Source: a virus (lineage: Duplodnaviria > Heunggongvirae > Uroviricota > Caudoviricetes). Taken from it: a stretch of 8,330 nucleotides of DNA. The notes under the pieces were generated by a model, which ran no database searches, had not been told where the DNA came from, and worked only from the letters and a program-made list of their open reading frames with translations. The stretch is from IMG/VR virus record IMGVR_UViG_2537562231_000028; one strand, 5' to 3'. Below, one piece after another: positions 1 to 8,330 of the stretch. Numbering within the stretch: the stretch's first letter is position 1; each line of letters opens with the position of its first letter. Both the position numbers and the translations under genes were made by a program.

Positions 1-1242
1 ATGGCGAGAAAAACACACCCATTAACCACAGTGCAGATCAAAGCAGCCAGACCAGCGCAAAAGGAGTACACCCTGCAGGACGGCGGAGGGCTTTTTCTCC
101 TGGTCAAACCGTCTGGATCAAAACTCTGGAGATTTTCCTACTACCGACCATCGGACAAAAAAAGAATATTGCTGAGTTTTGGATCGCTTGAAGATGTTTC
201 CCTGGCTGATGTCAGAAAACGCCGTAGCGAGTACAGGACGTTAATCAGTGCCGGAACTGACCCGCAGGACCACGAGAGGCAAAAAAGAGAGACAGAGGCC
301 CGAAGACAAGGGAACACGTTCGAAAATGTGGCGGCGGCATGGTACCAGGTGAAAATCAGCCAGAATCTGGCCCCCAACACGATTAAAGACATCTGGCGTT
401 CGCTGGATAAATATGTATTCCCGTTCATCGGCAACACGCCAATAGATACCCTCACCGCCCGAAGGTTCGTTGAAGTGCTTACCCCCATCAAGGAGCGCGG
501 CAACCTGGAAACACTCAAGCGGGTTTTACAGCGCGTTAATGAGGTAATGGATTACGCCGCCAACAGTGGGCTGATTGATGCCAATCCGGCTATGAATGTG
601 CGTAAGGCGTTTCCCTCACCTGTAAAAAAACATATGCCAACAATCCGCCCCGAACAGCTGCCGGAGCTTATGCAGGCTTTATCAGTATCGGCAACAGAAC
701 GGCAGACCAGATTACTGATTGAATGGCAGTTACTGACCGTAACCCGTCCCGCCGAAGCGTCATCAACGCGGTGGGATGAAATCAACCTGGACGCGAAGCA
801 ATGGACGATACCTGCCGGACGTATGAAGATGCGCAGGGATCACGTTATCCCGCTTTCCGGTCAGGCTATGGCGGTGCTGGAGGCCATGAAACCAATCAGC
901 CACCACCGCAATTACGTTTTCCCAAGTCTGAAAGACCCACAGCAGCCGATGAACAGCCAGACAGCTAACGCAGCATTGCGGCGTATGGGATTCGCTGGCG
1001 TGCTGGTGTCTCATGGATTACGCGCCATATTCAGCACAGCAGCGAACGAGGAAGGATTCGAGCCGGACGTAATAGAGGCGGCACTTGCCCACGTCGACAC
1101 CAACGAAGTTAGACGGGCATACAACCGGAGCAACTACATAGAAAAACGCATCGTGCTGATGCGCTGGTGGGGCGAATTTGTCGAGGCTGCGGCGACGGGC
1201 GTAACCCTCGCCAGTGGTAAAAGGGGTATCCGAGCCGTGTAG
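1..1242 (+). CDS. int: Tyrosine site-specific integrase, P4-type (N-terminal arm-binding domain plus C-terminal catalytic domain)
   Basis: 413 aa ORF. N-terminus LTTVQIKAARPAQKEYTLQDGGGLFLLVKPSGSKLWRFSYY matches the arm-DNA-binding domain typical of P4-like integrases. C-terminus carries HGLRAIFST and RAYNRSNY, consistent with the His-x-x-Arg and Tyr nucleophile motifs. ATG at position 1, so the att site or tRNA target would lie upstream, outside the window. Confidence 0.93.
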   Translation: MARKTHPLTTVQIKAARPAQKEYTLQDGGGLFLLVKPSGSKLWRFSYYRPSDKKRILLSFGSLEDVSLADVRKRRSEYRTLISAGTDPQDHERQKRETEARRQGNTFENVAAAWYQVKISQNLAPNTIKDIWRSLDKYVFPFIGNTPIDTLTARRFVEVLTPIKERGNLETLKRVLQRVNEVMDYAANSGLIDANPAMNVRKAFPSPVKKHMPTIRPEQLPELMQALSVSATERQTRLLIEWQLLTVTRPAEASSTRWDEINLDAKQWTIPAGRMKMRRDHVIPLSGQAMAVLEAMKPISHHRNYVFPSLKDPQQPMNSQTANAALRRMGFAGVLVSHGLRAIFSTAANEEGFEPDVIEAALAHVDTNEVRRAYNRSNYIEKRIVLMRWWGEFVEAAATGVTLASGKRGIRAV

Positions 1243-1250
1243 CTGTACAG

Positions 1251-1295
1251 AAAACCAGTAAAAACTACGAAAACCATGTAAAACCGTCGTATAAT
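1251..1295 (+). promoter_or_regulatory. Four phased A-tracts at 10 bp period ending in a perfect TATAAT -10 hexamer (1290-1295)
   Basis: AAAACCAGTA / AAAACTACGA / AAACCATGTA / AAACCGTCGT at 1251-1290, then TATAAT at 1290-1295. Helically phased A-tracts predict intrinsic curvature. No good -35 hexamer seen. Confidence 0.35.
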
Positions 1296-1319
1296 TGCAT
1301 CAAATTTAACGACAAGGCT

Positions 1320-1571
1320 GTGAAACATGAAACCGTTAAGATGCAAAAAAATATCAGATGCAATTGCGACGGGCTGCAACTGGCCCTGATGGTTCAGCAT
1401 GAATTTTGGTCAACCTACGATCCAGAGGACAGAACGACGGCCCCATCAAAAAAACAGGTAGTAGACTTTCTGGTATCCCGTGGCGCTTCCAGAAATCTGG
1501 CGGTAAGTATTGATAAGGTCGTACGTCCGGCATCTATGAAGATCGGAGGCAGGCCCAAAAAATGGCGGTAA
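1320..1571 (+). CDS. Hypothetical small protein (76-83 aa); start uncertain (GTG 1320 or ATG 1341); could instead be a noncoding transcript
   Basis: ORF sits between a candidate promoter (TATAAT 1290-1295) and a strong intrinsic terminator (1582-1605). RBS is weak at both candidate starts and no family is recognised. Confidence 0.3.
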   Translation: MKHETVKMQKNIRCNCDGLQLALMVQHEFWSTYDPEDRTTAPSKKQVVDFLVSRGASRNLAVSIDKVVRPASMKIGGRPKKWR

Positions 1572-1581
1572 CAATCCTAGA

Positions 1582-1605
1582 AGCGGCAGAAATGCCGCTT
1601 TTTTT
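1582..1605 (+). terminator. Rho-independent terminator
   Basis: Perfect 7 bp stem AGCGGCA / TGCCGCT with GAAA loop (1582-1599), followed by a run of seven T (1599-1605). Confidence 0.7.
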
Positions 1606-1631
1606 ATAATTCCATTTCAAATCATCAATAT

Positions 1632-1722
1632 AAAAAACGGTGTATACCGTTTAAAAACGGTGGGAACTGTTTTTACCCATATCCGATGATTTACCGTATT
1701 TGTCACCGGAATACACCGGATT
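1632..1722 (+). promoter_or_regulatory. Operator-like repeat cluster upstream of alpA
   Basis: Direct repeat AAAAACGGTG at 1633-1642 and 1653-1662; palindrome AACGGT-GTAT-ACCGTT at 1636-1651; dyad AAAAAC-N10-GTTTTT at 1653-1674; tandem CACCGGAAT / CACCGGATT at 1704-1722. GGTGTAT (1640-1646) recurs inverted as ATACACC (1711-1717). Confidence 0.4.
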
Positions 1723-1738
1723 CACAAGGTAAATCACG

Positions 1739-1945
1739 ATGGAAGCAATCAGAAAAATTATCTTTCGCCAGGAAGTAAAAAAAATTATCCACATCAAGGC
1801 AGACAGCACGCTGCAAAGCATGATCAACGCCGGAGAATTTCCGCAAGGTTTTCGCGTTGGTTTACGCCGTCGCGGATGGTATGAGGATGATGTGTTGGCC
1901 TGGCAGAAAGAACGCGAACAGGAAGCACGCGGAACGGCTGCTTAA
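1739..1945 (+). CDS. alpA: AlpA/Vis-family DNA-binding protein (phage transcriptional regulator or excisionase-like, MerR-type HTH)
   Basis: 68 aa. FRQEVKKIIHIKADSTLQSMINAGEFPQGFRVGLRRRGWYEDDVLAWQ fits the AlpA family pattern (HTH, then G-FP, then a conserved Trp). AAGGT lies 9 nt upstream of the ATG. Position next to int is typical. Confidence 0.8.
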   Translation: MEAIRKIIFRQEVKKIIHIKADSTLQSMINAGEFPQGFRVGLRRRGWYEDDVLAWQKEREQEARGTAA

Positions 1946-2327
1946 CGGGTATCACAGATATGACAAACACGAAAAAAGCGGCCCCGATATGGAGCCGCCT
2001 TTCTGAACAATTAACCCGCTGCGCCTTATGTGTATGTGATCCCAAACATAAGCACGGGGATGATAGCCGCTATCAGGCTGGTGGGCAATGCAATCAGTCT
2101 GGTTCAGTTCGTTGCCATAACTGCGAAGCTCTCTCCTTTGATGAGTATTCTTTAAGGTACTTCTCAAGGGCAAAAGAACACGGCGCGAATCGTTCTGATT
2201 CATGCTCTTTCTTTCTGCGTCGTCTTTTTCGTGCAGGTGATGTTTTTTTGGTTGATTCTTCGTTGGTCATTGTGTGCGCCTGTAAAGCAATGCGCCGTAG
2301 TACCTCACACCACGGCGCTGGTGATGG

Positions 2328-2507
2328 TTACTCCTGCTCTTTGGCCTTGCGGCGCTGGCGGCGTTTGATTTCGCCTTTAACGGCAGTAACTATAAATTGC
2401 GCTTTGCTTTCACCTTCATCTAAATTTTTTTCTAAGTCTGCAACAACATCATGCGGGAATCTGGCATTTAACTGTTGCGACTTATTATTTGTTGAACCTG
2501 TTGCCAT
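2328..2507 (-). CDS. Small ribbon-helix-helix-like DNA-binding protein (59 aa), candidate satellite repressor or autoregulator
   Basis: Internal ATG at 2505-2507 (minus strand) preceded by GAGAGGA with about 7 nt spacing; stop TAA at 2328-2330. MATGSTNNKSQQLNARFPHDVVADLEKNLDEGESKAQFIVTAVKGEIKRRQRRKAKEQE reads as beta strand (QLNARFP), helix, loop, helix, then a basic tail. The N-terminal extension from the TTG at 2672 has no RBS and looks like non-protein sequence. RHH fold is inferred by eye. Confidence 0.55.
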   Translation of the reverse strand: MATGSTNNKSQQLNARFPHDVVADLEKNLDEGESKAQFIVTAVKGEIKRRQRRKAKEQE

Positions 2508-2690
2508 TACTGAATCCTCTCTAAGTTGGTGCGATTCAGTATACACAAAAAAATTCAGAGAAAAAGGCTTGAAGTGCGATTCACTTGCTGATAGGTTAAA
2601 AACAGATGGTGCGATGCACCAAATAACAACGCCCCGCAGTGCGGGAACACATACGGGGCGTCTAACCAACAACGTAAACTAGGAGCCGTT
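2508..2690. promoter_or_regulatory. Divergent control region between the RHH gene and the rightward operon
   Basis: GTGCGATTCA at 2529-2538 and 2574-2583, variant GTGCGATGCA at 2609-2618. On the minus strand a TATACT -10-like hexamer sits directly upstream of the first repeat copy. GC-rich dyad CGCCCCG ... CGGGGCG (2630-2660) with an inner CCCGCA-G-TGCGGG palindrome and no downstream T-run. Confidence 0.5.
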
Positions 2691-2888
2691 ATGGTTGCCG
2701 TAAATCATATACCACACCTTGTACACACACAAACGGCCTTTGTGTGGCGTTTTCTGGCCCTGAGTGCCGGAGAATCTCAAATCATCCACGTAACCGCCTG
2801 GACGGAACGCGAAGCGCGTAGCCGTTGCCCGTCCGGTTGTGTTGCTGTATTCGCCGCCCGTATTCGTCAGGGGGTGTGCCATGCTTAA
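2691..2888 (+). CDS. Small protein (65 aa), possibly Icd-like (host cell division inhibitor family seen in P4-like elements); tentative
   Basis: AGGAG at 2681-2685, 5 nt before the ATG. VWRFLALSAGESQIIHVTAWTEREARSRC...VAVFAARI resembles, from memory, the W-F-A ... TE-EAR ... FAAR pattern of Icd-like proteins. No alignment was possible. Confidence 0.5.
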   Translation: MVAVNHIPHLVHTQTAFVWRFLALSAGESQIIHVTAWTEREARSRCPSGCVAVFAARIRQGVCHA

Positions 2889-3066
2889 AACCTTCCGTGT
2901 ATTTGCCAGCGCTGTTAACCCACTAGGCCACACAATTGGTATCGCTCAGAATGTGAAGGCTGTTAATGTTCAGACGGCTATTGCTGCGGTGAGAAGCGAA
3001 TCATCAGAATATGGCTTATCACAAGTCATTATTTCAGCAGTGTATGAATTAAAAGAGGTGCATTAA
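2881..3066 (+). CDS. Hypothetical small protein (61 aa), possible distant paralog of the upstream gene
   Basis: ATG 2881 preceded by AGGGGG with about 8 nt spacing and overlapping the upstream stop (ATGCTTAA). MLKTFRVFASAVNPLGHTIGIAQNVKAVNVQTAIAAVRSE loosely echoes the upstream F-R/W-F-A ... A-x-TE/Q pattern. Confidence 0.45.
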   Translation: MLKTFRVFASAVNPLGHTIGIAQNVKAVNVQTAIAAVRSESSEYGLSQVIISAVYELKEVH

Positions 3067-3257
3067 TGAAGGAAATTACATTACACGAAGCCGCTGAACG
3101 TGCGCACCAGACAGAAATTATTTGCCGCCTTCTTGAGGTATACCCTGATAAATTAAATGATGGTGATATATCCGCATTAGCTGGCCTTCTGGCAAAACTG
3201 TCAGGAAGTGTTGCGCTGTGGTTAATTGATGAGAGAGCCGAACGCTATGAAAAATAA
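3066..3257 (+). CDS. Hypothetical small protein (63 aa) in an AT-rich cassette
   Basis: ATG overlaps the upstream stop (TAATG); AAAGAGGTG upstream. About 43% GC by hand count against about 56% for the gene upstream. No family recognised. Confidence 0.5.
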   Translation: MKEITLHEAAERAHQTEIICRLLEVYPDKLNDGDISALAGLLAKLSGSVALWLIDERAERYEK

Positions 3258-3489
3258 TAAACTGGCGACCAGTGAATTAAGAAGCCTTGCCAACAGCGCA
3301 ATATCTTTAAACAACGCAGCAAACGAAGTAATGAATATGTGGCTTCAGTCGCTGGTGAATAATGAACGCAATGAATCAACTGCAAGATTAATATTAGCCG
3401 TTTCTGAATTACTGGATAGTTCAACCAGCAAAATAGAGAGCATATCAGAGAAGATTAACGGCTTATCAGGTCACGCTATCGGGGAATAA
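3247..3489 (+). CDS. Hypothetical Asn/Ser-rich small protein (80 aa; alternative ATG at 3229) in an AT-rich cassette
   Basis: ATG 3247 lies just before the upstream stop (3255-3257). About 39% GC by hand count. Sequence rich in N, S, L, E and likely helical. No family recognised. Confidence 0.45.
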   Translation: MKNNKLATSELRSLANSAISLNNAANEVMNMWLQSLVNNERNESTARLILAVSELLDSSTSKIESISEKINGLSGHAIGE

Positions 3490-3494
3490 AAATA

Positions 3495-3794
3495 ATGAAA
3501 CTTAAATATCCTGGCTTAACTGACAGCGGCAAAACTCGCACTAAATTCATGCGCGGGGATATTTACCGCGACCAGTACGGCGGCACGGTAATGATTAAGG
3601 GCGTGGAGGAACGGCGCGTAACCTACCATCGTGAAGGCTACGAATATGATTGCGTGATGCCTGTTTATCAGTTCCGGCGTGATTTTTCTCTGGTACAGGC
3701 AGCGCCCCGCAGTAAACCAACCAGCAGGGAGAAAGCACGCGCCAATATTCAGGAAATAAAAAAGATGCTTAACGTATTCAGGGGTAAAAAATGA
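3495..3794 (+). CDS. Hypothetical protein (99 aa) translationally coupled to the primase gene
   Basis: ATG 3495 follows the upstream stop by 5 nt. Its stop overlaps the primase start (ATGA at 3791-3794). Basic C-terminal tail. No family recognised. Confidence 0.5.
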   Translation: MKLKYPGLTDSGKTRTKFMRGDIYRDQYGGTVMIKGVEERRVTYHREGYEYDCVMPVYQFRRDFSLVQAAPRSKPTSREKARANIQEIKKMLNVFRGKK

Positions 3795-5545
3795 AACTGG
3801 CACCGAACGTAAAAAAACAGCCACGCGGAATAAAACACAAAGACACAGAGGTGATTATTTTCGCGGGTAGTGATGCGTGGGCACATGCAAAACAGTGGCA
3901 GGAGCAGGACGGCCCCGCATCCGGCGATAATGTGCCTCCTGTGTGGCTTGGGGAGCAGCAGTTATCAGAACTGGATAAGCTGCAAATTGTGCCGGAAGGC
4001 AGAAAATCCGTGCGCATATTCAGGGCCGGACATCTTGCACCAGTAATGATCAAGGCGATTGGTCAAAAGCTGGCGGCGGCTGGTGTACAGGATGCAAATT
4101 TTTATCCTGAGGGTATGCACGGCAAGGAGGTGCAGAACTGGCGCGAATACCTGGCCCGTGAACGCCAGAATCTTTCTGATGGTCTGGTCATTGAGCTTCC
4201 GGTAAAGCAAAAGGCGCAACTTTCGCAGATGGCGGACAGTGAGCGCGCGCAGCTGCTTGCCGATCGCTTTGATGGCGTTTGCGTACATCCTGAAAGTGAA
4301 ATTGTTCACGTATGGCGCGGCGGGGTATGGTGTCCGGTCAGCACAATGGAACTTAGCCGCGAAATGGTGGCGATCTATTCAGAGCACAGGGCCACTTTCA
4401 GCAAGCGCGTAATCAATAACGCCGTGGAAGCGTTAAAAGTTATTGCCGAACCAATGGGCGAGCCGTCCGGCGATTTGCTGCCGTTCGCCAATGGTGCGCT
4501 TGACCTGAAAACGGGGGAATTTTCCCCGCACACGCCGGAGAACTGGATCACCACGCACAACGGCATTGAGTACACGCCACCAGCACCAGGGGAGAATATC
4601 CGCGACAACGCGCCAAACTTTCATAAATGGCTTGAGCACGCAGCCGGAAAAGACCCGCGCAAGATGATGCGTATATGTGCCGCGCTGTACATGATTATGG
4701 CGAACCGGTACGACTGGCAGATGTTTATTGAGGCCACCGGAGACGGCGGGAGCGGTAAAAGTACATTCACACACATAGCCAGCCTTCTGGCAGGGAAACA
4801 GAACACGGTAAGCGCTGAAATGACATCGCTTGATGATGCTGGTGGACGTGCGCAGGTTGTCGGGAGTCGTCTTATCGTCCTGGCTGACCAGCCGAAATAT
4901 ACAGGCGAAGGAACGGGCATCAAGAAAATCACGGGCGGCGACCCCGTGGAAATTAACCCGAAATATGAAAAGCGTTTCACGGCGGTAATCAGGGCGGTGG
5001 TGCTGGCGACCAACAACAACCCGATGATATTCACCGAACGGGCCGGAGGTGTGGCACGTCGTCGCGTGATTTTCCGTTTCGACAATATTGTTAGTGAGGC
5101 CGAAAAAGACAGGGAGCTACCGGAAAAAATTGCGGCTGAAATCCCCGTCATTATCCGCCGCTTGCTGGCGAACTTTACCGACCCTGAAAAGGCACGGGCT
5201 TTACTCATTGAGCAGCGTGACGGTGATGAAGCTCTGGCAATAAAGCAACAGACGGATCCGGTTATTGAGTTTTGCCAGTTCCTGAATTTTCTGGAGGAAG
5301 CGCGCGGCCTGATGATGGGGGGCGGTGGCGATTCAGTGAAGTACACGACCAGGAACAGCCTTTACCGCGTCTATCTGGCGTTTATGGCATACGCAGGCAG
5401 GAGCAAACCGCTAAACGTGGCTGAGTTCAGCAAGGCCATGAAGCCAGCGGCGAAAGTTTACGGGCATGAATATATTACGCGAAAAGTTAAGGGAGTAACG
5501 CAGACCAACGCAATTACAACAGACGATTGCGACGCGTTTTTATAA
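3791..5545 (+). CDS. Satellite replication protein: primase/helicase with a D5-like (SF3-type) P-loop NTPase domain
   Basis: 584 aa. Walker A GDGGSGKST; downstream hydrophobic strand plus acidic residue (RLIVLADQP) consistent with Walker B. GGGG 6 nt before the ATG. Position immediately upstream of an iteron cluster matches Pri-Rep of PICIs and alpha of P4. Confidence 0.88.
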   Translation: MKLAPNVKKQPRGIKHKDTEVIIFAGSDAWAHAKQWQEQDGPASGDNVPPVWLGEQQLSELDKLQIVPEGRKSVRIFRAGHLAPVMIKAIGQKLAAAGVQDANFYPEGMHGKEVQNWREYLARERQNLSDGLVIELPVKQKAQLSQMADSERAQLLADRFDGVCVHPESEIVHVWRGGVWCPVSTMELSREMVAIYSEHRATFSKRVINNAVEALKVIAEPMGEPSGDLLPFANGALDLKTGEFSPHTPENWITTHNGIEYTPPAPGENIRDNAPNFHKWLEHAAGKDPRKMMRICAALYMIMANRYDWQMFIEATGDGGSGKSTFTHIASLLAGKQNTVSAEMTSLDDAGGRAQVVGSRLIVLADQPKYTGEGTGIKKITGGDPVEINPKYEKRFTAVIRAVVLATNNNPMIFTERAGGVARRRVIFRFDNIVSEAEKDRELPEKIAAEIPVIIRRLLANFTDPEKARALLIEQRDGDEALAIKQQTDPVIEFCQFLNFLEEARGLMMGGGGDSVKYTTRNSLYRVYLAFMAYAGRSKPLNVAEFSKAMKPAAKVYGHEYITRKVKGVTQTNAITTDDCDAFL

Positions 5546-5553
5546 TTTTTTGT

Positions 5554-5790
5554 AAAAGCCCTCTACCCCATCTACCTGAATGAAATAAACGCATATTATT
5601 CAACATGATAAGTGGGTAGAGGGCCAGGTAGAAGGCTAATAAAAGCTCTCTACCTCTTCTACCTGATTTTATCAGTTTCAGGTAGCAGGGTAGACGGCAG
5701 GTAGAGGAGCCCAAAAAGCTATCTACCCGCTGAAAGCCGCGCCATTACTGACATGATGAGCATTCGGGTAGATGGGTAGAGGGGGGGAGG
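5554..5790. repeat. Iteron-type replication origin: three modules of forward TCTACC-type repeats paired with inverted GGTAGA-type repeats
   Basis: Forward blocks 5554-5578 (AAAAGCCCTCTACCCCATCTACCTG), 5641-5666, 5714-5728. Inverted blocks 5613-5635, 5679-5709, 5765-5787. AT-rich spacers between them (for example 5579-5612). Directly downstream of the primase/helicase stop. Confidence 0.7.
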
Positions 5791-5891
5791 CACAACTAAA
5801 AACTTTTTAAACGAGGGGGTGAAAATAAATGCGCATACATCAAAATCACTTAACAAACATGCCAGCCGAAAACATGAATCAGGGGCGACAA

Positions 5892-6137
5892 ATGACCAAA
5901 ATTCGCAGAGACAGAACAGAGCCAAAATATAAAGCGTTAGACATGACTGAGCATACCTTAAAGGTGGCAATCAGAACGATAGACCGCCACGCGGGGGAAG
6001 GATACGCGAAAGCACATCCCGACCTGATAAGCGCATTCATGACCACGACGGCGGCAAACTTTGCCACGCTGACAGAACGGGAGATTGCCGAAGCGGAACA
6101 GGTAACAACCATCAACGTTAAAAGCGCTGGAGAATAA
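5892..6137 (+). CDS. Hypothetical small protein (81 aa from ATG 5892; the track ORF begins at 5829)
   Basis: GGGG at 5882-5885, 6 nt before ATG 5892. Followed 19 nt later by a strong intrinsic terminator. No family recognised. Confidence 0.45.
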   Translation: MTKIRRDRTEPKYKALDMTEHTLKVAIRTIDRHAGEGYAKAHPDLISAFMTTTAANFATLTEREIAEAEQVTTINVKSAGE

Positions 6138-6155
6138 CCGAAGTAGTGAACACAT

Positions 6156-6179
6156 AGCCGGAGCAATCCGGCTTTTTTT
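6156..6179 (+). terminator. Rho-independent terminator
   Basis: Stem AGCCGGA / TCCGGCT with GCAA loop (6156-6173), then a run of seven T (6173-6179). Confidence 0.7.
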
Positions 6180-6189
6180 CGATCTCGCA

Positions 6190-6219
6190 TATCTTAAAAA
6201 ATGGTTGATTGATTATAAT
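6190..6219 (+). promoter_or_regulatory. Candidate sigma70-type promoter with a perfect -10
   Basis: TATAAT at 6214-6219; weak -35 candidates (CTTAAA 6193-6198, or TTGATT 6205-6210 which is too close). Sits between a terminator and an AGGAGG-led gene. Confidence 0.35.
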
Positions 6220-6267
6220 CTATCGAAAATACTGATTATTAGATGATAAGCATCAGGAGGAAACAAA

Positions 6268-6462
6268 GTGGAACAGATAAAGCAAAGCGCTACCGTGATG
6301 ATTGATCACGAGATCCTAAACGAGCTTAAAAAACTTCAATTCGATGTTATTCGCCGGATGAATGAAGCTGGTATATACGGCAGAGCCGCCACGCCAACAG
6401 TAGGCCATCTTGCTCGCGTGCTGTTACGCGAACGCCTGGGCATTGCAACAGGTGAGGAATAA
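6268..6462 (+). CDS. Hypothetical small protein (64 aa, GTG start), possibly a DNA-binding regulator
   Basis: AGGAGG at 6255-6260, 7 nt before GTG 6268. SATVMIDHEILNELKKL ... TPTVGHLARVLLRERLG could form a strand-helix-helix arrangement, but this is an uncertain reading by eye. Confidence 0.45.
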   Translation: MEQIKQSATVMIDHEILNELKKLQFDVIRRMNEAGIYGRAATPTVGHLARVLLRERLGIATGEE

Positions 6463-6464
6463 CA

Positions 6465-6626
6465 ATGGCTATCACAGAACGCGAGGCAAGCATCATTAAA
6501 GCCATTGGCGAGGAAACAAGAGACACGATAGCGCCATTAATGGAAAAGATCGCAGAGCTTGAGAGACGAATAAACAAGCTGAGTGATGAAGTTGAAGGCC
6601 TGATCTCGTTACTCGGTGAGCAATGA
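6465..6626 (+). CDS. Hypothetical small coiled-coil-like protein (53 aa); absent from the supplied ORF track
   Basis: ATG 6465 lies 2 nt after the upstream stop, with GGTGAGGAA just before it. Hand translation gives MAITEREASIIKAIGEETRDTIAPLMEKIAELERRINKLSDEVEGLISLLGEQ, with heptad-like spacing of hydrophobics; stop TGA 6624-6626. Confidence 0.4.
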   Translation: MAITEREASIIKAIGEETRDTIAPLMEKIAELERRINKLSDEVEGLISLLGEQ

Positions 6627-6628
6627 CA

Positions 6629-6680
6629 GGGGGGGGGAGTGTTCCGGCCGGAAAGTCGATCGCCCTGGACACCGCCCCCC
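6629..6680. promoter_or_regulatory. G9 / C6-flanked imperfect dyad containing nested palindromes
   Basis: G-run 6629-6637 and C-run 6675-6680. GGGGGGGAGTGTTCC (6631-6645) pairs imperfectly with GGACACCGCCCCCC (6667-6680). Loop holds the palindromes CCGGCCGG (6643-6650) and CGATCG (6657-6662). No downstream T-run. Confidence 0.35.
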
Positions 6681-6709
6681 GTCTCATTCGTAGAAAATTT
6701 TGCTTTTCA

Positions 6710-6733
6710 AAAAAGTTACACGAAAAGTTACAC
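6710..6733 (+). repeat. Tandem AAAAGTTACAC repeat (2 copies) upstream of terS
   Basis: AAAAAGTTACAC at 6710-6721 and GAAAAGTTACAC at 6722-6733. Same core as the repeats inside terS at 6953-6986. Confidence 0.6.
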
Positions 6734-6755
6734 CCCCTCAAAACGAGGTTTTTGC

Positions 6756-7244
6756 ATGGCATTAACGACCAAAAAAAAGCGGTTTGCTGATGCGTTATCA
6801 AGGGGCGCAAATCCCACGGAAGCCGCTATACATGCGGGATACAGCGAAAAGACCGCAAGGGTCAAAGGCTGGCAGCTATCCAACGATCCTGAGGTGAAAA
6901 AGTATCTTAAGGCTGTAACTCCTGATGTAACTTTTCAGGTTACAAAACCGAAAAAAGTTACAAAGAAAGTTACCGAAAAAGTTACACCGGAACGGGCATC
7001 AATTAACACCATTGAGATGATGGATAACGGCCTACCCGACCCCATCAAAGCAATGGGCAGGATACTGATTGACAACATGGACACAGATCCAAAACTGGCT
7101 TTAGATGCCGCGTTTAAGCTGGCCCAGTTCACCCACCGCAAGATCGGCAGCATTGGGAAAAAAGAGGTTAAAAAACTCAATGCCGCTAGTGTCTACTCAA
7201 ATCGGTTCCCCATCCCTAAGCCACCAACAGACTTAAAACACTGA
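6756..7244 (+). CDS. terS: Terminase small subunit (TerS) with N-terminal HTH
   Basis: 162 aa from ATG 6756 (CGAGG 8 nt upstream); the track ORF from 6639 is an unlikely extension. KKKRFADALSRGANPTEAAIHAGYSEKTARVKGWQLSNDPEVKKYL matches the TerS N-terminal HTH pattern (AAI-AGYS-KTA). Confidence 0.7.
   Translation: MALTTKKKRFADALSRGANPTEAAIHAGYSEKTARVKGWQLSNDPEVKKYLKAVTPDVTFQVTKPKKVTKKVTEKVTPERASINTIEMMDNGLPDPIKAMGRILIDNMDTDPKLALDAAFKLAQFTHRKIGSIGKKEVKKLNAASVYSNRFPIPKPPTDLKH
6915..6986 (+). repeat. Cluster of six GTTAC/GTAAC-core repeats inside terS, including three tandem AAAGTTAC(A) units
   Basis: GTAACT at 6915-6920 and 6927-6932; GGTTACA 6939-6945; AGTTACA 6957-6963; AGTTACC 6969-6975; AGTTACA 6980-6986. 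Encodes the KVT-repeat linker KPKKVTKKVTEKVTPE. Confidence 0.6.
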
Positions 7245-7255
7245 GGTAGCGAACT

Positions 7256-7417
7256 ATGAGCGAATACATCACAGACCCTATTGATGTACTCACGGAAATC
7301 ATGAACGACAAGCAGCAGTCGACCGAAATACGGTTACAGGCCGCCGCTGTTCTGATGCCATATTTTCACGAAACACTAAACCCGTGCTTCCAGGAGGAGG
7401 AAGAAGATGATCTGTAA
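7256..7417 (+). CDS. Hypothetical small acidic-tailed protein (53 aa); absent from the supplied ORF track
   Basis: ATG 7256 lies 11 nt after the terS stop, with GAGGT upstream. Hand translation: MSEYITDPIDVLTEIMNDKQQSTEIRLQAAAVLMPYFHETLNPCFQEEEEDDL. Its 3' end overlaps the start of the capsid gene. Confidence 0.4.
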   Translation: MSEYITDPIDVLTEIMNDKQQSTEIRLQAAAVLMPYFHETLNPCFQEEEEDDL

Positions 7418-8330
7418 AAACATGAAAGGCGTGTCAGCAGTTCGCGCCGCCAGCGTGCTGGCATCGTGTAAATTTAGCCATGCTGACGCTATAGAGATGA
7501 CGAAAAGAAATGATCCGGCAGTATCGTTATTTCTTGAAAAATCCGTAGTAGCAGGAATGAACACGGATAACATGCCGTCGCTGGTGGCAGAGCCGATAGT
7601 AAGAGAGCTTGGCGAGTATATTTTTTCGCAGTCTGTACCAGGCAAGCTAATCAGCAGCGCGCTAAATCTTCCTTTTGGCGCAAAATTGCAGTCAATATCA
7701 GGCAAGGGCAGTAAATGGCTTAAAGAAGCCGAAGAAATCCCTGTCAAAGAGGGAGAAGTAAACGAAAGTGCGCTAAAACTGTGCAAACTTGGCGCTATTG
7801 TGATGCTGAATAACGAGCTAATCAAATTTAGCACCCCTGGTACAAATTCAGCGATCAGAGACTTGATCACATCGGAATCGGTGAAAGAAATAGATAAAAA
7901 ATTTCTTTCCAGTGACCAGGAGGTGGCTGGCGTATCCCCTGAGGGCGTGCTTAATGGTGCTGATGAGGCCGAAAACTTCATAGAGCTTTTCAAAAAGCAC
8001 ATAGCGAACGGTAACACGCTTTCCACGTCGTCGCTAATCTTGCCCGTAGAAAACGCCTTACAGCTTACTGATGCTGAGTTCTGGCAGATAGAGCTTTTGA
8101 GAATACCGGTAATTGTGAGCGAACAGGCGGATCGCATGATGCTGATAGACGCTCAAAAGCTGATTATTAACGTTGAAGCCACGGTTATAACCCCAACTGA
8201 TGAGGCGGTAATAAAAACCGAATCAGGGGCGGTTAGCCTTTTCCAGAATGACGCTACAGCGTTCAGGGCAATCACCTATTGCGGATGGCAAAAACTCGAT
8301 AAGGCCGTCACCGTTCTGGCGAAAAGCTGA
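7407..8330 (+). CDS. Putative major capsid protein, HK97-like fold (candidate; no N-terminal delta domain apparent)
   Basis: 307 aa. AGGAGGAGG 6 nt before ATG 7407. KLGAIVMLNNELIKFS ... AIRDLITSESVKEIDKKFLSSDQEVAGVSPEGVLNG resembles the HK97-family pattern of a hydrophobic strand followed by a Gly-rich P-x-G-hh-N-G loop (compare HK97 gp5 LLNGDGTGDNLEGL). Call made by eye. Confidence 0.5.
   Translation: MICKNMKGVSAVRAASVLASCKFSHADAIEMTKRNDPAVSLFLEKSVVAGMNTDNMPSLVAEPIVRELGEYIFSQSVPGKLISSALNLPFGAKLQSISGKGSKWLKEAEEIPVKEGEVNESALKLCKLGAIVMLNNELIKFSTPGTNSAIRDLITSESVKEIDKKFLSSDQEVAGVSPEGVLNGADEAENFIELFKKHIANGNTLSTSSLILPVENALQLTDAEFWQIELLRIPVIVSEQADRMMLIDAQKLIINVEATVITPTDEAVIKTESGAVSLFQNDATAFRAITYCGWQKLDKAVTVLAKS

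Follow-up and report, generated by a model that had tools for sequence, protein, structure and literature searches.

Is the DNA considered here one end of a larger phage satellite, or does it instead already carry every gene that its element possesses? The stretch analyzed (8,330 nucleotides, 'the window') had been taken, from its letters alone, as the 'left arm' of a satellite, in particular one of the capsid-forming class, with more head genes expected further along. The window would seem instead, with good probability, to carry all of the genes of a classical, i.e., non-capsid-forming, phage-inducible chromosomal island (PICI) of Escherichia coli, one which is inserted into the tRNA-Pro 3' end, in the interval from yejM to yejO, and which follows the life cycle proposed below. 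The element is, that is, a catalogued, already known kind of satellite.

Where the island ends can be read from a copy, along with its genomic context, in E. coli Z1323HEC0108. This copy is 99.9% identical to the window, differing by 4 SNPs and by one G in a poly-G tract. The island there is a discrete 8,917-bp (8.9-kb) insertion into the tRNA-Pro 3' end, in the yejM/yejO interval, bounded by 17-bp direct repeats, with the att core CTCTCGTGCCGACCAAA at both ends and with identical 26-bp arm-type repeats at both ends as well. In the extended locus, tRNA-Pro is found 218 bp upstream of int. On the other side, ~355 bp separate the capsid stop codon from attR, beyond which comes the host gene yejO; both lie within ~470 bp of the capsid gene. 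Of 5,426 E. coli genomes, 3,784 have the reconstructed empty site (attB) in contiguous form, the best-matching of these at 100% identity. Given that contiguous empty site, along with attR and yejO beyond the capsid gene, the window, whose first and last genes are also those of the island, holds all of the island's genes and thus its whole coding content, and every ORF is intact. Extension of the sequence therefore supplied the att repeats and the integration target upstream of int that the sequence-only reading had looked for, but not further head genes, as the capsid gene is the island's last and what lies beyond attR is yejO. The 'left arm' description consequently has to be abandoned. What the same reading had held would speak against a satellite, a full prophage or instead a plasmid backbone, is not what is seen: no prophage with terL, tail or lysis genes is contiguous with the island in the flanks of the Z1323HEC0108 copy, and the terS-capsid module occupies 226 chromosomal places and 0 plasmids.

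As to the class of the element, searches with Pfam, PHROGs and NCBIfam profiles confirm the protein families that had been suggested, and find all five of the five PICI core components. Together with repeat searches they put in place each element of the order previously described: int, alpA, divergent regulator, small-gene operon, primase/helicase, iteron origin, terS and capsid. A PICI-type phage satellite with its own replication module, TerS and capsid homologue is thus supported, and the island corresponds to what de Sousa et al. 2023 (PMC10085698) call a 'Type A' PICI, with five components. PICIs are delimited in that work from int to the last core gene, with which the window agrees. Capsid-forming PICIs (cfPICIs), by definition, carry capsid, protease, portal, head-tail connectors, HNH, terS and terL in ~15 kb (bioRxiv 10.1101/2022.09.08.507074; PMC10085698). 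The island is not a cfPICI because it is without terL, portal, protease, HNH and head-tail connectors. It also has no lysis genes, and no structural gene other than the capsid homologue. Of the cfPICI head set, that is, only capsid and terS are present, and the order of the two, terS then capsid, is opposite to that of proteobacterial cfPICIs (bioRxiv 10.1101/2022.09.08.507074), so assignment to the capsid-forming class fails. Mosaic in its makeup, the island combines three blocks: an int module specific for tRNA-Pro; a regulation and replication block as seen in the prototype island EcCICFT073 (YlcI/YnfO, Icd-like, small ORFs, rgdR, Pri-Rep and iteron origin); and a packaging cassette of another kind (made up of two small ORFs, terS, a 53-aa ORF resembling the TerS core, and a lone HK97-fold capsid homologue).

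The first block begins with a rightward int (1..1242), which encodes a 413-aa tyrosine integrase with matches to Phage_integrase, Phage_int_M and Arm-DNA-bind_3 (E from 6e-29 to 1e-21) and to NF007246 (550 bits). Int thus carries an arm-type DNA-binding domain, and its predicted target is the tRNA-Pro 3' end. A 76-aa rightward ORF (1341..1571) fills the accessory slot that separates int from alpA; it is annotated as hypothetical in the 99.9% identical copy, matches nothing in Pfam, PHROGs, NCBIfam or PADLOC, and has a terminator-like hairpin 3' of it (1579-1602). Repeat analysis reveals, upstream of alpA, a tandem 20-bp repeat (1633..1672), each unit of which is palindromic, that is a candidate alpA control site. 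The alpA product (1739..1945, plus strand; 68 aa) is an AlpA-like winged-HTH activator/excisionase. Its match to PF05930 is under the Pfam cut-off (E=3.5e-3), while phrog_66, 'excisionase and transcriptional regulator', is matched at 5.5e-7, and identity to the AlpA of EcCICFT073 is 28% (E=2e-7). Reading leftward are two small genes. The proximal one (2328..2507) encodes a 59-aa divergent regulator of the YlcI/YnfO family (NF041551, 1.5e-17; phrog_949, 3.5e-24). The distal one (2094..2270) is a basic 58-aa ORF, unannotated in the near-identical RefSeq copy and yet 74% identical (E=4e-30) to an annotated EcCICFT073 protein, C_RS30800; on the minus strand, a strong terminator whose stem is 14 bp long is found at 2004-1972. 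The divergent control region itself (2529..2618) contains three copies of GTGCGATTCA, i.e., repeat family D2 of region 1200-2900, and these are candidate operators.

Rightward from there runs a small-gene operon (2691-3794) with ATGA-type overlaps. Its first four, overlapping genes (2691..3489, plus strand) consist of an Icd-like gene (2691-2888) followed by genes at 2881-3066, 3066-3257 and 3247-3489, with matches among the four to NF033153 (Icd-like), phrog_29966/1743, phrog_3672, phrog_1478 and phrog_5796. The fifth (3495..3794, plus strand; 99 aa) is an orthologue of RgdR, a DUF4222 protein (PF13973, 2e-23) with an RGD motif at residues 20-22, which is 83% identical to C1493 of CFT073 and for which function has been described (PMC3378721, PMC10877973). 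This is the only accessory function recognized in the island, and ten scanned small ORFs of unknown function gave no match to defence systems, so the expectation of variable cargo was not borne out. Pri-Rep (3791..5545, plus strand) is a 584-aa primase-helicase with D5_N, DUF5906 and Pox_D5 matches along with the P4-family primase C-terminal domain (TIGR01613), and is 97% identical to the primase of EcCICFT073. The replication origin follows (5553..5785), with iterons around an A+T-rich stretch: 11 GGTAGA/TCTACC hexamers in both orientations, all 11 of the window's being found within 5562-5780, as compared with ~2.0 expected and with 11 reached in 0 of 200 shuffles. An 81-aa rightward ORF (5892..6137; phrog_1231, 2.7e-49), with a terminator-like hairpin 3' of it (6156-6173), ends the block. 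Across rgdR, primase and origin (3480-6126) the window is 89% identical in DNA to EcCICFT073, in which pri-ori supports replication (PMC6092414). The common block stops at 6126, and the packaging cassettes of the two islands are unlike each other.

The packaging cassette opens with two rightward ORFs of 64 and 53 aa (6268..6626), lacking family matches in Pfam, PHROGs and PADLOC but kept with the cassette in O157, O111 and UCPROB-001. Next, upstream of terS, a poly-G tract and a C-run form a stable hairpin (6629..6680, plus strand), with G9 here and G7 to G10 in relatives; a Serratia element has an analogous hairpin. The small terminase subunit gene, terS (6756..7244, plus strand; 162 aa), matches PF03592 (Terminase_2) at its N-terminus and phrog_641 over its full length (3e-43). 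All six exact copies of AAGTTAC in the window fall in one cluster (6709..6988), two of them upstream of terS and, inside terS, one inverted and three direct, versus 0.87 expected and 6 reached in 0 of 200 shuffles. This cluster, kept also in O111, is a candidate pac or TerS-binding site. As the repeats are in the part of terS that codes for a divergent TerS segment, however, they could instead be an accident of coding repeats. Beyond terS is a further 53-aa ORF (7256..7417, plus strand), a 'mini-TerS' resembling the TerS core (phrog_641 positions 89-125, E=3.5e-7), for which a Serratia ORF in matching position is 43% identical.

The island's last gene (7407..8330, plus strand) encodes a lone 307-aa homologue of HK97-fold major capsid proteins. 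Though profile matches are weak (PF05065, 1e-6), its AlphaFold model is confident (pLDDT 90.8) and displays a complete HK97 fold with an N-terminal helical region. Foldseek searches of the PDB with that model return HK97-fold capsid proteins as best matches (E=1e-11) and, at ~1e-8, chains of the Ccm-containing SaPIbov5 procapsid entry 7rwz. The homologue aligns over 93% of its length, at 25% identity, with residues 291-633 of a phage protease-capsid fusion, and is without the protease/scaffold part which its phage relatives carry fused. This architecture, in which no core or head gene comes after capsid, is conserved. The capsid gene is last in O157:H7 and UCPROB-001, at another E. coli site and with another integrase; in O111, where a RepA helicase replaces the primase; and in Serratia, which keeps the trio of terS, 53-aa ORF and capsid at 29-46% protein identity. 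In Klebsiella aerogenes, ORFs of 765 and 69 aa come after the capsid gene, and a terS-like gene was not seen in that element. The cassette genes appear functional, with the module full-length at >=95% identity in 220 genomes and with dN/dS versus the O111 copy of 0.15-0.29, i.e., 0.15 for capsid, ~0.28 for terS and 0.15 for the TerS-core-like ORF.

The proposed life cycle, of which we infer the induction, the packaging, the identity of the helper and any change in capsid size, would begin with alpA being switched on by a helper phage. AlpA would then bring about Int-mediated excision as well as expression of the rightward operon, a route shown experimentally in EcCICFT073. From the GGTAGA iterons, Pri-Rep would copy the resulting circle into concatemers; the genes and iterons are observed, with function suggested by likeness to the tested EcCICFT073 module. 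The island's TerS, with its helper-like C-terminal half, may recruit helper TerL and recognize as packaging site its own AAGTTAC cluster, at and inside terS. The capsid homologue, in effect the capsid half of the helper's fusion protein, may co-assemble with helper capsid protein, resulting in smaller shells or some other bias in assembly, in the manner of SaPIbov5 Ccm. More speculatively, the TerS-core-like protein might interfere with, or join, TerS rings.

The same genes can be read in other ways. A larger cfPICI of which the window forms the left arm, with its remaining head and packaging genes to the right, would account for int, alpA and primase being followed by terS and a capsid-family gene, and this left part is common to cfPICIs and classical PICIs (PMC10085698). 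That reading has almost no chance of being correct, however, having already been refuted by the flanking sequence, i.e., attR and yejO close by and an empty site that reconstructs exactly; an equally abrupt end at two other sites and in Serratia, the missing head genes and the opposite gene order also count against it. Hardly more credible is a P4-like satellite exploiting P2-type helpers, even though such elements score as Type C PICIs per De Sousa et al. (PMC10085698). The sequence-only reading's 'P4-like' holds only for the primase, with its P4-family C-terminal domain, and the Icd-like gene. An AlpA-like gene and an integrase of P4-type architecture would also suit such a satellite. No ORF is left over for Psu, Delta, Sid or Epsilon, nor is there any Pfam or PHROG match to these. 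Relatives of the terS and capsid homologue are found in lambdoid rather than P2-like phages, and the replication block matches that of EcCICFT073, an island mobilized by lambda and phi80 (PMC6092414).

Also unlikely is that the island is decayed and immobile, the remains of a cfPICI or else of a prophage head region that became fused to an integrase, with capsid and terS as functionless leftovers. A single remaining head gene and its weak profile matches would be expected of such a remnant, and in EcCICFT073 deletion of c1499, a lambda E-like capsid homologue unrelated in sequence to the island's, left transfer and interference unchanged (PMC6092414). Intact, identical att cores and arm-type repeats, intact ORFs, the low dN/dS values, the trio as kept in Serratia with capsid last, and the completeness of the modeled fold all argue otherwise, as does the joining of one cassette to different integrases and replication modules, which implies recent mobility. 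A possibility to be taken seriously, if still the less probable outcome, is that the island is as proposed but without resizing of helper capsids, with the homologue building a whole small shell on the helper's portal, protease and scaffold, or instead poisoning helper head assembly. Its full-length fold with N-terminal helical region, the purifying selection on its gene, and a relationship to the putative helper protein (25% identity) somewhat remote for the two to share capsomers would suit such a role. As the homologue lacks the protease and scaffold part, though, unaided assembly seems unlikely, and Ccm, the one lone satellite capsid homologue with a solved structure, employs mixed assembly with the helper (PMC8569155). 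Resizing nevertheless is not obligatory, since EcCICFT073 is packaged in full-size capsids (PMC6092414) and loss of c1499 was without effect, so that an E. coli PICI may carry a lone capsid homologue without any redirection of capsid size.

For the classical PICI that we favor, likely helpers may be sought among the closest phage relatives of its cassette. Those of TerS (47% identical, in PPompW/Stx-type lambdoid phages) and of the capsid homologue belong to one and the same head module, that of an EHEC lambdoid prophage of Sp6/PPompW/Stx-converting type. The predicted helpers, going by this similarity, are lambdoid prophages with a terS-terL-protease/capsid-portal head module, that is, Sakai Sp6, PPompW, and Stx1a, Stx2c and some Stx2a converting phages. 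Head modules of this type are present in 1,255 of 5,426 genomes, and were seen to co-reside with the island module in only three listed genomes, DEC5A, strain 20.1 and O157:H7 Z1766. Upstream of its own terS the phage module carries a different repeat, ATGTTAAC, rather than the AAGTTAC of the island.

The element is complete, rather than an arm of something longer. Among complete E. coli genomes, as searched by megablast, strain Z1323HEC0108 (NZ_CP148374.1) possesses a copy which differs from the window by four substitutions plus one G in a homopolymer. In that chromosome a tRNA-Pro gene is located 218 bp upstream of int, and the host pseudogene yejO starts approximately 470 bp past the capsid stop codon. 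A 17-bp direct repeat, CTCTCGTGCCGACCAAA, constitutes the final 17 bp of the tRNA region and is found a second time approximately 355 bp downstream of the capsid gene. There is in addition a 26-bp repeat, TTTTAGTTATACGTTTAGTTATACGG, present as identical copies just inside both ends of the island. Repeats of the latter kind are used by arm-binding integrases. The empty site, that is, the outer flanks as joined in silico, is contiguous in 3,784 of 5,426 genomes and in the best-matching of these is 100% identical and annotated yejM, tRNA-Pro, yejO. The island is therefore seen as a discrete 8,917-bp insertion with direct repeats at a specific att site, as is expected of phage-inducible chromosomal islands (PICIs), for which the size range is about 9-15 kb. 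Since the window begins with the start codon of int and ends with the stop codon of the capsid gene, every island gene is found inside of it. The sequence-only reading had described a left arm and had named extension of the flanks as a check. Those flanks, as found with the Z1323HEC0108 copy, refute that description, with tRNA-Pro and attR/yejO closing in an element which is complete at 8.9 kb.

Two other contexts, a full prophage contiguous with this region and a plasmid backbone for terS, were looked at as well. Host genes adjoin the island directly in Z1323HEC0108, and megablast against the phage collection gave zero matches. A plasmid location of terS was rejected, as the plasmid matches are either to megabase-sized 'plasmid' records or to the regulation/replication block only, up to 6126.

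The genes of the window form one series, mostly rightward, with mild positive GC skew all along and with no tRNA gene found inside the window. The order which had been proposed for them (int, alpA, small divergent regulator, small-gene operon, primase/helicase, iteron origin, terS, capsid) is borne out by profile searches (for alpA probably so) and, for the iteron origin, by a shuffle test. The recognition of a phage satellite that encodes replication, terS, and capsid genes of its own was correct. The tyrosine integrase gene (1-1242, +), with its arm-type DNA-binding domain, Pfam integrase domains, and a 550-bit match to NF007246, is at one end of the element, as is the case with PICIs (Fillol-Salom 2018; de Sousa 2023, Type A). 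An AlpA-like protein of 68 aa is encoded at 1739-1945 (+), as indicated by phrog_66 (5.5e-7), with PF05930 below cut-off (E=3.5e-3; 17.6 bits, the curated cut-off being 21). The protein displays 28% identity (E=2e-7) to AlpA of EcCICFT073, the prototype Gram-negative PICI, and its position fits the PICI order. The AlpA-type (or MerR/Stl-type) regulator that is expected of PICIs probably is supplied by this gene, though its score is less than the curated threshold. Upstream of alpA, at 1633-1672, is a tandem 20-bp palindromic repeat, a candidate operator.

Gram-negative PICIs have been described as rightward-transcribed only, and against this stands a leftward gene pair. The pair consists of a YlcI/YnfO-family gene (2328-2507, -; PHROG and NCBIfam profiles) and a 58-aa, very basic ORF (2094-2270, -), which shares 74% identity with a protein annotated in EcCICFT073, is without annotation in the 99.9% identical RefSeq copy, and is followed by a strong terminator at 2004-1972 that closes the pair. 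Between the YlcI/YnfO and Icd-like genes, GTGCGATTCA is present three times within the divergent control region (2529-2618), these also being candidate operators. The Icd-like gene is the first of an operon of small overlapping genes, as identified in profile searches, which starts at 2691 (+). No RNA family was matched in an Rfam search at E<=0.1, and thus there is no C4/CI-like antisense RNA adjoining the Icd-like gene. PADLOC, as applied to ten small ORFs, found zero defense-system proteins.

A DUF4222 gene (3495-3794, +; Pfam, NCBIfam) overlaps the gene for a 584-aa primase-helicase (3791-5545, +), the latter displaying D5_N/DUF5906/Pox_D5 and TIGR01613 matches (Pfam, NCBIfam). The iteron origin then follows directly, this again being a PICI characteristic. 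All 11 of the GGTAGA hexamers of the window lie within 5562-5780, where they surround an A+T-rich stretch and occur in both orientations. The expected number is about 2.0 and none of 200 shuffles reaches 11, i.e., the origin is statistically solid. Of the four substitutions between the window and the Z1323HEC0108 copy, two, at 5616 and 5630, are located within origin iterons. Terminator-like hairpins at 1579-1602 (+), 2004-1972 (-), and 6156-6173 (+) split the island into integrase, regulatory, replication, and packaging units. A sigma-70 promoter scan of the window found six sites, which is fewer than the 9.6 seen in shuffles.

Much of this backbone is shared with EcCICFT073, which in CFT073 is located between roxA and phoQ; that genome possesses as well a lambdoid prophage adjoining icd which is distinct from EcCICFT073. 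Common to the two islands are an AlpA-type regulator, the divergent YlcI/YnfO gene plus small basic ORF, the Icd-like gene, small ORFs, rgdR, Pri-Rep, the iteron origin, and the next ORF (PMC6092414; PMC6739421). DNA identity is 89% over window positions 3480-6126, that is, DUF4222, primase, origin, and next ORF, and is 77.5% over the divergent-regulator region; the primase proteins are 97% identical. With EcCICFT073 it has been found by experiment that induction and transfer depend on Int, AlpA, and Pri-Rep, that helper phages switch on alpA, and that the pri-ori segment replicates a plasmid (PMC6092414). Going by close homology, these functions can be transferred to the window. Helper-dependent induction, packaging, high-frequency transfer, and helper interference are properties shown for the relative, i.e., for EcCICFT073 (PMC6092414).

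The two islands differ in where they integrate, EcCICFT073 at roxA|phoQ using another integrase versus tRNA-Pro for the window, and in what follows the replication block. Both possess there a lone capsid-protein homologue. The EcCICFT073 right-hand cassette, however, encodes SSB, PerC, the 351-aa capsid homologue c1499, and a decoration-protein homologue, and is unrelated to that of the window. Indeed, c1499 and the decoration homologue are annotated like the capsid/decoration genes of lambda-like prophages in CFT073, and there is zero sequence similarity between c1499 and the capsid homologue of the window. EcCICFT073 is also without TerS, being packaged via cos sites along with Rpp, which hijacks the TerS of lambda and phi80 (PMC6739421). 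The window, by contrast, encodes a TerS itself, together with a TerS-core-like mini-ORF and a capsid homologue of HK97 type.

The DUF4222 gene by homology is an orthologue of RgdR. At residues 20-22 of its 99-aa product is an RGD motif. The product is 83% identical to the EcCICFT073 protein, which is the functional CFT073 variant C1493, and possesses all six of D10, R20, Q27, K35, H45, and R61. Those six residues are the ones separating the active EHEC ECs1581 from the inactive ED1a variant (PMC3378721; PMC10877973). RgdR is prophage-borne, activating LEE type III secretion and repressing motility in EHEC (PMC3378721; PMC10877973).

The small terminase homologue that is expected of PICIs is encoded at 6756-7244 (+), with Pfam (PF03592) matching the N-terminal DNA-binding part only and phrog_641 matching at full length (3e-43). 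A sequence search of the PDB yielded only weak matches to TerS N-termini (E 0.2-1). Identity to the TerS of the candidate helper phages is 47%, with the N-terminal HTH and especially the C-terminal half conserved and with the segment between them shorter and unrelated. All six exact AAGTTAC heptamers of the window are found in 6713-6985, versus about 0.87 expected and with none of 200 shuffles reaching six. Two are just upstream of the terS start, whereas inside of the gene one is inverted and three are direct, and these repeats are conserved in the O111 copy. The cluster (6709-6988) is a candidate packaging site, and inside terS its repeats encode the KKVTKKVTEKVT stretch. This stretch lies where TerS and the phage protein are dissimilar, as would be expected were selection acting on the DNA repeat and not on the peptide. 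With the candidate helper a different repeat, ATGTTAAC, is clustered upstream of its own terS (6800-6927 of L011, the locus of the helper-type head module). We infer from sequence that island and helper TerS might share TerL as partner and yet recognize different DNA, a model which the different repeats near the two terS genes fit. With pac-type SaPIs, similarly, an own small terminase redirects the helper large terminase to satellite DNA (PMC6739421), though no homology is shown between window proteins and SaPI TerS or Ppi.

Between terS and the capsid gene is a 53-aa, acidic-tailed ORF (7256-7417, +) which matches phrog_641 positions 89-125 (E=3.5e-7) and is kept at the same position in Serratia, at 43% identity. 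BLASTP of this ORF against the island TerS and against the phage TerS found nothing, and as it is the PHROG profile alone which makes the link to TerS, that link is weak. The product may be a TerS core which is minus the DNA-binding part and which joins or poisons TerS rings; to ascribe to it a Ppi-like role would be speculation.

The last gene (7407-8330, +) encodes a 307-aa capsid-family protein, as identified by PF05065, PHROG, and NCBIfam, which is the Proteobacterial type of capsid-homologue gene that PICIs are expected to possess. In the candidate helper phages the corresponding protein is a 645-aa protease-capsid fusion, with 25% identity seen to fusion residues 291-633 over 93% of the island protein's own length. 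Judged by that alignment, the capsid homologue corresponds to the capsid half of the phage fusion, minus the protease and scaffold part. An exhaustive protein search shows every close relative to be 307-330 aa in length, the distant ones being largely 600-740-aa fusions which are matched in their C-terminal half. A word-indexed search returned only 6, then 16 clusters, such that exhaustive searching was needed to see the family. A sequence search against the PDB found nothing. An AlphaFold model built from six close homologues only was unusable (pLDDT 51.5) and was repeated using a 44-sequence alignment (pLDDT 90.8, pTM 0.87). Foldseek matches this model to HK97-fold capsid proteins, including those of Bxb1 (E=1e-11) and HK97 and the 80alpha protein in SaPI1 capsids, as well as to chains of the SaPIbov5 procapsid entry 7rwz, which contains Ccm. 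Identity to the 50 PDB matches listed is 9-18%, and with Ccm the fold is all that is shared, there being no relationship in sequence.

A Type A PICI encodes an integrase, AlpA, a primase-replicase, a capsid-morphogenesis gene, and a small terminase (de Sousa, Fillol-Salom, Penades, Rocha 2023, PMC10085698), with tails, holins, portal, and head-tail connectors forbidden by the PICI model (PMC10085698). The window has exactly those five core components, the AlpA one probably, and zero forbidden ones, there being no structural difference; profile scans found no tail, lysis, portal, or head-tail connector genes among all annotated ORFs of the 8.9-kb island. Of Type A elements 375 have been reported, 97% in E. 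coli, the median element being 9.5 kb in length and encoding 15 proteins, as delimited from int to the last core gene (PMC10085698). The published SatelliteFinder definition being matched by Pfam, PHROG, and NCBIfam profiles, the window appears to fit the Type A description in content, order, size, and delimitation.

Membership in the capsid-forming class (cfPICI), as had been proposed, is not what is found. With cfPICIs, of which EcCIEDL933 is prototype, approximately 15 kb carry protease, portal, head-tail connectors, HNH, and terL besides capsid and terS, with only tails stolen, and the order in Proteobacteria is capsid-protease-portal-connectors-hnh-terS-terL (bioRxiv 10.1101/2022.09.08.507074). 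EcCIEDL933 resembles the window in the general type of its int-alpA-replication left part, in its capsid-family gene, and in its terS. The window, however, belongs to an island of 8.9 kb in which terS instead precedes capsid, and none of the cfPICI-specific genes were found. That is, there is no ORF or profile match for terL or HNH in the window, nor room for them in the island, and portal, prohead protease, head-tail adaptor, and connector are absent, capsid being the last gene before attR. The likeness to P4 that also had been suggested holds in part. The P4-family (alpha-type) primase (TIGR01613), AlpA, integrase, and an Icd-like gene are present, but PICIs possess the primase, AlpA, and integrase too, so that these do not discriminate. 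The psu-delta-sid operon and epsilon, on the other hand, are without a Pfam or PHROG match and there is no unassigned ORF of fitting size. The family to which the element belongs has been catalogued, the element is complete, and RefSeq already contains a near-identical copy of it. As such islands are catalogued by the hundred in E. coli, the classification is ordinary, and what it usefully contributes is to correct the earlier description, the element being complete at 8.9 kb and not capsid-forming. What interest remains is in mechanism, that is, in a capsid homologue which is paired with an own TerS and whose nearest phage relatives are found in the head module of lambdoid prophages of EHEC, certain of these prophages possessing Shiga toxin genes.

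The right-hand genes, two small ORFs, terS, the 53-aa ORF, and capsid, can be followed as a cassette. This cassette ends an island with a different integrase at cspD/yljB | clpS (O157:H7; a human commensal isolate) and ends an island at tRNA-Pro in O111:H- 11128, there with a RepA-type helicase replacing the primase. Modules may be seen to have been shuffled around one terS-capsid cassette across the relatives L002, L003, L004, and L007. A Serratia aquatilis island reads int, HTH gene, divergent small gene, small ORFs, D5_N primase, three small ORFs, a cassette-like trio, and then host genes, with the trio consisting of a 124-aa TerS-like protein (29% identity to the window), a 54-aa ORF (43%), and a 311-aa capsid homologue (46%). 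In a Klebsiella aerogenes relative the layout is different: the capsid homologue follows two small ORFs, no terS-like gene was seen, and 765-aa and 69-aa ORFs, the former without known function, are located between the capsid homologue and the host gene fis. As compared with the O111 copy, dN/dS is 0.15 for capsid, 0.28 for terS, and 0.15 for the 53-aa ORF. The terS-capsid module is found at full length and at least 95% identity in 220 of 5,426 genomes, always chromosomally, and among the matches listed the cassette is concentrated in O157, O26, O111, O121, and O55 strains. Given conservation of this short architecture, the dN/dS ratios, and presence in 220 genomes, a decaying remnant is unlikely.

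Upstream of terS a poly-G tract (6629-6637) varies in length, with G9 in the window, G10 in NZ_CP148374.1, G9 in O157:H7 (L002), and G7 in O111 and UCPROB-001. Together with a C-run further downstream the tract forms a hairpin (window 6629-6680) of approximately -31 to -34 kcal/mol among copies from E. coli. Serratia has a G-run/C-run hairpin of -30 kcal/mol at the same position and with different sequence (L005 9340-9397). Over the three folds z-scores are -1.9 to -2.6. This could be a regulatory hairpin or instead a slippage-prone tract. The 53-aa ORF which precedes the tract (6465-6626) has an orthologue in UCPROB-001 (L004 8829-8990) that RefSeq names 'antitermination protein NusG'. As no profile search of this ORF (Pfam, PHROG, NCBIfam, PADLOC) supports any function, that name probably is an over-annotation.

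Using tblastn against the phage collection, the nearest relatives of TerS and of the capsid homologue are found in the same set of genomes, which consists of Stx1a-, Stx2c-, and some Stx2a-converting phages, 'PPompW' prophages, and phage 1717, all EHEC lambdoid. Their head module is ordered terS, terL, protease-capsid fusion, and portal. This module was found in 1,255 of 5,426 genomes, in EHEC in as many as 8 copies, and is co-resident with the cassette in at least three genomes (O55:H7 DEC5A, strain 20.1, and O157:H7 Z1766). This circumstantial evidence would point to EHEC lambdoid phages as helpers.

Starting from the genes, att sites, iterons, repeats, fold, and homologies that are directly observed here, an island cycle can be suggested. 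As with EcCICFT073, a helper would trigger alpA expression, Int would excise the island, and Pri-Rep would replicate it. As with pac-type SaPIs, island TerS would redirect helper TerL (PMC6739421). The lone capsid homologue might then co-assemble with helper capsid protein and thereby alter shell size, in the manner of Ccm of SaPIbov5 (PMC8569155) and of PmCI172 (PMC6092414). Ccm fills pentamers and forces small, isometric capsids (PMC5052747; PMC8569155), and PmCI172, which has a capsid homologue, makes small capsids (PMC6092414). In both, and probably in the window too, there is a single homologue of the helper major capsid protein and no other head gene, though SaPIbov5, a cos island, encodes no TerS and has a different host and different helpers.

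As regards capsid-size redirection by the island's homologue, the main caveat comes from EcCICFT073. Deletion of c1499 left transfer and interference unchanged, with the island found in full-size capsids (PMC6092414), such that the one lone capsid homologue of E. coli PICIs to have been deleted gave no phenotype. Other roles are conceivable for the protein, either as builder of an entire shell upon helper portal and scaffold or as a poison subunit.

Co-assembly with helper capsid protein can be placed within a broader and rather doubtful possibility: one PICI backbone with exchangeable hijack cassettes, each with a capsid homologue of the helper's head type. Under such an arrangement EcCICFT073 has lambda E/D-like genes plus Rpp for lambda/phi80, whereas the window has its HK97-type capsid homologue, own TerS, and what would be a TerS-core decoy, and the cassette would be aimed at the EHEC lambdoid terS-terL-protease/capsid module, including that of Stx1a, Stx2c, and some Stx2a phages. 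If true, then Shiga-toxin phages would be parasitized by this island and by its 220 relatives in complete genomes, with small, mixed-subunit capsids being formed and Stx-phage output in EHEC perhaps lowered or reshaped, all by an island that also carries the LEE activator RgdR. For EHEC virulence as well as for Stx-phage spread, a satellite which interferes with Stx-type phages and also encodes a LEE-activating type of RgdR would be of relevance.

Small 'phage' records are also found among the best TerS/capsid matches. These are ON470625.1, ON470597.1, and ON470626.1, at 18-24 kb (Escherichia vB_EcoS-705R7 and others), along with ON170149.1 and relatives, at approximately 13 kb (Ralstonia YO088_5 and others). 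Their sizes suggest that records of this type are satellites or partial genomes rather than phages.

Follow-up and report, generated by a model that had tools for sequence, protein, structure and literature searches.

A small protein-coding gene of an unannotated family between the integrase gene and alpA of a PICI-type satellite in Escherichia coli

The DNA that we analyzed (the window, a stretch of 8,330 nucleotides) is a PICI-type satellite of 8.5 kb located at tRNA-Pro in E. coli; strains Nissle 1917 and ATCC 25922 carry this island, and their copies are 99% identical. Judged by its genes alone, the island is a Gram-negative PICI: it has int, alpA, pri-rep, and packaging or capsid-interference genes, it is small, and it occupies a specific att site. 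Its primase is 97% identical to that of the PICI EcCICFT073. The gene order in the window is int-X-alpA, where X denotes the family of a 76-aa ORF. The int gene (1 to 1242, + strand) encodes a P4-type tyrosine integrase of 413 aa with the Pfam domains Arm-DNA-bind_3, Phage_int_M, and Phage_integrase, and it adjoins tRNA-Pro in the PGAP annotation. Directly after its stop codon lies a conserved palindrome, CTGTACAG (1243 to 1250, + strand), of which CTGTACA is invariant in all eight E. coli loci that we compared. The integrase gene has no terminator of its own ahead of the small gene, as the scanner listed none on the + strand between 1243 and 1578. The alpA gene (1739 to 1945, + strand) encodes an AlpA-type wHTH regulator of 68 aa, which matches PF05930 below the gathering score (E = 0.0035), falls in PHROG under "excisionase and transcriptional regulator," and is annotated by PGAP as an HTH regulator.

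The palindrome is followed by four 10-bp-phased repeats of the form (A)AACCA[G/T]nn (1251 to 1289, + strand), which extend up to a −10 hexamer, TATAAT (1290 to 1295, + strand). The original prediction had described four A-tracts at 10-bp phasing ending in a perfect TATAAT; these are present, and the repeat is of the AACCA type. A-runs start at 1251, 1260, 1270, and 1280, and the period-10 self-identity of 1249 to 1289 is 0.58, compared with 0.33 ± 0.07 in shuffled sequences, about 0.1% of which reach 0.58. In diverged copies, the repeats stack as AAACCAGT, CAACCAGT, AAACCATG, and AAACCATC, followed by GTATAAT. The two proximal AAACC units of the array are invariant across loci. "Sequence-specific repeat" is a more apt term than "A-tracts" for this array, which is a candidate operator or UP-like element. 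Two further proposals for this DNA found no support: the IHF consensus WATCAANNNNTTR has no match in the whole window, and a recombination-directionality site is unsupported for this array, since AAACCA[G/T] is unique to it within the island and the att flanks.

The −10 hexamer is TATAAT in seven of the eight loci and TATAGT in the other. Its −35 partner is poor (ACGAAA, 3 of 6 positions), and there is no TGn. A sigma-70 consensus scanner did not call a promoter at 1290 to 1295, because only three of the six −35 positions match. TATAAT is found in the window at chance frequency (5 occurrences, 3.7 expected), so that the promoter owes its credibility to conservation and not to the frequency of the hexamer. 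Across the promoter block (1243 to 1299), about 19% of sites differ between the two E. coli allele groups (81% identity); between the same groups, pS is 0.40 to 0.56 in the flanking genes and 0.80 in the small ORF. Transcription is predicted to start near 1302.

Upstream A-tracts stimulate promoters through the alpha subunit. It is possible, though we think it unlikely, that the array acts only in this manner, as intrinsic curvature or as an UP-like element that boosts a −35-poor promoter, with no protein operator. The helically phased A-runs, at about −14 to −51, would be placed suitably upstream of a perfect −10 whose −35 matches at three of six positions. However, the A-runs shorten in diverged copies (ACAACCAGTG) while AACCA is retained, and in the two proximal units, the CC that follows the A-run never varies. 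Moreover, EcCICFT073 has a different 10-bp array at the same place, GAACAAC repeated six times, together with a different int and alpA allele, which suggests allele-specific protein recognition. A purely structural array would, in any case, be compatible with our best explanation for the gene itself.

Downstream of the promoter, the 5′ leader (1296 to 1340, + strand) is short, unstructured (MFE −2.5 kcal/mol, z = +1.1), and hypervariable, with 39% identity and indels between the allele groups. Within it lie a second possible start, the in-frame GTG at 1320, and an ATG in another frame at 1327. The upstream ORF that begins at the latter (ATG1327 to TGA1389) was rejected, its peptide not being conserved in an alignment read by eye rather than computed. 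The small ORF spans 1320/1341 to 1571, with its TAA stop at 1569 to 1571. From the ATG (1341 to 1571, + strand), it is the PGAP CDS WP_001171357.1, a protein of 76 aa, 8.7 kDa, and pI 10.0. The protein is already in RefSeq as hypothetical, and a literature search by accession returned no mention of WP_001171357. The ribosome-binding sites had been called poor at both starts, and this is correct for the window allele, with anti-SD duplexes of −2.6 kcal/mol at GTG1320 and +0.4 kcal/mol at ATG1341. The second allele group has a strong AAGGAG Shine–Dalgarno sequence (−8 kcal/mol).

We compared the ORF across eight diverged E. coli loci, whose two deep allele groups make this a single deep comparison. 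Between the window and loci L003 to L008, pS was 0.80 to 0.85 and pN was 0.175 to 0.184; relative to L002, the window has seven synonymous changes and one nonsynonymous change. Variable columns were distributed over the three codon positions as 20, 12, and 46. In the +1 and +2 frames, which served as controls, the relation was reversed (pN > pS), and the ORF frame alone was free of stops in all eight loci. The 14 protein variants of the ORF differ by conservative substitutions. The synonymous versus nonsynonymous comparison that had been proposed for homologs (pS about 0.80 versus pN about 0.18) thus points to purifying selection. By this pattern of substitution, the small ORF is under codon-level purifying selection, and the unit qualifies as a protein-coding gene whose frame is kept in homologs and whose substitutions are mostly synonymous.

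The unit ends in a Rho-independent terminator (1579 to 1605, + strand), with a hairpin at 1579 to 1602 and a T-run at 1599 to 1605. This terminator, which is listed by the scanner, has a GCGGCA/TGCCGC stem core extended to 10 pairs and seven T residues, and it folds at −15.1 kcal/mol (z = −4.8). Expected about 290 bp downstream, it lies about 284 nt after the −10, and the transcript is thus predicted to measure about 300 nt. In the other allele group, the terminator is a different hairpin of equal strength (−14.3 kcal/mol) plus T6–7. Together with the conservation of the promoter block, this replacement upholds the description of a self-contained unit, in which promoter block and terminator are conserved as functional elements. 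The putative role of the terminator is to end X transcripts and int read-through transcripts, insulating alpA. Outside the E. coli lineage, only one locus clearly has a strong terminator after X.

The original prediction held that such a unit could encode a regulatory RNA, that is, that the transcript of about 300 nt is itself the functional product, alone or besides a peptide. The weak ribosome-binding sites at both starts of this allele, the compactness of a unit with promoter and terminator, and the presence of a curated structured RNA at the equivalent position in related islands would all agree with an RNA product. However, amino acids are kept although synonymous sites are saturated, and thus the nucleotides show no constraint other than coding. 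The body of the transcript (277 nt, 1302 to 1578) folds no better than shuffled sequences (z = +0.61), and Rfam gave nothing at E ≤ 1 in the whole window and nothing at E ≤ 10 in 1100 to 1800. The covariance model of RF02996 had no match in the window at its gathering score of 35.8 bits. The hypervariability of the 5′ leader and the strong Shine–Dalgarno sequence of the other allele group also argue against an RNA product. The prediction had itself named codon-level purifying selection, together with proteomic detection, as evidence that would count against it, and the first of these is what the homologs show; the codon-level comparison has already largely refuted the proposal, which we now regard as very improbable.

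To place the protein, we used an exhaustive HMM search, which returned 641 relatives at E ≤ 1e-3, mostly proteins of 190 to 380 aa; counted as clusters at 50% identity, the family has at least 641 members. Query positions of about 5 to 74 align to the C-terminus of these longer proteins. Among the 147 representatives with a domain match in the matches listed, whose lengths have a median of 224 aa, the domain invariably lies at the C-terminus; ten are 110 aa or shorter, at least one of them through a gene-calling truncation. Full-length X carries a variable N-terminal domain of about 130 to 300 aa, which is missing from the 76-aa protein of the window. In the window, the C-terminal domain of this unannotated family, X ("FWSTYDP"), stands alone as a complete protein. 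The ORF had been said to belong to no recognizable family. This is right for curated libraries, since no model of Pfam, NCBIfam, PHROG, or PADLOC covers the ORF or 100 full-length relatives; it is wrong in that the ORF belongs to a large family that has not been curated. For a genome pattern scan, a narrow domain alignment was used, the broad one being too diverse. Several candidate assignments were discarded. The ORF has no Pfam match to AlpA/Phage_AlpA (PF05930), and homology to AlpA was rejected because the sole "AlpA family" homolog, P0018, is an X-AlpA deletion chimera. Sequence matches in the PDB were spurious ankyrin-repeat motif matches only, and P0019, the top HMM match, reflects the same artifact.

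The window protein has three predicted helices and a basic tail, GGRPKKWR. AF2 models it at a pLDDT of 80, and models the domain at 92 to 98 with a deeper alignment; the best reading is a basic, HTH-like protein. Its tail (KIGGRPKKWR) was compared with the AT-hook DNA-binding motif, a G-R-P core between basic residues; only 21 of the 147 listed representatives have the strict GRP core, the usual tail of the family being LPTGPR. The most conserved residues of X (FWSTYDP..TAP and the tail) lie outside the putative recognition helix, and they are constant across islands with different int and alpA alleles. This pattern suits binding to a conserved partner protein no less well than it suits DNA binding.

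The position of X beside alpA is kept in other genera as well. Among 13 loci outside E. coli, a P4-type integrase gene lies directly upstream of X in 10, and alpA lies directly downstream in 11 of 12. The order int-X-alpA is found in Pectobacterium, Salmonella, a Kluyvera-like contig, Oceanospirillaceae, Enterobacter, Erwinia, Serratia, and Sedimenticola. In Gamma- and Betaproteobacteria other than E. coli, X thus resides between a P4-type integrase gene and alpA, and alpA is nearly always the very next gene. Restriction–modification genes lie directly upstream of X in two loci, and alpA still follows X in the one of these in which downstream sequence is visible. SEN1998 of ROD21, which we considered as a counterpart, is an unrelated RDF encoded elsewhere in the ROD21 island.

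The intuition of an RNA at this position has a precedent, as RF02996, the "int-alpA RNA," lies between int and alpA in relatives; it is absent from the window. Six X-bearing relatives among the 13 loci contain RF02996 at 40 to 60 bits, against a gathering score of 35.8. In these relatives, the motif ends 15 to 20 nt before the start codon of full-length X and so looks like a 5′ leader of X and not like a free-standing sRNA. These data suggest that the orphan Rfam motif be reassigned as the 5′ leader of the X gene. A Salmonella island whose Int and AlpA are 79% and 64% identical to those of the window has both a full-length X (233 aa) and the RNA leader. We infer that the E. coli lineage lost the int-alpA RNA leader and the N-terminal domain of X.

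Such a loss raises the question of whether the 76-aa ORF is a decaying remnant, the functionless 3′ end of full-length X left over after a deletion. Decay would agree with the int and alpA lineage that the closest full-length relative has in common with the window, and with the occurrence of E. coli copies that are frameshifted or fused to alpA by deletion (P0015 to P0018). Yet comparison of the two deeply diverged E. coli allele groups reveals purifying selection, both groups retain an intact start, promoter, and terminator, and 352 E. coli genomes have a copy that covers at least 80% of the query. We consider decay improbable.

Between the terminator and alpA lies a neighboring regulatory block that is outside the unit. 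The sequence from 1626 to 1738 is 79% identical across the allele groups. It contains two 20-bp direct repeats upstream of alpA, AAAAACGGTGTATACCGTTT and AAAAACGGTGGGAACTGTTT (1633 to 1672, + strand), which give four AAAC[G/A]GT half-sites in alternating orientation, and two 10-bp direct repeats just upstream of alpA, TCACCGGAAT and ACACCGGATT (1703 to 1722, + strand), in which CACCGGA is invariant. The motif CACCGGAW recurs in the attL flank of L001 as CACCGGATAT, CACCGGAAAG, CACCGGATAA, and more. In E. coli PICIs, expression of AlpA induces the island and is harmful when uncontrolled, and AlpA activates its own expression (PMC6092414); the phage inducer and any repressor of these islands are reported as unknown (PMC6092414).

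Repeats upstream of the −35 and in the interval from there to the −10, a strong terminator ahead of alpA, and this autoactivation would also accommodate antitermination, in which AlpA loads at the repeat promoter and carries RNA polymerase through the terminator, the unit being a leader. AlpA of Pseudomonas aeruginosa works by antitermination (PMC7969949, PMC9371919). That protein, however, is Q-like, with eight helices, more than 140 aa, and an N-terminal ring, whereas AlpA of the window is a wHTH protein of 68 aa. The initially transcribed region is so variable that no −10-like pause element is conserved in it. EcCICFT073 lacks a terminator before alpA, and the ORF of the window is under coding selection. 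We therefore rejected AlpA-dependent Q-like antitermination on the domain architecture and the missing pause element, and its chances appear slight.

A more serious alternative, although still an unlikely one, is that X is moron-type cargo, an independently transcribed accessory gene (for example, for anti-phage defense or host modulation) in the int-alpA gap that takes no part in regulating the island. X has its own promoter and terminator, and the gap is variably filled, being empty in EcCICFT073 and occupied by an unrelated ORF in EcCIMP1. The gene at the same position in EcCIMP1, EcCIMP1_002, is treated as a possible accessory gene by the authors of PMC11773190, and Gram-positive PICIs hold accessory genes between int and stl (PMC6092414); both count in favor of cargo. 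EcCIMP1_002 was rejected as an equivalent of the small ORF, to which it has no similarity. Against cargo, X immediately precedes alpA in 11 of the 12 loci from various genera, and restriction–modification genes, where they occur, adjoin X on its upstream side and do not separate it from alpA. Nor does the protein have a PADLOC match, and X is absent from 50,697 phage genomes.

As posed, then, the finding is an ordinary small protein gene; what is added is its context, an unannotated family locked upstream of alpA, the master activator of Gram-negative PICIs. Our best explanation, to which we give somewhat better than even chances, is a monocistronic protein-coding gene of a PICI-type satellite whose product would assist the int-alpA switch as a DNA-binding or recruiting cofactor. 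The E. coli lineage would have shed the RNA leader and the N-terminal domain, keeping the C-terminal domain under a −35-poor promoter that may be helped or controlled by the four helically phased AAACCA repeats. The cofactor would be the small protein itself (8.7 kDa, pI 10, three helices, HTH-like, with a basic GRP tail), which would most likely set the threshold for alpA expression or regulate its own gene through the repeat array. The terminator would keep transcription of int and X out of alpA, expression of which triggers induction of the island. The functional PICIs EcCICFT073 and EcCIMP1 are without X, and X is thus not essential to the PICI life cycle.

A stronger version of this explanation, which we hold to be doubtful, makes X the missing regulator of Gram-negative satellites that are PICI-type or carry a P4-type integrase. 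X would gate alpA, and hence induction of the island, in response to the helper phage; full-length X would combine a variable N-terminal sensor with the conserved C-terminal domain, and the int-alpA RNA would be a cis-acting 5′ leader and not a trans-acting sRNA. The 76-aa E. coli form would be minimal and constitutive, acting through the AAACCA array or the alpA-proximal repeats.

Known systems resemble the unit in part. RF02996 occupies the same niche between a P4-type integrase gene and alpA in proteobacterial islands, but it is a bioinformatically predicted structured RNA, whereas the window unit encodes a protein. EcCICFT073 (Fillol-Salom et al. 2018, PMC6092414) has the backbone of the window in common (YlcI/YnfO, Icd-like, DUF4222, primase, and capsid homolog), with alpA downstream of int and with repeats at 10-bp phasing that begin right behind the int stop codon; it differs in having neither ORF nor terminator in the int-alpA gap, an int of 24% identity, another alpA allele, and another repeat sequence. 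Phage morons are likewise compact promoter–ORF–terminator cassettes, present in some relatives of an island and absent in others, yet they are free cargo, unlike X with its fixed position beside alpA across genera. Cassettes of P. aeruginosa AlpA and lambdoid Q also place an intrinsic terminator between a repeat-bearing promoter and the regulated genes, whereas the window has an AlpA without the Q-like N-terminal domain and shows no conservation of a pause element. The likeness to Stl of SaPIs and other PICIs is one of logic only: full-length X, like Stl, pairs a conserved domain with a highly variable one at a regulatory junction by int. Stl joins DNA binding to a variable phage-sensing domain, whereas the window protein has no variable domain, and X has no sequence or fold similarity to Stl and is co-oriented with int and alpA rather than divergent.

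The transcription unit that follows int is real and ordinary in kind. It is a small protein gene whose 76-aa product, here called X, PGAP had already annotated as a hypothetical protein (1341–1571, WP_001171357.1). E. coli copies of the region occur at 94% and ∼70% identity to the window. We fetched seven, each at a tRNA-Pro and each ordered int, small ORF, alpA, and aligned the eight loci (including the window) from the int stop to the alpA start. These loci form two deep allele groups, so that the codon test amounts to one deep comparison plus shallow ones. The comparison of synonymous with nonsynonymous variation proposed in the original prediction gave, over codons 10 to 76, pS of 0.80 to 0.85 and pN of 0.175 to 0.184 between the window and the six distant copies, and seven synonymous changes and one nonsynonymous change between the window and its 94% copy. 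Across the same codons, variable columns are distributed 20/12/46 over codon positions 1/2/3. In both shifted frames pN exceeds pS, and only the ORF frame is stop-free in all eight loci. Fourteen X variants in the protein database carry conservative replacements beyond a variable N-terminus of ∼10 residues. A functionless remnant is possible, but this selection signal speaks against it.

Both candidate starts of the original prediction (GTG1320 and ATG1341, with the stop at 1569–1571) are present, and both have the poor ribosome-binding sites it described (anti-SD duplexes of −2.6 and +0.4 kcal/mol). In the distant allele group, a GTG start is preceded, at 8 nt, by a strong Shine–Dalgarno sequence (AAGGAG, −8 kcal/mol). 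The transcript body showed no excess structure relative to shuffles (z = +0.61), the 5′ leader is unstructured and hypervariable, and Rfam returned no match in the window at E ≤ 1, nor locally at E ≤ 10. A regulatory RNA as the product of the unit, to which the weak ribosome-binding sites had pointed, fails the codon test and is not supported for the window. An out-of-frame 20-codon ORF (1327–1389, MKPLRCKKISDAIATGCNWP) starts 9 nt past an AAGG and ends in a TGA that shares bases with an ATG in frame with the main ORF (TGATG at 1387–1391). In the other loci, too, this frame contains an ATG, but the peptide is not conserved; translational coupling with the main ORF is possible.

Upstream of the ORF, A-runs start at 1251, 1260, 1270, and 1280 and are followed by the predicted perfect −10 element, TATAAT at 1290–1295. 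The 10-bp phasing is borne out by a period-10 self-identity of 0.58, compared with 0.33 ± 0.07 in shuffles, ∼0.1% of which reach 0.58. As a promoter call the hexamer is less secure: bare TATAAT occurs at chance frequency in the window (5 observed versus 3.7 expected), and a consensus promoter scanner made no call for 1290–1295 because the −35 element matches at only 3/6 positions. Identity between the allele groups is 81% in the noncoding block 1243–1299, 39% in the leader and N-terminus, 67% in the ORF core, 48% in the terminator, and 79% in the 113 nt upstream of alpA. Neighboring genes change too fast to explain the 81% (pS of 0.40–0.53 in the last 300 nt of int and 0.49–0.56 in alpA), which argues that the promoter block is constrained; by this comparison, it is conserved beyond the local neutral rate.

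Arranged ten to a row, the distant copies show AAACCAGT, CAACCAGT, AAACCATG, and AAACCATC, then GTATAAT. The constant element is a sequence-specific AACCA with an invariant CC, whereas A-run length varies, so the phasing of the described A-tracts stands but their length is not what is conserved. The constant AACCA argues for recognition of the array by a protein over pure curvature, and a UP-like contribution alongside such candidate recognition is possible. The array was also considered as a shared Int-arm, recombination directionality factor (RDF), or IHF site, the latter two suggested by the original prediction. This was ruled out because neither the island nor its att flanks contain a further AAACCA[G/T], and no IHF consensus occurs in the window.

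The predicted strong terminator was recovered as a hairpin at 1579–1602 with a T-run ending at 1605 (−15.1 kcal/mol, z = −4.8). In the other allele group its sequence is replaced by a different hairpin (AATAGCGGCC...GGTCGCTATT plus T6–7, −14.3 kcal/mol), so that the predicted function is kept and the sequence is not. Because no plus-strand terminator is listed between int and the X ORF, the predicted terminator at 1579–1605 should also stop int read-through and separate int and X transcripts from alpA (1739–1945, plus strand). A second TATAAT (1605–1610) lies directly 3′ of the T-run, and 11 nt around it repeat those at the first (TATAATTGCAT and TATAATTCCAT); with no conservation in the other allele group, it is probably fortuitous. 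The succession of promoter-embedded repeats, terminator, and alpA is what an AlpA-dependent antitermination cassette would look like. That reading fails on two counts: the AlpA of the window, a wHTH protein of 68 aa, differs in architecture from the Q-like AlpA of Pseudomonas aeruginosa, which exceeds 140 aa and has an N-terminal ring, and the loci share no conserved pause element.

Between the terminator and alpA, two 20-bp direct repeats (1633–1672), each an imperfect palindrome, present four AAAC[G/A]GT half-sites in alternating orientation at 9 to 11 bp spacings and are nearly invariant across the allele groups. CACCGGAW direct repeats lie just upstream of alpA (1703–1722), and three to five further copies at 10 to 11 bp spacing lie outside the window between tRNA-Pro and int, in the attL flank (12584–12700 of locus L001). 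Common to the att region and the alpA promoter, CACCGGAW is a candidate site for AlpA (as RDF or autoregulator) or an Int arm-type site.

The original prediction found no recognizable family for the ORF, and a word-indexed protein search with X returned E. coli proteins only. No curated family names it, but an exhaustive HMM search recovered 641 uncurated proteins at E ≤ 1e-3. With one repeat-protein artefact set aside, 147 of the listed HMM representatives had a domain hit, at the extreme C-terminus in every one. The median length of these 147 is 224 aa, and only 10 are ≤110 aa. The domain consensus is FWstYDPxDptTAPTNxdVixWLxxrGvSkrxAeamAtILRpdgLptGpR. Relatives are named hypothetical throughout and come from Pectobacterium, Salmonella, Kluyvera, Xenorhabdus, Oceanospirillaceae, and Zoogloeaceae. 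Among 100 full-length members, none matched Pfam (0/100), NCBIfam, or PADLOC, and one matched a PHROG, of unknown function; tblastn of X against 50,697 phage genomes gave no match. The 83-aa Salmonella member was cut short by gene calling: the ORF starts at a GTG and encodes 233 aa (5551–6252 of locus L013). The count of stand-alone members is therefore an upper bound. One Zoogloeaceae protein (P0020, L017 6001–7158) carries two tandem X C-terminal domains. In protein P0018 (90 aa), labeled AlpA family [Cooperia oncophora], a deletion has joined the N-terminal half of X to the C-terminal half of AlpA; it is probably contamination, an E. coli island sequence in a nematode assembly.

We surveyed the context of X in 13 loci outside E. 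coli. The next gene downstream is alpA in 11 of the 12 loci with visible downstream sequence, and the next gene upstream is a P4-type integrase in 10 of 13. In two remaining loci, a restriction–modification gene directly precedes X, MmeI-type in L017 (2171–5629) and type III in L018 (1146–5755), which points to a defense-cargo hotspot just upstream of X. In the former, alpA still follows X, and the sole integrase in view is of a different type and on the opposite strand; in the latter, the contig ends right after X and holds no integrase. A moron-type cargo gene is possible, but the synteny speaks against it: because the alpA and int positions hold in most loci, X is, on gene order, tied to alpA, unlike free cargo.

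Six loci carry the Rfam family RF02996, "int-alpA RNA," between int and X at 40 to 60 bits (gathering score 35.8), namely L012 from Pectobacterium (5917–5985), L013 (5468–5535), L014 (1682–1750), L016 (5914–5980), L019 (369–433), and L025 (3397–3466); L023 has a subthreshold match (3394–3464). Of 16 predicted pairs in the consensus fold, 7 have compensatory changes. Rfam types the family as an sRNA gene. Because the match consistently ends 15 to 20 nt ahead of the full-length X start codon (16 nt in Salmonella), this orphan RNA appears to serve X as a cis-acting 5′ leader and not to be an independent sRNA. The Salmonella island has Int and AlpA 79% and 64% identical to those of the window. On the simplest history, the RNA leader and the N-terminal domain disappeared from the E. 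coli lineage, in which the C-terminal domain stayed under selection.

The window runs from the ATG of a P4-type tyrosine integrase to the stop codon of a capsid homolog and is present in 277 of 5,426 complete E. coli genomes by megablast, chromosomal every time. A 100%-identical record places it in an ∼8.5-kb island between tRNA-Pro (adjoining yejM) and yejO, ordered int, hypothetical, HTH regulator, YlcI/YnfO (minus strand), Icd-like, several hypotheticals, DUF4222, primase, terS, and capsid; Pfam assignments are concordant. Because its primase shares 97% identity with the one in EcCICFT073, a PICI studied experimentally, the island is classed by sequence as a PICI-type phage satellite. In other genera, most islands that carry X also have P4-type isrK/C4 immunity RNAs (isrK, c4-a1b1, and C4 antisense RNA) downstream of alpA (L014 4445–4670, L020 6244–6444, L021 6078–6318, L022 5263–5479, and L025 4720–4903), and Rfam finds none in the window; X therefore spans P4-like and PICI-like satellites. 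In L001, the same 26-nt string TTTTAGTTATACGTTTAGTTATACGG (tandem TTTAGTTATACG) occurs near both island ends (12714–12739 and 21400–21425, outside the window), and two inverted copies (CGTATAACTAAA) lie just upstream of int. These strings are candidate recombination sites, either arm-type or terminal.

According to published work, the cycle of E. coli PICIs is activated by AlpA, which also promotes its own expression. The helper phage turns AlpA on via an inducer, and uncontrolled AlpA expression harms the cell (PMC6092414); AlpA has a similar role in EcCIMP1 (PMC11773190). X is best read as an HTH-like protein, small and basic, whose gene has a conserved promoter and a fixed position upstream of alpA, with a strong terminator in between. 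Its proposed role in the int–alpA switch is that of a DNA-binding or recruiting cofactor, and the terminator would prevent transcription of int and X from running into alpA. Several observations speak against simple operator binding. The most conserved X residues do not vary between islands that differ in their alleles, a pattern that would fit a conserved protein partner. EcCICFT073 and EcCIMP1 function without X, and outside the E. coli lineage a clear strong terminator follows X at one locus only. The analysis establishes that X is coding, that its promoter and terminator are constrained, and where it stands by family and synteny; we infer DNA binding by X, its target, and the direction of regulation. 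As an unannotated, widespread family tied to alpA, with int-alpA RNA as its probable leader, X is a useful lead for researchers of satellite induction, with a putative function.

EcCICFT073 differs from the window in its int (24% identical), its alpA allele, and an int–alpA gap that contains no ORF. Like the window, it has a phased array directly after the int stop (L011 9185–9245), of six exact 10-bp GAACAAC units with a period-10 self-identity of 0.68 versus 0.33. Related GACACAA repeats lie upstream of its alpA (L011 9440–9500). Phased arrays after the int stop thus seem characteristic of these islands, and their sequence is specific to the allele.

Follow-up and report, generated by a model that had tools for sequence, protein, structure and literature searches.

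A putative immunity-type control region in an E. coli phage satellite, with candidate operators for a YlcI/YnfO-family repressor and a predicted antisense RNA

The intergenic region between a leftward YlcI/YnfO-family gene and the rightward primase operon of an E. coli phage satellite carries three short repeats which, as judged from comparison with related loci, are very likely the cognate operators of a diversifying small YlcI-family repressor. Taken as a whole, the region is probably an immunity-type control region, in which this repressor would act on three operators while an antisense RNA would add a second lock on the first gene of the operon.

The window, that is, the whole stretch of 8,330 nucleotides analyzed here, encodes in its left part an integrase, a small ORF, an AlpA-like HTH protein and the leftward YlcI/YnfO-family gene, and in its right part an Icd-like gene, three small ORFs, a DUF4222 gene and a D5/P4-type primase, followed by small ORFs, terS, another small ORF and a capsid-like gene. 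The traits that identify a Gram-negative phage-inducible chromosomal island (PICI), namely integrase and AlpA on the left, a primase or replicase operon, genes for packaging, a length of roughly 8-15 kb and a specific attachment site, were all found, as the island measures 8.3 kb and adjoins a tRNA-Pro gene. The window is a PICI of the EcCICFT073 type. EcCICFT073 itself (CFT073, 1377930-1388654) shows the same arrangement of int, AlpA, leftward YlcI, Icd-like, DUF4222 and primase genes, and induction and transfer by helper phages have been demonstrated in the literature for EcCICFT073 and its relatives only (PMC6092414).

Gene coordinates confirm the 183-bp gap (2508-2690) that the original prediction had placed between the leftward gene and the rightward operon (Table 1). 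On the leftward side, the 58-aa ORF downstream of ylcI matches phrog_21027 (E 5e-13) and has an annotated homologue in EcCICFT073. A 240-aa plus-strand ORF at 1960-2682, antisense to ylcI and free of PHROG matches, is probably a shadow ORF. On the rightward side, the Icd-like protein matches PHROG families labeled "transcriptional repressor"; the cI/kil ORF in the P4 record bears the same label, which suggests that the P4 ORF belongs to these families as well.

Table 1. Features of the control region and its flanks (positions in the window; a dot marks features not assigned to a strand)
Feature	Position	Strand	Description
Rest of leftward unit	1972..2318	-	Hairpin 2318-2292 after ylcI; 58-aa ORF 2270-2094; strong terminator 2004-1972
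YlcI/YnfO-family gene, probable ribbon-helix-helix (RHH) repressor	2328..2507	-	59 aa
Operator O1 (putative)	2528..2540	.	GGTGCGATTCAGT; core 2529-2538; overlaps the -10/start region of the leftward promoter
P_L -10 TATACT (ylcI gene; proposed)	2538..2543	-	No recognizable -35; upstream tract A/T-rich
P_R -35 TTGAAG (Icd-like-to-primase operon; proposed)	2569..2574	+	Positional conservation
Operator O2 (putative)	2573..2585	.	AGTGCGATTCACT; core 2574-2583; starts on the final base of the P_R -35 and occupies the spacer
P_R -10 TAGGTT (proposed)	2592..2597	+	TAnnnT kept in 42/42 loci; predicted start near 2604
Operator O3 (putative)	2608..2620	.	GGTGCGATGCACC, near-perfect palindrome; core 2609-2618; about +5 to +17 of P_R
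Antisense RNA terminator (predicted)	2620..2661	-	Stem 2661-2654/2636-2629; inner stem 2650-2648/2641-2639; tail UUGUUAUUUG from 2628-2620
Antisense RNA body (predicted)	2661..2690	-	Linker (complement of TCTAACCA, 2661-2668) and 5' hairpin 2671-2674/2687-2690
Icd-like gene	2691..2888	+	First gene of the rightward operon; NCBIfam NF033153, E 5.8e-18
Antisense promoter P_as (predicted)	2704..2732	-	-10 TATGAT 2709-2704; -35 TTGTGT 2732-2727 (modest); predicted start about 2697

The repeats of the form GTGCGAT(T/G)CA, which had been noticed in this gap at spacings of 45 and 35 bp, were recovered at exactly three places, all on the plus strand (cores in Table 1). No further copy of GTGCGATKCA occurs in the 8,330 bases, the chance expectation is 0.06, and none of 200 shuffled sequences reached three copies; in all loci compared, including the locus L049 described below, the motif is confined to this same intergenic position. 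The placement of one copy next to a -10-like element was likewise borne out, since AGTATA at 2538-2543 (minus-strand reading TATACT) overlaps the final base of the first copy.

The comparison drew on 42 loci that encode relatives of the 59-aa protein in Enterobacterales other than the window's, among them Citrobacter, Morganella, Proteus, Pectobacterium, Dickeya, Xenorhabdus, Yersinia, Hafnia, Serratia and others. Across this set the sites share a frame of GTG-N5-CAC, or GGTG-N5-CACC in the 13-bp form, and keep a constant arrangement: O1 falls on the -10/+1 of P_L, O2 in the spacer of P_R, and O3 at or just after the -10/start of P_R. The first site is followed immediately 3' by GTATAC, which supplies the minus-strand -10, and it stands 22 nt from the ylcI ATG in 41 of the 42 loci, its N5 core matching the O2 and O3 of its own locus (the O1 cores that differ are given in Table 2). 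The second site starts at the last base of TTGAnn; the third is placed at or just past the TAnnnT hexamer in either orientation, being inverted in most of the other specificity types.

The promoter elements are held in place to a comparable degree. The P_L -10 reads TATACT in 32 of 42 loci and is of the TAnnnT type in 39 (TATAAT in five, TATTCT and TATGCT in one each); the remaining variants include two of the form CATAnT, all variants occupy the same position, and the element is invariant in one alignment. For P_R, the combination of TTGAnn, 17 or 18 bp and TAnnnT is found in every one of the 42 loci, 40 of which have it at one common position. A simple sigma-70 consensus scan of the window calls neither P_L nor P_R nor the antisense promoter P_as, and the proposed promoters rest on positional conservation rather than on the strength of their consensus match. 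The location of O1 over the -10 end and start of P_L, and of O2 and O3 over P_R, implies repression of the replication operon together with autorepression; the suggestion of autorepression made from the first repeat alone thus fits with the overlap of that repeat and the conserved -10 of the ylcI gene.

The product of the leftward gene is a member of the YlcI/YnfO family (NCBIfam NF041551; 63.3 bits over the whole profile, where the curated cut-off is 30, at E 1.5e-17), in agreement with its RefSeq name. A literature search returned no paper that gives this family a function. The protein had been described as RHH-like, and its predicted features are consistent with that view: a beta-strand at about residues 11-17 (QQLNARF) is followed by helix A, a G-E-S turn (G-x-S) and helix B. 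In the family alignment a variable stretch at 11-17 is followed by R16-x-P18 and a helix, after which come a conserved G-E-S/T turn and a long helix, and the AF2 monomer displays an extended N-terminus and helices at 19-26 and 35-58 (pLDDT 69). With hhalign, strand and helix A line up with P22 Arc in the same register, Q/N/R/P being aligned (44% probability), and the comparison with Mnt gives 2%. Family members also show weak matches to CB_ParB_C and PSK_trans_fac, and one remote member exceeds the cut-off for HicB, all three of which we take to be RHH-clan Pfam families. The window protein has no Pfam match, and the family profile found nothing in a PDB sequence search at E up to 10. Foldseek with the AF2 monomer returned bHLH-type matches only, which are meaningless for fold assignment. 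On these predictions, the YlcI-family protein is probably a small dimer with the RHH fold.

The most informative property of the sites is their diversification. The N5 cores of the three sites change together within a locus, and they change with residues 11-17 of the protein, so that about ten specificity types can be told apart (Table 2); the positions that covary with the operator core coincide exactly with the predicted strand. The flanking GTG/CAC and the promoter hexamers remain constant across types. Twelve loci from six genera that share the QQLNARF strand of the window have sites of the form GTGCGATTCA, also in those cases in which the intergenic DNA around them has diverged.

Table 2. 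Predicted beta-strand of the YlcI-family protein and N5 core of the accompanying sites
Beta-strand (residues 11-17)	Core	Loci
QQLNARF	CGATT	12 loci, six genera
QMTT(V/I)R(I/V)	TAT(G/T)T	19 loci
QQIVSRV	GCAT(T/G)	
LQ(V/L)SVRL	GTGTT	
QS(V/I)TVRV	TAAGA	
QLFTVRV / QFMTARV	TGT(A/T)T	
QKLQTRA	GAGT(A/C) / GAATC	
QKMQARV	GAGCA (O2, O3); O1 = GGTGA	
RQKTARV	GGAGT	
KALKARV	TGGCC / GACCC	L039
ALKARV	GGCCA (O2, O3); O1 = GGGGA	EcCICFT073

Co-inheritance of the gene with its neighboring sites means that association alone proves little here. What argues for a shared reader is that three separate sites are replaced in concert within otherwise conserved promoter elements. This co-change of cores and beta-strand strongly supports, at the level of sequence, both a repressor-operator pairing and autorepression, and the repeats behave as the control sites of the RHH-like gene that they had been proposed to be.

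A different reader was also considered. The repeats could be bound by AlpA, by the replicase at origin iterons, or by a protein of the helper phage or the host, with the YlcI-family protein doing something else. In P4, the alpha protein binds TGTTCACC iterons, the type I repeats that form the origin iterons, and these resemble the right arm of the repeats in the window. AlpA is furthermore the one regulator with experimental support in these islands (PMC6092414), and the RHH fold of the YlcI-family protein is no more than probable. The distribution of the operator cores speaks against such a reader, as they follow neither the replicase nor the AlpA/integrase module. The window, which encodes a primase, and L049, which encodes a RepA-family helicase, share an identical YlcI protein (WP_000190566.1) and the same three repeats; conversely, the RepA helicases of L049 and L045 are 95% identical, whereas L045 carries GGTAATTACC palindromes and, at the ylcI position, a different, unannotated gene for an Arc-like RHH protein (phrog_228, E 1.5e-6). 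The locus L044 combines another integrase and another AlpA with the same repeats. The origin-iteron hypothesis, which the P4 repeats had prompted, was rejected because the repeats do not follow the replicase, and an assignment as AlpA sites because they are shared by different AlpA and integrase modules. The sites moreover number only three, sit on promoter elements and include one, O3, that flips its orientation, unlike an iteron array, and about ten specificities that track the YlcI beta-strand would be needless for a host or helper factor. A reader other than the YlcI-family protein is, on balance, highly improbable.

The second conserved element of the gap is a GC-rich dyad at 2629-2661, in which ACGCCCCG (2629-2636) pairs with CGGGGCGT (2654-2661) around an inner GTG/CAC. 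The original prediction had spoken of a GC-rich nested palindrome just before the first rightward gene. The dyad is there, and its conserved structure consists of an interrupted outer and an inner stem; the nested CCCGC/GCGGG is found in this window only and does not hold as a conserved trait. The assignment of the dyad to the control switch could not be upheld either. It is present in all 43 loci and in every specificity type, as well as in L045 with its Arc-like gene and in EcCICFT073, and a covariance model of the hairpin (R1) matches L044, L045 and EcCICFT073, with 58 and 42 bits for the latter two. Because it is kept in every type and beside an Arc-like repressor gene, the dyad is not part of the repressor specificity.

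What is conserved in the dyad is its pairing. Compensatory changes in the outer stem include GCCCCG/CGGGGC, GCCCGG/CCGGGC and GCTCGG/CCGAGC, and those in the inner stem GTG/CAC, GTA/TAC and CCGGA/TCCGG. Nine of the 12 pairs show double changes, the plus strand is 88.8% paired against 28-45% in slid controls, and no shuffle among 500 matches this. The cells that are unpaired on the plus strand are almost all A·C, which corresponds to G·U on the minus strand. In the extended structure of 21 pairs, G·U is counted 80 times on the minus strand versus 3 times on the plus strand, and 97.9% of the cells are paired on the minus strand versus 85.7% on the plus strand; the 80 A·C cells of the plus strand are spread over about ten different pairs. 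The main stem is 99.6% paired on the minus strand of the relatives. The adjoining 10-nt tail averages 4.9 T on the minus strand, as compared with 1.4 on the plus strand, with a tail of only 2 T in 10 in 6 of 30 relatives. The minus strand of the window shows the GC-rich stem-loop and U-rich tail that define an intrinsic terminator, called at 2646-2632 and at 2650-2629 and followed by the tail UUGUUAUUUG.

The G·U bias and the T-rich tail of the minus strand together indicate that the structure is selected in a leftward transcript. The dyad is therefore likely to be the terminator of a predicted cis-antisense RNA, and not a switch element or a palindromic protein site. A hairpin in the leader of the rightward mRNA had been our first reading, which was dropped after the G·U strand test. 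In its general form, this alternative accepts the repeats as YlcI operators and dispenses with the antisense RNA, the hairpin acting as a stability, processing or translation element of the leader or, as DNA, in the form of a cruciform or protein site. The hairpin does lie within the 5' leader predicted for the Icd-like operon, it is also folded by the plus-strand RNA (MFE -32 kcal/mol, with a z of only -1.7), which retains 85.7-88.8% pairing, and the antisense promoter is weak by consensus and located inside coding sequence. The strand bias of 80 against 3 is, in turn, unexpected for a plus-strand RNA or a symmetric DNA site, the T-rich tail occurs on the minus strand only, and the minus-strand TAnnnT of the antisense promoter shows no variation, not even at a synonymous site, and stays equally far from the hairpin where the position of the ATG shifts. 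We regard a role of the hairpin in the rightward leader or as a DNA site as unlikely.

An antisense RNA ending at this terminator would extend over about 78 nt, from approximately 2697 to 2620, and overlap the Icd-like gene at its ribosome-binding site and start codon. Its predicted order is a 5' hairpin, a conserved single-stranded UGGUUAGA and the terminator. The loop of the 5' hairpin presents an anti-Shine-Dalgarno CUCCU opposite the Shine-Dalgarno sequence of the Icd-like gene (2681-2685). This second helix has double changes in four of its five pairs (for example GTTA/TAAC, GATA/TATC and CATTA/TAATG) and is 97.3% paired, and 0 of 500 shuffles reach the observed covariation. The putative promoter P_as falls within codons 5-14 of the Icd-like gene, with its -10 in codons 5-6. 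All 30 of the aligned sequences keep the minus-strand TAnnnT despite their differing Icd-like N-termini, and the base opposite the A of the hexamer, a synonymous third-codon position, is always T. The distance from hexamer to linker is 42-45 nt in all 35 correctly anchored sequences (33 related loci, EcCICFT073 and L045), and the spacing to linker and hairpin is held whether the Icd-like ATG is found at an offset of 29-32 or of 36. A short cis-antisense RNA directed against the Icd-like gene and ending at the GC-rich hairpin thus appears probable to us.

The predicted RNA fits no Rfam family. The Rfam models for C4, P4 CI and IsrK find no match at the gathering threshold in the window or at E up to 10 in 2300-3100, and an Rfam scan of L045 returned nothing relevant. 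SymR (RF01809) stays below its gathering score on the minus strand at 2625-2696 (19.3 bits versus 61, E 0.55). A blastn search of 2600-2900 against phages for homology to the P4 immunity leader found no match, nor did R1 in P4. No site complementary to the linker TCTAACCA occurs elsewhere in the window.

Combining these elements, we propose a circuit with two back-to-back promoters, in which P_L would drive the YlcI/YnfO-family gene and P_R the operon of the Icd-like, DUF4222 and primase genes. A dimer of the YlcI-family protein would bind the three 13-bp GGTG-N5-CACC sites and read the N5 center through its variable N-terminal beta-strand, which could account for about ten mutually distinct repressor/operator specificities across Enterobacterales. 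In the quiescent island, occupation of O2 and O3 would keep P_R and the replication operon off, while occupation of O1 would cover the -10/+1 of P_L and let the protein limit its own synthesis. The leftward antisense RNA would act as a second lock by blocking translation of leaky Icd-like message. What the comparisons show is where these elements lie and how well they are conserved, the co-variation of operator core with beta-strand, and the covariation and strand bias of the hairpin; we infer binding, repression, the transcription starts, the existence and action of the antisense RNA, and any link to the helper.

The region had also been read as likely to be the master switch, holding the satellite silent until helper infection, and a helper-triggered switch is plausible. 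AlpA, however, is helper-induced and both required and sufficient for the induction of EcCICFT073, and the existence of a repressor in these islands has been called unclear (PMC6092414). Because EcCICFT073 carries the same module, the claim of a master switch must be squared with this result. Read-through from alpA as a route of derepression is unlikely, since the strong hairpin terminator at 1972-2004 follows right after the gene. We tentatively suggest that the YlcI/YnfO protein might be the silencing repressor of Gram-negative PICIs, including EcCICFT073, having diversified into about ten immunity specificities in the manner of lambdoid repressors, and that helper induction, directly or via AlpA, could overcome both repressor and antisense lock; this extended view is possible but less likely than not to hold in full.

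The protein could instead bind the repeats to fine-tune or activate the leftward unit and not to silence the island, through Mnt-like activation or as a toxin-antitoxin-like autoregulator with the Icd-like protein as toxin, and induction would then proceed entirely via AlpA. Overexpression of AlpA alone does lead to excision and replication of EcCICFT073 (PMC6092414), an island that carries this module; Icd-like proteins are annotated as division inhibitors, and the layout of an RHH protein plus antisense RNA resembles toxin-antitoxin and copy-control circuits. Such a limited function is difficult to reconcile with O2 and O3, which occupy the spacer and start of the sole recognizable promoter before the primase operon in 42 of 42 loci, a textbook position for repression, and we hold it to be rather improbable.

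Several regulatory systems display a similar logic, the closest analogues being, in our comparison, the immI region of P22 (Mnt/Arc plus sar RNA) and the CopG-RNAII pair of pMV158. In P22 immI, the genes for the small RHH repressors Mnt and Arc are accompanied by the divergent promoters Pmnt and Pant and the antisense RNA sar. As proposed for the window, a small RHH repressor gene diverges from the operon, the operator overlaps both promoters, the repressor is autoregulated and a cis-antisense RNA covers the ribosome-binding site of the operon, and the register of beta-strand and helix A with Arc adds to the likeness. In contrast, the window protein has no detectable family-level sequence homology to Arc or Mnt, its three separate 13-bp sites replace the one operator of P22, and its operon leads from an Icd-like gene to a primase within a satellite, whereas that of P22 encodes an antirepressor within a phage. 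In pMV158, a replication operon is controlled by an autoregulated RHH repressor, CopG, which acts on a 13-bp pseudo-symmetric element, and by a short countertranscript, RNAII, directed against a translation start. There, copG is part of the repB operon with a single operator on a plasmid; the window gene is divergent and part of an integrated satellite, and the two show no sequence similarity.

The immI region of P1/P7 (c4 RNA-icd-ant) and the immunity region of P4 (CI RNA, kil/eta) resemble the window in that a homologue of the Icd-like or P4 "cI ORF" comes first and that a small RNA is proposed to target the start of its translation; like the window, P4 is a satellite and carries an alpha-type primase. 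They differ in that processing of the sense leader yields C4 and CI, which act in trans on that same transcript, whereas a cis-antisense RNA is predicted here, in that neither the Rfam C4/isrK models nor the comparison of R1 with P4 gives a match, and in that P4 has no protein repressor at this place. The Stl/Str region of SaPIs, which are Gram-positive PICIs, has the same place on the map, between the integrase side and the replication operon, and would follow the same logic if the YlcI-family protein is a silencing repressor; Stl proteins are larger HTH repressors that are inactivated by helper proteins, in contrast to Gram-negative PICIs, for which induction is reported to depend on AlpA, an activator (PMC6092414). 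Type I toxin-antitoxin systems such as SymE/SymR place a cis-antisense RNA of about 77 nt over the 5' end of a small, potentially toxic ORF, but with the SymR match far under threshold the resemblance is architectural only.

The control circuit is of a known kind, located in a class of elements for which no repressor had previously been described. C4/IsrK-type immunity RNAs have been noted in some Gram-negative PICIs, with no description of a module of protein plus antisense RNA (PMC10111431), and literature searches on YlcI/YnfO, on PICIs with RHH proteins, on Icd-like proteins in satellites and on PICIs with antisense RNA did not retrieve one. Gram-negative PICIs are widespread and move virulence and defense genes. 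If the YlcI-family protein is indeed their repressor, the "activator-only" model of their induction is incomplete, and the presence of the module in the model element EcCICFT073 makes this silencing mechanism directly testable. The repressor/operator specificities could allow islands to be classified into "immunity types", and the module may assign a function to the uncharacterized YlcI/YnfO family as well as offer a natural set of orthogonal small repressor/operator pairs. Some part of the stretch 2328-2890 is matched in 1880 of 5426 complete E. coli genomes. Within the window, O3 and the T-run at 2598-2606 together give a second, small terminator-like call on the minus strand.

In the E. coli islands, recombination breakpoints lie at the 3' end of ylcI, the leftward gene for the probable RHH-like repressor (window 2329-2332), and just after O3 (~2620), the last of its putative operators. 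The block of repressor and operators is thus exchanged as a cassette, independently of the int/alpA block on one side and of the hairpin/icd block on the other. In the O157:H7 island L045, ylcI is replaced by a 57-aa Arc-like gene (L045 3769-3942, minus strand, MSTPLEKRSPPYQMRLPEDF...), which is accompanied by GGTAATTACC palindromes, with repeats at L045 3941-4000. This gene directly adjoins the same GC-rich main hairpin and the same Icd-like gene, the first of the rightward operon. The Arc-like gene itself is unannotated; RefSeq places a plus-strand 'Icd-like pseudogene' over it instead. The type I iterons of the phage P4 origin (P4 4314-4405, TGTTCACC) resemble the right arm (..TTCACC) of the window operators; this likeness was judged coincidental, because repeats of the window type do not follow the replicase.

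Features located within the window in and around the control region
Feature	Window position	Strand	Sequence or remark
Strong hairpin, right after the alpA-like gene	1972-2004		14 pairs
Open frame of 240 aa, antisense to orf58 and ylcI	1960-2682	+	CxxC...CxxC stretch
orf58, basic ORF of 58 aa, downstream of ylcI	2094-2270	-	MTNEESTKKTSPARKRRRRKK...
O3 palindrome and following T-run, terminator-like	2598-2621	-	UGGUGCAUCGCACCA UCUGUUUUUA
T-Q-T-R-P codon tract of the Icd-like gene	2712-2726, with equivalents in related loci	+	CCCAAACTCGCC
Terminator-like hairpin within the Icd-like gene	2726-2746	+	CACACAAACGGCCTTTGTGTG, then GCGTTTTCTG

The beginning of the Icd-like gene overlaps the promoter predicted for an antisense RNA. 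The synonymous positions of the T-Q-T-R-P codons are near-invariant in most relatives, from Xenorhabdus to Escherichia, and the tract falls within the spacer of the predicted promoter. Since promoter spacers are not normally conserved, this pattern suggests that the tract may be under a second nucleotide-level constraint or may contain a binding site. The predicted antisense -35 element is overlapped by the terminator-like hairpin of the plus strand, which could act as an attenuator of the rightward operon and is apparently not conserved in other genera. At the other end of the predicted antisense RNA, the O3 palindrome and its T-run are terminator-like on the minus strand and come immediately after the main hairpin, so that this operator may also serve as a reserve terminator for the RNA.

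Further along the minus strand, orf58 is probably a member of the leftward unit. Its product matches phrog_21027 (E 5e-13), and a homologue is also present in L045, the island with the Arc-like variant. The source strain carries no annotation for this ORF; its counterpart in EcCICFT073, the model Gram-negative island, is annotated. The long open frame antisense to orf58 and ylcI has no PHROG match and is probably a shadow ORF. The leftward unit likely ends at the 14-pair hairpin, which comes with a minus-strand T-run and, ahead of it on the plus strand, an A-run; the same hairpin may also stop transcription of alpA.

Follow-up and report, generated by a model that had tools for sequence, protein, structure and literature searches.

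A mosaic slot of small AT-rich early genes upstream of rgdR in a probable PICI-type satellite of Escherichia coli

The stretch between an Icd-like gene and rgdR in related Escherichia coli satellites is a recombinational mosaic slot, occupied by small AT-rich genes and placed just upstream of the replication genes. In the window, by which we mean the whole stretch of 8,330 nucleotides analysed here, this slot holds three AT-rich genes (orfB, orf63 and orf80), one of which is quasi-core, and the main gain of the analysis is this corrected anatomy. As matters stand, these are unremarkable early genes, small and uncharacterised, grouped in one block; they do not amount to a new system. The early-operon products of orf63 and orf80 may well bind other proteins and so modulate the helper phage or the host, a reading that we hold with about even confidence. 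Thousands of E. coli genomes carry the slot genes, all O157:H7 reference strains among them; in the prototype capsid-forming phage-inducible chromosomal island (PICI) the slot genes sit directly 5' of rgdR, and they have never been studied; indeed, the early small genes of Gram-negative PICIs are all uncharacterised. Helper specificity or interference in these elements could have its basis in such a locus, where a gene next to the replication genes keeps its place but varies greatly in sequence.

The element and its coupled early operon

Judged by its gene content, the window is taken to be an E. coli satellite of the PICI type. Such islands are recognised by a terminal int, an AlpA-type regulator, unidirectional rightward genes, a pri/rep replicon with an iteron origin, the absence of lysis and tail genes, a size of approximately 10–15 kb and their own att site (PMC6092414). 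The window element carries int, alpA, a primase gene, iterons, TerS and a capsid-like gene (Table 1), and it matches at 99.8% an E. coli chromosomal island lying between tRNA-Pro and yejO, which has int, alpA, primase, TerS and capsid-like genes and spans about 8.8 kb. A repeat search of the putative origin region returned repeat families D1, D2, D4 and D10 together with inverted repeats I1–I16, and the layout agrees with the PICI origin described previously (PMC6092414).

Table 1. Features of the window, with the matches on which their identification rests.
Feature	Position	Strand	Basis
int	1-1242		
alpA, Phage_AlpA-type activator	1739..1945	+	RefSeq: helix-turn-helix regulator; Pfam Phage_AlpA on equivalents in related loci
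Icd-like gene, 65 aa, = ECs_1577	2691..2888	+	NCBIfam NF033153, E 5.8e-18; GC 55.1%
orfB, 61 aa, family F4, = ECs_1578 / Z1840	2881..3066	+	phrog_3672, E 9e-46
orf63, 63 aa, family F3, = ECs_1579 / WP_000659212	3066..3257	+	phrog_1478, E 7.6e-35
orf80, 80 aa, family F1, = ECs_1580 / Z1841 / WP_000794515 (one substitution)	3247..3489	+	phrog_5796, E 9e-52
rgdR, DUF4222, 99 aa, ECs_1581-type	3495..3794	+	Pfam PF13973, E 2e-23
Primase/replicase (D5_N + DUF5906 + Pox_D5)	3791..5545	+	Pfam matches; P4 alpha homologue
Probable replication origin, iterons GGGTAGAGGG / CAGGTAGA flanking AT-rich core	5553..5783		directly 3' of primase stop

Six genes, running from the Icd-like gene through orfB, orf63, orf80 and rgdR to the primase gene, form a translationally coupled chain, whose successive junctions are overlaps of 8, 1 and 11 nt, a gap of 5 nt and an overlap of 4 nt; this bears out the placement of the genes, in a preliminary description of this DNA, within an operon upstream of a satellite primase. 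Each gene of the chain is preceded by a Shine-Dalgarno sequence. That of orf63 is good (GAGGTG) and its start lies in a TAATG stop-start overlap, while the last codons of orf80, GGG GAA TAA, are themselves the Shine-Dalgarno sequence of rgdR. Promoter-like sites within the chain do not exceed the number expected by chance, the single terminator-like site in the region is on the minus strand (3273-3261) with a weak 5-bp stem, and the search for repeats between 2600 and 3900 gave nothing meaningful. An Rfam search of the window returned no match, and hence a C4/cI-like RNA upstream of the Icd-like gene is absent. In such satellites the rightward operon is turned on by AlpA, the master regulator (PMC6092414); the early rightward operon here would be switched on in the same way, and the slot genes would be expressed under AlpA as part of it. 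Among the slot genes, transcription is on record for Z1840 only, the equivalent of orfB, for which induction was seen only under an antibiotic, prophage-inducing condition and at very low read counts.

The closest relative of the slot region is that of EcCIEDL933, the prototype cf-PICI, which corresponds to Sp7 of O157:H7 Sakai and to O-island 51 of EDL933 (OI-51, CP-933C). Nucleotide identity is approximately 100% over a 1.5-kb block (window positions 2650-4150), in which ECs_1578 to ECs_1580 stand in the same order as identical or near-identical genes and are followed by rgdR (ECs_1581); the orf80 of the window differs from the EcCIEDL933 version at one residue, with N42 for D42. The elements themselves are distinct: EcCIEDL933 measures 15.4 kb, forms capsids and has a DUF927 replicase, whereas the window represents a PICI of about 8.8 kb that lies at tRNA-Pro and encodes TerS and a capsid-like protein of 307 aa. 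Literature on the locus tags and accessions of ECs_1578 to ECs_1580 gave gene lists only, and no published function was found for them there; the annotation of ECs_1579 and ECs_1580 is that of hypothetical proteins.

Base composition and the mosaic slot

The preliminary description reported two coupled small ORFs with GC contents of about 43% and 39%, and exact values of 42.7% for orf63 and 38.7% for orf80, in overlapping plus-strand frames, confirm it. The contrast drawn there was with a primase gene at about 55% and upstream genes at about 56%; the exact value for the primase gene is 53.4%, close to the estimate, but the upstream figure is true of the Icd-like gene alone. The gene just upstream, orfB, has a GC content of 41.9% and a GC3 of 0.355; it had been missed, so the dip covers three genes and the limits previously set at 3066 and 3489 were wrong. 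The dip itself is real in both GC and codon usage. Positions 2881-3489 have a GC content of 41.5% against 49.2% for the rest of the window (z = -3.8), a value reached by 1.5% of windows of equal length, and pooled GC3 is 0.362 for the low-GC genes against 0.543 for the other genes of the window (chi-square p ~1e-6). The window of minimum GC begins near 2913-2998, the downstream DUF4222 gene is intermediate (48.0%), and similar AT-richness recurs elsewhere in the window, for example at 1251-1682.

About 90 related satellites were compared over this region, from 16 E. coli loci with annotation and 82 loci found through an RgdR anchor of at least 80% identity; the sample is redundant, and E. coli supplies most of it. 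Between the Icd-like gene and rgdR lie from zero to five small genes, drawn from approximately seven AT-rich families, in about 20 distinct orders, giving 27 combinations of slot and replicase, and recombination breakpoints are located inside genes. Among the neighbouring genes in the related satellites are ash, BRO-N, Rha and AntA/B genes of the antirepressor type. No relationship emerged when the profiles of F1, F2 and F3 were compared with one another (probabilities ≤1.7%), and the comparison of F5 with F1 gave 0.25%, though an alignment shows a similar W...NE[ER]x[DE] motif in both.

In 69 of 73 loci the gene immediately 5' of rgdR belongs to F1, the family of orf80, and this holds with each kind of replicase (D5_N primase, DUF927 or RepA helicase); F3, that of orf63, is an optional slot gene present in 17 of the 73; each occurs without the other, F3 without F1 being seen in locus L015. 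The earlier expectation of a variable slot between conserved flanks is thus right as to content and wrong in casting the orf80 family as variable cargo, and the two genes are not an obligate cassette. Nor are they a foreign insert, since F1 holds this position in almost all related satellites; AT-richness is common to every alternative slot family and to every F1 copy (GC 0.36–0.42 in all 45 distinct copies examined, with GC3 about 0.35), and is therefore no marker of recent insertion. Seen as a possible islet, the region differs in composition from its flanks, but it does not vary in presence as a unit, only orf63 and orfB doing so, and its composition is not specific to the presumed insert. 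The counter-case named at the outset, of the same two genes everywhere in a housekeeping role, holds at family level for orf80 and fails for orf63, and neither gene has a known housekeeping role.

Products of orf63 and orf80

Patterns of substitution indicate that both are real genes under purifying selection, with dN/dS of 0.23–0.30 at unsaturated distances (0.27–0.29 for orf63 and 0.23 for orf80); the values for orfB are 0.10–0.23 in two well-sampled comparisons. As the preliminary description had it, neither protein belongs to a recognised family: Pfam, NCBIfam and PADLOC gave no match, profile searches of both against PDB sequences gave none, and remote-homology and structure comparisons of the single proteins (Pfam, NCBIfam, PADLOC, PDB and folds) yielded no relative of known function. 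Their PHROG matches, phrog_1478 for orf63 (residues 1-62 of 63) and phrog_5796 for orf80 (residues 1-80 of 80), with phrog_2196 as a second match for the latter (E 5.5e-10), are the proteins' own families and carry no functional annotation.

The orf63 product has a pI of 5.0 and is modelled by AF2 as a two-helix hairpin (helices 6-25 and 32-61, pLDDT 75.8), for which the best hit of a Foldseek search against PDB was a generic hairpin at E 1.3. A membrane segment suggested by inspection at residues 35-54 was rejected, as homologues have K, R or E there. Homologues of the same size, with 50% identity over 60 residues, are gp35 of the temperate Klebsiella phage KPP5665-2 and its relatives, which are likewise uncharacterised. 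The KPP5665-2 gene resembles orf63 in context, as part of an early operon in which it overlaps the gene upstream by 8 nt, and differs in belonging to a complete temperate phage, in a leftward operon that runs from the repressor to xis and int.

The orf80 product is 80 residues long from its ATG, or 87 from a TTG further upstream, has a pI of 5.3 and is unusually rich in Asn (13.8%) and Ser (16.2%), as had been noticed earlier. A tblastn search of 50,697 phage records gave no match, while an F1 profile search found 720 protein clusters at 90% identity, with all 120 of the 120 among the matches listed coming from E. coli. F1 diverges far more than its neighbour, with a mean pairwise identity of 0.54 against 0.86 for RgdR, protein identity within it falling as low as 13%, and comprises at least five subtypes; position, hairpin and a turn motif, W-L-x-x-L-x-[DN]-N-E-R-[DN], are kept in most of them. 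Positive selection on the divergent N-terminal part of orf80 was considered and is unsupported, pN/pS being 0.32, below 1, in the one usable allele pair, and the divergence of F1 could mean relaxed constraint instead of the tracking of a target.

The AF2 model of orf80 is again a two-helix hairpin (helices 2-37 and 43-79, pLDDT 81.7). Foldseek gave generic hairpins only, with best E values of 0.17 (PDB) and 0.32 (BFVD) and none at or below 0.001. WXG100/Esx proteins are also two-helix hairpins of about 80–100 residues, and the orf80 model has a TM score of 0.77 to EsxEF chain 4i0x_I. However, orf80 has no WXG motif, its turn being N-E-R-[DN], which begins at Asn39 and is preceded by a Trp seven residues earlier; this Gram-negative host offers no type VII secretion context, and the Foldseek E value was 0.17 or worse. 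The resemblance is that of a generic hairpin only.

Candidate roles of the slot genes

Our preferred reading takes both products as small, acidic, soluble helical hairpins, apparently without an enzymatic or DNA-binding domain, that would bind other proteins upon satellite induction. Their likeliest targets would be proteins of the helper phage or the host; on this view they would act in takeover or in manipulation of the helper, in the manner of P4 epsilon, and would not be housekeeping factors of the satellite. Since Rep plus ori of EcCICFT073 replicate autonomously, basic replication does not depend on the slot genes.

The left operon of P4 (vis/ORF88, the cI region, epsilon, ORF151, cnr/ORF106 and alpha) offers a parallel, in that a regulator of the AlpA/Vis type is likewise followed by small genes and then by an alpha-type primase. 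Homology is detectable at the ends of the operon, between the primase and alpha (354 bits) and between alpA and vis/ORF88 (19.9 bits). The P4 interval between vis and alpha contains epsilon, annotated as a helper derepression protein, and ORF106, which we take to be cnr, the copy-number regulator; of the P4 small genes, epsilon serves helper manipulation and cnr replication control. Epsilon, ORF151 and cnr (DUF5375) are nonetheless unlike orfB, orf63, orf80 and RgdR (phmmer and hmmsearch scores of 3.7 bits or less), RgdR itself having no match in P4, and we read the analogy as one of position only.

Instead of acting on helper or host, orf80 might be a dedicated partner of RgdR, binding, chaperoning or antagonising it or tuning its translation by coupling, within a module that would control replication or gene expression of the satellite and, in EHEC, the LEE and motility. 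RgdR, with a pI of 10.1 and an RGD motif at residues 20-22, is a characterised regulator of type III secretion (PMC3378721), and is encoded by all E. coli PICIs analysed previously (PMC6092414). The near-universal adjacency of F1 to rgdR, regardless of replicase, fits a role tied to RgdR equally well. The short gap between the genes and the Shine-Dalgarno sequence that the end of orf80 supplies also speak for it. Furthermore, the two proteins have opposite charge, RgdR being a non-specific DNA binder; the C-terminal third of orf80 shares one recombination block with rgdR; where F1 is missing in the set of 16 annotated loci (L012, L015 and L014/L016), the DUF4222 gene is frameshifted, truncated or very divergent; and Flockhart et al. 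reported lineage-specific divergence directly 5' of ecs1581 (PMC3378721). However, the three commonest F1 subtypes, accounting for 54 of the 58 distinct F1/RgdR pairs, go with one RgdR cluster, which means that co-variation beyond linkage is absent, and the adjacency may be mere linkage. L018 and L067-L069 have an intact rgdR but no F1, and plasmid-expressed RgdR acts alone on LEE1 and motility (PMC3378721). We regard a dedicated partnership as rather doubtful.

A bolder proposal, which we consider unlikely, is that F1 could be a specificity module of E. coli PICIs, whose variable N-terminal helix and partly conserved turn would recognise a variable helper or host protein or gate RgdR. If so, F1 subtype would set which helpers a satellite exploits or resists, and in EHEC it might set the strength of the island's input to LEE and motility control.

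The preliminary description had favoured horizontally acquired cargo, with orf63 and orf80 as an anti-phage defence, anti-defence or helper-interference cassette in a conserved operon. Low GC and GC3, slot content that varies between conserved flanks, the occurrence of F3 in temperate phages, and the small, acidic and uncharacterised nature of the proteins, a common profile among anti-defence factors, all speak for it, but the composition is shared by all slot families and every F1 copy, the position of F1 is conserved, and its co-occurrence with F3 is not obligatory. As hairpins of 63 and 80 residues, the proteins also lack any effector domain, and to the absence of Pfam and NCBIfam matches is added a search of PADLOC-DB with seven small proteins, none of which matched a family at an E value of 1 or less. 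The literature expects the immune systems of PICIs and cf-PICIs beside the packaging module, where this slot does not lie. Cargo of this kind now seems improbable, and its defence and anti-phage variants are not borne out; searches of Pfam, NCBIfam, PDB sequences and folds gave no anti-defence match either, although orf63 might still act in anti-defence.

Constraint at the level of DNA is very unlikely to be the explanation. Here the AT-rich tract 5' of rgdR and the primase gene would be a cis element, such as a site of H-NS nucleation and silencing or of pausing, that holds the replication genes off until induction; its location just upstream of those genes suits this, as does the retention of low GC and GC3 by F1 while protein identity drops to 13%. 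Yet dN/dS well below 1, conserved ORF length and a motif kept in most subtypes point to selection on the protein, and the region has no repeats, Rfam match or excess of promoter-like sites, its terminator-like site being weak.

A two-gene toxin-antitoxin or addiction module, which a pair of short ORFs that overlap and are co-transcribed within a mobile element might call to mind, is scarcely credible given that no toxin or antitoxin family or domain was matched (Pfam, NCBIfam, PADLOC), both products are acidic helical hairpins, most loci have F1 but no F3 and L015 has F3 but no F1, and the pair stands in the middle of a chain of six coupled genes and forms no autoregulated bicistron.

As a minor observation on the distribution of the anchor gene, a contig profile scan with a DUF4222 alignment found two loci, in Shigella and E. 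albertii, their small number being due to the narrow patterns used.

A satellite island and its early operon

The region is 99.8% identical to an E. coli chromosome, in which an island of approximately 8.8 kb lies between a tRNA-Pro gene (adjoining yejM) and yejO. The island encodes an integrase, an AlpA-type regulator, a YlcI/YnfO gene on the opposite strand, an Icd-like gene, hypothetical proteins of 61 (orfB), 63 (orf63) and 80 (orf80) amino acids, a DUF4222 gene, a primase, three further hypothetical proteins, a small terminase and a capsid-like gene, which matches the layout of Gram-negative phage-inducible chromosomal islands (PICIs) as defined by Fillol-Salom et al. 2018 (PMC6092414). 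The DUF4222 product is an orthologue of RgdR of the ECs_1581 type, with a pI of 10.1 and an RGD motif at residues 20-22. An RgdR gene is reportedly present in every E. coli PICI analysed (PMC6092414); in EHEC RgdR activates LEE type III secretion and represses motility, and its DNA binding is weak and non-specific (PMC3378721). The orthologue here is carried by a non-O157-type PICI at tRNA-Pro.

Features of the island in the window; locus tags were mapped from the Sakai annotation
Feature	Position	Strand	Locus tag	GC
YlcI/YnfO-family gene	2328-2507	-
Icd-like gene, 65 aa	2691-2888	+	ECs_1577	55.1%
orfB, 61 aa	2881-3066	+	ECs_1578 (Z1840)	41.9%
orf63, 63 aa	3066-3257	+	ECs_1579	42.7%
orf80, 80 aa from ATG (87 aa from an alternative TTG at 3226)	3247-3489	+	ECs_1580 (Z1841)	38.7%
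rgdR (DUF4222 gene), 99 aa	3495-3794	+	ECs_1581	48.0%
Primase gene, 584 aa	3791-5545	+		53.4%
Iteron region	5553-5783
AT-rich core flanked by iterons	~5583-5610
Capsid-like gene, 307 aa	7407-8330

The six genes from the Icd-like gene to the primase run unbroken on one strand. Their successive junctions are overlaps of 8, 1 and 11 nt, a gap of 5 nt and an overlap of 4 nt, and a Shine-Dalgarno-like sequence precedes each of them (GAGGTG for orf63, GAGAG for orf80). Promoter-like sites between 1900 and 5900 are not in excess (5 against 5.4 in shuffled sequence), and the one terminator-like match inside orf63-orf80, on the minus strand, has a weak stem of 5 bp. For these reasons the six genes look like one translationally coupled operon segment, which upholds the placing of the two ORFs in a satellite operon ahead of the primase.

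The block from the Icd-like gene to rgdR, with identical WP_000659212 and WP_000794515, is also present in O157:H7 strains EDL933 and Sakai, where it belongs to O-island 51 / CP-933C / Sp7, that is EcCIEDL933, the prototype capsid-forming PICI (cf-PICI). Positions 2650-4150, from the Icd-like gene to ~360 nt into the primase gene, are ~100% identical to EcCIEDL933; identity collapses on either side, the right breakpoint falling within the primase gene at ~4150-4200. Such identity, followed by divergence inside a gene, points to recent exchange of a 1.5-kb module between two different kinds of satellite.

Three other features of the island may be recorded. The YlcI/YnfO gene (NF041551, E 1.5e-17; phrog_949) lies between alpA and the Icd-like gene and is the sole leftward gene of the element; other satellites have a pseudogenised long Icd-like/ash ORF, a BRO-N gene or a 247-aa hypothetical at this position. 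Directly past the primase stop, GGGTAGAGGG, CAGGTAGA and their complements recur as direct and inverted iterons around an AT-rich core, probably the satellite replication origin. The last gene (13809-14732 of the compared locus L001) is labelled 'phage major capsid protein', but its product has only 307 aa where that of cf-PICIs has 385, and the island terminates directly after it, ahead of yejO; it may be the c1499-type capsid-like gene of EcCICFT073, which gave no phenotype, and the element may also be truncated.

An AT-rich, mosaic slot between Icd-like gene and rgdR

Exact computation, which gave 48.6% GC for the whole window, bears out the hand-counted values of the preliminary description for orf63 (~43%), orf80 (~39%) and the primase gene (~55%); its figure of ~56% just upstream fits the Icd-like gene but not the adjoining orfB. 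The dip was seen both in sliding windows and at third codon positions and exceeds chance: positions 2881-3489 have 41.5% GC against 49.2% in the remaining window (z = -3.8), just 1.5% of 609-nt windows reach so low a value (the minimum begins at 2913), and the deficit is chiefly at third positions (GC3 0.362 against 0.543 in other genes, p ~1e-6). The boundaries first drawn for it, around orf63 and orf80, are wrong; since orfB equals both ORFs in AT-richness, the dip is a three-gene feature.

A 1.3-kb query including the flanks matched 1,592-1,860 of 5,426 complete E. coli genomes, and the two-ORF segment at coverage of at least 80% only 152. We took 16 annotated loci from across the match ranking and clustered the genes between the Icd-like and DUF4222 genes, here called the slot. 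Each slot contains one to four genes out of a handful of families: F1 (the orf80 family, 73-80 aa), F2 (~73 aa, often tandem or fused), F3 (the orf63 family), F4 (the orfB family), F5 (106 aa) and three singletons (F6-F8). A further 80 loci, anchored on RgdR, came from IMG/VR, and the 73 with the Icd-like gene in view were counted. F1 is immediately upstream of rgdR in 69 of the 73, next to replicases that may be a D5_N primase, a DUF927 protein or a RepA helicase; F3 occurs in 17 and the window's exact order, F4-F3-F1, in three. There are ~20 distinct slot orders and 27 slot-plus-replicase combinations. F1, with five subtypes, has a mean pairwise identity of 0.54 (minimum 0.13), RgdR one of 0.86, and the 45 distinct F1 genes have GC of 0.36-0.42 and GC3 of 0.354. 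In ~95% of the sampled satellites rgdR is preceded by a gene of the orf80 family, which is constant in position and AT-richness and hypervariable in sequence.

Mean GC is similarly low in the other families (F2 0.46, F3 0.46, F4 0.45) relative to the flanks (Icd-like 0.52, RgdR 0.48, replicases 0.53-0.54); AT-richness is a property of the slot families, not of this element. Hence the proposal of a foreign two-gene cassette carrying defence or anti-defence cargo does not fit: the tract is three genes long, every alternative occupant shares its composition, F1 is quasi-core, orf63 and orf80 assort independently and no defence model matched. The PICI literature places the expected immune systems beside the packaging module. 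The slot does vary between conserved flanks, in that families differ among loci, but the position of F1 is fixed.

Identity profiles place breakpoints within genes. Relative to another O157 satellite (L003), identity is 58-68% over 3250-3400 (the N-terminal 50 codons of orf80) and 92-100% over 3400-3950 (the C-terminal 30 codons, rgdR and the primase start). Positive selection was not detectable in the divergent N-terminal part (pN/pS 0.32), which argues for old divergence shuffled by recombination. Elsewhere F2 forms tandem pairs of ~73-aa paralogues (L005, L008, L013), fused in some satellites as one 154-aa gene (L007, 2965-3429). F5 (L014, 2752-3072; L016, 2535-2855) lies upstream of a very divergent DUF4222 gene (~30% identity), and its M-W-H-A-S-E-N-E-E-Y-D-E is reminiscent of the F1 motif W-L-x-x-L-x-N-N-E-R-D-E, although comparison of the F5 and F1 profiles was not significant (probability 0.25%).

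The two proteins and their relatives

Neither protein matched Pfam, NCBIfam or PADLOC, in keeping with the first impression that they belong to no recognised family; both match full-length only PHROGs of unknown function, orf63 phrog_1478 (E 7.6e-35) and orf80 phrog_5796 (E 9e-52) and, more distantly, phrog_2196 (E 5.5e-10). Word-seeded searches of 5.8 billion proteins found relatives in Escherichia and Shigella only, at 66-100% identity. An exhaustive profile search with orf63 against 1.84 billion representatives gave 69 matches, mostly of 60-90 aa; the few with an organism name (Escherichia, Serratia, Symbiopectobacterium) are all hypothetical. Pairwise dN/dS is 0.23-0.30 where synonymous sites are unsaturated, so both are genuine protein-coding genes under purifying selection.

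Both proteins are acidic (pI 5.0 for orf63, 5.3 for orf80), and orf80 is, as described, rich in Asn (13.8%) and Ser (16.2%); inspection revealed no N-terminal signal peptide and no credible membrane segment in either. AlphaFold2 models, built on shallow alignments, predict two-helix hairpins for orf63 (helices 6-25 and 32-61, pLDDT 75.8) and orf80 (helices 2-37 and 43-79, pLDDT 81.7). The proposed remote-homology and structure checks yielded these hairpins but no informative relative: Foldseek against PDB and BFVD gave nothing at E <= 0.001, the best orf80 matches being WXG100/Esx hairpins (E 0.17), a generic resemblance, and sequence profiles of both had no match in PDB. Across F1 subtypes the hairpin is kept, and most carry W-L-x-x-L-x-[DN]-N-E-R-[DN], spanning the end of helix 1 and the turn.

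At orf80 codon 42 (3370-3372), in the N-E-R-D turn motif, the window encodes Asn (AAT) in place of the Asp of nearly all homologues. A single record, E. coli 3431, matched the N42 allele; D42 is carried by RefSeq WP_000794515 and by an allele in thousands of assemblies (6,813 indexed blocks of the assembly collection). The seven D42 places listed are cf-PICIs at two integration sites with both replicase types; the 61-aa and 63-aa genes lie upstream in all seven and DUF4222 downstream in six.

Outside satellites, tblastn of orf80 against 50,697 phage records gave no match, and orf63 has homologues at 50% identity in seven Klebsiella temperate phages. That of KPP5665-2, gp35 (L019, 5001-5189, 62 aa), lies in the repressor-to-xis/int operon and overlaps an upstream gene annotated 'recombination-related exonuclease'. 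The orf63 gene is an optional module, common to satellites and temperate phages.

Possible roles of the slot genes

The closest characterised layout is that of satellite P4: vis/ORF88, cI region, epsilon, ORF151, ORF106 (cnr, the copy-number regulator) and alpha. In the window, alpA is homologous to P4 vis (19.9 bits) and the primase to alpha (354 bits), and the small genes of window and P4 show no similarity; the operon frame is therefore common with P4 and the small genes are non-homologous replacements.

The data support an early operon with a mosaic accessory slot whose genes encode small helical proteins, and we are highly confident of this anatomy and that the slot is not a foreign cassette. 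For mode of action we tentatively suggest that the orf63 and orf80 products would manipulate helper phage or host upon satellite induction. Anatomy and mode of action together make an account whose prospects are evenly balanced. Helper or host manipulation is favoured because single hairpins of 63 and 80 residues would hardly be able to act except by binding a partner; because the syntenic P4 interval encodes epsilon (helper derepression) and cnr (replication regulator), and related PICIs hold ash, BRO-N, Rha and AntA/B antirepressor-type genes there; because the orf63 family occurs in a phage early-left operon; and because EcCICFT073 rep and ori support replication with none of these genes present.

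The main rival, which makes F1 a partner dedicated to RgdR, we consider unlikely. Near-universal adjacency, an rgdR ribosome-binding site supplied by the F1 stop codon region, opposite charges and the broken or very divergent DUF4222 gene of annotated loci lacking F1 would all suit it, but F1 subtype does not co-vary with RgdR (the three commonest subtypes, 54 of 58 distinct pairs, are all paired with one RgdR cluster), four loci have an intact rgdR without F1, and plasmid-borne RgdR is active alone (PMC3378721). It is doubtful that the F1 subtypes determine specificity, whether in exploiting helpers or in RgdR output. A purely cis-acting AT-rich element is improbable, and a toxin-antitoxin pair of orf63 and orf80 most improbable of all.

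We class orf63 and orf80 among the small early accessory proteins of satellites and phages. Their sequences were already held in reference genomes and PHROGs as hypotheticals, and the element type, RgdR and the operon frame were known; new, if modest, are the corrected extent of the AT-rich tract, the fixed position and hypervariability of the orf80 family, and the optional, phage-shared nature of orf63. In the papers searched, ECs_1579 and ECs_1580 are mentioned in gene lists only. In strand-specific RNA-seq of EDL933, Z1840 (orfB) was detected mainly under a prophage-inducing antibiotic condition (9 reads and a log2 ratio of 5.6; two other conditions gave 4 reads each; PMC4048457), a pattern that would fit helper-dependent activation by AlpA.

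Follow-up and report, generated by a model that had tools for sequence, protein, structure and literature searches.

The window, by which we mean the whole 8330-bp stretch of DNA analysed here, is an E. coli PICI (phage-satellite island) at tRNA-Pro (yejM/yejO). The products recognised by Pfam, namely an integrase, an AlpA-like protein, DUF4222, a D5_N/DUF5906/Pox_D5 protein, TerS and a capsid protein, are all encoded on the + strand (Table 1). The island has what is expected of a PICI: an integrase, AlpA, rightward transcription, a small size and an att site of its own. In O55:H7 DEC5A it is inserted at tRNA-Pro between yejM and yejO, and the yejM att region is also listed for the E. coli PICIs EcCI11368.1 (8.5 kb) and EcCI11128 (Fillol-Salom 2018, PMC6092414). 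Of 5426 complete E. coli genomes, 534 contain the part on which we focus (block 5400-5900), and it was chromosomal every time.

The 3' part of the island (window 6639-8330; L001 13357-14931) consists of TerS, a 53-aa ORF and a 307-aa capsid gene, directly followed by yejO. A full capsid-forming PICI had been expected, but these three genes are all that is present of such a module: portal, protease and TerL (large terminase) are absent from the island. The packaging module is either minimal or truncated, like that of the 8.5-kb EcCI11368.1, and such a short island may be a decaying copy with an origin that is no longer in use. As a separate observation, the AT skew is strongly negative (to -0.46) at window 2100-2500 and positive in the remainder of the island. 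This suggests minus-strand coding there (ORF 2328-2672, minus), at a place where the RefSeq record annotates a + strand ORF.

Table 1. Genes of the window and parts of the repeat block, with positions counted from the first letter of the window (F, forward iteron, TCTACC; R, inverted iteron, GGTAGA)
Feature	Positions	Strand	Basis or remarks
Tyrosine integrase	1-1242	+	Pfam
AlpA-like protein	1739-1945	+	Pfam
DUF4222	3495-3794	+	Pfam
Pri-Rep: N-terminal domain, D5_N, SF3 helicase (DUF5906), C-terminal Pox_D5/P4-type origin-binding domain	3791-5545	+	Pfam, TIGR01613
Winged-helix origin-binding domain (aa 488-576)	5252-5518	+	phmmer to PDB 1KA8; putative iteron reader
Half A	5562-5663		FF, AT spacer, RR, FF; spacing of P4 ori1
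Iterons F1, F2	5562-5576	+	TCTACC x2 (5562, 5571), 9 bp apart; left arm of half A
Spacer 1	5577-5614		38 bp, 74% AT; predicted melting site
Iterons R1, R2	5615-5632	-	GGTAGA x2 (5615, 5627), 12 bp apart
Iterons F3, F4	5649-5663	+	5649, 5658; right end of half A; offsets from F1 match P4 ori1
Spacer 2	5664-5680		17 bp, 76% AT; variable junction of halves A and B
Half B	5681-5808		RRR, F, spacer, RR, A5CT5; spacing of one P4 crr unit
Iterons R3', R4, R5	5681-5705	-	5681 (GGTAGC, degenerate), 5689, 5700; left end of half B
Iteron F5	5722-5727	+	Lone forward iteron of half B
Spacer 3	5728-5766		39 bp, 46% AT; holds 14-mer CCGCGCCATTACTG (5737-5750)
Iterons R6, R7	5767-5780	-	5767, 5775; 8 bp apart; right arm of half B
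A5CT5 tract	5798-5808		End of half B; invariant in TCTACC-type alignment
TerS	6639-7244	+	Pfam
HK97-type capsid protein	7407-8330	+	Pfam

The replication gene of the island encodes Pri-Rep. Its helicase part (aa 188-432) matches PDB 7OLA, the staphylococcal PICI self-loading helicase (E=2.9e-15), whereas aa 488-576 match PDB 1KA8, the origin-binding domain of P4 alpha (phmmer E=8.3e-6, 88 of 100 residues covered). P4 alpha and the window's Pri-Rep are 40% identical over aa 141-573. For the N-terminal 150 residues (window 3791-4240), neither Pfam nor NCBIfam gave a match, and only PHROGs 2850 (unknown function), 864 and 1139 were hit; in the alignment with P4 alpha, the P4 zinc finger and Toprim DxD segments fall on gaps in this region. 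Because of that, the annotated ‘DNA primase’, called a primase/helicase in the earlier note, may not be a primase in the P4 sense, and the ‘primase’ part of the model is unsupported.

Directly beyond the stop codon of this gene (TAA, 5543-5545) lies a dense cluster of short repeats, or iterons, of which the first begins 17 nt further on. The word TCTACC/GGTAGA is matched exactly 11 times in the window; shuffling predicts 2.09 +/- 1.49, and none of 200 shuffles attains the observed number. All 11 fall inside 5562-5780, with no second cluster in the window; the chance that 11 random sites would come to lie within 219 bp is roughly 2e-15. A twelfth copy has one mismatch (GCTACC, read as GGTAGC at 5681), giving 5 forward and 7 inverted iterons in the order FF, RR, FF, R'RR, F, RR. 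Adjacent copies are spaced 8-12 bp apart, and the base 3' of the TCTACC core is C or T in all of them; the iterons measure 6-8 bp. The three forward/inverted modules that the earlier note, made from the letters alone, had described after the stop codon are confirmed by this order, although the modules are unequal (2+2, 2+3 and 1+2 copies).

Part of the regular look of the block is peculiar to this allele. AAAAGC does stand ahead of each forward block (5554, 5641 and 5714), as had been noticed, but as a general feature it does not hold, the leader being specific to this allele. It was also rejected as a part of the iteron, since it is unconserved in CFT073-type alleles and has 11 copies across the window. 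The leaders, together with the 27-30-nt direct repeats D2 and D3 inside the block, cause the regularity, and both the leader and D2/D3 are missing from most orthologous origins. What had seemed an ‘unusually regular’ three-fold modularity is the standard layout of an origin family, slightly regularised here by internal duplication. Another repeated word, ACATGATRAG (D6) in spacers 1 and 3, is unconserved in orthologues and was treated as chance.

The experimental anchor for the block is the origin of EcCICFT073, a Gram-negative PICI. In the work of Fillol-Salom et al. 2018 (ISME J, PMC6092414), a plasmid carrying pri and ori replicated, whereas its delta-pri mutant did not; the delta-ori mutant yielded significantly fewer colonies, although some still formed (PMC6092414). 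Window 3480-6126 and the CFT073 island share 89% DNA identity, and 565 of 584 residues are identical between the two Pri-Rep proteins (97%), with 3 differences in the last 120 residues. When the published primers are mapped onto CFT073, the delta-ori construct ends at L011 7000, just past the stop codon, and the pri-ori construct near L011 7308. The two constructs differ by L011 7001-7308 (308 bp), so that what was tested as ‘ori’ corresponds exactly, by orthology, to window ~5550-5850. A deletion primer of PMC6092414 overlaps the first two iterons, and the CFT073 clone that replicated held pri and this intergenic block only.

The two alleles are alike in most respects. Both blocks lie directly 3' of pri-rep, use the TCTACC core, have the same total copy number and share nearly identical offsets (+17, +26, ... 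+230 from the stop codon); both also contain the 14-mer of spacer 3 and the A/T tract. The CFT073 layout is FF, R, FFF, RR, F, RR, and one copy is thus inverted relative to the window, which has FF RR FF where CFT073 has FF R FFF. Furthermore, the window allele adds the AAAAGC leaders and the 27-30-nt internal direct repeats, and the central part is only ~78% identical. The islands themselves differ more: that of the window sits at tRNA-Pro/yejM and has TerS and a short capsid gene, whereas the CFT073 island sits at ycfD-phoQ, and its packaging module comprises major capsid and head-decoration genes with no terminase small-subunit gene annotated. Considering the site directly 3' of pri-rep, the arrangement FF, 38 bp of 74% AT, RR, and the orthology of both ori and Pri-Rep, we hold the block to be most probably the replication origin of the PICI, an allele of the EcCICFT073-type ori (probability about 0.9). 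As such, the feature is not new: a PICI origin of which it is an allele has already been described and tested by experiment, the tested one being the orthologue.

To place this allele among its relatives, we compared 89 loci: 3 from genomes, 80 from IMG/VR (alignment-based scan) and several annotated records, with 68 distinct downstream sequences. Per locus, the dominant word was counted in the 330 nt past the stop codon. Where the initiator is >=70% identical to that of the window, the dominant word is TCTACC; where it is 53-55% identical, and in P4 itself, it is TGTTCA(C/T). Three loci (L088/89/92) use GGTATACAT, whereas L084/90, close relatives of L088, use GGTGTTCAT, although the binding domains of the two groups are identical at 95 of 110 positions (86%). 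Class-specific substitutions in the C-terminal domains track the iteron word, while layout and offsets are retained across all word classes. Same-orientation copies change in concert, which is the behaviour one would expect of protein-binding iterons rather than of base-paired stems. The A-B layout (the order of the two halves listed in Table 1) also occurs with the word TGTTCAC, in Serratia (L003), Morganella (L004), the induced element vB_KppS-Ant (L006), L080 and L084.

Within the TCTACC class, ten aligned alleles show 86% pairwise identity in the iteron cores; the value rises to 97% if only the eight positionally stable cores are counted, and it is 64.5% in the rest of the block. F1 and F2 keep the same offsets (+17 and +26 from the stop codon) in nearly all TCTACC-type loci. 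Spacer 1 varies in sequence but retains its composition: every relative, as well as P4 ori1, has an AT-rich spacer of 35-45 bp at its position. The R1/R2 position is less constant, as CFT073-type alleles have a single inverted copy there and a third forward copy instead of the second, and one copy switches its orientation, being R at +82 in some alleles and F at +94 in others. Spacer 2 differs among alleles in both length and sequence and is the most variable part of the block. The offsets -39/-31/-20 of R3', R4 and R5 from the lone forward copy recur in the rearranged loci L072 and L074.

A natural module swap points in the same direction as the co-variation. EcCI11368.1 (L012, NC_013361.1) has an integrase with the same protein accession as that of the window, and its AlpA, DUF4222, TerS and capsid genes are homologous. 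In place of Pri-Rep and its iterons, it carries a RepA-family helicase followed by unrelated GTGGGGAG iterons (L012 5254-6516), and homology with the window breaks off at 4154, to return at 5906. It is thus the helicase/binding-domain segment that the repeats accompany, rather than the integrase, AlpA, DUF4222, TerS or capsid genes. The helicase, the binding domain and the origin behave like one exchangeable cassette (window ~4154-5906). At the start of the rep gene, ~120 codons (3791-4154) are common to both helicase types, with 77% DNA identity.

Several single loci deserve mention in their own right. In L009 (E. coli VL40, NZ_CM177011.1, 98-2940), the primase gene is interrupted by the IS110-family element ISSso6. 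Relative to its intact close relative L034, 4 of 72 core positions and 13 of 211 non-core positions differ, an equal rate, and the iterons of L009 look as if constraint had been lost. The viral contig L072 has, ~1.2 kb downstream of its first origin, another GTCTACC-type cluster (RR FF, AT, RR ... FF, AT, RR; 4456-4710), which could represent a second origin or belong to an adjacent element. Finally, L093 (Pasteurella phage Pmp7, 2990-3110) has only a half-B-like unit, with RR, F, AT spacer, RR, A/T tract and a GTGAA-type word, located directly after the primase gene and a terminator.

Comparison with phage P4 gives the block an internal logic that differs from three modules. Our statements on P4 rest on the GenBank annotation and general knowledge, and the agreement in spacing is descriptive, without a statistic. 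In the P4 record, crr lies directly 3' of alpha as two 120-bp units, each with type 1 repeats in the order R F F, 35 bp, R R, and with A8CT6 or A8T6 at its end. P4 ori1, read in alpha orientation, is FF, 35 bp AT-rich, R, FFF. Measured as 8-mer starts from the first forward copy, the offsets of half A are 0, 10, 53, 75, 86 and 96 in P4 ori1; 0, 9, 57, 77, 88 and 97 in CFT073; and 0, 9, 55, 67, 87 and 96 in the window. For half B, measured from the lone forward copy, they are -32, (-18 forward), 0, +43 and +52 in P4 crr, with the A/T tract at +68; -31, -20, 0, +48 and +57 in CFT073, with the tract at +81; and -39, -31, -20, 0, +47 and +55 in the window, with the tract at +78. The 8-mers themselves, TGTTCACC in P4 and TGTCTACC in the CFT073-type, agree at 6 of 8 positions when set in register.

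The two halves can also be found apart. They are contiguous in the order A-B in the window, whereas in L072-75 (TCTACC) and L078/79 (TGTTCAC) B comes first and A follows after 70-90 bp of other sequence. P4 has A, alpha and then B twice; throughout these arrangements the internal spacing is fixed. The conserved units are two halves, not three modules. What had been read as ‘module 2’ is thus the junction of two separable units, and its spacer 2 is the most variable part.

Not all conserved parts of the block are iterons. The non-iteron 14-mer CCGCGYCATTACTG (window 5737-5750) is invariant and is present as a single + strand copy in spacer 3 of 60 fetched loci; L078, which has another iteron word, carries a near-copy in the same spacer. 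The melting model sketched below does not account for spacer 3, which is not AT-rich and holds this invariant 14-mer. In that respect, the AT-rich spacers claimed earlier are found in spacers 1 and 2 and not in spacer 3. The A5CT5 tract also follows half B in the opposite-order loci, where B does not adjoin the downstream gene, and it has counterparts at the ends of both P4 crr units (A8CT6 and A8T6; L005 3016-3030 and 3198-3211). The tract could be a bend or unwinding element. As it belongs to the element, the originally proposed extent (5554-5790) covers the iterons but stops just short of the conserved end at 5808.

How might such an origin work? Upon induction, Pri-Rep would be made, and its P4-alpha-type origin-binding (winged-helix) domain would dock on the iterons, whose pairs and triplets are 8-12 bp, about one helical turn, apart. 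The converging arrays would orient oligomers of the SF3 helicase toward spacer 1 (38 bp, 74% AT), which would then melt, and two self-loaded hexamers would drive bidirectional theta replication. Half B, by analogy with crr, would serve as an auxiliary cis site that recruits more initiator. For the window allele, iteron binding, melting of spacer 1 and the start site are predictions from the letters and from homology. The same model reportedly applies to P4 alpha at ori and crr. A model of this kind has likewise been given for SaPI Rep proteins (PMC9371898).

The alternative that lies closest to the origin reading is that the block acts only as a crr-like cis enhancer, with replication truly starting at another place in the island, as in P4. 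The block occupies the same position as P4 crr (crr, and not ori1, is what follows alpha directly), and half B matches a crr unit in both spacing and terminal A/T tract. On the other hand, every exact TCTACC copy of the window lies in the block, while CFT073 has just one stray copy outside it; half A reproduces the layout of P4 ori1, and the CFT073 clone replicated with pri and the block alone. We thus consider an enhancer without an origin improbable. Still less probable, in our view, is that the repeats serve the island's TerS as a pac site, or that a regulator of the packaging operon downstream uses them as operators, even though the block lies upstream of the TerS and capsid genes and the segment A5CT5...GAGGGGG is invariant up to the next start codon. 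EcCI11368.1, with the same TerS, capsid, AlpA and DUF4222, has unrelated repeats, whereas the CFT073 island has the same repeats next to a different packaging module. Moreover, the iteron word follows the DNA-binding domain of the initiator, and no sigma-70-like promoter was found.

The least probable explanation is a nucleic-acid structure, be it a terminator, a cruciform or a structured RNA, in which the inverted repeats would form stems. The single strand does fold better than 200 of 200 shuffles (z = -4.9), but this follows trivially from the fact that all arms are one word, each forward copy being able to pair with every inverted one. Pairwise compensation would be expected of stems, whereas the same-orientation copies change together, one copy flips between alleles, and the halves occur in opposite order in some relatives. 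Given this concerted evolution and the flips in orientation, the fold, though significant, was rejected as an explanation. At a permissive threshold, Rfam returned only a sub-threshold match to a plant miRNA, taken as chance, and no match above threshold; a promoter and terminator scan of 5400-5950 found nothing. The origin reading, on the other hand, is favoured by the 1KA8 homology, the EcCICFT073 orthology, the co-variation of word and domain and the module swap, which together also support the earlier proposal that the origin is bound by the replication protein encoded upstream.

In short, the annotation is settled: 5546-5812 can be entered as the island's origin, which with Pri-Rep forms one exchangeable module (window about 4154-5906). 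The current understanding of how such origins work is unchanged. For P4-like and PICI satellites, the comparison provides a rule for finding origins, namely to look for the dominant 6-8-mer downstream of the helicase gene and then for the A and B layouts. It also yields candidate specificity residues in the origin-binding domain, and the natural variants in which the halves are reordered or split could reveal the role of the crr-type half. What may be new is the view that origins of this family combine two halves, one like ori1 and one like crr.

Set against known systems, the block first calls to mind the classical iteron origins of plasmids. The origins of pSC101, R6K, RK2 and P1 have direct repeats of 17-22 bp, RepA/pi-type initiators and DnaA boxes, and rely on loading of the host DnaB. 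In these origins, as in the window, repeated initiator sites adjoin an AT-rich stretch. In contrast, the words of the window are 6-8 bp and occur in both orientations, and the initiator is itself an SF3 helicase. The block holds no DnaA boxes, the matches in the window being only at 22, 1785 and 3217. A classical plasmid iteron origin was rejected on account of repeat length, orientation and the absent DnaA boxes.

The resemblance to SaPI origins is closer. These have iterons 3' of rep and a central AT-rich region with >=2 iterons per side in opposite directions (PMC9371898). The window block likewise fits this pattern, in which short iterons, six to twelve in number, follow rep directly on its 3' side, with an AT-rich centre and opposed iterons. 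In both systems, the reader would be a C-terminal winged-helix domain, and the helicase domains are homologous (7OLA). The iteron words differ, however, and the window element has a second half (B) with a non-AT spacer.

P4 offers the most instructive comparison. The initiators are homologous, with 40% identity and a 1KA8-type origin-binding domain, although the zinc finger and Toprim primase N-terminus of alpha are unaligned in the window protein. P4 crr, like the window block, lies directly 3' of the initiator gene, and in spacing, though in spacing only, the iterons of the window are arranged like those within ori1 and within a crr unit. P4, however, has ori1 ~2.4 kb upstream of alpha and two crr units, whereas the halves of the window are contiguous and single, so that instead of two cis sites with a duplicated 120-bp crr there is one contiguous block of ~250 bp. 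Nor is the P4 type I iteron TGTTCACC the word of the window, which is TCTACC, though relatives at 53-55% identity use TGTTCAC. On balance, we lean toward reading the PICI origin as a compact fusion of cis elements that P4 keeps apart. The order and distance of the halves would be free, and the 14-mer and the AnTn tract would be further, undescribed parts. The specificity of the word and winged-helix domain would have switched repeatedly, at least three times (TGTTCACC, TGTCTACC/TCTACC and GTATACAT). A literature search that was thin on P4 turned up no paper stating this ori1/crr reading. If it is true, the islands form a natural series for studying bipartite SF3-helicase origins.

Follow-up and report, generated by a model that had tools for sequence, protein, structure and literature searches.

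Results

Gene content and distribution of the island

The window, i.e., the whole stretch of 8330 bp that was analysed, corresponds almost exactly to a single small integrative element. Its genes include those for a tyrosine integrase (1-1242), an AlpA-like regulator (1739-1945), a D5_N/DUF5906 primase (3791-5545), a DUF4222 protein and several small ORFs. On the plus strand it also carries the small terminase gene terS (6756-7244, 162 aa), a 53-aa ORF (7256-7417) and a gene for a capsid-like protein of 307 aa (7407-8330). In the closest genome (99.9% identity), the island is located between tRNA-Pro/yejM and yejO. Int, alpA, primase and packaging genes are co-directional, the element measures about 8.5 kb and its att site lies at tRNA-Pro. 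Lysis, tail, portal, TerL and HNH genes were not detected in the island. Judged by gene set and layout, the window is a Gram-negative PICI-type satellite of E. coli. As it encodes neither HNH nor TerL, both would have to be supplied by a helper. The terS region is found at an identity of at least 95% in 220 of 5426 complete E. coli genomes (about 4%), and the carriers include many O157:H7, O111, O103 and O121 strains.

The ORF at 6756-7244 matches Pfam Terminase_2 (PF03592) with 42 bits (gathering cutoff 26.1), the match covering only profile positions 1-51 of 141, which represent the DNA-binding domain. Over its full length the protein matches phrog_641 (3e-43), and by these profile matches it is a real small terminase. 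A search against the sequences of solved structures gave weak matches to SF6/SPP1-type DNA-binding domains (E = 0.2-0.8). In TerS, residues 5-54 form a four-helix N-terminal DNA-binding domain and residues 96-126 a helical core; the VT-repeat linker (57-84) lies between them, and a basic tail follows. In the AlphaFold2 model residues 57-84, which are encoded by the repeat units described below, have pLDDT values below 50 and no secondary structure, and the linker is predicted to be disordered. Since coding constraint in such a linker is weak, the DNA motif plausibly dictates the VT peptide and not the reverse.

The 53-aa ORF resembles a TerS oligomerisation core with an acidic tail and without a DNA-binding domain. 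It matches phrog_641 positions 89-125 (3.5e-7) and, by BLASTP, the class B TerS introduced below (5e-8); similarity to the island's own TerS was not detectable. Homologs accompany this TerS type in satellites and phages, and one lies between TerS and TerL in a phage contig (L093). Thus, the mini-protein is probably part of the packaging module, where it could be an accessory or decoy subunit of TerS. The capsid-like protein is 25% identical (E = 5e-20) to the protease-capsid fusion of phage S78. This match is limited to the capsid domain (residues 291-625), and the island protein has no protease part. It parallels Ccm of SaPIbov5 and the capsid homolog of PmCI172 and, by analogy, may redirect capsid size. 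A cos genome of 8.5 kb would need small capsids or multimer packaging.

Short repeats upstream of and inside terS

The sequence AAAGTTAC occurs exactly six times in the window, at 6712, 6724, 6954, 6966 and 6978 on the plus strand and at 6927-6934 on the minus strand. All copies fall within 6712-6985 (a span of 275 bp); 0.32 copies are expected in the whole 8330-bp window, and none of 200 shuffles reached six. When one mismatch was allowed, AAAGTTACA was found at the same six sites and at one unrelated site. The shorter core GTTAC/GTAAC is present eight times, with two cores upstream of terS (6715 and 6727, plus strand) and six inside it (6915 and 6927 on the minus strand; 6939, 6957, 6969 and 6981 on the plus strand). 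Within each group the cores are spaced by 12 bp, with one step of 18 bp.

The upstream pair consists of two direct, non-coding AAAAGTTACAC units on the plus strand (6711-6721 and 6723-6733), with 22 bp between the end of the second unit and the terS ATG (6756). In the two minus-strand units inside terS (6913-6935) V-T is encoded as GTA-ACT, and in the four plus-strand units (6938-6986) as GTT-ACA/ACC. Together, the internal units yield the peptide AVTP-DVTF-QVTKPK-KVTK-KVTE-KVTP. Among close alleles the copy number of the plus-strand internal units differs by clean 12-bp and 24-bp indels (P0003 and P0004 aligned). A sequence-only reading of this DNA had described repeats upstream of and within terS. 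The counts given above confirm them, and both clusters are real, but the minus-strand orientation of the first two internal units had been overlooked.

A conserved, probable cleavage core directly upstream of the repeats

That reading did not include a conserved cos core at 6629-6698, directly upstream of the repeats. This non-coding core of about 55 bp is roughly 80% identical to the corresponding region upstream of terS in Stx phages with an HNH-TerS-TerL module, whereas its flanks are unrelated or far more divergent. Its elements follow in the order G-run, TCCGG, CGATCGC, GGACAC, CGCCCCCC(C/G)T and CTCA...AGAAAA. The left edge is formed by a G9 run (6629-6637, plus strand), as seen in the sequence, in an alignment with the phage and in a table of about 80 loci. 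Its length varies from G7 to G11 among the relatives (L004-L091), and its end always lies 43-45 nt before the cut; the run could serve in termination or HNH recognition. The conserved CGATCGCCCTGGACAC box follows at 6657-6672 (plus strand), and its exact pattern CGATCGCNCNGGACACCGCCCCC was found in 78 IMG/VR contigs. Next to it lies CGCCCCCCGT (6673-6682, plus strand), the homolog of a 10-nt 3' cohesive end, with a predicted top-strand cut after 6682. Directly to the right of the cut, the CTCAYNCNNAGAAAA(A) box with an A-tract (6683-6698, plus strand) is conserved in the alignment and in the sequences of all TerS classes.

The core is about 80% identical in 78 phage records and nearly always lies where no gene is annotated. 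It was found at 1100 places in 476 E. coli genomes; positive genomes have a median of two copies, and four are present in the genome most similar to the window. The window itself contains only one good copy. A poor second match with three mismatches in 16 positions lies on the minus strand inside the primase gene (5315-5330) and is probably due to chance, since two matches also occurred in one of 200 shuffles. A dyad around CGATCG is clear in class B and off-register in classes A and C, and it was not used.

The position of the cut was derived from Lys8385Vzw, a Stx1 phage sequenced from induced particles, whose record is broken exactly inside the core. It ends with ...GGACACCGCCCCCCCT and starts with CTCACGCAGAG..., so that the break reads ...CGCCCCCCCT|CTCACGCAG. 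The assignment as cos comes from one PhageTerm analysis of this one related phage, which gave a cos type and 3' cohesive ends, with CGCCCCCCCT as the cos sequence (PMC7946995). The CGCCCCCCGT of the window is identical to this sequence in nine of ten positions, and many class A phages carry the identical CGCCCCCCGT. Thus, the island carries a copy of the cleavage-site sequence of this phage group. Lys8385Vzw, the one informative record, was found via the TerS protein search; a search with the class B version of the core gave no phage record whose ends split it, since all matches were prophage-derived. By homology, the island would be cut at 6682/6683 and not within terS. The repeats start 30 bp downstream of the cos-end homolog. 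All eight GTTAC cores lie on the terS side of the predicted cut, at +33 and +45 (upstream pair), +233 and +245 (minus-strand pair) and +257 to +299 (plus-strand units).

Three TerS classes with their own motifs behind one core

The phage TerS closest to that of the island (46% identity) is found in Stx1a, Stx2a and Stx2c phages, for example 1717, 2851, BP-4795 and Lys8385Vzw. These phages have an HNH-TerS-TerL-head module in which TerL_ATPase and TerL_nuclease domains are present and HNH adjoins terS/terL. Behind the one core, three classes of TerS were distinguished: a phage type of 187 aa (class A), a phage type of about 165 aa (class B) and the island type with its relatives (class C). Each class has its own motif, GTTAAC, GTAAAC or GTTAC, and as class motifs these are mutually exclusive. 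Class A loci contain five GTTAAC sites (+34, +42, +110, +133 and +148), all within 150 bp of the cut, and no GTTAC. In class B, GTAAAC is found at +34, GTTAAC at +42 and, within the terS linker of the class itself, a further GTAAAC at +262. Class C shows GTTAC eight times and lacks the motifs of the other classes. The distance from the cut to the first motif core is +33/+34 in nearly all loci of the three classes; one locus has it at +32, and one locus pair has no core. A fixed distance from the cut, combined with a sequence that changes with the DNA-binding subunit, is what would be expected of a cosB-type TerS array.

Class B phages also embed their own motif in the terS linker, and therefore such embedding is not peculiar to the satellite. 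In their linker peptide VYTPAVN (L012, L014 and L047), GTAAAC at +262 occurs generally; L014 and L047 have, in addition, an inverted GTTTAC at +247.

The core of the island TerS is 70% identical to class A, 68% to the TerS of a Hafnia phage described below and 24% to class B. For its DNA-binding domain the identities are 61% (class A) and 69% (Hafnia type). A mosaic TerS, in which a foreign DNA-binding domain had been joined to a helper-like core, is unsupported by these values. Residue 39 of TerS (codon 6870-6872), located in a KG-x-QL segment that is conserved in the DNA-binding domain, is W, C or Y in all GTTAC-type proteins and S in the GTTAAC and GTAAAC types; it is a candidate specificity determinant.

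Conservation of the repeats in distant relatives

TerS relatives with 51-65% amino-acid identity were found by a database search, and their DNA was retrieved. They comprise an E. coli island variant with its own HNH (L082), a true Hafnia alvei phage with the order HNH-TerS-TerL-protease/capsid (L084), Salmonella elements (L086 and L087) and metagenomic elements (L088 and L089). In all of them a non-coding AAAAGTTACAC is kept, located 32-48 bp upstream of the start codon. The first internal VT units, as far as they are still present, use GTA-ACT codons with the motif on the minus strand, and the later units use GTT-ACA codons with the motif on the plus strand. Two of the first internal units are kept in the Salmonella and metagenomic loci, where strand, codons and position of the pair are conserved. 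One is kept in the Hafnia phage. In L082 the first internal pair is lost at the protein level, and six units including an inverted pair are present upstream of terS.

Codon choice in the VT motifs is conserved beyond that of other residues in the same genes. Between lineages, the codons are identical in 52 of 60 pairwise comparisons (87%) for the motif, versus 412 of 832 (50%) for other identical residues. Valine is encoded by GTT/GTA in 21 of 21 motif codons versus 12 of 20 elsewhere in the same genes, and threonine by ACA/ACT in 19 of 21 versus 13 of 42; these counts are small and come from related sequences in overlapping pairs that are not phylogenetically independent, but their direction is clear. 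The sequence-only reading had proposed to look at codons in homologs for conservation beyond what the KVT peptide requires. With the upstream AAAAGTTACAC and the VT codons both kept at 51-65% identity, the repeats do not behave as a by-product of KVT coding.

Two of the retrieved loci have an unusual layout. In L082/L083 (3348-5423), a TerS with 62% identity is accompanied by an HNH gene upstream of the cos core and by a capsid-like gene of 281 aa; judged by gene content, this satellite brings along part of the nuclease machinery. In the metagenomic L088 (2187-5341), a gene encoding a TerL nuclease domain comes after TerS, a small ORF and a capsid-like gene. Such a contig may represent an elongated satellite, or one embedded beside late genes of a helper.

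Discussion

In this study, we observed that an array of class-specific repeats starts at a constant distance behind a cleavage core shared with Stx phages. Since the repeats lie beside the homolog of a mapped cos end, and the relatives have HNH-TerS-TerL modules, the locus is better described as cosN plus a cosB-like array. We consider it likely that the repeats are a cosB-like recognition array for TerS next to a helper-type cosN in a cos-type satellite; TerS binding, the cut on the island and the helper are what we infer from the comparisons. In this arrangement the AAAGTTACA repeats are most likely docking sites for the small terminase of the satellite, and the upstream AAAAGTTACAC pair is proposed to provide the proximal, cosB-like TerS-binding sites. 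The Stx1 and Stx2 phages are candidate helpers.

A possible course of packaging would be as follows. The island keeps the cleavage core of the helper phages (6629-6698), and a staggered cut would leave the 10-nt 3' end CGCCCCCCGT. The TerS-binding motif of the helper, GTTAAC, would be replaced on the island by its own (A)AAGTTACA. The N-terminal helix-turn-helix domains of the island TerS might then bind the two units at +33/+45 and the six at +233 to +299. The TerS core, which is about 70% identical to class A, would recruit TerL and HNH of the helper to cut the shared core. After the top strand is nicked behind 6682, packaging would proceed rightward through terS. As the helper sites are absent from the island and the island sites from the helper, each TerS would be expected to pick only the genome to which it belongs. 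The sites of the distal cluster are situated in codons of the disordered linker, and thus the DNA motif would set the VT peptide. Potentially, the distal cluster supports wrapping or looping around the TerS ring, as proposed for pacL and pacR of SPP1; this is the least certain step.

Three other explanations have to be weighed against a cosB-like array. The repeats might bind a protein other than TerS, such as a transcriptional regulator acting on the packaging operon, a nucleoid protein, a bending protein, or the island primase, for which they would serve as replication iterons. The upstream units are located between the cos core and the ribosome-binding site of terS, a possible operator spot, and short direct repeats with 12-bp spacing resemble iterons. 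However, a sigma-70-like promoter was not found in 6200-7450, which argues against a promoter or operator, and a search for structured RNA in Rfam gave no match at E <= 1. Moreover, the motif co-varies with the TerS class and occurs in phages that lack the primase and regulators of the island. The primase gene also ends 1.2 kb away from the repeats. Primase iterons were rejected, because GTTAC follows TerS into phages without that primase; the motif travels with TerS, not with the primase. Altogether, binding of a protein other than TerS is unlikely.

A true pac site was the proposal of the sequence-only reading. Headful packaging from pac sites is known from P22, SPP1 and pac-type SaPIs. In such a case TerS would bind the repeats, the first cut would be made in or near terS, and headful packaging would give permuted, terminally redundant DNA. 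Putative recognition units in and next to terS are indeed present (6711-6733 and 6913-6986). The N-terminal domain of TerS is assigned to Pfam Terminase_2, as are those of the SPP1/SF6 pac phages, and the sites upstream of and inside terS resemble SPP1 pacL/pacR. On the other hand, the cleavage core, located 30 bp before the first repeat, corresponds to the 3' cohesive end mapped in a relative. The one related phage for which end data exist is classed as cos with a 3' overhang. Furthermore, the related phages carry an adjacent HNH nuclease, typical of HK97-type cos packaging, and the fixed spacing of +33/+34 between the cut and the first motif fits a defined cut. Thus, the DNA-level signal tied to TerS stands, but the pac label does not fit a cos-end homolog 30 bp upstream and relatives with HNH-TerS-TerL modules, and we regard a pac site as quite improbable.

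It is very improbable that the internal repeats are recent slippage duplications of a 12-bp KVT unit without any function at the DNA level and the upstream copies coincidental or remnants: clean 12-bp and 24-bp indels and a linker predicted to be disordered would agree with this, but every relative has non-coding upstream copies at a fixed distance from the cut, the strand-specific codon choice is conserved where other synonymous sites are only about 50% identical, and in class B phages another motif is embedded at the corresponding place.

Returning to the cosB-like array, it is tempting to speculate on a more general scheme for HNH-type cos phages and their satellites. One cleavage core would be combined with interchangeable cassettes of TerS domain and motif at +33, the distal half of the array would lie in linker codons in two of three classes, and the satellite would pair the cosN of the helper with an orthogonal cassette and a TerS-core mini-protein. 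We put this forward tentatively, as a possibility that may well prove wrong. If true, the cassette scheme would be a third route of cos piracy, besides an unchanged helper cos (SaPIbov5) and the Rpp adaptor (EcCICFT073).

If the reading of the locus is correct, the packaging signal of the satellite is compact, fully delimited and about 360 bp long (6629-6986). The carriers, about 4% of complete E. coli genomes, include many O157:H7 strains and other Shiga-toxin producers, and the reading would also yield a prediction of how the spread of Stx phages could be hampered by the satellite. The DNA choice of Terminase_2-type TerS is poorly understood, and three motif/TerS classes behind one core amount to a natural swap experiment. 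Orthogonal cos/TerS pairs might also be offered for engineered transducing particles. Within the incomplete coverage of our literature search, no report described a TerS-encoding PICI directed at Stx phages. Nor did any describe a PICI in which a helper-type 3'-cos core is joined to a complete TerS and a private cosB motif of the PICI itself, or a scheme of three motifs in Stx phages.

Comparison with known packaging systems

The cos site of lambda consists of cosN and cosB, the latter with the sites R3, R2 and R1 for gpNu1. In the proposed arrangement, the island would have in common with lambda a defined nicking site followed by terS-proximal short repeats, which are read by a winged-helix or helix-turn-helix domain of the small terminase, and packaging into terS. 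They differ in the overhang, which is 5' and 12 nt in lambda and 3' and 10 nt here (from the related phage), and in the small terminase, as Nu1 is unrelated to Terminase_2. In addition, the candidate helpers of the island have an HNH partner nuclease, and some units of the island array, on both strands, fall within the coding sequence of terS.

The SPP1 pac region (pacL, pacC and pacR) shares with the island a Terminase_2-type N-terminal domain and boxes upstream of and inside terS. In the pac-type SaPI1 and SaPIbov1, the satellite TerS retargets the TerL of the helper, as is proposed for the island. However, SPP1 and pac SaPIs package by headful, whereas a conserved cos core and a cohesive end mapped in a relative are found here.

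EcCICFT073 keeps cosN and cosQ of its helper and has its own cosB (PMC6739421). It is a satellite of E. coli in which, as proposed for the island studied here, a helper-like cosN is combined with a different cosB and packaging is thereby redirected to the satellite. It has no TerS, and its adaptor Rpp heterodimerises with the helper TerS (PMC6739421), whereas the island studied here encodes a complete TerS. The candidate helpers differ as well, being HNH-type 3'-cos Stx phages here and lambda/phi80 for EcCICFT073. SaPIbov5-type cos SaPIs are satellites of HNH-dependent cos phages, as is proposed for the island, and carry a cos site and a homolog of the major capsid protein of the helper (PMC5052747; PMC8569155). 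SaPIbov5 has an unchanged helper cos and no TerS (PMC5052747; PMC8569155), in contrast to the putative island-specific cosB and own TerS of the window.

It is generally known, and also documented for HK97 (PMC11331095), that HNH genes adjacent to the terminase genes are linked to cos packaging. In HK97, the TerS site is located 15-29 bp downstream of the cut, the 3' overhang is 10 nt long and cleavage is stimulated by HNH (PMC11331095). The order HNH-cos-terS-terL, the 10-nt 3' overhang and a TerS site a few tens of bp downstream of the cut would be shared with the system proposed here. The HK97 TerS, however, has no helix-turn-helix and reads a single 15-bp site via its central tunnel (PMC11331095), whereas a TerS of helix-turn-helix type and eight short repeats are found here. 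In summary, the island site resembles lambda cosN/cosB and EcCICFT073 in its putative function and the cos SaPIs in its context, and by analogy its own TerS resembles that of the pac SaPIs.

Follow-up and report, generated by a model that had tools for sequence, protein, structure and literature searches.

The stretch of DNA analysed here (the window, 8,330 nucleotides) closes with a gene for a small terminase homologue (TerS) and a gene for a 307-aa capsid homologue, with no large terminase gene (terL) between them. Which kind of element carries such an arrangement, and what does it do with a capsid gene? A first-pass annotation of the same DNA regarded the layout as unusual and proposed a satellite that builds its own small capsid. 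We have examined both points, together with the neighbouring packaging sequences and the phages on which the element may depend.

A classical PICI at tRNA-Pro

The window is a complete classical Gram-negative PICI of the non-capsid-forming type. Its main genes (int, alpA-like, D5 primase, terS, capsid) all lie on the + strand in the ORF list. The first one (1-1242, +), which adjoins tRNA-Pro, encodes a 413-aa tyrosine integrase (Pfam Phage_integrase, Phage_int_M and Arm-DNA-bind_3). Further along is a 68-aa AlpA-like HTH regulator/excisionase (1739-1945, +; PHROG 66, E 5.5e-7), which scores 17.6 bits with Pfam Phage_AlpA, under the cut-off of 21, and is named as an HTH regulator in RefSeq. A 99-aa DUF4222 protein (3495-3794, +; Pfam DUF4222, 82 bits) precedes the 584-aa primase-helicase of the replication module (3791-5545, +; Pfam D5_N, DUF5906 and Pox_D5; PHROG 864 'DNA primase', E 1e-174). 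The probable replication origin (5558-5783) is rich in CTCTACC/GGTAGAG iterons, which occur in either orientation and surround an AT-rich segment; its repeats fall into families D1, D2, D4 and D7 and inverted pairs I1-I17. This candidate origin is placed as in the published PICI layout, directly 3′ of pri (PMC6092414). Beyond it lie a conserved ORF of unassigned function (5829-6137, +; PHROG 1231, E 6e-49) and, 3′ of this ORF, a terminator-like hairpin at about 6156-6173 (L001 12157-12174).

In the source genome, att repeats at tRNA-Pro are found 8917 bp apart. They share a 17-nt exact core, CTCTCGTGCCGACCAAA, inside a 32-nt repeat that is 81% identical and lies over the 3′ end of tRNA-Pro. 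In a genome record 100% identical to the window, attR (the repeat of the tRNA-Pro 3′ end) is located about 350-370 bp past the capsid gene and is followed by yejO. On excision the island would probably form a circle of about 8.9 kb, its home being the tRNA-Pro between yejM and yejO.

All five published PICI core parts are present: integrase, AlpA-like regulator, D5 primase with iteron origin, terS and capsid-morphogenesis gene, a terS homologue and a capsid-morphogenesis gene being parts iv and v of SatelliteFinder (PMC10085698). Ending in an own terS and a shortened capsid copy is already on record as a distinguishing feature of PICIs from E. coli. The finding is therefore real but ordinary: the layout that had been taken as unusual corresponds to the core organisation published for these islands (PMC10085698).

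Among the ORFs and annotations from attL to attR we found none of the 'forbidden' parts (tail, holin, portal, head-tail connector), and lysis genes are absent from the island. The cf-PICI set (terL, portal, protease, head-tail adaptor, connector) is also lacking, the capsid gene closing the island. The downstream search suggested by the first-pass annotation for portal, protease and connector genes met only attR and yejO after the capsid gene, and no terL. Comparison of ten ORFs with Pfam and PHROGs gave no match to P4-like sid, psu or delta; ORFs beyond these ten are annotated as Icd-like, YlcI/YnfO or hypothetical. Since TerL, portal, protease, connector and tail genes are all missing, the island must obtain these functions from a helper, and the earlier description of a helper-dependent satellite is upheld.

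We found the same compact module in 220 complete genomes of E. coli, and it is present in other genera as well. The triad formed by terS, an ORF of about 50 aa and the capsid gene is kept in Serratia, Arsenophonus and metagenome islands, and none of them carries other head genes. These diverse genomic contexts were obtained from single-protein look-ups. A profile search of genome contigs with the family alignment gave no confirmed locus, and the same search of viral contigs returned near-identical E. coli copies only.

The packaging unit and its cos-like region

Positions 6268-8330 probably constitute the packaging and morphogenesis unit of the island. Its first gene, a 64-aa ORF (6268-6462, +; ORF list and RefSeq CDS), gave no family match in Pfam or PHROGs and showed no relation to the helper scaffold region. 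It is followed by a 53-aa coiled-coil ORF (6465-6626, +), kept in Arsenophonus and metagenome islands, which ends just before the cos-like site. This ORF was considered as a detached scaffold and rejected (BLASTP E 14; hhalign probability 2.6% against the fusion-protein alignment). A scan of the unit for sigma-70 promoters found none, an observation which fits activator dependence and proves nothing.

The cos-like core (6629-6686) consists of a G-run followed by CGATCGCCCTGGACACCGCCCCCCGTCTCA. Aligned with phage 1717, it is near-identical in island and phage amid otherwise unrelated DNA, and it is common to HNH-cos lambdoid prophages; the 30-nt core is present in 30 viral contigs. The record of phage Lys8385Vzw breaks within this core, and from this one record break and the conservation of the core we infer that cos cleavage occurs there. 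No mapped cos site in BP-4795-type phages was found in the literature.

Six AAGTTAC repeats (6713-6985), two located 5′ of terS and four within its linker-coding region, form a candidate TerS-binding (cosB-like) site. The motif is enriched, with six copies where 0.87 would be expected, a number that none of 200 shuffles reached. Among the 34 core-bearing sequences, which are the window plus 33 loci, the island TerS of 162 aa is always accompanied by AAGTTAC (6-7 copies) and never by GTTAAC, whereas the 187-aa phage TerS is always accompanied by GTTAAC (4-5 copies) and never by AAGTTAC; because just two sequence classes stand behind it, this link between TerS and repeat amounts to one contrast and carries no statistic. 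The repeats inside terS could also simply mirror a repeated KKVT peptide. New details here are a cos-like core common with HNH-cos lambdoid Stx/PPompW prophages and, following it, AAGTTAC repeats specific to the island.

In TerS itself (162 aa; 6756-7244, +), the first 51 residues correspond to positions 1-51 of the 141 in Pfam Terminase_2, at 42 bits for a cut-off of 26.1, and the full length matches PHROG 641 'terminase small subunit' (positions 1-156 of 162, E 3e-43). It thus possesses both the N-terminal HTH domain and the C-terminal part of the family. Identity with the TerS of phage 1717 is 45%; a better conservation of the C-terminus than of the N-terminus was considered and dropped, a hand count (about 71% vs 67%) giving no meaningful difference. 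The gene is under purifying selection (dN/dS 0.16-0.58, the top values coming from 2-3 differences). Against solved-structure sequences no match was significant: the best were DNA-binding domains of SF6/SPP1 type, at E 0.2-0.8. The name Rpp does not occur among the seven weak matches, of which the related ones are TerS DNA-binding domains only; this comparison with Rpp was made through the names of the matches.

As noticed in the first-pass annotation, terL does not intervene between terS and the capsid gene: they are separated only by a 53-aa ORF with an acidic tail (7256-7417, +). This ORF resembles TerS residues 92-134 (PHROG 641 positions 89-125, E 3.5e-7; hhalign probability 95%, E 2e-8) and is kept in four islands. 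A small island-encoded protein that seems to mimic part of TerS is likewise a new detail.

The capsid homologue and its probable role

The last island gene (7407-8330, +) encodes an HK97-fold capsid homologue of 307 aa, without protease or scaffold part. The fold had been proposed before, and HMM and structure searches agree on it. The protein matches Pfam Phage_capsid PF05065 (28.7 bits, cut-off 24.2), PHROG 617 and PHROG 10 'major head protein', as well as the capsid portion of the head protein from phage 1717 (BLASTP E 5e-20). Its AlphaFold model is of moderate quality (pLDDT 66.5); the best 50 of 199 Foldseek matches (E<=0.001) are HK97-fold capsids and encapsulins only, with probability 1.00 to many solved capsids and TM scores of about 0.41-0.46 for this moderate-quality model. 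A sequence search of solved structures gave no match.

In a 656-aa relative with protease, scaffold and capsid fused, the homologue covers residues 302-636, and its alignment to relatives of about 450 aa begins near residue 100-120. It corresponds to the mature capsid domain only, the phage relatives having protease and scaffold parts in one polypeptide with the capsid, and has no N-terminal delta or scaffold part, in keeping with the earlier remark that a delta domain was not apparent. No separate scaffold homologue was found in the island when the 53-aa coiled-coil and 64-aa ORFs were compared. The gene is under purifying selection (dN/dS 0.14-0.29), and the protein is kept at full length across genera with 38-80% identity. 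At the columns of the HK97 chainmail residues K169, N356 and E363 the island protein has I, D and I. Equivalents of K and E are also missing in all but one (P0030) of the 27 short relatives listed, and K-N-E is present in 33 of 45 long fusions; this comparison is weak evidence because the alignment is of low identity. With the capsid domain of the candidate helpers the homologue shares about 24% identity, and its similarity to them is no greater than to capsids of Moraxella or Salmonella phages, which speaks against the best explanation given next.

The best explanation as a whole, and one that we hold to be reasonably probable, is a classical PICI whose DNA is packaged at cos by a helper under the direction of the island TerS, and whose capsid homologue co-assembles with helper capsid protein. 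Following published PICI biology, a helper would induce the island, which would then excise and replicate from its own origin. As candidate helpers we propose HNH-cos lambdoid siphophages of the group 1717 / BP-4795 / Stx1a / Stx2c / PPompW, whose module runs HNH, cos, terS, terL, fused head protein, portal. The island module and the cos-terS unit of the phages occur together in at least three complete genomes among those listed; island and helper shared no IMG/VR genome identifier. Island TerS would bind the island-specific AAGTTAC repeats beside the cos core common to the helpers and recruit helper TerL and HNH nuclease, leading to a cut at the shared core and packaging of island DNA. Terminase subunits may in turn be bound by the 53-aa protein that resembles TerS. 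As a mature domain only, the 307-aa protein would be unable to build a shell alone and most likely co-assembles with the helper protease-scaffold-capsid protein, like SaPIbov5 Ccm, which would alter head assembly and result in smaller heads, helper interference or both.

The proposal of a small island-specific capsid built from the 307-aa protein alone, the helper giving only TerL, portal and tail, can draw on full coverage of the HK97-fold capsid domain by a protein under purifying selection, on a small genome (8.9 kb) and on the encapsulins, found among the fold matches, which have the same fold and assemble without scaffold. It nevertheless runs against the lack of any scaffold or delta part, protease or portal, the delta domain of HK97 being reportedly essential for assembly. 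Precedents also speak against it: nearly all head genes of cf-PICIs were needed, all but one mutant losing transfer, EcCICFT073 uses phage-size heads (see below), and SaPIbov5 Ccm, the one satellite capsid homologue to have been characterised, forms no capsids alone (PMC8569155). We consider an own small capsid very unlikely, and a Ccm-like co-assembly with helper capsid protein appears the likelier of the two. Still less credible, to the point of being negligible, is a decayed prophage remnant from which terL and the other head genes were deleted. The succession of terS and capsid does mirror the phage order terS-terL-capsid, but att sites and integrase are intact, the island has its own replicon with an iteron origin and genes under purifying selection, tail and lysis genes are absent, and the same compact module recurs both in E. 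coli and beyond its genus.

A stronger competitor is that the capsid homologue acts mainly as an interference factor, a poison subunit upsetting the assembly of helper heads, or is dispensable with most helpers, the island being packaged as multimers in full-size heads. Five to six units of 8917 bp amount to 44.6-53.5 kb, near the 50.95-kb genome of Lys8385Vzw, and a delta-less family largely devoid of K169 and E363 equivalents would suit such a role. EcCICFT073, the one E. coli PICI tested, is packaged into full-size heads, and the helper still suffered interference after its capsid homologue had been deleted (PMC6092414, PMC10111431); such capsid-homologue genes are described as not required for transfer (PMC10111431). 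These observations also weigh against co-assembly. However, the capsid homologue of EcCICFT073 is from another family, of lambda E type, and full-length conservation across genera under the dN/dS values given above argues for a selected structural role. We regard this explanation as possible but rather unlikely.

Returning to co-assembly, a more specific combination can be put forward for this PICI subgroup, tentatively, as the joint occurrence of its four parts is itself doubtful. (a) The island's own TerS would read the island-specific AAGTTAC repeats beside a cosN core common with HNH-cos Stx-converting and PPompW-type prophages; (b) the 53-aa TerS mimic would hamper helper terminase; (c) a capsid paralogue devoid of scaffold and crosslink residues would occupy defined positions of the helper shell, leading to small heads; and (d), as a consequence, the island would parasitise Shiga-toxin phages in O157, O26 and O111 and could lower their spread.

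The main value of these results is to confirm that a phage satellite is recognisable from raw sequence, and current understanding of satellites is unchanged by them. If the mechanism is true, the Shiga-toxin lambdoid prophages of EHEC would have a natural parasite in this PICI group, which could influence how toxin phages spread. The group would further provide the Gram-negative equivalent of capsid redirection by Ccm, usable for packaging-specific DNA delivery.

Comparison with known satellites

The cf-PICI EcCIEDL933 represents a related satellite type, with a head module including HNH, TerL and HK97-type capsid genes; cf-PICIs carry terL, portal, protease and head-tail connectors, whereas the island has none. 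Pac-type SaPIs (SaPI1, SaPIbov1) have their own TerS, as does the island, and there it redirects helper TerL. Their Ppi, a small blocker of helper TerS, is a possible analogue of the 53-aa TerS look-alike. In contrast to the island, they use headful packaging instead of cos, and size redirection is ensured by CpmA/CpmB scaffolds and not by a capsid homologue.

The helpers of SaPIbov5 are reportedly HNH-cos siphophages. Like the island, SaPIbov5 encodes a homologue of helper capsid protein, if our assignment of helpers is right; it carries the helper's cos site, while the island shares its cos core with the candidate helpers. Ccm occupies pentamer positions of helper-built shells, giving small T=4 heads (PMC8569155). 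SaPIbov5 differs by having no TerS of its own, Ccm differs by keeping an 87-aa delta domain, and this S. aureus element of a Gram-positive lineage has no close sequence relation to the island.

EcCICFT073 is the model E. coli PICI, with lambda and phi80 as helpers (PMC6092414, PMC10111431). It resembles the island in gene order (int, alpA, pri and origin, then packaging genes and capsid homologue) and in logic, combining a helper-type cosN with an island-specific cosB. It redirects packaging by Rpp bound to helper TerS, unlike the island with its own TerS, and its lambda-E-like capsid homologue, accompanied by a decoration-protein gene, is from another family.

EcCI11368.1 (E. coli O26:H11) and EcCI11128 (O111:H-) are published PICIs (Fillol-Salom et al. 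2018, Table S1). They differ from the island in replication module, RepA-type helicase instead of D5 primase, and in the G-run of the cos core, with 7 G instead of 9. Like the island, both are integrated at tRNA-Pro on the yejM side and have its terminal module, with the cos-like core and the AAGTTAC repeats, and EcCI11368.1 is 99.8% identical to it in integrase, 97% in terS, 92% in the 53-aa ORF and 97% in the capsid gene.

Gene order at the island end and PICI identity

The first-pass annotation had described a terS gene followed by a capsid gene with no large terminase between them, and this layout was confirmed. The terS homologue (6756-7244, + strand, 162 aa) matches Pfam Terminase_2 over residues 1-51 in a profile scan (42 bits, cut-off 26.1 bits) and is covered over its whole length by PHROG 641 'terminase small subunit' (E 3e-43). 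The capsid homologue (7407-8330, + strand, 307 aa) matches Pfam Phage_capsid PF05065 (28.7 bits, curated cut-off 24.2) and two PHROG families named 'major head protein'. An AlphaFold model using 16 homologues was of moderate quality (pLDDT 66.5, pTM 0.66). Foldseek comparison of this model with solved structures gave 199 matches at E<=0.001, among them the SaPIbov5 procapsid with Ccm, and the best 50 were all HK97-fold capsid proteins or encapsulins. Since the sole ORF separating the two genes encodes 53 aa (7256-7417), there is no room for terL between them.

In the matching E. coli genome record (Z1323HEC0108, 99.9-100% identity to the window), no gene of the element follows the capsid gene. 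A repeat of the tRNA-Pro 3' end (exact core CTCTCGTGCCGACCAAA) lies ~350-370 bp past it and is followed by the host gene yejO; the other copy, 8917 bp away, is in the tRNA gene. A terL gene immediately downstream, which the annotation had named as evidence against its reading, was looked for and not found: the att repeat and yejO occupy this place. An exact 26-nt double motif, TTTTAGTTATACGTTTAGTTATACGG, is present inside both island ends, outside the window (positions 5914-5939 and 14600-14625 of the genome locus L001), and its copies are probably integrase arm-type sites. The repeat overlapping the tRNA-Pro 3' end sits further out, and the att site listed by Fillol-Salom et al. (2018) is near-identical to TTTTAGTTATACGTTTAGTTATACGG.

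The main genes all lie on one strand. The integrase, of the tyrosine type, occupies 1-1242; further along come the genes for an AlpA-like regulator (1739-1945) and for a primase-helicase of the D5 type (3791-5545). A terminator-like hairpin precedes the packaging unit, in which terS and the capsid gene are accompanied by small ORFs. Immediately 3' of the primase gene is a dense field of CTCTACC/GGTAGAG iterons (5558-5783), oriented both ways around an AT-rich stretch. Published PICI origins have iterons directly after the primase (PMC6092414), and this field is expected to be the replication origin. In the early region, the matching RefSeq record also annotates two genes, one of the YlcI/YnfO family (2328-2507, - strand) and one for an Icd-like inhibitor of cell division (2691-2888, + strand).

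De Sousa et al. define five PICI core parts, namely integrase, regulator, primase-replicase, capsid-morphogenesis gene and terS (PMC10085698); 21 of 29 reference Gram-negative PICIs carry a capsid gene (PMC10111431), and PICIs integrated at exactly this site appear in Table S1 of Fillol-Salom et al. 2018. The packaging unit itself occurs in 220 of 5426 complete E. coli genomes (coverage >=80%). The layout flagged as a departure from ordinary head modules is therefore a catalogued hallmark of the PICI family, and the arrangement is already known. The element is almost certainly a PICI and, on every defining feature that can be read from sequence, a classical Gram-negative one. Having neither terL nor portal, protease or connector genes, it is not a capsid-forming PICI (cf-PICI); a P4-like satellite identity was also rejected, the ten ORFs scanned against Pfam and PHROGs giving no sid, psu or delta match.

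Two PICIs from that table, EcCI11368.1 and EcCI11128, end alike, with terS (489 nt), an ORF of 162 nt and the capsid gene (924 nt) in the same order. Identity of EcCI11368.1 to the window is 97% for terS, 92% for the small ORF, 97% for the capsid gene and 99.8% for the integrase, whereas both islands replace the D5 primase with a RepA-type helicase. More generally, the replication module varies among otherwise near-identical islands between D5 primase, RepA-type helicase and DUF927 protein (compared regions: window 3791-5545; EcCI11368.1 4500-5900; EcCI11128 5219-6619; related island L050 5397-7523). Integrase and packaging unit stay conserved where these modules differ, and the swap is modular mosaicism.

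Context look-ups showed that int-alpA-primase islands of Serratia aquatilis, of Arsenophonus nasoniae and on a metagenome contig also end in a triad of TerS-like gene, ~50-aa ORF and capsid homologue. The A. nasoniae island (L039; CP123498.1, 710238-731185) carries int, alpA, D5 primase, TerS, a 50-aa ORF and the capsid homologue. It is embedded in a prophage, between HK97-gp10-like head-tail genes and tail chaperone and tape-measure genes, a position resembling that of published helper-embedded PICIs. TerS-less islands with the same capsid homologue adjoin fis in Klebsiella aerogenes and Serratia marcescens (L037 10001-13297; L048 7141-10942; L049 145-1092); these also encode a 765-797-aa protein that gave no hit in Pfam and may have an accessory or defence role. 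No terL, portal or protease was present in any island in these look-ups.

The capsid homologue and the 53-aa ORF

In the phage collection, the nearest relatives of the 307-aa protein are 22-27% identical. Many are head proteins from lambdoid Stx-converting and PPompW-type prophages; in these phages the head protein is a ~650-aa fusion of S78 protease, coiled-coil scaffold region and capsid domain. The 307-aa protein aligns with residues 302-636 of the 656-aa phage 1717 protein (E 5e-20), and in an exhaustive search its residues 5-12 meet approximately residues 100-120 of 450-aa capsid proteins and 290-300 of 640-aa fusions. Because the alignments begin past the N-terminal parts of these relatives, the protein corresponds to the mature capsid domain only, in agreement with the earlier remark that it has no delta domain.

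Crosslinking residues were compared in an alignment of 162 sequences including HK97 gp5 (sequence verified, 100% identity). Hydrophobic or other non-catalytic residues occupy the K169/E363 columns in 26 of 27 listed short (delta-less) relatives, P0030 being the sole K-N-E carrier; K-N-E is present in 33 of 45 long fusions. The equivalents in the window protein are, by alignment, I112 and I290. Weakly, given the low identity, this suggests that satellite capsid proteins take no part in chainmail chemistry. Because proteins of the candidate helpers (HNH-cos lambdoid prophages) show K or R, then G, then E in the three K-N-E columns, their capsids may also lack crosslinking.

Between terS and the capsid gene, an ORF of 50-56 aa is kept in all four TerS-bearing islands (window 7256-7417; L035 9840-10004; L039 9837-9989; L050 8938-9108). 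Profile comparison aligned the 53-aa product with TerS residues 92-134 (probability 95%, E 2e-8), with the common motif DPxxxLxxIMxD..RLxAAxxLxPY; its tail is acidic, that of TerS basic. By analogy to SaPI Ppi, one may speculate that it is a terminase-binding mimic.

A cos-like site shared with likely helpers

Just upstream of terS, positions 6629-6686 are near-identical to the phage 1717 DNA that separates terS from the HNH nuclease gene (667-725 of the phage locus L002), and the flanks are unrelated. The 30-nt core, CGATCGCCCYGGACACCGCCCCCCGTCTCA, was found in 30 viral contigs. Both ends of the phage Lys8385Vzw record fall within it, which is suggestive, though not proof, of terminase cutting within the core. 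A G-run, a C-run, then TCTCAC..AGAAAAAATT stand in the same order 5' of terS in the Serratia, Arsenophonus and metagenome islands. The G-run (6629-6637) is 9 nt long in the window, against 7 in EcCI11368.1 and EcCI11128 and 11 in phage 1717; the 1-nt length difference between the window and the otherwise identical genome record probably falls there.

On the 3' side of the core, islands with the 162-aa TerS carry six to seven AAGTTAC and no GTTAAC, whereas phages with a 187-aa TerS carry four to five GTTAAC and no AAGTTAC, a contrast between two sequence classes only. The six AAGTTAC of the window (0.87 expected) all lie inside 6713-6985, and the four located in terS are at the same time coding sequence for a repeated KKVT peptide. 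Island and phage TerS are 45% identical; their HTH domains and C-terminal parts both reach ~67-71% (counted from the alignment), and the linker is replaced. At sequence level this mirrors the logic of EcCICFT073, helper-type cosN with island-specific cosB, except that a TerS encoded by the island itself stands here in place of the Rpp of EcCICFT073. Among 5426 E. coli genomes, 1246 carry the phage-type cos-terS unit, and 3 of the 20 listed island-bearing genomes recur among 60 listed phage-bearing ones, thus having both units.

Packaging and the role of the capsid homologue

It appears reasonably probable from these sequences that the island TerS redirects packaging at the shared cos core, using TerL and HNH of the helper. 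For the capsid homologue, our favoured but tentative reading, by analogy, is that it would be built into one shell together with the head protein of the helper, as happens in SaPIbov5, whose Ccm occupies pentamers of helper-built T=4 shells and alone forms no capsids (PMC8569155). The main rival, which we consider rather unlikely, is that it serves only for interference or is dispensable, the island being packaged as multimers: 5-6 copies of 8917 bp make 44.6-53.5 kb, near a 50.95-kb candidate helper genome, and EcCICFT073 is packaged in full-size heads, deletion of its capsid homologue leaving interference unrelieved (PMC6092414, PMC10111431).

That the 307-aa protein builds a small capsid of the island's own, as the first-pass annotation proposed, is improbable: the protein lacks scaffold and protease parts, the island encodes no portal, and cf-PICIs required nearly all their head genes. 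The observed layout stands, and its interpretation is partly supported. For the capsid gene, a decaying remnant was rejected on its dN/dS of 0.14-0.29 (against E. coli variants) and full-length homologues at 38-80% identity; that the element is a prophage remnant is very unlikely indeed.

We found no dissection of the mechanism of the TerS-bearing PICI subgroup in the searchable literature. In its mode of action, the element would come closest to a mixture of two known satellite types: the pac-type SaPIs, in having a TerS of its own and possibly a small protein directed at terminase, and the cos-type SaPIbov5, in combining a helper-type cos with a capsid homologue.

Follow-up and report, generated by a model that had tools for sequence, protein, structure and literature searches.

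A 53-codon open reading frame (ORF) located between the small terminase gene (terS) and a capsid gene is, on comparison with its relatives, a real and conserved gene, the product of which, here termed mini-TerS, appears to be the oligomerisation hairpin of the small terminase (TerS) standing alone, with the DNA-binding domain lost and the charge of the tail inverted. The gene lies in a window of 8,330 nucleotides (IMG/VR virus record IMGVR_UViG_2537562231_000028), and the finding is solid with respect to sequence and synteny; what is said below of function is inferred. A family model for mini-TerS is absent from four libraries, including Pfam, NCBIfam and PADLOC, and no description of a stand-alone TerS-hairpin gene adjoining terS was found in the literature; the family, whose members have 46-68 aa, is thus an unnamed and undescribed candidate for a new player in the choice of viral DNA for packaging. 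TerS decides which DNA enters the phage head, and it is by subverting this decision that satellites spread virulence and defence genes. The proteins directed at TerS that are known to serve such subversion number two, Ppi, the mechanism of which is unknown, and Rpp, a mimic of the DNA-binding domain; a TerS-derived protein composed of the ring hairpin only would represent a third route.

The mini-TerS gene (7256-7417, + strand) begins with ATG, ends with TAA and encodes the 53-amino acid (aa) protein MSEYITDPIDVLTEIMNDKQQSTEIRLQAAAVLMPYFHETLNPCFQEEEEDDL. The sequence GAGG at 7243-7246, situated 9 nt 5' of the ATG and overlapping the terS stop codon, provides it with a good ribosome-binding site. 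The ORF, its sequence, its acidic end and the motif resembling TerS residues 110-126 were as described in an initial annotation of this DNA, and the 11-nt overlap with the capsid gene noted there is also present, given that the capsid-family ORF starts with the ATG at 7407. An alternative capsid ATG at 7422 would abolish the overlap, but the start at 7407 is favoured because the homologue P0011 has no Met at the position corresponding to 7422. The same three genes are annotated in RefSeq, where the small one is named 'hypothetical protein'.

The surrounding element carries, all on the + strand, an integrase (1-1242), an AlpA-like regulator (1739-1945; a weak match to Phage_AlpA, below the cut-off), a DUF4222 protein, a D5/P4-type primase (3791-5545; Pfam D5_N/DUF5906), TerS (6756-7244), mini-TerS and a capsid homologue (7407-8330). 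Several further small ORFs are found on the same strand. No terL, portal, tail or lysis genes are present on the island. The core components of phage-inducible chromosomal islands (PICIs), the median size of which is 9.5 kb, are an integrase, AlpA, a primase, a capsid-morphogenesis gene and terS (PMC10085698). All five are contained within the 8.3 kb of the window (Phage_integrase, Phage_AlpA, D5_N/DUF5906, Phage_capsid and Terminase_2), and by gene content the island is classed as a PICI-type satellite. In Escherichia coli Z1323HEC0108, where the packaging end (1.7 kb) is 99.9% identical to the window, the island occupies a tRNA-Pro site between yejM and yejO, and nothing phage-like is located past the capsid gene.

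The island TerS (162 aa; Pfam Terminase_2, E = 1.9e-10, residues 3-53) is composed of an N-terminal helix-turn-helix (HTH), a KKVT-repeat linker, a hairpin at about residues 96-126 and a basic, proline-rich tail with RFPIPKPP at its end. Its AlphaFold2 model has HTH helices within residues 5-54, a disordered linker (55-84), the hairpin (96-106 and 112-126) and a basic helix and tail. A Foldseek search with this model placed the small terminases of SF6, NV1, PaP3 and E217 on top, each at a non-significant level (E ≥ 0.025), and a sequence search of TerS against the PDB matched the HTH domain only. The protein is 46-47% identical to the TerS of Stx phages and 57% identical to that of a Stx-like phage, L049. 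The capsid homologue (307 aa; Pfam Phage_capsid, E = 1.1e-6) consists of the HK97-fold domain only. In Stx phages its counterpart is the capsid part of a protease-capsid fusion (645 aa), to which part it is 24% identical, with the protease missing from the island protein; its homologues in related islands are 43-80% identical to it.

Judged by alignment statistics and profile comparisons, the likeness of mini-TerS to TerS is true homology rather than chance. As BLASTP gave no alignment between the 53-aa protein and the TerS next to it, Smith-Waterman alignment with shuffled sequences and profile methods were used. The Smith-Waterman score was 41 compared to 23.3 ± 4.1 for 5000 shuffles (p = 0.002-0.003), and the alignment paired residues 1-48 of the small protein with TerS 89-137, reaching far past the motif quoted in the initial annotation, which in the upstream TerS is DPKLALDAAFKLAQFTH (residues 110-126). 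The 53-aa protein also has a match in phrog_641, a family of TerS proteins (E = 3.5e-7, at positions 89-125 of the profile); the adjacent TerS belongs to the same family by a full-length match (E = 3e-43), and hhalign of the mini-TerS family with the TerS family gave a probability of 98.7% (E = 3.3e-16; residues 1-45 with TerS 87-134). The resemblance first seen by eye is thus above chance in formal alignment. When 50,697 deposited phage genomes were searched by tblastn with the 53-aa protein, about 20 of the 24 records with weak matches had them within annotated small-terminase genes, as did all matches with E ≤ 0.03, and three had them in genes annotated as hypothetical protein. The small-terminase matches came from phages of Burkholderia, Acinetobacter, Bordetella, Pseudomonas, Salmonella and Stenotrophomonas; one example, the TerS of Bcep176, carries TDPKAFLIAAMNDSRTEPKLRIDAAKALMPFVH. 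The mini-TerS hairpin is about 24% identical to that of its own island TerS; its resemblance is far greater to the other members of its family and to the hairpin consensus in the TerS of remote phages, Bcep176 being one. A recent duplication of the adjacent terS is ruled out, since the terS-mini-TerS pair matches a phage pair and the mini-TerS hairpin is nearer to TerS of the Bcep176 type. The earlier suggestion of a duplicated TerS fragment consequently stands for a derivation from the C-terminal half of TerS, but not for a copy of the adjacent gene, and mini-TerS is best described as an old, conserved fragment-paralogue of the small terminase that is not itself a TerS.

The hairpin core of mini-TerS (residues 7-38, DPIDVLTEIMND ... 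EIRLQAAAVLMPYFH; 7274-7369, + strand) is supported by AlphaFold2, conservation and a match to NV1 TerS. It is followed by an acidic tail, ETLNPCFQEEEEDDL (7370-7414, + strand), which is predicted to be disordered, has a net charge of -7 and overlaps the capsid start with its last codons. AlphaFold2, run on the family alignment, modelled two helices at residues 8-16 and 23-36, with pLDDT values of 93-95 at residues 11-30 and of about 54 in the disordered tail. In a search of PDB sequences with the family profile, NV1 TerS residues 81-101 (VVLEIMNDPNEKGGIRLKAAQ) gave the sole match (E = 0.028), with nothing else up to E = 10. A Foldseek search of the PDB with the model of the 53-aa protein returned nothing significant (best E = 4.3), NV1 TerS ranking second (E = 4.9). 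The crystal structure of PaP3 TerS revealed that residues 64-105 form an alpha4-alpha5 hairpin which, together with a beta-strand, constitutes the oligomerisation core of the nonamer (PMC7672466), and by this definition for a related protein the matched NV1 segment would lie within the alpha4-alpha5 hairpin. The presence of the TerS hairpin in the 53-aa protein is indicated by phrog_641 positions 89-125, by hhalign and by the NV1 match, oligomerisation itself being a prediction. The other two of the three features that define a TerS, the DNA-binding domain and the basic tail, appear to be missing: an HTH is absent (there is no Terminase_2 Pfam match, the alignment is limited to TerS 87-134 and the model has two helices), as is the basic GKKE...RF-x-PPP-x-L tail, presumed to be the TerL-binding element. 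All full-length TerS proteins of the family end in basic GKKE...AAKKA..RF..PPP.L, and their tails have charges of +5 to +8 compared to net charges of -3 to -8 for the mini-TerS tails of 13 of 14 loci. In one lineage of phages (L032, L034-L036), a 1-nt deletion turns the acidic mini-TerS tail basic.

When 1.84 billion representative proteins were searched exhaustively with HMMER, 31 matches were obtained at E ≤ 1e-3, approximately half of which are stand-alone proteins of 46-71 aa. The remainder are TerS-length proteins with the same core and a few HEAT-repeat proteins (P0015, P0017, P0019 and P0028), the latter having been set aside as repeat-driven false positives. A word-indexed protein search found close E. 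coli relatives only. A profile search of a 5.8-billion-protein collection listed clusters of 48-68 aa, about 50 in all, whose members come from E. coli, Pseudomonas, Paraburkholderia and Burkholderia. These clusters have no Pfam matches on record and are named only 'hypothetical protein' in their sources, with the exception of one 60-aa partial sequence called small terminase. The family consensus reads DPxDFLLxVMND-(7)-RlEAAxALMPYFHxxL followed by a short acidic tail. In 16 members with 36-74% identity to the window protein, P8, A29, A30 and Y36 are invariant and L12, M16, R26, L33, P35, F37 and H38 nearly so, and 51 of 59 short members have an acidic tail (net charge ≤ -2).

Between the window and the E. 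coli variant L027, dN/dS for mini-TerS was 0.12 (seven synonymous and four non-synonymous changes), and the corresponding values for terS and the capsid gene were 0.28 and 0.14; the substitution pattern identifies a genuine gene under purifying selection. A distant nucleotide search of 5,426 complete E. coli genomes located the ORF in 220 of them, at 226 places, each one chromosomal, and it was intact in all 220 carriers. Among the matches listed, the capsid gene adjoins every one, and the carriers are mostly of serotypes and serogroups O157:H7, O111, O26, O103 and O55:H7, largely of the Shiga-toxin type. The ORF is conserved in related elements, a point on which the initial annotation could have failed.

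Gene order places mini-TerS with TerS. For every stand-alone mini-TerS gene whose upstream flank is on the contig, terS lies 0-27 nt upstream on the same strand. The order in complete prophages is HNH - terS - mini-TerS - terL - portal - protease - capsid; Pseudomonas-type prophage modules with mini-TerS between terS and terL were found at L028-L031, L042-L044 and L050, and the Stx-like phage module of L049 reads HNH - terS - mini-TerS - terL - protease/capsid fusion - portal. In the Pseudomonas phages and islands, the mini-TerS ATG abuts the terS stop codon, suggesting coupled translation of the two genes at these loci. Satellites with mini-TerS and without terL comprise the window, L007, L010, L019, L045, L046 and L052. 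The islands that bear it encode an integrase, mostly a primase or helicase as well, and AlpA where the flank is visible. Their internal order varies: the Pseudomonas islands L010 and L019 are arranged integrase - capsid - terS - mini-TerS, with L052 having the same Pseudomonas-type layout and TerS; the order capsid - terS - mini-TerS recurs at the Burkholderia loci L046 and L047, and the Paraburkholderia island L045 also keeps mini-TerS after terS. The E. coli-type islands (window, L027 and L007) are arranged terS - mini-TerS - capsid, with mini-TerS and capsid genes overlapping in all three. In the related island L009, the capsid protein of which is 43% identical, terS and mini-TerS are both missing. 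These orders across islands and phages, together with the joint absence in L009, indicate that mini-TerS travels with terS rather than with the capsid gene.

The TerS and mini-TerS of the window are 57 and 60% identical, respectively, to those of phage L049, a phage that shares 65% identity with Stx phages in TerL and 73% in the capsid fusion. With the pair closest to L049 and Stx-phage TerS only 47% identical to that of the window, terS and mini-TerS would have been inherited as a unit from a phage of the L049 kind. Stx phages have no mini-TerS gene, and in them terS overlaps terL. Neither a stand-alone mini-TerS in the 50,697 deposited phage genomes nor, by nucleotide-level search, an L049-type terS-mini-TerS pair in E. 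coli prophages was found; in complete E. coli genomes the gene occurs in the island only, without a copy in candidate helper prophages. The occurrence of the same gene between terS and terL in complete prophages means that redirection of packaging toward a satellite, the role first proposed, cannot be its only one.

Upstream of the island terS, a non-coding block (6630-6709, + strand) shares approximately 80% identity with the sequence that separates the HNH gene from terS in many Stx1a, Stx2a and Stx2c phages, and it is a probable cos cleavage region common to the island and these phages. It is followed by six AAAGTTAC repeats (6712-6985, no strand assigned), of which two closely precede terS and four belong to the coding sequence for the TerS linker. 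The six matches, with 0.32 expected, all fall within one 274-bp stretch; the two upstream copies are spaced by 12 bp, as are the three linker copies that run in the direct orientation. At the equivalent place, Stx phages have five copies of GTTAAC instead. The AAAGTTAC repeats are candidate island-specific TerS binding sites, their layout being as expected if the island TerS recognises its own sites beside a helper-type cut site; islands encoding Rpp likewise have their own cosB (PMC6739421). Stx phages are the probable helpers of this island.

The tentatively favoured explanation, still rather more likely to be wrong than right, is that mini-TerS binds to or inserts into TerS rings through its hairpin and tunes the initiation of packaging and that, on the island, it acts with TerS to capture the TerL of the helper. 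The two genes would have been inherited together from an HNH/cos-type phage packaging module (HNH-terS-mini-terL), and their products would be made together. Mini-TerS would join TerS rings by means of the common hairpin as a microProtein-like subunit possessing the oligomerisation domain only, and a mixed ring would present an altered number of DNA-binding domains and basic tails, thereby tuning the initiation of packaging. On an island living as a PICI-type satellite of Stx-like phages, TerS and mini-TerS would form a specificity module that recognises the AAAGTTAC repeats by the helper-like cos and captures the large terminase of the helper, with the capsid homologue encoded beside them supposedly acting on head assembly. 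A TerS-mimic mechanism of the kind raised in the initial annotation is still plausible. The absence of mini-TerS from Stx phages, with their closely related TerL and capsid, indicates that it is dispensable for this packaging machinery, and such dispensability is less in keeping with a core subunit than with a modulator or a conflict gene. Co-assembly with its own TerS is not guaranteed, as only about 24% of the hairpin is identical between the two, and the target of mini-TerS could be TerL instead of TerS. The basic tail of the L032 and L034-L036 lineage counts against the favoured explanation.

In the main rival explanation, the same physical mechanism with the opposite sign would amount to interference of the Ppi kind, in which the hairpin-only protein binds and inactivates the TerS of a helper or competitor, its cognate TerS being insensitive. 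The island would then pursue a two-shot strategy, with its own TerS and a TerS blocker, like the pac-type SaPIs, and phages with the pair would aim mini-TerS at co-resident competitors. Precedents are provided by Ppi of the SaPIs, which in the summary given in PMC6739421 binds phage TerS and not SaPI TerS, and by Rpp, which mimics a TerS domain and thereby forms a hetero-complex (PMC6739421). An oligomerisation domain without a DNA-binding domain or a TerL-type tail has, moreover, a dominant-negative architecture; the gene is dispensable and patchy in close phages, being present in L049 and not in Stx phages, and its confinement to the island in complete E. coli genomes points the same way. 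In nine of about 12 lineages, the hairpin of the cognate TerS is too diverged to be recognised by the mini-TerS family profile, as would fit an escape from self-poisoning. Against this stand the co-orientation and apparent co-translation of the phage mini-TerS gene with its own terS in the late packaging operon, unlike blockers of the TerI type, and the near-identity of the TerS hairpins of Stx phages and the island (24 of 33 residues), by which telling helper from self would be hard. Interference is on these grounds possible but unlikely. A further contrast, between canonical TerS hairpins at loci without mini-TerS and diverged ones at loci with it, is biased by the retrieval of the former loci with the mini-TerS hairpin pattern, and it was dropped. 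An extension of this idea, somewhat more doubtful again, is that terS and mini-TerS form a mobile 'poison and immune target' packaging cassette, in which mini-TerS would poison the rings of competitors or helpers and the linked TerS would have escaped by divergence of its hairpin. If true, the cassette would be exchanged among phages and satellites and settle which element has its DNA packaged when several share a single large terminase, a situation relevant to poly-lysogenic Shiga-toxin E. coli.

An action on TerL or the portal is improbable. Here, mini-TerS would attach to TerL by its conserved hairpin surface or its acidic tail and either compete with or prime TerS-TerL assembly. The motif DPxDFLLxVMND..RxEAAxALMPYFH is better conserved across genera than the remainder of TerS, phages ranging from those of Pseudomonas to those of E. 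coli show strong conservation at the N-terminal end of the accompanying TerL, and satellites lacking terL keep mini-TerS, which must consequently work with helper components; however, mini-TerS is without the basic RF-x-PPP-x-L tail, the likelier TerL-binding element by analogy with lambda and P22. Some scaffolding proteins have acidic tails, and the 11-nt overlap, which as a translational overlap is shared by the window, L007 and L027, might suggest a factor that acts with the capsid homologue encoded downstream, either like a scaffold or by setting capsid size; satellites also commonly remodel capsids, as with Ccm (PMC5052747). Nevertheless, the Pseudomonas, Burkholderia and Paraburkholderia islands have their capsid gene upstream of terS and mini-TerS still after it, terL, portal and protease genes intervene between mini-TerS and capsid genes in the phages, and the protein, which has two short helices only, is homologous to TerS and not to scaffold or delta domains. 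With mini-TerS staying beside terS while the capsid gene is found elsewhere in islands and phages, this reading is disfavoured to the point of being very improbable. A non-functional remnant of a TerS duplication, or the pseudo-ORF considered initially, might be suggested by the small size, the lack of a database family and the negative BLASTP against the neighbouring TerS, but it is virtually dismissed by an ORF preserved whole and at a similar length all the way from E. coli to Burkholderia, intact in every E. coli carrier, with its invariant core, acidic tail and synteny kept across genera at a dN/dS of about 0.1.

Returning to mini-TerS as a ring-joining modulator, it could be a hidden third component of the widespread HNH/cos packaging modules, and it sits in a minimal island of E. 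coli whose probable helpers are Stx phages. Tiny and soluble-looking, the protein would bear on island transfer, on competition among co-resident Stx prophages and on the assembly of TerS rings.

Among known systems, the PICIs delineated by SatelliteFinder have recognised core components outside which the small ORF falls (Moura de Sousa 2023, PMC10085698), and the order of the window, with terS before the capsid gene, is the less common PICI variant (PMC10085698). The island capsid homologue resembles Ccm, the capsid homologue of SaPIbov5 (PMC5052747). Scaffolding and delta-domain proteins are extended and helical and are tied, both genetically and physically, to the capsid protein, whereas mini-TerS is linked to terS in the Pseudomonas, Burkholderia and Paraburkholderia islands and in the phages. 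The Pseudomonas helper-satellite system AH14a/AH14b was rejected as a parallel, being another kind of island in which the satellite has neither terS nor a capsid gene. TerI, of the Listeria prophage system TERi, binds TerS and blocks packaging (bioRxiv 10.1101/2025.02.27.640495), and both it and mini-TerS are small phage-encoded proteins. However, terI is located in the early region on the opposite strand, is expressed in lysogeny and requires two anti-TerI immunity genes (bioRxiv 10.1101/2025.02.27.640495), whereas at all loci examined mini-TerS lacks this architecture, its gene being co-oriented with the terS that ends 0-27 nt before it, as part of the late packaging operon.

Rpp, of the E. 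coli cos PICIs such as EcCICFT073, is a 139-aa winged-helix mimic of the DNA-binding domain of lambda TerS (Fillol-Salom 2019, PMC6739421) that dimerises through a C-terminal coiled coil (PMC6739421). It is similar to mini-TerS in being a small satellite-encoded protein that resembles one domain of TerS, a hetero-complex with TerS being hypothetical for mini-TerS. Compared by description only, the two differ in that mini-TerS, with 53 aa and two short helices, has no winged HTH and mimics the oligomerisation hairpin rather than the DNA-binding domain; islands with Rpp have no TerS of their own whereas this island has one, and mini-TerS is present in complete phages too, unlike the satellite Rpp. 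Ppi, of the pac-type SaPIs, is defined by its function and blocks the helper TerS and not that of the satellite (Ram 2012, as summarised in PMC6739421), and in that account its mechanism is unresolved. Like mini-TerS, it is a small protein of satellites with their own terS, but mini-TerS occurs also in phage packaging operons, a comparison again made by description only. To our knowledge, there is no report of a descent of Ppi from TerS. Set apart by these descriptions, mini-TerS would belong to neither the Rpp nor the Ppi family, and an action like that of either protein is hypothetical. An N-terminally truncated TerS (G1P*) is produced by SPP1 from an internal start and would offer a near parallel to mini-TerS. 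With TerS of the SF6/SPP1-PaP3 class (Terminase_2, PHROG 641), mini-TerS has in common the hairpin of the oligomerisation core and the operon, where it directly follows terS; it differs from such TerS in having no HTH, linker or basic tail, in being about one-third of the length and in ending with an acidic tail.

Dozens of Stx1a, Stx2a, and Stx2c converting phages carry, in the intergenic region between HNH and terS, a sequence approximately 80% identical to the non-coding block at window 6630-6709 (GGGGGGG..TCCGGC..CGATCGCCC.GGACACCGCCCCCCGTCTCAT). The block is probably a cos cleavage site that the Stx phages share, and it points to phages of this type as the helpers of the island. The cos-like block opens with nine consecutive G residues (window 6629-6637). 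The best match in E. coli is one base off in total length (1732 vs 1731), a difference possibly located in this run.

Six copies of AAAGTTAC, compared to 0.32 expected, were found in the window, all of them inside 274 bp (6712-6985); two are placed directly upstream of terS, the small terminase gene, and the remaining four within the region encoding the TerS linker, where they translate as the peptide repeat KKVTKKVTEKVT. The same linker in other members of the family contains KVN or KVK peptide repeats. Given that repeats are encoded in the linker both in the window and in these other TerS proteins, the location of candidate TerS binding sites within the terS coding sequence itself may be a family trait. 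In the Stx1a phage PV728 (L002), terS is separated from the shared cos-like block by a stretch with five copies of GTTAAC (L002 5086-5205), the position at which the island carries its AAAGTTAC repeats; these copies are candidates for helper-specific TerS sites.

The mini gene lies immediately after terS and encodes a TerS-type hairpin and acidic tail. In four viral contigs of one phage lineage (L032, L034, L035, and L036; about 6096-6147), a 1-nt deletion straight after the FH codons of this gene leads to a basic tail, VSKEKSRAFRRHPNPS, in place of the acidic one, the sequence of which remains legible in a different frame. In Pseudomonas phages and islands (e.g., prophage L042, 5998-6003; island L010, 6974-6979), the ATG of the mini gene abuts the terS stop codon in-frame, and hence read-through of the stop would yield a TerS-mini fusion; this junction is not kept in E. 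coli, where the two genes lie in different frames. At L048 (4400-5946), tail genes come right after HNH-terS-mini, while terL, capsid, and portal genes are absent; this locus is a deletion derivative of a prophage of the L049 type, which carries HNH-terS-mini-terL.

The hairpin motif is also placed in a different domain context in three proteins of 262-285 aa (L011 6344-7168; L012 3138-3926; L014 6260-7117, Zoogloea), which have it at their extreme C-terminus following an unrelated N-terminal region and are encoded adjacent to a helicase-like gene. In short TerS variants of some islands (78-108 aa; L045 5666-5992, L046 5669-5992, and L013 6054-6290), a glycine/arginine-rich N-terminal arm, GGARPGAGRPKK, replaces the HTH domain ahead of the hairpin; the Burkholderia-type variants (L045 and L046) continue into a basic tail, and that of L013 terminates directly after the hairpin. 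A second small ORF, present in the window (6465-6626) and conserved in L009 (2730-2891), a distantly related island without terS and the mini gene, encodes a coiled-coil-like product of 53 aa with the C-terminus ...EVEGLISLLGE(Q/K).

The capsid homologue of the window (7407-8330) comprises only the HK97-fold part. Compared with the capsid half of the 645-aa protease-capsid fusion in the helper, it shows 24% identity; it is reminiscent of Ccm, the size-redirecting protein of SaPIbov5.
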